Positions 1-20,000 of a stretch of 20,000 nt of DNA are shown piece after piece (the first letter of the stretch is position 1; every line of letters starts with the position of its first letter). The DNA comes from an uncultured virus (IMG/VR IMGVR_UViG_3300046455_000579) (taxonomy: Duplodnaviria > Heunggongvirae > Uroviricota > Caudoviricetes). The DNA lies in the IMG/VR virus record IMGVR_UViG_3300046455_000579. One strand, written 5' to 3'. A program made the translations under genes and the position numbers. The notes under the pieces are model-generated. The model worked only from the letters and a program-made list of their open reading frames with translations, had not been told where the DNA came from and did no database searches.

Positions 1-65
1 CCGTACGTGTCGACCCTAGCGAAAACTTCGAGAACATCGAAGTTCAGGGGCCCCGGTGATAGCCG

Positions 66-326
66 GTGACCCACCAGAACCCCCCTGTCTTCGTCACCTT
101 CACAACCGGCGCGCAACTGCTCATCGACGAAGGCCTGGTCGAGAGCATCACGCCCGACGGCCTCAGGTACATCGCCCGCAAGGACGATGCCTGGCCGTTC
201 GGTGACGGACAGGGCCAGCACCCGTACGTGATGGTCGGCAACGCCCGGACCATGGAGACGGGTGTCTTCCTGGACTTCTTCAAGGCGGGGCCGTCACGCG
301 GCGGCCGCGGGCCGAACAAGTCCTAG
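66..326 (+). CDS. Small hypothetical protein, possible excisionase/MerR-like DNA-binding protein (86 aa)
   Basis: High GC3 codon pattern; ITPDGLRYIAR..WPFG..Y..VGNAR pattern resembles a small winged-helix protein; basic GRGP tail; directly upstream of the replication initiator. Confidence 0.6.
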   Translation: MTHQNPPVFVTFTTGAQLLIDEGLVESITPDGLRYIARKDDAWPFGDGQGQHPYVMVGNARTMETGVFLDFFKAGPSRGGRGPNKS

Positions 327-549
327 GTCGCGTCTCCGACCAGCTCAGATCGCAGCCTGAGCCCGGAAACGCCGAACGGCCGGCTAGAGGTCGCAGCGCC
401 TCATACCGGCCGTCACTAAGCACAACCAGTGGACGCCAATCCGCTGGCAACAAAACACCTCATGGAGAGGTACCCGCGATGAGCGTACCGGTAGGTACGG
501 GTAACCCGGCAAGTAGCCCCGACGTGATCGTCCGCACGGGGGTGCTGCG

Positions 550-1566
550 GTGAGCGTTGAGCACATGGCGATGGTGTTCGCTGCGGACGGCCTGGACGGC
601 AGCGAGAAACTGCTGCTCCTCGCGTACACGAACTACACCGACCCCCACGGGTACTGCTGGCCCGGTGAAGACCGGCTGGCTGACGACAGCGGGACGTCAT
701 TGAGTACGGTGCGCCGCACAAAGAAGAAGCTGATCTCCCGGAACCTGCTGAGGTCGGTGCGCCGGCAGGAGACGAGCAATCTGGCTCGGGTGAATCTGCC
801 GCTGCTGGCGTCCATGGCGCGACCGCGGAAGGTCTACGACGACAACGAGGTGGAGCGGCTGTCGTTCGGAAGCGCCGAGCAGCAGGCGCCTGAAGATGCC
901 TCTGACCTGCGGACAGTTCAATCTGACCTGTCGGGCGAGCAGGGCTCTGACCTGCGGACAGTTCATTCTGACCTGAGTGACAGGTCAAATTGCTCTGACC
1001 GTCAGGTCAATCTGGCAGGTCCGACAGGTCAATCTGACCTGCAATCCATTAGTGATCCATCAGAGGGAACCATTAGCCGTCCTTCCGTCCAGGAGGCGGA
1101 GGCTTCGGAGGAGACGGATGGAGGGACGGACGGTCCAGCGGTCCCCCATCAGATCGGAAGGAATTCAGGCGTCGACCTGCTGCTCGCGATCGGCGCGCAA
1201 CAGCCAGAGTTCCTTCTGACGGGAAAGACGCTCCAGGATCAGGGACGGGCTGTGGCCGGCATGTTCCTTGAAGGCTGGACACGGGAGCAGCTCCGCCAAG
1301 TGATTACAGGTCGTCCTCTGCCGGATCAGATCACAACCACGGTGGGATCTATCGTTGCCAGCCGGTTGCGCCAGGCCTGCTCTGGACCTGCTCCTGGAAG
1401 CATCGGTGGACAAGAGGAACAGCGGCCGCGGAGCGCTCCCGCGGGTCCCCCGGACGGCATCACCCGGAGCAACTGCGGTGAATGCGGGGCACGCATCCGT
1501 CTCATCGGTAAGGCTTTGGATGACGGGCTGTGCCTGCCCTGCCGAGAGGAGATGGCTTCCGTATGA
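550..1566 (+). CDS. Phage/plasmid replication initiator-like protein with N-terminal HTH (HTH_36-like), 338 aa
   Basis: N-terminus EKLLLLAYTNY..GYCWPGEDRLADDSGTSLSTVRRTKKKL fits the HTH of phage replisome organisers; central DNA repeat array; C-terminal CGEC..CLPC Zn motif. Confidence 0.75.
   Translation: MSVEHMAMVFAADGLDGSEKLLLLAYTNYTDPHGYCWPGEDRLADDSGTSLSTVRRTKKKLISRNLLRSVRRQETSNLARVNLPLLASMARPRKVYDDNEVERLSFGSAEQQAPEDASDLRTVQSDLSGEQGSDLRTVHSDLSDRSNCSDRQVNLAGPTGQSDLQSISDPSEGTISRPSVQEAEASEETDGGTDGPAVPHQIGRNSGVDLLLAIGAQQPEFLLTGKTLQDQGRAVAGMFLEGWTREQLRQVITGRPLPDQITTTVGSIVASRLRQACSGPAPGSIGGQEEQRPRSAPAGPPDGITRSNCGECGARIRLIGKALDDGLCLPCREEMASV
900..1041. repeat. Iteron-like array inside the initiator gene (putative origin)
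   Basis: 31-bp direct repeat 900-930 / 945-975 (1 mismatch); 17-bp units related to palindrome CAGGTCA-ATC-TGACCTG at 914, 959, 981, 1003, 1025 (last four exactly 22 bp apart). Confidence 0.75.
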
Positions 1567-2015
1567 CCACAGAGGCCGCAGCAGGTGAGGACCTCCTCAA
1601 GGTCGAATACCTGTACGCGATCCAGGCCGAGCACTGGTCCGGCGACGACAGCCGCTTCCACGTTCCCAAGCAGGTCATCACCTTCCGGATCATTAAGAAG
1701 ACGCCGAAGCGGATCTACTACATCGCCAGCGAGGGCTGGGAGCCGCGTCGGCGAACCGGTTACGTCGACCGGCAGCGCATCGAGGCCGAGGGCGAGGTGT
1801 ATTCCCGGTCGCTGCACTGGTCCGCTCCCGACTTTCACCTCTACCTGGAAGCCCCGGAGTTGGAGGAATACGCGCCGGCCCCTGATCTGGCCCAGTTGAA
1901 GGCCGCTATGCGGGCAGCGCACCCGGACGTGGGGGGATCGGATGAGGCATTCCGGGAAGCCCACGAGCGGTACGAGCGGGCCCGGGTGAATGCGAGCAGG
2001 AAGAACCGAGCCTGA
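1563..2015 (+). CDS. Hypothetical protein with C-terminal minimal J-domain (DnaJ-like HPD motif), 150 aa
   Basis: ATGA overlap with initiator stop; GAGGAG RBS; C-terminus LAQLKAAMRAAHPDVGGSDEAFREAHERYE matches J-domain helix II-HPD-helix III. Confidence 0.7.
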   Translation: MTTEAAAGEDLLKVEYLYAIQAEHWSGDDSRFHVPKQVITFRIIKKTPKRIYYIASEGWEPRRRTGYVDRQRIEAEGEVYSRSLHWSAPDFHLYLEAPELEEYAPAPDLAQLKAAMRAAHPDVGGSDEAFREAHERYERARVNASRKNRA

Positions 2016-2025
2016 CAGGTCGTAG

Positions 2026-2059
2026 CTGTGCCCCCAGCATCTCGGGTCTGGGGGCACAG
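2026..2059. terminator. GC-rich hairpin between convergent genes
   Basis: CTGTGCCCCCAG (2026-2037) / CTGGGGGCACAG (2048-2059): perfect 12-bp stem. Confidence 0.65.
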
Positions 2060-2071
2060 GCGTTCGTCCGG

Positions 2072-2302
2072 CTATCCGAGGGGCGCCGAGGCGGTGGACG
2101 CAAGGTAATCGCCGGGTCCCGCGTGGTGGCGGCCCTGGTCGTCGACGACGATGACGGGCGGGCAGGCCGGGCATGAGATGCAGCCAAGGCCGATCCACCG
2201 CCAGCCGGCATCCCACAGGCCGGAATGGTCCCGGTCGTCGGGGAGGTTCGCGGTGGTGCCGCAGTCGTCGGTGGTGCAAGTGACTGTCATCGGCTTGCTC
2301 AT
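2072..2302 (-). CDS. Small Cys-rich hypothetical protein (putative Zn finger), 76 aa
   Basis: GAAAGG RBS before ATG; CTTDDC..GW..CPAC motif. Confidence 0.65.
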   Translation of the reverse strand: MSKPMTVTCTTDDCGTTANLPDDRDHSGLWDAGWRWIGLGCISCPACPPVIVVDDQGRHHAGPGDYLASTASAPLG

Positions 2303-2426
2303 CAGGGGCCTTTCACGTGCCGGATGGCCAGCCTAGTCGCGCTCCTGCGGACCTCGGATCGGAGGCAACGGTCGGCCGCGGGCGCGGGACGATGGGGATA
2401 CGCCTCTTAGCCCCGAGGAGCCCCCA

Positions 2427-2852
2427 GTGAGCAGCAGCTACCTCATCCTTTGCCTGTCGCACGATCCGGCGACCACGGCATACGAGTCCAGCAGCCCGGA
2501 AGCAGCAGCCGAAGCCATCAGGGCGGGCATCGCGGGCCATCCCGACTGCGACCTGCTCATCGAGCGTGTATCCGGTGGGCCCGTCGAGTACGGATGCCCT
2601 CCACCTCCGGCGACGACACGGCCTGCGGGCCAGGTCTGCCATCACAAGGCCACGGAATGGGTCCACATCGACTGGCTACGGCTCCTCAGCCGCTCCCAGA
2701 CGTCTGCCGATCCGAACGTCCAGGAGGCGGTTCGTCAGGGCCGGTTCCCTTGCTGGACCCGAGACCGGCTGCATCGACTGCGGTACCCCCTGGGTGTGGC
2801 AGGTGGCCCCCGGAACGGTAAGGGATGGACGGGCGGCGATGCCGGTGAGTGA
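2427..2852 (+). CDS. Hypothetical protein, 141 aa
   Basis: GAGGAG RBS before GTG; globular composition with Cys/His. Confidence 0.65.
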   Translation: MSSSYLILCLSHDPATTAYESSSPEAAAEAIRAGIAGHPDCDLLIERVSGGPVEYGCPPPPATTRPAGQVCHHKATEWVHIDWLRLLSRSQTSADPNVQEAVRQGRFPCWTRDRLHRLRYPLGVAGGPRNGKGWTGGDAGE

Positions 2853-3135
2853 TGTTCCTGAAGGCCACCCGATTCCCTGGGATCAGCTTGTGGCCTACGA
2901 GCGGGACCAGGGCGGGTACTGGCTCTACCCAGACGGCCGCGACGTGTGCGGGAACGGAAAAGTCTGGGTTGCCGTGCCCCGGCCGGAGGAGCCCGGCGAA
3001 CTGCAGCGGTACGTCCGGCAGGTGCAGCATCTGGCGCAGCGCATCAGCAGTCGGGCCGAGGCGACAGGGAACACGGCGATGGCCGAGCTCGCTGGAAGAC
3101 TGACGCGGGCCTGTACAGGGCAGGGCAGTTCGTGA
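2845..3135 (+). CDS. Hypothetical protein, ~96 aa (start 2839 or 2845)
   Basis: Overlaps the stop of the upstream gene; 3' part of track ORF 2566..3135 with protein-like composition. Confidence 0.5.
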   Translation: MSDVPEGHPIPWDQLVAYERDQGGYWLYPDGRDVCGNGKVWVAVPRPEEPGELQRYVRQVQHLAQRISSRAEATGNTAMAELAGRLTRACTGQGSS

Positions 3136-3250
3136 ATGGCCGGCTGGACGGCTGTGCGCGCCGGCGACTTCCGGATGCTGTAATCCTCGCCCGTTTCCTC
3201 GCAACGGGATCCGCTTACCATCGAGAGAACTTGACCGCGGAAGGACTGCT

Positions 3251-3688
3251 GTGGACCTGCAGGATGCTTCAGCCGACCAGTTGATGTCCTGGGTGAGCAA
3301 CGGCATTGAAGCCAAGAAGGCATCTGTGGAGCGCGGCTTGCAGCCGTCGAACTGGCTGTGGCCGCTCGCCAACGATGCTGATTCAATCCTGCGCCGCTGC
3401 GCTGCCGACACCGTCCTGCTGAACCTGCATGCCGGGCGAGGCCACTCCTGCCCCGCGTACGACGCGGACGGCGATCTGGACGAAAACGCACGGTTCTACG
3501 ATCATGAGGCGTGCCCGGTTCTCCAGCAGTTGGCTGAGGGTTACGGATGGTCGAGGACCGGCGGGCAGATCGAGTGTGGTTGGCATCCGCTGGATGGGAC
3601 AGCGGACTGCGGCTGGGATCAGTCCTGCCCCACGCACGGATCGGGCGGCGTTCAGACGGACGCGTCGAGAGTGGAGCGCGCGGGCTAG
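3251..3688 (+). CDS. Hypothetical protein, DUF6221-like, 145 aa
   Basis: GAAGGA RBS; ILRRCAAD..LL.LH..CP..L..LAEGYG pattern recalls actinomycete DUF6221 proteins. Confidence 0.55.
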   Translation: MDLQDASADQLMSWVSNGIEAKKASVERGLQPSNWLWPLANDADSILRRCAADTVLLNLHAGRGHSCPAYDADGDLDENARFYDHEACPVLQQLAEGYGWSRTGGQIECGWHPLDGTADCGWDQSCPTHGSGGVQTDASRVERAG

Positions 3689-3849
3689 TCGGCTTCGGTC
3701 CAGGGCGGGTCGTGGGGGGTGCAGGTCGTGCCGCACCACCAGCATTCGAAGTCCTCTACCCGGTACCGCTGCGTCCACCAGGAGACGACTGGAGTCCCCC
3801 ACACGACGCATTCGGTGTCGCACCATCCGCAGGTGAACAGGAAGTTCAC
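3685..3849 (-). CDS. Zn-ribbon microprotein, 54 aa (MNFLFTCGWC...CWWCG...)
   Basis: Strong AAGGAGG RBS just before GTG at 3849; two CxxC pairs; the longer track ORF upstream is not protein-like. Confidence 0.7.
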   Translation of the reverse strand: MNFLFTCGWCDTECVVWGTPVVSWWTQRYRVEDFECWWCGTTCTPHDPPWTEAD

Positions 3850-3910
3850 GGCGCCTCCTTGGCGGTCGCGCGGGTCGTTTCGGTGGTGCTGGGGGAACTC
3901 GATCCCGAAT

Positions 3911-3944
3911 AGGCATTGCAATGCCATGCCCGTACCGGTACGGT
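3911..3944 (+). promoter_or_regulatory. Housekeeping-sigma-type promoter overlapped by palindromic operator-like site (copy 1)
   Basis: TTGCAA (3916-3921)-N17-TACGGT (3939-3944); perfect palindromes GGCATTGCAATGCC (3912-3925) and CCGTACCGGTACGG (3930-3943); 19/20 identity to 7628-7647. Confidence 0.65.
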
Positions 3945-4040
3945 GATGTATGTCCGGCAAGGAACCCCAACCGACAACCCGTCCCCTACCCCAAACGATT
4001 CCCTCCCGCCCCTCGCCCCCACAAGGAGGAAACACCCCAA

Positions 4041-4078
4041 CCCAGCCCGGCCGCCAACCCCCTGGCGGTCGGGCTTTC
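4041..4078 (+). terminator. Intrinsic terminator-like hairpin (copy A)
   Basis: AGCCCGGCCGCCA..TGGCGGTCGGGCT stem followed by a short T run; 33/38 identical to 4942-4979. Confidence 0.65.
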
Positions 4079-4157
4079 CTACGCAGGGAACAGTCCGCCG
4101 AAACAGGCCGACGATGACCCCACACCGATGGCCGGGCCCTTTCCGTTGCCGACCGAC

Positions 4158-4179
4158 TGTCAGTGCCGCCCGGCACCAT
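4158..4179 (+). promoter_or_regulatory. RecA-NDp/PafBC-like promoter motif 1
   Basis: TGTCAG-N10-CACCAT upstream of gene 4218. Confidence 0.55.
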
Positions 4180-4217
4180 AGACGCCAGAACGCCCAACAC
4201 CGGCTTGGAGGCCAGTA

Positions 4218-4937
4218 GTGGACGCACCCGACTTCTCCACCCTCACTGACGACCAGTACTCCGACCTGCTCACCCACCAGGCGCACCCGCGGTTCCGCGA
4301 CCCGGACGTCTGGAGCACGCTCACCAGCCCCGAGAACATCGAACGGACCCGTTCCATTCTGGTGCAGATGCACCAGCGGACCGCGAACGCGCTCGGGCGG
4401 AAGAAGTCGGAGCGGGAAGCGTTCGAGCAGGAGTGCCGGGCCCGCGGAGCCGCCGGTAAGGCCGCCTGGTTCGAGAGCCAGCCCGCGTACGAGAACACGC
4501 GGCGCAAGATGGCCGGGTTCCACCAGCTTGTTCAGCAGGCTATCTCCGACGTCGGAAAGATTCAGAAGGATCACAACCGGGCCGGAAGTCACCTGGTCAG
4601 CAACGCAGCCCGGGAGACGCTCCGTCAGCTTGCCGTGGCCGTGCAACGGCACCAAGCCCAGCACGCGAAGAGCGGCTCGATCGCGGAGCAGCAGGACTAC
4701 GAGCTGTGGCAGCTCCTGGACCGTCTCACCGTGCCGTGCGGCCCGAACCATGAGCAGACGAGTCTGCGGACGATGCTCGACTTCTACTGGACGGACGTCA
4801 CCCCCATCACGGACACGGAGTCCGGGCGGGAGGCTGCCGAGCGGTCCATGCGGAAGGCGCCGGCCGGACGGTCCTCCTCGTACACGGGCGTACCGCGGGC
4901 CCGGCACCTCGGGAACCAGAAGGACCTCGCCAGCTGA
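4218..4937 (+). CDS. Hypothetical alpha-helical/coiled-coil protein, 239 aa
   Basis: GGAGG RBS; high GC3; flanked by terminator hairpins. Confidence 0.8.
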   Translation: MDAPDFSTLTDDQYSDLLTHQAHPRFRDPDVWSTLTSPENIERTRSILVQMHQRTANALGRKKSEREAFEQECRARGAAGKAAWFESQPAYENTRRKMAGFHQLVQQAISDVGKIQKDHNRAGSHLVSNAARETLRQLAVAVQRHQAQHAKSGSIAEQQDYELWQLLDRLTVPCGPNHEQTSLRTMLDFYWTDVTPITDTESGREAAERSMRKAPAGRSSSYTGVPRARHLGNQKDLAS

Positions 4938-4941
4938 AGCA

Positions 4942-4979
4942 CCCAGCCCGGTCGCTATCCTCCTGGCGGCCGGGCTTTC
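4942..4979 (+). terminator. Intrinsic terminator-like hairpin (copy B)
   Basis: AGCCCGGTCGCTA..TGGCGGCCGGGCT stem plus short T run, immediately after stop 4937. Confidence 0.7.
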
Positions 4980-4996
4980 GGCGTTCCTGCCCGCGA

Positions 4997-5018
4997 TGTC
5001 AGACTCGGCTGGGAAGAT
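4997..5018 (+). promoter_or_regulatory. RecA-NDp/PafBC-like promoter motif 2 (leaderless geometry)
   Basis: TGTCAG-N10-GAAGAT, then 7 nt to ATG 5026 with no RBS. Confidence 0.55.
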
Positions 5019-5025
5019 GCCCACT

Positions 5026-6336
5026 ATGTCCGCACGCACGACGAAAGCCCTCGAGGCCTGGCATGAGCTGAATGATCGCCAGCAGGGCACCCTCGCCGTC
5101 ATCTACGACCTGGACCAGGCCACCGAGTCCGGCCGCCGGCAGAACGCAGCACAGGGACAGTACGACAACCGGCCCGCCCTCGAGTGGCGCAGTATCGACT
5201 TCGCACACGAGCCCGCCATGCGGAAAGTGTTCGGCTGGACCATGCTGCAGGAGCGCCTGATGTGGCGGGGCTGGGACAACCAGGGCAACGGGTCCACCAT
5301 GGCCGCGCTCGAACGTCGCGGCCTCATCGCCCGCGATGGCCGGCCCACCCGCTTCGGGCGCATGCACACGGTGCGTCTGACCCGTGAGGGCCGTGCCGCA
5401 GCCCAGGCTGGCACCAGCCTCAACCCCGGTGGACCGCGTAAGGCTGCGCTCGGTCATCGGTCCTGGGAAGTCCTCGCCCTGCTCTGGTCGGCCCACCTCC
5501 GCGGGAAGCCGCTGAAGTGGGGGTATTCCACGACCATCGAACGGGCGCTGATCGACAAGCACGTGCCGCCCCTGGCTCGCAGCGTTCTCGGCGGCTACGA
5601 GATCACCGACCGCGGCCGCGACTTCTACCGCGAGCATCATGCCGCCCATACGGCCGCGCACCCCGATGTCCGAGCACCCCACCCCGACGGCGCTGAGGCC
5701 GAACCATGGCCAGCGGAAGCTGACAAGCTGCTCACCCAGCACCGGCAGCTCTATCTCGCCCTGCTCGACGCGTGGGGGAACGTCTGCAAGGCCCGAAAGG
5801 CCGCCGCGGAGGAGTCCGTCGCAGCTCTGCCCAAGGTGTCGGACGCTCTTCCTGACGTGGTCGTTGCCCAGATGGAGACCCGGCACAAGCTATGGTGCGA
5901 AACTGCCCAGCAGCGGGCCGGTCTCACCGCCGAGCATGCCGAAGACCTCAGTGCTCGAGCCGAGCATGCCGCCCGGGCCTACGCGGTCGCAGCCCTGACC
6001 GCCTACCGGGCGGCCGTCACCCAGACCGACCCGCTCGAGACCATGACGCCCCCCGCCCCGGACCCTGACACGTGGGACGAGCCGCCCCTGCCGACGCCTG
6101 CGAAGACCGGCGTCAACGCCATCGACGCCGCAGCGGCGAAACTGCACGCGACCGTTGTGGGCAGACCGATCAAACGGCGTGGCCCAGCGCCCACACGGCG
6201 CACTCGCCGGGGGAACGTTCGTGTCGCAGAGAAGCCATCCGCAGAGCCCGGAGCAGCCCTGTACGCCCTCGCGGAACACTGCCGCGGGCATGTCCAGGAC
6301 GGCTCTCTGCTGCGCCGCCTGCATCCGGCGGACTGA
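5026..6336 (+). CDS. Hypothetical protein with probable winged-helix DNA-binding regions, 436 aa
   Basis: 3' part of track ORF 4528..6336; STMAALERRGLI..VRLTREGR and YEITDRGR are wHTH-wing-like motifs; Ala-rich helical C-terminal half. Confidence 0.7.
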   Translation: MSARTTKALEAWHELNDRQQGTLAVIYDLDQATESGRRQNAAQGQYDNRPALEWRSIDFAHEPAMRKVFGWTMLQERLMWRGWDNQGNGSTMAALERRGLIARDGRPTRFGRMHTVRLTREGRAAAQAGTSLNPGGPRKAALGHRSWEVLALLWSAHLRGKPLKWGYSTTIERALIDKHVPPLARSVLGGYEITDRGRDFYREHHAAHTAAHPDVRAPHPDGAEAEPWPAEADKLLTQHRQLYLALLDAWGNVCKARKAAAEESVAALPKVSDALPDVVVAQMETRHKLWCETAQQRAGLTAEHAEDLSARAEHAARAYAVAALTAYRAAVTQTDPLETMTPPAPDPDTWDEPPLPTPAKTGVNAIDAAAAKLHATVVGRPIKRRGPAPTRRTRRGNVRVAEKPSAEPGAALYALAEHCRGHVQDGSLLRRLHPAD

Positions 6337-6371
6337 CACGCCAAGCAGACTTCCATCTTCCCTCCCCGCTC

Positions 6372-6393
6372 TGTCAGTGCCCGCTGCCAGACT
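6372..6393 (+). promoter_or_regulatory. RecA-NDp/PafBC-like promoter motif 3
   Basis: TGTCAG-N10-CAGACT (TGTCAGTG core) upstream of gene 6431. Confidence 0.6.
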
Positions 6394-6430
6394 GGCCGTT
6401 GCCGACAACGACCCGAGGGGGAACCTCCGC

Positions 6431-6994
6431 GTGGACACCGAGCAGCAGCCCGCACAGCCCGGGGAACTCTGCACCTGCGGCCGGCAAGCCGTCACCGTCT
6501 ACAGCACCGAGCAGTACGGCGACGTCGGGCACTGCGGCATCGACGGCGCCGCCTCCCGGCCCGTCCTGCCCTGCCCATGGTGCGGCACCAGCGAACCCCA
6601 CAAGCAGCCGTGGGGCGACCCGACGAAGTGCCCCGACTACCGGCTCCGTGTTGATCGAAGCGAAGAGGATTCGCCAGTGCCGCAGCCCATGGTCGTGACC
6701 CGGAACGCGGACGGCAGCCACAGCCCCGCCTACGACGAAGCCTGGCCCGAGGGCACCCAACTGGAGTGGCATGCCGGCATCGTCGCCCTGCAGACCGGCC
6801 TGCGCATCGAGGTGACCCGGTCGTCGGGCATCCAGACGGGCGTGCCGACCGTTCCGGGCGTCGTGGCGAAGGAGTCGTACCACCTGTCCCTCCGCGGGCC
6901 GAAGACGCTGACGGGCACCGGGCCCATCAGCTTCGACGACGCGTGGTGCTTCCTCGACGGCGTAGCCGCAGGCGTCCGCGCGATGCAGACCTGA
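6431..6994 (+). CDS. Hypothetical protein with N-terminal Cys-rich domain, 187 aa
   Basis: GAGGGGGA RBS before GTG; CTC, CPWC and CP motifs; high GC3. Confidence 0.7.
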   Translation: MDTEQQPAQPGELCTCGRQAVTVYSTEQYGDVGHCGIDGAASRPVLPCPWCGTSEPHKQPWGDPTKCPDYRLRVDRSEEDSPVPQPMVVTRNADGSHSPAYDEAWPEGTQLEWHAGIVALQTGLRIEVTRSSGIQTGVPTVPGVVAKESYHLSLRGPKTLTGTGPISFDDAWCFLDGVAAGVRAMQT

Positions 6995-7007
6995 CCGCAG
7001 GGAACGG

Positions 7008-7029
7008 TGTCAGCGCTGGCTGTCAGACT
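7008..7029 (+). promoter_or_regulatory. RecA-NDp/PafBC-like promoter motif 4 (no obvious downstream gene)
   Basis: TGTCAG-N10-CAGACT followed by GGCCG, as in motif 3. Confidence 0.5.
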
Positions 7030-7097
7030 GGCCGGGCATTGCTCCAAAGCGCCCCCACGACCCGCTTCTTGACCGGTGAGGGGAAACGCTGGTCGAC

Positions 7098-7128
7098 CGC
7101 CCCCAGCCCGTGGACGGGTCTGGGGGCG
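7098..7128. terminator. GC-rich hairpin between convergent units
   Basis: CGCCCCCAGCCCGT / ACGGG(T)CTGGGGGCG; sequence-related to the hairpin at 2026-2059. Confidence 0.65.
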
Positions 7129-7131
7129 TCT

Positions 7132-7398
7132 TCATGCCCGGCCTGGCCGCCGTGGCGCCTTGGCGTTCTGTTCGTGGCCCGGCCAGTCCGGGTCGTCCTC
7201 GGCCGTCGGCAACTCCCGGTGGCCCTCGCTCCACGCATTGACCCACCCGCAGTGGCCACAGGCGTATCTACCGTTTACCCCGGCGAGCTGGCTGCCGCAC
7301 TGGCGGCAGTCTGTGGAGGTGATCTCCTGGCCCTCCAGGAACGCGGCTGCGGCGGCCGCCGTCTCGGGCGCGGTGCGGCTGCTCTGGTCCGTGGTCAC
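7132..7398 (-). CDS. Small Zn-ribbon protein, 88 aa
   Basis: CRQC..CGHC; GTGA coupling with the upstream ORF. Confidence 0.7.
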   Translation of the reverse strand: MTTDQSSRTAPETAAAAAAFLEGQEITSTDCRQCGSQLAGVNGRYACGHCGWVNAWSEGHRELPTAEDDPDWPGHEQNAKAPRRPGRA

Positions 7399-7520
7399 CC
7401 GGCCGACCCTACCGGTGGTGCCGGCGCGGGTGCGTGTCCGGAGATGGGGCCGCAGTTGGGGCAGGCCCAGGAGCCGTTACCGCCTTGCTGTGCCTGCGCT
7501 CCGCAGTTCGGGCAGTTCAT
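7395..7520 (-). CDS. Zn-ribbon microprotein, 41 aa (MNCPNCG..WACPNCG..)
   Basis: Two CPNCG motifs; stop overlaps the next start. Confidence 0.6.
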   Translation of the reverse strand: MNCPNCGAQAQQGGNGSWACPNCGPISGHAPAPAPPVGSAG

Positions 7521-7621
7521 TGATTCACCGTCCCGGTGTGGGTGGGTGTTGCCGGCCCTGTCCAGGGTGCCCGTGCGGGCGGGTGTCGGGTAGAGGGCGT
7601 ACGCACAGGTTCCACCCCCCA

Positions 7622-7661
7622 CTGTTCAGGCATTGCATTGCCATGCCTGAACAGGTACACT
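7622..7661 (+). promoter_or_regulatory. Housekeeping-sigma-type promoter overlapped by operator-like inverted repeat (copy 2)
   Basis: TTGCAT (7633-7638)-N17-TACACT (7656-7661); 12-bp IR CTGTTCAGGCAT (7622-7633) / ATGCCTGAACAG (7643-7654). Confidence 0.7.
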
Positions 7662-7700
7662 GAAATTACCGCACCACACCCGCCACCCAGGGGGCCACCC

Positions 7701-8255
7701 GTGCCGACAAACGCGACCCACACCGTGACCCGCGAACCCAAACACCCCGGCTACGACACCCTTGGCGACGCCAACAACTGGGGAGAAGAGTTCTACCTCC
7801 TCACCAACGGCGAACCCATCGGCGGAACCTACTGGTGCCCACCCGGCCCGAACATCGAAGCCGGCAAACAGTGGGTGTCCTACGGCCCCGCCGGATACTC
7901 CTTCAGCCACACCACCCGCGAAGACGCCGAACAGGTCCAACTCGCGGCCGCCGGCATCACCGCCACCACCCCCACCGAGACCGTGTCCACCCCGGCCCCG
8001 GAACTCCCCGAAACAAAGCCCCTCCCTATGACGTGGGACCAAGCCCTCACCGAAGCCAAGGAGAAAGGCGTCAGCCGCTGCAGCGACCCCGCCCTCATGG
8101 CCTCCTTCTGCGACGGCTCCATCCAGCACCTGGCCGGCGCCGTATCCCCCCAGCTCGTCTGGGAGGGAGCCCAGAAGAAGGGCCTGTCGGCGAAGGAACT
8201 CGGACGCTTGTGCAGTACGGACGTGATGGCCGTCTCCGACCTCATGTGGATCTGA
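7701..8255 (+). CDS. Hypothetical two-domain protein with Thr/Pro linker, 184 aa
   Basis: AGGGG RBS before GTG; C-rich third positions; first gene after the promoter at 7633. Confidence 0.7.
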   Translation: MPTNATHTVTREPKHPGYDTLGDANNWGEEFYLLTNGEPIGGTYWCPPGPNIEAGKQWVSYGPAGYSFSHTTREDAEQVQLAAAGITATTPTETVSTPAPELPETKPLPMTWDQALTEAKEKGVSRCSDPALMASFCDGSIQHLAGAVSPQLVWEGAQKKGLSAKELGRLCSTDVMAVSDLMWI

Positions 8256-8263
8256 ATTCCAAC

Positions 8264-8334
8264 CGTTGCCCTCGCCTCCGGGCGGGGGCAACGTGCGCCC
8301 GGAACCGGGCCACCCTCACGTACACCACCCCAGC
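8264..8334 (+). repeat. Intergenic double-hairpin module, copy 1
   Basis: CGTTGCCCTCGCC / GGCGGGGGCAACG stem, then GCCCGG-AA-CCGGGC-CAC; similar to 9012-9074. Confidence 0.6.
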
Positions 8335-8351
8335 AACAGCAAGGACCCAGC

Positions 8352-9005
8352 ATGGCCAGCCGCATCACCTACCGAGGCCGCGTCTGCAAGGTGCTCGCCG
8401 CCCGAGGCAAGCCCTACCACCGCAAAATGGTCATCAACGGCTACACCATCAACCACGGCTGGCAGGGCAACGACGACCAGGCCATCAACTGGTTCCGGAC
8501 GGTCATCGACCTGATGGACGCCGCCGGCGGGCCCGGCAACAGCGCCGAACGCCTCCACTACACCGCCCCGCACTGGTGGGAGCCCGGCACCTTCGACGTC
8601 AACCCCAACGGCGACGCCACCCAGCCCGGCGGCGTCTGCCTCTGCTCCCGGTGCGTCATCGCCGACGTCGACGGCGGCAAAGCCCGCTTCGCGCCCCTCC
8701 ACCCCGACGCCTGCCAGCACTGCCACCAGCGCGCCGACGGCCACGACGACGACGTCCACCTGGAATGGCACCGCTACACCGAACCCACCGAGCAGCAGCG
8801 GACCGGTCGGCAGGCCACCGTCGACGAGTTCCAGCAGGACGACGACCCCGACGAAACCATGTGCGACGCGATCTATCACCGCACGATCCGCGGCTACCTC
8901 AGCCCGCCGCGCTGCCTGTGCTTCGCCGACCACCGCGACGCCAACAACCCCGACTTCCACGAAGACGCCCGCGGCTTCCGCTGGGCCCGCACCATCCCCG
9001 CCTGA
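8352..9005 (+). CDS. Hypothetical Cys/His-rich protein, 217 aa
   Basis: AAGGA RBS; CLCSRC, CQHC and CLC..H motifs; strong codon bias. Confidence 0.8.
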   Translation: MASRITYRGRVCKVLAARGKPYHRKMVINGYTINHGWQGNDDQAINWFRTVIDLMDAAGGPGNSAERLHYTAPHWWEPGTFDVNPNGDATQPGGVCLCSRCVIADVDGGKARFAPLHPDACQHCHQRADGHDDDVHLEWHRYTEPTEQQRTGRQATVDEFQQDDDPDETMCDAIYHRTIRGYLSPPRCLCFADHRDANNPDFHEDARGFRWARTIPA

Positions 9006-9011
9006 CCCCCG

Positions 9012-9074
9012 GCCCCCGCCCACCCGGGCGGGGGCAAGCCCACGCCCAAACCGGGCCACGCTAGAACACCCAGC
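9012..9074 (+). repeat. Intergenic double-hairpin module, copy 2
   Basis: GCCCCCGCCC / GGGCGGGGGC stem plus AA, then GCCC-AAA-CCGGGC-CAC and CACCCAGC. Confidence 0.6.
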
Positions 9075-9098
9075 CTCCACGCCCCTGGGAGCAGCCCC

Positions 9099-9500
9099 AT
9101 GACCGGCCCAACCCCGCCCTACCTGATCCCCGTCCGCCGGTCCGCCGTCCCCGGATACGGCATGCAGGGCCTGTGCCCGCAATGCCGCGACTGGACCGGC
9201 ATCTGGCCGCACGACCACCCCCACGGCGCGGGCCGCCTCGACAACCACGCCACCGAGAAGGGCTCGTACTGCCCGATGTCCCGAACGGTCATCACCAACG
9301 AGGCCGCCATCGCACGCGACAGCCAGCTCAACCCCCAAGAACAGGCCGCGTACAACGCCACCGCGAAACGTCTGCACGGCTGCCGAGGCCCGCGCCTCGA
9401 CGAAAACTGCTGGCACCCCGCCTGCCACCAGGCCGTCGCGAAGGGTCTCGTCTGGACGCTCGACGGCTGGAAGCCGGCCACCCGCATCGCCCTGTTCTGA
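9099..9500 (+). CDS. Hypothetical protein with Zn-finger-like motif, 133 aa
   Basis: GGGAG RBS; CPQC..H..CP.S. Confidence 0.75.
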   Translation: MTGPTPPYLIPVRRSAVPGYGMQGLCPQCRDWTGIWPHDHPHGAGRLDNHATEKGSYCPMSRTVITNEAAIARDSQLNPQEQAAYNATAKRLHGCRGPRLDENCWHPACHQAVAKGLVWTLDGWKPATRIALF

Positions 9501-9520
9501 CACCCGGGAGGACCCGACCC

Positions 9521-10060
9521 ATGACCGACCCCACTCCGCAGCCCACCATCCGCGAACAGCTACTGAACGCCCTGGACTTCTCCTACTGCCAGGGCCTCGG
9601 CTACGGCACGCCGGAGGAACTCGTGGCCGCCTACGACGCGACGCTGCTCCCGCCCACCGACGAGGCCGCGCTCCGTGACCGCATCGCCGCAGCCATCGAC
9701 GGCGTCTTCACCCGCTGGCAGACCGGCCTCGGCAACCAGCGCCCGCAGGACGCCATCCGCGACGCGGTGCTGGCCGTGCTGACCGCGCCCACTGACCGGG
9801 CCGCGATCCTGCGGGAAGCCGCCGACTGGTTCGACCGGTACGACGTGGACTCCGCGCGGGAGCTGCGCCGCCTGGCCCACGAGGCGCAGCAGCCCGAGAC
9901 ACAAGCGCTCCGGATGCCGCGCTGCCCCCGCTGCATCCACGACGAGCGCACGCGCGCCGTCCTCCAGCAGTCAGCGATGGAGCTGTACCCACCGGACCAC
10001 GACCCCAACTGCCCGCACCACCAGCCTGCCGCCGTAGCCCAGCCCGACGGGGAGGCCTGA
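9521..10060 (+). CDS. Phage-like hypothetical protein, 179 aa
   Basis: GGGAGGA RBS; LRDRIAAAI and DRAAILREAAD segments typical of actinophage hypothetical proteins. Confidence 0.75.
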   Translation: MTDPTPQPTIREQLLNALDFSYCQGLGYGTPEELVAAYDATLLPPTDEAALRDRIAAAIDGVFTRWQTGLGNQRPQDAIRDAVLAVLTAPTDRAAILREAADWFDRYDVDSARELRRLAHEAQQPETQALRMPRCPRCIHDERTRAVLQQSAMELYPPDHDPNCPHHQPAAVAQPDGEA

Positions 10061-10063
10061 CCC

Positions 10064-10234
10064 ATGGCCACACGTAGTGGAGGCTTCACCGGGATCAGCC
10101 TGGCGGGCCGGTGGGAATGCGGCGGCTGCGGCGCGTCCGGCGACGGCTGGTACGACGAGGACGACGGCCTCGTCCTGAACGACGAGAACGGCCAGCCCTT
10201 CGCCCCCGACGAGCACGAGTGTGGGGAGGGCTGA
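10064..10234 (+). CDS. Small acidic Cys-containing protein, 56 aa (not in ORF track)
   Basis: GGGAGG RBS; MATRSGGFTGISLAGRWECGGCG..DEHECGEG; fills the gap between neighbours. Confidence 0.7.
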   Translation: MATRSGGFTGISLAGRWECGGCGASGDGWYDEDDGLVLNDENGQPFAPDEHECGEG

Positions 10235-10236
10235 CC

Positions 10237-10524
10237 GTGGCCGCCGTAGCCCTGCCGATCCCCGTCGTCGTGACCCGCCACCAGTGCCCGTTCTGCGGGA
10301 TCACCCGGGCGAAGCGGTCCGCAATGGTCGCGCACATCGCCCGCTGCTGGCACAACCCGGCCGCCCGCGCCTGCAAGACGTGCGTGCACTACACGCCACC
10401 CGAGGATGGACCGTACCCGCAGCACCCCGACTGGCCCGAGGACTGCTCGGCCGGGCAGCTCATCGGCGACCTACCCAACAGCAACTGCCCGAGCTGGCAG
10501 TCCGGCACGGAGGCCACCTCATGA
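10237..10524 (+). CDS. Zn-finger protein, 95 aa
   Basis: GGGGAGG RBS; CPFC-x12-H..C and CKTC motifs. Confidence 0.7.
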   Translation: MAAVALPIPVVVTRHQCPFCGITRAKRSAMVAHIARCWHNPAARACKTCVHYTPPEDGPYPQHPDWPEDCSAGQLIGDLPNSNCPSWQSGTEATS

Positions 10525-10835
10525 TCTGGCTCGTCGTCGCGGCCGCGGTCCTGGCCGGCTACGGCATCGGCCGCTACCGGCCCGGCCACCGCGCCTCCAA
10601 CTGGGCGTACTGGAGGCAGTACGACCGGACCATCCGCCGCCACAGCACCCGCTGGTGGGCCCGGTGGGCCGTCCTGTCCGCGGAGAACATCGGCTGGCTG
10701 ACCACCCACCCCATCCGCGGCTGGCACGCCTGGCAGCACCGCAACGACCCGCCCCGCAGCCCCGCACCCACCTTCGACCCCGCCTGGGCCGCCAAACGCC
10801 GCGCAGCCGCGGCCGCCGAGAAAGAGGGCGCCTGA
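10521..10835 (+). CDS. Trp/Arg-rich protein with N-terminal membrane anchor, 104 aa
   Basis: ATGA coupling; GGAGG RBS; MIWLVVAAAVLAGYGIG. Confidence 0.7.
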   Translation: MIWLVVAAAVLAGYGIGRYRPGHRASNWAYWRQYDRTIRRHSTRWWARWAVLSAENIGWLTTHPIRGWHAWQHRNDPPRSPAPTFDPAWAAKRRAAAAAEKEGA

Positions 10836-10954
10836 TGGCCGACGTCCTCACCGGCCTCGGCCTGGGCGGCTTCATCATCGCCGTCACGTTCCTCGCGACC
10901 GTCGACTGGATCCACCCCGGCCCGCACACCGCCCCCGAAAGGACCCGCCCGTGA
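10835..10954 (+). CDS. Single-TM microprotein, 39 aa
   Basis: TGATG coupling upstream, GTGA coupling downstream; hydrophobic LGLGGFIIAVTFLATV. Confidence 0.6.
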   Translation: MADVLTGLGLGGFIIAVTFLATVDWIHPGPHTAPERTRP

Positions 10955-11553
10955 CCAACCCGGACGACCCGGCATGGCGGTGGGAGTTCCGCGGCGAAGA
11001 CTTCGTGTACGCCCGCCTCGCCGAAGCCCAGACCGCCGCCGAACATCTGCCCGCCAGCGAAGCCCGCGAGACGGAACTCAACCGGATCGACTCCCTCTAC
11101 CTCATCGCCAGCCAGCACAACATCTGGATCGACGCCCGCGGCCGATCCCACGCCGCCTGCCTCACCTGCGGCGGTGCCGCAGGCGTCCCCTGCACCACCA
11201 TGTGCGGCCTCGCCCGCCTCTGGCGCACCCACCCCGACTACGTGCCGGCCTGGAACCAGACCATCGACAACCCCCGCCACCGGGGCAGCATCTACGCCGA
11301 CTACGTGAAGCGCACCACGATCTGCCAGGAACGCAAAACCGAACTCGACGCCTTCTACGACCGCTTCGACCTCGAGCAGGCCGACGGCGGAGAGCGGTGG
11401 CGGTGCAAGGCGTGCGGTGCCCACGGCGAGACGTGGAAGCCGATACCTGGCGCCTACGACTACCCCCACGCGATCGGCACCGCGAAGCACCGGCACCCCG
11501 CCTGTGACCAGTCCGCCCTCGAGAACAAGGAGCCCACCACGTGCGAGCCCTGA
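10951..11553 (+). CDS. DUF6221-like protein with extra C-terminal CxxC domain, 200 aa
   Basis: GAAAGGA RBS; DFVYARLAE..CLTC..PC.T...LARLW..HPDY.PAW. Confidence 0.65.
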   Translation: MTNPDDPAWRWEFRGEDFVYARLAEAQTAAEHLPASEARETELNRIDSLYLIASQHNIWIDARGRSHAACLTCGGAAGVPCTTMCGLARLWRTHPDYVPAWNQTIDNPRHRGSIYADYVKRTTICQERKTELDAFYDRFDLEQADGGERWRCKACGAHGETWKPIPGAYDYPHAIGTAKHRHPACDQSALENKEPTTCEP

Positions 11554-11951
11554 CCGTGAAGTTCCCGTGGAGTGCGGCCATCGCGCACGGGGAGAAGCGC
11601 ATCGAGAACCGCCGCAAGCCGATCCCACCGAAGCACCTCGGGACGACCATCCTCATCCACGCCGGCGCCGCCGAAGACGAGAACGCCCTCCCCGCCGACA
11701 CGATCCGGGACTGGCCCCGGCACTTCTCCGCGATCGTCGCCGTCGCCACCCTCGCCGACTGCCACCAGGCTGCCAAGCCGCGCTGCTGCGCCCCGTGGGG
11801 ATTCCCCGACACCTGGCACTGGGTCCTCGATGACGTCCAGGCCATCCCGCACCCGCCCCGACCGGTCCGCGGCCAACTGGGCCTGTGGACCGTACCCGAC
11901 GACGTCCTGGCCGCCGTACAGCGGAAGGTCCAGCTGGAGGTTGCACCGTGA
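11541..11951 (+). CDS. ASCH domain protein, 136 aa
   Basis: RALTVKFPWSAAIAHGEKRIENR (GxKxxExR), ILIHAG, HWVL..V..P..V.GQLGLW are classic ASCH signatures; AAGGAG RBS. Confidence 0.9.
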   Translation: MRALTVKFPWSAAIAHGEKRIENRRKPIPPKHLGTTILIHAGAAEDENALPADTIRDWPRHFSAIVAVATLADCHQAAKPRCCAPWGFPDTWHWVLDDVQAIPHPPRPVRGQLGLWTVPDDVLAAVQRKVQLEVAP

Positions 11952-12880
11952 GCGGGAAGAACGAGGCACGGGAGCTGCTCCTCGACCTGATCGGCGCGGC
12001 AGACGCCGCGAACCAAGGAACCACCCCCGAGCAGGCCGTCGACGACGCCATCCACGAGGCGCTCCTCAACCAGCCTGCGCTGCGTACCTGCCTGGTTCCT
12101 GGCTGCCTCCGCCAGTACGACGCCATCACCACCATGACCGGCGAGACCCCGCCACGGCCCGAATGGTCCGGGAAGGGATGGGCCACGCTCGGGTCCGGCA
12201 GCATCTTCCCCGCAGGCGGTCACATCTGCCCCGACCACAAGCCGTTGGTCACCGACCACTTCCCCCGCCGCCTGAAGCTCCCCAGCGACCGCTGGAGCGT
12301 CGATTGCGCGTGCGGCTGGACACCAGCACCGCAGACCTGGCACGGCGTCCTCCGCGCCCTGTGGGAGCAGCATCTGCTCACCGTGGACGGGAAGCTGCCC
12401 CCGGCGCCGCCGCTCACGGACCCTGAGCACCGGATCCCCCTTGCCGAGCACACCGAAGCGACGCTGGCCGAGCTGTACGACCGGCTGTGGGACGCCGAAG
12501 CGGACCAGCAGGAGACCCGCGACGTCGCCCGCGCCTGCATGGTCACCTACACGGTCGCCGTCCCCGCCCTCCTGGGCGTCAAGACATCCCTCGAAGCCCT
12601 CCGCACCCGCATCACCCTCGACTCCCGCGACTGGACCGCCGACAAAGTCGATGCCCTGCTCTACGCCGTCCTCGTCGGAGCGAACTGCGAGGACGACACC
12701 CCCGGGCACGTCCACAACGACATCGACTGCGCCAGCGACCAGGGCCTGTGGGACCTCGCGAAGCAGCACGACATCCCCACCGACCAGACCATCCAGGCCA
12801 GCCACCACCGCTGGTGGGTCGCCAACGCCATCAAGGCCGCCACCCAGATCGAGGACGCCAACAAGCCGAAGGAGAGCTGA
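11948..12880 (+). CDS. Hypothetical Cys/His-containing protein, 310 aa
   Basis: GTGA coupling; GGAGG RBS; CLVPGC, CPDH and CAC motifs. Confidence 0.8.
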   Translation: MSGKNEARELLLDLIGAADAANQGTTPEQAVDDAIHEALLNQPALRTCLVPGCLRQYDAITTMTGETPPRPEWSGKGWATLGSGSIFPAGGHICPDHKPLVTDHFPRRLKLPSDRWSVDCACGWTPAPQTWHGVLRALWEQHLLTVDGKLPPAPPLTDPEHRIPLAEHTEATLAELYDRLWDAEADQQETRDVARACMVTYTVAVPALLGVKTSLEALRTRITLDSRDWTADKVDALLYAVLVGANCEDDTPGHVHNDIDCASDQGLWDLAKQHDIPTDQTIQASHHRWWVANAIKAATQIEDANKPKES

Positions 12881-12882
12881 CC

Positions 12883-13260
12883 GTGCCCGAACAGCCCTGC
12901 CCGTTCTGCGAGATCAACACCGGTCGCGCGCCCGCCAAGTTCGTGGCCGAGTGGTCCGACGCAATCGCGATCGTCCCGCACAACCCCGTGGTCGTCGGAC
13001 ACACCCTGATCATTCCCAAGACCCACGTCACCGACTTCGCGGACGACCCCGAGGTAACCGGAGCGACCGTGCGACGGGCAGCGCAACTCTGCCGCGACCT
13101 CGACCTGGTCCACGCCAACCTCATCACCAGCAAGGGCGTGCACGCCACGCAGTCCGTGTTCCACCTTCACGTTCACCTCGTTCCTCGAGCGGCGAACGAC
13201 GGCCTGGCCCTGCCCTGGTACAGCGGCCGCAGCAGCAAGACCACGGAGGGAACCCGATGA
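12883..13260 (+). CDS. HIT (histidine triad) family hydrolase, 125 aa
   Basis: CPFC N-terminus, GHTLIIPK.H, and QSVFHLHVHLVPR histidine triad. Confidence 0.92.
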   Translation: MPEQPCPFCEINTGRAPAKFVAEWSDAIAIVPHNPVVVGHTLIIPKTHVTDFADDPEVTGATVRRAAQLCRDLDLVHANLITSKGVHATQSVFHLHVHLVPRAANDGLALPWYSGRSSKTTEGTR

Positions 13261-13823
13261 CCGACCACGAAAGCGTGCTCAGCGCGCAGGACCCCGAGAA
13301 TGTCGCCATCACCGCCAACACGATCCAGGACTCCCTGCTGTCGATCCCGGTGGGCAACAGCCAGCCCCTCGTCACCATCCATCCGGACGGCCGGCTCGAG
13401 TTCGGCGACGACTACCAGCCCGACGAGGCCGCGCAACTCTTCTGGCAGGCCGTGCAACGCTTCGCCCCCACACAGATGGAGCAGCAGTTCGGCAAGCCCC
13501 TCGCGGCCCGCATCGACGCCGAACTGGCCGCCGGGGAGCGCGCGCAGCAGTGGGTGGAGGCCCTCACCGAGGCCGTCGTCCTGTGGCGAAACCGGCCGGG
13601 CGGCGACGTCGGCCTCGCCATCGCCCTCTCCGGCATCCTCGACACGGACAAGCCCGACCCGCCCGCCGCGACCGCACTGGTGCGGGTGCTGAAGGAGTGC
13701 GACCGCATCGAGCGCGCGGTGAAGAGCAGGCCGACCAGCCCGGACTTCGACGGCGCGTACCTGGCCTGCCTGCGCCGCATCCGCCAGGCCGCTGGCGTCC
13801 TGCCCGCCGACGAGGAGGACTGA
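13257..13823 (+). CDS. Hypothetical protein, 188 aa
   Basis: ATGA coupling; GGAGG RBS; LVTIHPDGRLEFG..Y.PDEAA..FW. Confidence 0.75.
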   Translation: MTDHESVLSAQDPENVAITANTIQDSLLSIPVGNSQPLVTIHPDGRLEFGDDYQPDEAAQLFWQAVQRFAPTQMEQQFGKPLAARIDAELAAGERAQQWVEALTEAVVLWRNRPGGDVGLAIALSGILDTDKPDPPAATALVRVLKECDRIERAVKSRPTSPDFDGAYLACLRRIRQAAGVLPADEED

Positions 13824-13824
13824 C

Positions 13825-14240
13825 GTGGTGATGATCAATGGGCGGGAGTACTGGAGCACCCGCACCCCGACCAAGACCGGCTTCGCCGTCGCCTTCCCCC
13901 GCACAAACCCACGCCGCGCCGAGCCCGCAACCACAGCCCAACGACGCCGAGACGACCGCATCGCCGACCGGATGCAGGATGAGCGGATCGTCACCCTGGA
14001 GGCAGGCACGCTGGTGGTCTTCCAGCGGTCCGCGTATCGCGTGGTGGAGGTCCGGGAGATCCCGCCGGACCTGTGGGGCGAGAAGTGGGACCAGGCCTTC
14101 GAGAAGGAACTGGGCCGATGGGACTCCTGGAAGCTGGACGCCCACCCGTTGGACAAGCGCCCGTGGGGCGACCGGCCCACAGCGGAGACGTGGCGGGACA
14201 GGCCCGTCAGCGTCGTCCTGCGACCCGACCCTGACGGTCA
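13825..14240 (+). pseudogene. Hypothetical gene probably truncated at the LuxR cassette (frame stays open to 14610)
   Basis: GAGGAGGA RBS and protein-like sequence for ~138 codons, then ~370 bp running antisense through the regulator gene as Ser/Arg-rich shadow sequence. Confidence 0.5.
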
Positions 14241-15341
14241 GGCCGCCGTCTCCACCGTGACGCTCGCCTGGGGCGCCCCGGAGGCCTGCGACACCGTGTC
14301 CACGGAGGCGCTGTCGTCGACGCCGTGGTCGGGGGACAGGGCGAACTTGTACGCGAGCGCGGGCAGTGACTCCGCCCCGAACAGGCTCTTCAGCCGCTCG
14401 AGGTGCCGGGTCAGTGTCCGCACCCCGAACCCGAGCCGGGACGCGGTCGCGGTCTGGGGGCGGCCGGCGACCATGTCCCGCAGTATCTCCCGGTCCAGCC
14501 GTGTCGTCCGCACCTCGCACGCCGCGACGGGCGCCGTATCCGGTATGCGGGGCTCCCCCGACCAAGGGCGGGCCTGGTGCCAGATGTCGGCGTACACGCG
14601 GGCCATGTAGGCGACGACCGCCCGGTCCGTGACATGCCACGCCGCATGAGCAGCGGAGCCTTCGACCACATAGTCGGAGATGAATGCGTGCCGCCGGTCC
14701 ACGATGATGATCCGCTCAAAGGGTGCGAGGAGCGTCCGGTACTCGGCTCCCTCCGCGGCCATCGTCCGCGCCCACTCCTGCGTCACCTCATCGTCCCGGA
14801 CGGTGTCCCGGTACAGGGTCTGGCACCGGATCCCGCGCCGTAAAGCGTCGGTGTCCCGGCGGACCGCGGTCAGCATGTTGGCCCGCGAGCGGGGGCCGTT
14901 GGGCTGCGCCGACAGGATCTCCGAACGTGCCGCACCGACCACGTCCTGGATCCGGGCGTTGACCGTCTCCGGATCGGGAAGGAACTGCGCACCGCCGGAG
15001 GAACGTTCCGCCGACCTTTCGAACTCCACCGACAACTGGTCCTGCACCGCCGGGAGTGCGGCGATCTGCGCCAGCCTCGATGCGGCGGCCGCCAACTGCG
15101 CCGCCGTGTGCCGGGCCATCGCCGGCCCCGGCTCCAACGCCACCCACACCTCAGGATGATCCGCATCCCGGACCACCAGACCCAGCGCCTGGAGCTTCGC
15201 CAACTCCGGGCCCCGGCCCCACTCCTCGCCCCCCAGCCCCTCACACCGGGCGATCCGCCCATACAGGCGCACCTCGGCACCCGTCAGAAACGAATCCAGC
15301 CCCTCCATGCCTGTCTGGGCAGGCGTGTTGCCCGATCTCAT
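14238..15341 (-). CDS. Transcriptional regulator: TrmB-like N-terminal wHTH, PLD-like/TrmB-type sensor domain, C-terminal LuxR-type HTH, ~367 aa
   Basis: GGGGGA RBS before ATG 15341; LAKLQALGLV; ARSEILSAQP..RGIRCQTLY..RIIIVDRRHAFI; REILRDMVAGRPQTATASRLGFGVRTLTRHLERLKSLFGAES. Confidence 0.85.
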   Translation of the reverse strand: MRSGNTPAQTGMEGLDSFLTGAEVRLYGRIARCEGLGGEEWGRGPELAKLQALGLVVRDADHPEVWVALEPGPAMARHTAAQLAAAASRLAQIAALPAVQDQLSVEFERSAERSSGGAQFLPDPETVNARIQDVVGAARSEILSAQPNGPRSRANMLTAVRRDTDALRRGIRCQTLYRDTVRDDEVTQEWARTMAAEGAEYRTLLAPFERIIIVDRRHAFISDYVVEGSAAHAAWHVTDRAVVAYMARVYADIWHQARPWSGEPRIPDTAPVAACEVRTTRLDREILRDMVAGRPQTATASRLGFGVRTLTRHLERLKSLFGAESLPALAYKFALSPDHGVDDSASVDTVSQASGAPQASVTVETAA

Positions 15342-15597
15342 CCTTGAATGTCCCCCGACAGTCGTGGCGTATGAGCGCCAGGCGTGTATACGCAAGCCCT
15401 GATGGTTGAGAGTTGTAACTCCGATACGAAAGGCTACCTGCGGGGCGCCCCCCTGACGCCCGTACGACAGATCCTTCCCTCACACCCCATGCGTCTACTG
15501 CCAGAACCGCATCCGGTATGGGGATCGCAGCAGGATCCGGAGCACGGCACCCAGGGACGGCGCCCCAAAACCTTCCCAGCGTTGAAGGGACACGACC

Positions 15598-15843
15598 GTG
15601 AAGCCTCGCCCACGCTCTCGCCGTCTGCGCCGCGCCCTCGCCGGCCTCACCCTTACCCTCACCCTCGCCGCAGGCGCCGTCCTCACCGGCGGCAGCATCC
15701 TCACCCCAGCCTCCGGCACCGCCTGGGGTGCCCCCGGCACCGACGACACCGCCTGGGGAACCCCGCCCACCGACGAACCCGACCCGGGCACCGGCGACGA
15801 CGGCAGCCCGGCCATCACCCCCTTCGACACCGCCTGGGGCTGA
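15598..15843 (+). CDS. Secreted pro-peptide with three (D/G)TAWG repeats, 81 aa
   Basis: GAAGGGA RBS; basic n-region MKPRPRSRRLRR and hydrophobic ALAGLTLTLTLAAGAVL; GTAWG, DTAWG and C-terminal DTAWG. Confidence 0.85.
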   Translation: MKPRPRSRRLRRALAGLTLTLTLAAGAVLTGGSILTPASGTAWGAPGTDDTAWGTPPTDEPDPGTGDDGSPAITPFDTAWG

Positions 15844-15866
15844 CCGACCCGGCCCCCGCACGGACC

Positions 15867-15903
15867 GGCCCGGCAGCGCGCCCCCAGCGCCTGCCGGGCC
15901 TTC
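15867..15903 (+). terminator. Hairpin terminator after the peptide gene
   Basis: GGCCCGGCAG (15867-15876) / CTGCCGGGCC (15891-15900) followed by TTC. Confidence 0.6.
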
Positions 15904-15950
15904 GTAGTACCCGGGGGAACGTCAGCCGGATTCTGCGGCAGCGTAGAGAC

Positions 15951-16394
15951 ATGGCCCCTTCCCCCAGCCCCAAGCGCCCCGCCGAGGAATCCAACCTCGT
16001 CGCCCACGCACGCCGCGAACTCCGCATCATCGGCGAAGACTCCGACACCATCACCGGCCTGTGCCGCGTCATCCGCGCCTTCGCCGACATGGGGCACTCC
16101 GGGAGCAGCGCCCACTTCGCCAGCCTCTACCTCGACAAGCTCCTGCGCTACCAGCCGCTCTCCGAACTCACCGACGACCCCGCCGAGTGGATCGACCGGC
16201 ACGCCGAGGGCTTGACGCCCACTCCGCTCTGGCAGTCCCACCGGAACCCAGAAGCCTTCTCCTCCAACGGCGGCAAGACGTACTACCTGCTCTCCGAGCA
16301 GGAAGCGGCTGGGAACATCGCCACGACGCCTCTTCACCGCTCCAAGTCCGCAGACCTTCCTGCCGAGTCGGACGAGCCGGCGGACGACGTCTGA
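15951..16394 (+). CDS. Conserved phage-type hypothetical protein, 147 aa
   Basis: SNLVAHARREL..F...GHSGSSA..L...PLS.LT....EW..QS.R...FS pattern recalled from phage hypothetical proteins; high GC3. Confidence 0.75.
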   Translation: MAPSPSPKRPAEESNLVAHARRELRIIGEDSDTITGLCRVIRAFADMGHSGSSAHFASLYLDKLLRYQPLSELTDDPAEWIDRHAEGLTPTPLWQSHRNPEAFSSNGGKTYYLLSEQEAAGNIATTPLHRSKSADLPAESDEPADDV

Positions 16395-16636
16395 TGGCCA
16401 GCGAGACGGTCACCTTGCCCATCGCCGAGTTCAACGTCAGCGGCCCTGCCCTGTTCTACCTATGCACACAGGAATACGACGGCGGTCAGACCATTCGACG
16501 CGTCGACCTCAGCGCTGCTGAAGGCATCCGCGAGCGCGCCATATGCCGGGCCCTCCTCCACCACGCCCTGGCTCTCCTGGACGCCACCGAACCCGCACGC
16601 CGAGCGCCCGTCGGCGTCGAAGACCGGAGGCACTGA
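16394..16636 (+). CDS. Hypothetical protein, 80 aa
   Basis: TGATG coupling at both ends. Confidence 0.7.
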   Translation: MASETVTLPIAEFNVSGPALFYLCTQEYDGGQTIRRVDLSAAEGIRERAICRALLHHALALLDATEPARRAPVGVEDRRH

Positions 16637-17073
16637 TGGCCAAGCATCCGAACAGCGAACGCCGCGAAGCTGTCTGCGCCTGGCTCACTGCCAACGGCAT
16701 CAACCCAAAGCACGTCCCCGCCGACGCCGACATGATCATCAGCGAAGGCACCGGCGGTCGCTTCCTGTGCTGCGAAGTATTCGACCTCACCACCGACGGC
16801 CACCGCCAGGTCGATGAACACGGCACCGGTGTCGCCGTCACGGTCATCGCCATGCCCATGAAGGTCGAACCTCCCTCGTGGTGGAAGCCGTACGAGAAAC
16901 CCACCCGCGACCAGCTCCTGGACGTCGTAGAACAGATCCGGAAACTCGCCCCAGCGTTCGAGTACGAAGCCACCGCTGTCGGCCTGGCAGAACCCGCCCG
17001 TGAAGTACTGCGGGACGCGTCACGCCGCATTCGGACCGTCCTGAACACCTTGCCCGAGAAGGGGCCACTCTGA
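16636..17073 (+). CDS. Hypothetical protein, 145 aa
   Basis: GGAGG RBS; TGATG coupling; VCAWLTANGINPKHVP. Confidence 0.75.
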   Translation: MAKHPNSERREAVCAWLTANGINPKHVPADADMIISEGTGGRFLCCEVFDLTTDGHRQVDEHGTGVAVTVIAMPMKVEPPSWWKPYEKPTRDQLLDVVEQIRKLAPAFEYEATAVGLAEPAREVLRDASRRIRTVLNTLPEKGPL

Positions 17074-17180
17074 TGGATCCCGGCGTGAGCGATCCCTGGG
17101 TTCCGGACCGCGGGCCTGTCGGCGGCAGCCCCCATACCTGCATGTACCAGACCAACCCCGAACCCGGCTGCGGCACATAA
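17073..17180 (+). CDS. Possible microprotein or gene remnant, 35 aa
   Basis: TGATG coupling and AAGGGG RBS; ends at the terminator; no recognisable motif. Confidence 0.3.
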   Translation: MDPGVSDPWVPDRGPVGGSPHTCMYQTNPEPGCGT

Positions 17181-17217
17181 AGAAAGGGGCCCGCCGCTCC
17201 GTAGAACGACGAGCCCC
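17179..17217 (-). terminator. Intrinsic terminator of the right-hand - strand operon
   Basis: On - strand GGGGCTCGTCGTTC-TACG-GAGCGGCGGGCCCC-TTTCTTT: 14-bp stem with G-U pairs, C(UACG)G tetraloop, U-tract. Confidence 0.8.
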
Positions 17218-17257
17218 ACTTCCTGGCGCCCCCTCATGTGGACGATCACCGTACGCC

Positions 17258-17911
17258 TCACTGCCGGTACGGCGGAAGAACCTGCGCCACCCGCGACGCC
17301 AGCGCCTTCTTCGCCGCCCTGGACCGGGCCGTCGGCGCCCCCCTCAGCACCGGTACGAGCACCTCAGAACCCAGCACGTGCACCAGTCCGGCCCGGCCCG
17401 CCACACTGGCCTGCAACCGACCGCCCGCCACCGGAGACCCGTACACCACCAGGACCGGCCACACCGCCCCCTCCGGCAGCCCCAACAGCTTGGCCACCGT
17501 CCCCGCATACCGGGCCACCTTCTCCACCTCCCCATGCCGGTCCTCGCCACCGCAGTGAACCCGGCCGGCCACCACACGGGTCGGCCATGACCGACGCCAC
17601 GCCTTCGTGTCCAGCACCACGACCGCGGTCCCGCACGGGGAGACGAGGACGTGGTCCAGGTTCGCGCGTCCGTGGCCCGGTAATCGCCGGTCGTGGAGGA
17701 CCCGCCAGCCGTGCCAGCGCAGCCGACGTAACCGGCGGGCCGTCTCCCGCTCCGCCTTGGCGCCGCGGTCCCAGCGGGCCGCCACAGCGTCCGCACGCAC
17801 CGCATCCGGGTTCATCCCCGCCCAGGCCGTGACACGCCGCCACAGGCCCCGCCGGGCGCGCGCACGGATCGCCGCAGCCTCCCGCGCCGCCGACCCACCA
17901 GCCGCCGTCAC
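17258..17911 (-). CDS. NERD (nuclease-related domain) protein, 217 aa
   Basis: GAKAERETA..GWRVLHDRRLPG..NLDHVLVSP.G..VVVLDTK: NERD / PD-(D/E)xK signature; GTGA coupling. Confidence 0.85.
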   Translation of the reverse strand: MTAAGGSAAREAAAIRARARRGLWRRVTAWAGMNPDAVRADAVAARWDRGAKAERETARRLRRLRWHGWRVLHDRRLPGHGRANLDHVLVSPCGTAVVVLDTKAWRRSWPTRVVAGRVHCGGEDRHGEVEKVARYAGTVAKLLGLPEGAVWPVLVVYGSPVAGGRLQASVAGRAGLVHVLGSEVLVPVLRGAPTARSRAAKKALASRVAQVLPPYRQ

Positions 17912-18204
17912 TGGCCCGTCCCCGTCTGCTTCAGCCAAGCCCCCAGAGACGCGTGCAGCTCGGCCACCTGCGCCCGCGAGAGCAGCGCATCCTCCGAGTG
18001 GATCGACAACCGCAGCCACGGCCACGGCACCCCGTCCTCCGGCTGGTCGTCGCGGCCGTCCCGGGTGACGTGCGACGGGATCTTCGCCACCTGCACGGAC
18101 CAGCCTTCGTCCCGCTGGTCGTCCTCGTGCGGAAGGACGTGAGACCCCTGGTATGCGTACGGAGGATCGTCCTCGAGGTCGAAGACCGTTGCCCAGATAC
18201 TCAC
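17908..18204 (-). CDS. Hypothetical protein, 98 aa
   Basis: GGAGAG RBS; coupled at both ends; PYAYQGSHVLP..PWLRL. Confidence 0.75.
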   Translation of the reverse strand: MSIWATVFDLEDDPPYAYQGSHVLPHEDDQRDEGWSVQVAKIPSHVTRDGRDDQPEDGVPWPWLRLSIHSEDALLSRAQVAELHASLGAWLKQTGTGQ

Positions 18205-18344
18205 CGGCTCTCCACCAGTTCCTCGACTACGGCGTCCGTCTGCAGGAGGGACGGCAGGCGAGCCTCTGCGCGCCGACACAGGATGCCGAACCGCACCACG
18301 GCGGCGACGGCTACGACAGCAAGGGCGATCCACAACATCAGCAT
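18201..18344 (-). CDS. Single-TM microprotein, 47 aa (not in ORF track)
   Basis: MLMLWIALAVVAVAAVVRFGIL..; overlaps both neighbours; AAGGGGG RBS. Confidence 0.65.
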   Translation of the reverse strand: MLMLWIALAVVAVAAVVRFGILCRRAEARLPSLLQTDAVVEELVESR

Positions 18345-19048
18345 CCCGGCGCCCCCTTCCGCGCCAGCCACTCACCGCAGTACGCCTGCGCCAGCTTGTC
18401 CGCGCTGCCTCCCGGAATCGTGCCGCCGAGCACGATGCCCAACGCCCCCTGCAGGCCGAGGATCTCGCCCCGCACGTTCTCCACCACAGACTGCCGGGCC
18501 TCCGGATCCGCCTGCAGAGCCGTGAGGCGTTCCATCCGCCGGTAGATTTCCGTGCAGATGTTGTTCGCGGCCACGTTCGCCTGACTGTCCCGCGCCCGGT
18601 CCATGGCCTCGAGCAGCCGGTCCGCGTAGTCCGTGGCCACGCCGTGCGGGGAGCAGAAGTCCCGCATCTCACCGGCGAACTTGCGGGCCGCCTCCATCTC
18701 CGCCCGGAGCAGCTTGTTCTCCCCGCACAGCAGGTCGATGTTCGGGCCAGCCACCTCGGCGACCTTCTCGTCTGTGAGCAGCCGAAGCCGCTCCTGCAGC
18801 CGGTCCGCACGCTCCCCGTTCTCGATCGCCCGGTCCGCGTACTGCGCTGCCAGCCGCACCGCATGACCATCTGACTCGCTGGCGGCCACCAGCACCTTCA
18901 TTCGCTCCATCTCACGGTCCCGAACGGCGAGGATGGCGTCGGCGTGACGCTGATAGTCGTGCGGCTCGAGGTGCTCGTACTGGAATCCGTCTGCTTCAGC
19001 GCAGGCCTTCCGGATCTGTTCGCGGAGTTCTGCCTGGGCGTCGCTCAT
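18338..19048 (-). CDS. Phage-like coiled-coil hypothetical protein, 236 aa
   Basis: AAGGAG RBS; ATGA coupling; ADAILAVRDREMER. Confidence 0.75.
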   Translation of the reverse strand: MSDAQAELREQIRKACAEADGFQYEHLEPHDYQRHADAILAVRDREMERMKVLVAASESDGHAVRLAAQYADRAIENGERADRLQERLRLLTDEKVAEVAGPNIDLLCGENKLLRAEMEAARKFAGEMRDFCSPHGVATDYADRLLEAMDRARDSQANVAANNICTEIYRRMERLTALQADPEARQSVVENVRGEILGLQGALGIVLGGTIPGGSADKLAQAYCGEWLARKGAPGC

Positions 19049-19242
19049 GCTGCTCCTTCGATGGGGGTGGGGTTCCAGGTGTCGGGTCCGGGGATGGTCT
19101 GGACGCGGCGGCCGCGGTGTCGGGTGGGCCAGATACGGCCGACCGGTTTGCCGCTCTTGGGGCAGTCGCCGTGCCGGTAGAGGCGGCCGTTCCCTGCGAG
19201 GCCGACCTGGCGGTGGCAGCCGGGGCAGGGGATACGGATCAC
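19045..19242 (-). CDS. Small Zn-finger-like protein, 65 aa
   Basis: CPGC..H..CP.SG; coupled at both ends. Confidence 0.7.
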   Translation of the reverse strand: MIRIPCPGCHRQVGLAGNGRLYRHGDCPKSGKPVGRIWPTRHRGRRVQTIPGPDTWNPTPIEGAA

Positions 19243-19475
19243 GGGGCGGCCTTCCGGTGCCGGGCGGCCGCCGTACGCTGCCGGCGGACCTGTCGGCCAC
19301 GGAGGACGCCCTCAGCCATGTCGGATATCAGGCCGGCCACCACGACCAGGGCGACGACCACCAGCGGAGGCATGTCGGTGCGCCCGGTGAACGCGTACCA
19401 GCAGGCCCCGAACGCGGTGCCGGCGGCGATGTAGAGGAGGGTGCACAGGATGGCGGGGAGGTATCGGCGGGACAT
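19239..19475 (-). CDS. Small two-TM membrane protein, 78 aa
   Basis: GGAGG RBS; two hydrophobic segments and a basic tail. Confidence 0.7.
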   Translation of the reverse strand: MSRRYLPAILCTLLYIAAGTAFGACWYAFTGRTDMPPLVVVALVVVAGLISDMAEGVLRGRQVRRQRTAAARHRKAAP

Positions 19476-19577
19476 GAGCCCTCCACAGGGCGTGATGTGA
19501 CAGTGGGTAGTTGTCCGCCCGTAGGCAGTGCCGAATGTGTCCGATTACAGGCCGGATTCGGGCGCAGAGAGTAAACG

Positions 19578-20000
19578 TCAGTCGTAGTCGTGGCCGACGT
19601 CAGTCAGGTCTCGGTAGCTGGGGTACCGCTGACGCAGGCTGATCACGTGGCTGGCGAGCGGCTCCTCGTAGCGGAACAACTCAGTGCCAGGCACGCGCAG
19701 GGCGCTGAACTGGATGTGTCGCTGATTCTCTTCGGAGCGGTCCCCAGGCTCAGCAACCAGAAGTCGGACACGGCCAGTCGCAGACAAGGATCGGAAGCGC
19801 CCGCTGGCGGTCCGGGTCGTTCCGATCTTGATGTAATCCGGGTTCTGCCGTGTGGTCACGTAGTAGACGCAGCCGAGCACCTCTGCATCGCCCGGATCGG
19901 CACTGCTCTGCTGAGGAGACAGCTTGACCCGCTTCGTGACCCTGGGCCCGCTCTGCTTCTTCGACCTGGTGACAACGCCCTTGCTGGTCCACGTGGTCGG
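19578..20000 (-). CDS. GIY-YIG superfamily (T5orf172-like) domain protein, probably 5'-partial
   Basis: VYYV..YIKIGTT....R..L..L....G....E...H..F...R....ELF; frame has no stop from 19880 to the window edge. Confidence 0.75.
   Translation of the reverse strand, partial: PTTWTSKGVVTRSKKQSGPRVTKRVKLSPQQSSADPGDAEVLGCVYYVTTRQNPDYIKIGTTRTASGRFRSLSATGRVRLLVAEPGDRSEENQRHIQFSALRVPGTELFRYEEPLASHVISLRQRYPSYRDLTDVGHDYD

Follow-up and report, generated by a model that had tools for sequence, protein, structure and literature searches.

A conserved pre-peptide and regulator gene pair on a pZL12-like Streptomyces phage-plasmid that looks like a peptide signalling system

The closest described systems to the locus presented here are the RRNPP(A) systems (Rap-Phr, PlcR-PapR and Rgg-SHP/XIP) and the arbitrium system AimR-AimP, in which a small exported propeptide gene lies beside the gene of a cytoplasmic receptor. 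These are systems of Bacillota with TPR receptors; the mature unit sits at or near the C-terminus of the propeptide, and the peptide words diversify between lineages. For Streptomyces, current understanding of cell-to-cell signalling centres on small molecules, gamma-butyrolactones among them. One paper describes RRNPP-type peptide systems carried by phages and plasmids, treats gene-encoded peptide signals with cytoplasmic receptors as a speciality of Bacillota, and names small molecules as the typical signals of Actinomycetota (PMC10075063). Several pheromone copies in one propeptide are reported for phage Rap-Phr in another (PMC11343458), and gamma-butyrolactones appear in a third as Streptomyces cell-to-cell signals with a cytoplasmic receptor-repressor (PMC13454427). 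The gamma-butyrolactone signal is made by an enzyme and its receptor is of the TetR type, whereas the candidate signal described below, DTAWG, is encoded by a gene.

We analysed a stretch of 20,000 nt, hereafter the window, in which an exported-type propeptide gene stands beside a regulator gene; this hallmark of RRNPP and arbitrium systems was found in the window and at most related loci. As in those systems, a motif lies at the C-terminus of the propeptide and the words, here of the form D-x-x-W, diversify between lineages. The cassette differs in belonging to Actinomycetota and in its putative receptor, which is modelled as a TrmB-like winged helix, a coiled coil, a PLD-like domain and a LuxR-like HTH. 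The same pairing, with other peptide words, recurs across Streptomyces and Kitasatospora, and from its sequences it looks like an undescribed peptide signalling system. A literature search for D-x-x-W motifs or a TrmB/LuxR-peptide system, with subscription journals mostly outside its range, gave no description, in agreement with an earlier note on this DNA that knew of no characterised system with such a receptor. The features of the region are as follows, in positions of the window.

14238-15308, minus strand: regulator gene, 356 aa, called from its open reading frame and GC3, with 93 homologues
15366-15394, no strand assigned: tandem 14-bp palindromes, GGCG-N6-CGCC and GGCG-N6-CGCA, operator-like, from an inverted-repeat search
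15406-15435, plus strand: promoter-like site of the peptide gene, with -35 TTGAGA (15406-15411), an 18-nt spacer and -10 AAGGCT (15430-15435)
15442-15566, plus strand: conserved element of about 125 nt, closed by GGGGCGCC (15442-15449) pairing with GGCGCCCC (15559-15566)
15598-15843, plus strand: pre-peptide gene, 81 aa, GTG start at 15598, stop at 15841-15843
15715-15729, plus strand: GTAWG motif, residues 40-44
15745-15759, plus strand: internal DTAWG motif, residues 50-54
15826-15840, plus strand: C-terminal DTAWG motif, residues 77-81, the last residues of the protein
15867-15900, plus strand: hairpin 3' of the peptide gene, with a perfect 10-bp stem (15867-15876 with 15891-15900) and a 14-nt loop
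15951-16394, plus strand: gene of the Tad3 (Type I Thoeris inhibitor) family, the next gene on the peptide-gene strand

The window is part of a 97-kb pZL12-like Streptomyces phage-plasmid. The virus record from which it comes (97,174 bp, CheckV completeness 100%) encodes a terminase, major capsid, tail tube and tape measure together with ParA/ParB, its Pfam matches across the element including Terminase_6N/6C, Phage_cap_E, Phage_TTP_16 and PhageMin_Tail beside ParB_N and a ParA-type ATPase. Its DNA shows patchy similarity to Streptomyces plasmids of 85-94 kb, among them pSLE1, which is reported to be syntenic to pZL12 (PMC4487206). The capsid type is common to 34 Streptomyces and Kitasatospora plasmids, at least seven of which also hold the regulator; with pZL12-type plasmid-phages the element shares phage and partition genes, and the peptide-regulator cassette, by which it differs, is accessory cargo. 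A phage DNA collection searched with the window DNA gave no match, and the sole match of the regulator among phage proteins was partial and 28% identical, in Streptomyces phage Chymera. Among the sequencing runs listed as containing the sequence none is an RNA run; one metagenomic run has a 0.06 share of words.

The earlier note had described an 81-aa frame with signal-peptide architecture, an acidic Pro/Gly spacer and a repeated motif with a C-terminal copy. Re-reading the sequence confirmed all coordinates of the frame and its three motifs, and the features are present and conserved in relatives. Residues 1-12 have a net charge of +7 and precede a hydrophobic stretch at about 13-35, and the signal-peptide-like part, judged from charge and hydrophobicity features alone, covers about residues 1-38; the last 43 residues contain 8 D/E, no K/R, 7 P and 8 G. 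A-x-A-like sites lie immediately ahead of the first motif in relatives. A frame so short and of such low complexity, for which (as for the regulator) Pfam, NCBIfam and PHROGs offered no family at curated cut-offs, might be taken for a chance opening in GC-rich DNA. It is coding-like, however: its GC3 is 0.88, where first codon positions have 0.70 and second positions 0.73, an SD-like GAAGGGA lies at 15584-15590, 7 nt ahead of the GTG start, and PGAP gives it as a gene on a complete plasmid (WP_329474295.1). When the pre-peptide was shuffled, some 4-mer occurred three times in 308 of 200,000 shuffles; the stronger argument against chance is the conservation of the motifs, invariant among 127 relatives whose spacers vary, and in our view it rules out a chance frame, to which we assign a negligible probability. 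On this comparative evidence, the 81-aa frame is a real, conserved gene with what looks like the build of an exported pre-peptide.

A single-sequence search yielded 22 relatives, a profile search 126 proteins at E <= 0.01. Among the 127 pre-peptide sequences examined for motif counts, 125 end exactly in D-[TS]-x-W(-G), and the D-x-x-W copies per precursor number two (in 40), three (in 85) or four (in 2). Of the D-x-x-W-G repeats noticed earlier, the D-x-x-W core is conserved and the final G is not: the last letters of many relatives are W, WN, WT or WQ. All cores are identical within a precursor in 94 of the 127 and mixed in 33, four of the latter only because matches overlap in DTWWG precursors. 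In an alignment of 23 pre-peptides the invariant columns are confined to the three motifs; the signal-like region and the motifs are conserved, the spacers between them differ both in sequence and in how long they are, and one motif often sits directly behind the predicted signal-peptidase site. Conservation limited to short units, one of them at the free C-terminus, is, as far as the alignment speaks, the pattern of released peptides, and it counts against a rival view of the small protein as a secreted effector, perhaps a surface-active, wall-binding, exclusion or antimicrobial peptide, whose expression is all that the regulator governs, itself sensing something else or nothing. We hold such an effector to be unlikely, though well worth weighing, and one property of the precursors favours it: WGAP follows the first copy in 92 of 127 and WGTP the second copy in 54 of 87, so that internal copies with conserved flanks of their own may not be equivalent ligand units, as would be the case for short binding motifs in a longer polypeptide.

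Short cores repeated around an invariant Trp could also belong to a multi-core RiPP precursor, for example one modified at Trp, with the regulator as pathway regulator; multi-core RiPP precursors are known, and ComX is a Trp-prenylated pheromone. We regard this as very improbable: Pfam reveals no RiPP modifying enzyme beside the precursor and none is conserved there, the genes that follow vary among relatives, and the N-terminus resembles an export signal, not a RiPP leader.

For the linkage of peptide and regulator, 46 regulator loci from species genomes were found with an alignment of close regulators. The neighbouring signal-peptide-type ORF that the earlier note expected beside regulator homologues adjoins 17 of the 23 close Streptomyces loci, upstream and divergent, with a degenerate copy at one more, and at 18 of 23 more distant loci, mostly from Kitasatospora, the peptide gene is convergent and lies just 3' of the regulator. 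It is absent beside five of the 23 close homologues (L004-L007 and L014). A canonical peptide gene was sought in the L004-L007 clade and none was found; these loci carry a short divergent ORF that has DSAWGC as its last residues and no signal-like N-terminus, and they are nearly identical and hence uninformative on coding. A peptide detector gave one match in the 97-kb element, the 81-aa frame itself, and none in 47 kb of unrelated plasmid. At 40 further regulator loci it found a repeat-type peptide 14 times, against none at 20 control loci lying 100 kb away in the same genomes (Fisher p = 0.0024).

The motif words differ by regulator clade (DTAWG, DTTWG, DTGWG, DTWWG, GDSIW and others). Mapped on a quick regulator tree, the motif types require 16 changes for 17 states, the minimum possible, where shuffled labels give a mean of 26.4 and 0 of 1000 shuffles go as low as 16; the close clade alone has 6 changes for 7 states. 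Word and regulator do, then, vary together, as the earlier note had proposed to test, and congruent motif and regulator trees are also expected from plain co-inheritance of neighbours, since kin share labels. Nor is the system confined to the mobile element on which it was noticed: it belongs to a very large chromosomal family, with regulator family members in 296 of the 301 Streptomycetaceae genomes searched, some 1,500 or more matches in all. One chromosomal copy of the regulator adjoins dnaJ-hspR, and a peptide gene is present at 39 of 41 such loci against 11 of 52 other chromosomal paralogues (p = 8e-14). Its frequent absence from the latter (41 of 52 without the hspR link) implies that many members of the regulator family work without an adjacent peptide. 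A search of the element-carrying genomes for an hspR-linked copy was negative at the threshold used.

These counts bear on the secreted effector from both sides. Adjacency and co-inheritance fit a regulator and its target as well as a receptor and its ligand, and the many paralogous regulators without an adjacent peptide would suit an effector. Against it, about 19 different peptide endings occur in the 39 orthologous loci at dnaJ-hspR, with only the acidic residue and the W kept in all, and word change this fast argues against binding of a conserved cell structure, whose motif should not diversify so; moreover, the regulator is the only gene consistently linked to the peptide gene. By locus comparison, the peptide gene is tied to the regulator across gene rearrangements, and its word changes in step with the regulator clade.

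The regulator could also start at an ATG at 15341, giving 367 aa; the database protein and the Atlas entry both begin at residue 12 of that longer ORF. Its AF2 model (mean pLDDT 86.3) predicts the following domains, in 367-aa numbering.

Residues 13-68, minus-strand gene: winged helix
Residues 71-115, minus-strand gene: long helix
Residues 118-256, minus-strand gene: PLD-like alpha/beta domain
Residues 281-340, minus-strand gene: four-helix LuxR-like C-terminus

Foldseek with this model returned TrmBL2 (5bpd, E 2.8e-10), TrmB (3qph, E 1.4e-7), the TrmB sugar-binding domain (2f5t, E 8.5e-5) and the PLD-family nuclease 1byr, and the best fold matches (5bpd, 5bpi, 5bqt, 5box, 3qph and 2f5t) span the N-terminal two thirds of the regulator. 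The likeness to the archaeal regulators TrmB and TrmBL2 lies in the winged helix, the long dimerisation helix and the PLD-like domain, at a sequence identity of 10-15%. This TrmB-family N-terminal build, with its coiled coil, was found at fold level only: the regulator itself has no Pfam match to TrmB (PF01978) or Regulator_TrmB (PF11495), and among 87 members of its family one matches the former and two the latter. Unlike in TrmB, the model contains no sugar-binding C-terminal subdomain and has a second DNA-binding domain, the LuxR-type four-helix HTH, in its place. GerE matches 25 of the 87 family members but not the regulator of the window, which stays below every Pfam HTH cut-off, with sub-threshold matches to HTH_28, HTH_30 and HTH_23 at residues 285-326 and a weak TIGR03541 HTH match; several homologues carry LuxR/CsgD names from their sources. 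Its modelled four-helix C-terminus resembles the HTH of LuxR/GerE regulators, LuxR solos included, and it shares with LuxR/GerE systems the divergent genes and the operator-like palindromes upstream of the promoter of the signal gene, whereas it has no autoinducer-binding or receiver domain. No TPR domain was detected by Pfam, in the AF2 model or by Foldseek. The earlier picture of a regulator that is TrmB-like at the N-terminus and centre, LuxR-like at the C-terminus, free of TPR and head-to-head with the pre-peptide gene accordingly stands.

In TrmB, the PLD-like domain is part of the effector-binding domain, an architecture that speaks for the pheromone reading given below. The regulator might instead sense some other small molecule through this domain (a sugar as in TrmB, a phosphate-bearing compound or a nucleotide), the peptide being one output among others. 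The closest solved folds are indeed TrmBL2, TrmB and PLD-family nucleases, many arginines are among the nearly invariant residues (R151, R162, R169, R182, R202 and R210) and would equally suit a phosphate-bearing ligand, and the near-universal regulator family often lacks a peptide. We nevertheless judge this improbable, given that the TrmB sugar-binding subdomain is replaced by an HTH, that Regulator_TrmB is so rarely matched in the family, and that the tracking of motif by clade and the linkage at hspR are left unexplained. Predicted as a complex, residues 14-345 of the regulator and 38-81 of the peptide gave a score of 0.01 and a mark of 0.32, which counts neither way on binding.

In the intergenic region, transcription of the peptide gene is predicted to start near 15442, and the centres of the two palindromes precede this start by about 54 and 69 nt. 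They are kept as two copies of [T/G]GCG-N6-CGC[A/C] in 18 aligned intergenic regions, with symmetric changes preserved. The whole 97-kb element has a single instance of the tandem pattern (Markov expectation 0.08), and the only operator-like site found there is the one between the cassette's own genes. The earlier note's further idea, that the element would count occupied cells to gate replication, transfer or lysis, gains no support from any of the results. Across the 18 loci the TTGA of the -35 varies little or not at all, as do the A at position 2 and the T at position 6 of the -10, and we read this site as the putative promoter of the peptide gene; a consensus promoter and terminator scan of the region called nothing. 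Of the terminator assigned to the peptide gene by the earlier note, the perfect 10-bp stem holds good, whereas a T-run is absent and the consensus scan calls no terminator. The 125-nt element shares sequence blocks in 15-16 of the 18 loci and yields an RNAalifold consensus structure in which 93.8% of cells pair, against 32-52% with the pairing slid, with weak covariation; its folding z-scores are -2.87 on the plus and -3.12 on the minus strand, and an Rfam search of 15200-15950 gave no match. The element is probably the 5' leader of the peptide mRNA, a candidate of which both strands fold equally well; a structured-RNA reading is not claimed, given the weak covariation and the equal folding of the strands.

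Taking this together, we put the chances at about even that the two genes form a cassette for a peptide pheromone, with a receptor that shares no homology with those of RRNPP systems. The pre-peptide would be exported and cut by signal peptidase, and a secreted protease, for which a metzincin-like protein is the candidate, would free short D-x-x-W(-G) peptides. These would build up with the density of carrier cells, re-enter cells and bind the PLD-like sensor domain of the regulator, which would act on the tandem palindromes and shift both the peptide promoter, as feedback, and its own. Through read-through it might further affect the genes behind the peptide gene, here the anti-Thoeris gene of the Tad3 family.

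A broader reading, which we entertain with some reserve, is that Streptomycetaceae possess a whole family of gene-encoded peptide pheromone systems, one channel of which was captured by pZL12-type phage-plasmids. In such a family, a soluble one-component receptor of TrmB-like, PLD-like and LuxR-like parts would be paired with an exported precursor holding one to four copies of a lineage-specific D-x-x-W(-x) peptide; the core copy would be that beside the dnaK-grpE-dnaJ-hspR operon, accompanied by further paralogues, and DTAWG, DTTWG, DTGWG and related words would be those captured by phage-plasmids. The phage-plasmids would sense the density of cells with related elements and set accessory gene expression by it, here that of the Tad3-family anti-defence gene. 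That a copy lies on the chromosome next to the heat-shock operon points to some function for the host. If this reading is true, actinobacteria and their phages would here have their first peptide-based means of communication, built on a receptor fold unrelated to RRNPP. For the cassette itself, if it is what it seems, it would follow that the main antibiotic-producing genus has a second language, one of peptides, that a first candidate for a communication system is at hand from an actinophage or phage-plasmid, and that the receptor fold is new for peptides. A direct test is within reach, because the genome spells out the candidate ligand (DTAWG) and the likely operator has been located (15366-15394), and the many natural word variants would provide orthogonal pairs of signal and receptor from the start.

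What follows the peptide gene varies among relatives (a Tad3-like gene, a metzincin-like gene or an ORF of unknown kind), and no transporter gene is linked to the cassette. In the window the Tad3-family match is strong (Pfam PF25185, E 1.6e-30, 105.7 bits against a cut-off of 27), and a gene of this family also follows the peptide gene at two related loci (L018 and L019); it may be co-transcribed by read-through, in which case the cassette would have it as an output. Metzincins of the Asp-N type cleave on the N-terminal side of Asp, and such a cut would release the C-terminal pentapeptide in a single step. A secreted HExxHxxGxxH protein, metzincin-like with matches below Pfam cut-offs, lies directly behind the peptide gene at five loci (L015, L021, L022, L023 and L054), and the element itself has a homologue (38107-38802 in element coordinates), 35% identical and with a signal-like N-terminus, about 13 kb from the cassette.

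An earlier note on this DNA proposed a peptide communication system in which a secreted pro-peptide with DTAWG repeats is paired with a divergent TrmB/LuxR-type regulator, comparable to RRNPP and arbitrium systems. Sequence reading bears out the peptide gene, with 81 codons from a GTG start and three Trp motifs, the third forming the C-terminus, as well as its divergent arrangement with the regulator. The features of the cassette are as follows.

14238-15308, minus strand: regulator gene
15366-15379 and 15381-15394: two adjacent 14-bp palindromes, consensus [T/G]GCG-N6-CGC[A/C]
15406-15435: promoter-like site (TTGAGA, 18-nt spacer, AAGGCT)
15442-15566: conserved element of about 125 nt, downstream of the predicted peptide promoter and ahead of the start codon
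15584-15590: Shine-Dalgarno-like GAAGGGA ahead of the peptide gene
15598-15843, plus strand: 81-aa peptide gene
15715-15729, 15745-15759 and 15826-15840: GTAWG, DTAWG and DTAWG
15867-15900: perfect 10-bp hairpin
15951-16394, plus strand: Tad3-family (Type I Thoeris inhibitor) gene, Pfam E 1.6e-30, phrog_14697

GC3 reaches 0.88 in the peptide gene, compared with 0.70 and 0.73 for the remaining two codon positions. Its product starts with 12 residues of net charge +7 and continues with some 23 hydrophobic ones; the remaining 43 are acidic, Pro/Gly-rich and free of Lys and Arg. The gene is annotated by PGAP in a complete plasmid (WP_329474295.1). The terminator ascribed to it survives only in part, as the hairpin does lie 3′ of the stop codon but lacks a T-run, and a terminator scan did not report it. 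Taken alone, the window peptide is only mildly surprising, since a 4-mer present three times arose in 308 of 200,000 shuffles at the same composition, and it is conservation that carries the weight.

A single-sequence search returned 22 small proteins, all with a signal-like N-terminus and a DTAWG end, and in the alignment of relatives the invariant columns are restricted to the three motifs, the spacers varying in length and sequence. A profile search including variants from related loci gave 126 proteins at E <= 0.01. We inspected 127 peptide sequences for endings, copy number and core identity: 43 end in DTAWG, 32 in DTGWG, 25 in DTTWG, 14 in DSGWG, 5 in DTWWG, 4 in xDTTW, 1 in LDTGW, 1 in DTWQG, and 2 are aberrant. 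Of the two aberrant sequences, the first is a read-through of 143 aa and the second (P0191; regulator locus L003, 2449-2700, minus strand) is a degenerate copy with two DTTWG copies and a diverged C-terminal part that has lost the terminal motif, probably a decaying peptide gene beside an intact regulator. D-x-x-W occurs at least twice in all 127 precursors (two copies in 40, three in 85, four in 2). The cores are identical within 94 precursors and mixed in 33 (4 of the latter being artefacts from overlapping matches), typically with internal DTGWG and C-terminal DTAWG, DSGWG or DTWWG. GAP follows the first copy in 92 of the 127, and GTP the second in 54 of the 87 precursors having at least three copies.

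Linkage was assessed in 46 regulator loci (L001-L046), obtained by a pattern search in which each species was represented by one genome; the two patterns used bias this set towards closer relatives. The peptide detector was a regular-expression heuristic: a basic residue with 11 or more small or hydrophobic residues after it, W among the last four residues, an acidic residue 2-4 positions ahead of that W, and GC3 > 0.55. On the whole 97-kb element its one match was the peptide ORF, and an unrelated linear plasmid, covered over 47 kb, gave none. It recovered the orthologue in the complete plasmid NZ_CP109172.1 (L054), and across the 46 loci (291 kb) 31 of its 32 matches adjoined the regulator. 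A divergent upstream peptide gene, as anticipated by the earlier note, accompanies the regulator in 17 of 23 loci of the close clade (L001-L023) and was not found at five (L004-L007 and L014). In the distant clade (L024-L046, mostly Kitasatospora) the peptide gene is present in 18/23 loci, where it lies immediately 3′ of the regulator gene in convergent orientation; its endings include DTIWN, DLIWT, DISWT, D/EHQWT, EYNWS, DLHWG, DWEWQ/G and DSHW, often with one copy directly past the predicted signal-peptidase site and one at the C-terminus.

Words of the close clade by regulator locus
DTAWG: window, L001, L002
DTTWG: L008, L009, L011, L013, L015, L018
DTGWG: L016, L019, L022
DTWWG: L017, L023
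DTGWG, DTGWG, DTAWG (mixed): L020
DTGW: L010
GDSIW: L021
DTCWC (single copy): L012

The word also varies with regulator clade, as the proposal required. A quick maximum-likelihood tree was built from 43 regulators (L038, L040, L045 and L046, truncated or odd, were omitted). On it 16 changes, the smallest possible number, account for the 17 words, against a shuffled mean of 26.4, and none of 1000 shuffles reached as few; the close clade has 7 words and 6 changes. This shows that regulator and peptide are inherited as one unit without swapping, though minimal changes alone are no proof of co-evolution because relatives share labels. One regulator clade without the canonical peptide gene, on linear plasmids of S. 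melanogenes and relatives, carries a short divergent ORF ending RRDSAWGC without a signal-like N-terminus (L004:2584-2718 and L055:15332-15601, both minus strand), and a DUF4344 metallopeptidase gene after the regulator.

The family extends well beyond these loci. At E <= 1e-20, and with up to six matches scored per genome, the regulator profile is matched in 296 of 301 Streptomycetaceae genomes; the matches number more than 1,500 overall. Among the best 30 loci (1.5-kb flanks) a script flagged 17 with an adjacent signal-peptide ORF with a Trp-motif end; two looked spurious, and 15/30 were judged to have it. The next 40 loci (2-kb flanks) showed an acidic-x-x-W ending in 16 and its repetition in 14, against 1 and 0 of 20 control stretches 100 kb off in the same genomes (p = 0.005 and 0.002). 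When 93 loci were split by neighbourhood, the peptide was found in 39 of the 41 directly behind dnaJ-hspR (one, in L041, looks spurious) versus 11 of 52 other paralogues (p = 8e-14). That the gene pair is real, with a functional link between its members, is very probable. The dnaJ-hspR locus shows about 19 different endings (DSAWT 8, DTIWN 7, DWGW 3, then DISWT, EHQWT, DSNWT, DSHW and others), always retaining the acidic residue and W; such quick change of the word at a fixed locus looks like pherotype diversification. In Kitasatospora and many Streptomyces this chromosomal pair immediately follows the dnaK-grpE-dnaJ-hspR heat-shock operon (41 loci, among them L032:3016-4220, L094, L097 and L117). 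In two genomes three regulator paralogues stand side by side (L153/L155/L157, G003:C37:17995-20943; L154/L156/L158, G002:C2:285708-288649), and upstream of one cluster lies a peptide gene whose product contains EDSSWN ... DDSSWD.

The regulator, which in database copies begins at the second ATG, matched no Pfam, NCBIfam or PHROG family at cut-off. In 87 relatives Pfam finds GerE (25), DUF7436 (14), Regulator_TrmB (2) and TrmB (1), and source names are 'TrmB', 'CsgD/LuxR' or 'PLD-like'. An AlphaFold2 model from 87 sequences (mean pLDDT 86.3) predicts the following.

Residues 13-68: winged helix
Residues 71-115: 45-residue helix
Residues 118-256: alpha/beta domain
Residues 281-340: four C-terminal helices

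The top Foldseek match in the PDB is TrmBL2 5bpd (E 2.8e-10), further matches being TrmB 3qph, the PLD-family nucleases Nuc 1byr, NucT and Zucchini, and the TrmB sugar-binding domain 2f5t; the TrmB/LuxR-type label is thus valid at fold level. Unlike TrmB, the modelled protein appears to carry a second DNA-binding domain instead of the sugar-binding subdomain. It has no TPR and is therefore no RRNPP member; the logic of the cassette resembles RRNPP and arbitrium, including several pheromone copies per propeptide (abstract of PMC11343458), whereas the receptor fold is unrelated. Signals in this phylum are said to be typically small molecules in passages of PMC10075063. In full-text literature, mostly outside subscription journals and covering arbitrium and quorum sensing in Streptomyces and phage-plasmids as well as pZL12, we found no description of these motifs or of such a TrmB/LuxR-peptide pair. 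We infer export, processing, uptake and regulator binding of the peptide; that it is the regulator's ligand is the best single explanation, at roughly even odds.

The 289 bp between the genes are conserved over 18 loci, at which protein identity is only 41-60%; 8-mers are common to 15-16 of these loci. The palindromes retain symmetric changes, and their tandem pattern occurs once in the 97-kb element (Markov expectation 0.08); the same two palindromes also precede the regulator's own start codon. The promoter-like site shows little or no variation in its TTGA and at positions 2 and 6 of the second hexamer. If this is the promoter that its sequence suggests, transcription would start near 15442 and the palindromes would lie at about -54 and -69, which would be typical of activators. 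The element of about 125 nt is closed by an 8-bp helix (GGGGCGYC/GRCGCCCC), has folding z-scores of -2.9 (plus strand) and -3.1 (minus strand), weak covariation and no Rfam match. It is conserved and may be structured, though it is not an established RNA; it could be a leader RNA or the location of the regulator's own promoter.

A regulated output of the cassette may be encoded immediately after the peptide gene. The Tad3-family anti-defence gene occupies this place in the window, L018 and L019, where the peptide promoter could drive it; in six other loci the place is taken by a homologue of ORF 16543-17073. In five loci the gene directly following the peptide gene encodes a protein of about 260 aa with a signal-like N-terminus and the HExxHxxGxxH zinc-binding (metzincin) motif.

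L054:5944-6723, L015:1463-2308, L021:1559-2350, L022:664-1473, L023:141-965: HExxHxxGxxH genes
Element 38107-38802 (L050:2107-2802, minus strand): homologue, 35% identical, about 13 kb from the cassette

Metzincin Pfam matches of both proteins are below cut-off; this secreted-type protein would be a candidate pro-peptide protease.

The window spans bases 9074-29073 of the 97,174-bp virus record (CheckV completeness 100%). Among 82 of its ORFs Pfam identifies large terminase, major capsid protein E, tail tube and tape measure, alongside ParA, ParB, two WhiB-like proteins and Rad52. Its DNA matches 17 Streptomyces plasmids patchily (mostly 85-94 kb) and no phage record; one of them is pSLE1, for which passages of PMC4487206 report high similarity to, and synteny with, the plasmid-phage pZL12. 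The cassette is accessory cargo, because the capsid is common to 34 Streptomyces or Kitasatospora plasmids and the regulator is carried by at least 7 of these (a lower bound, the overlap being drawn from 60 of 91 records). That it gates the plasmid/lytic choice of the element seems unlikely. Just left of the window, L048:7731-8936 (plus strand) encodes a 401-aa protein whose N-terminus matches HTH_31 (XRE; E 1e-12) and which also matches TPR_12 weakly, the classical RRNPP receptor architecture. Near the cassette lies a NERD-domain gene (17258-18025, minus strand), kept there in 8 related loci; a HIT-family gene (12487-13260, plus strand) is common to the plasmids of Streptomyces sp. W9 and W75.
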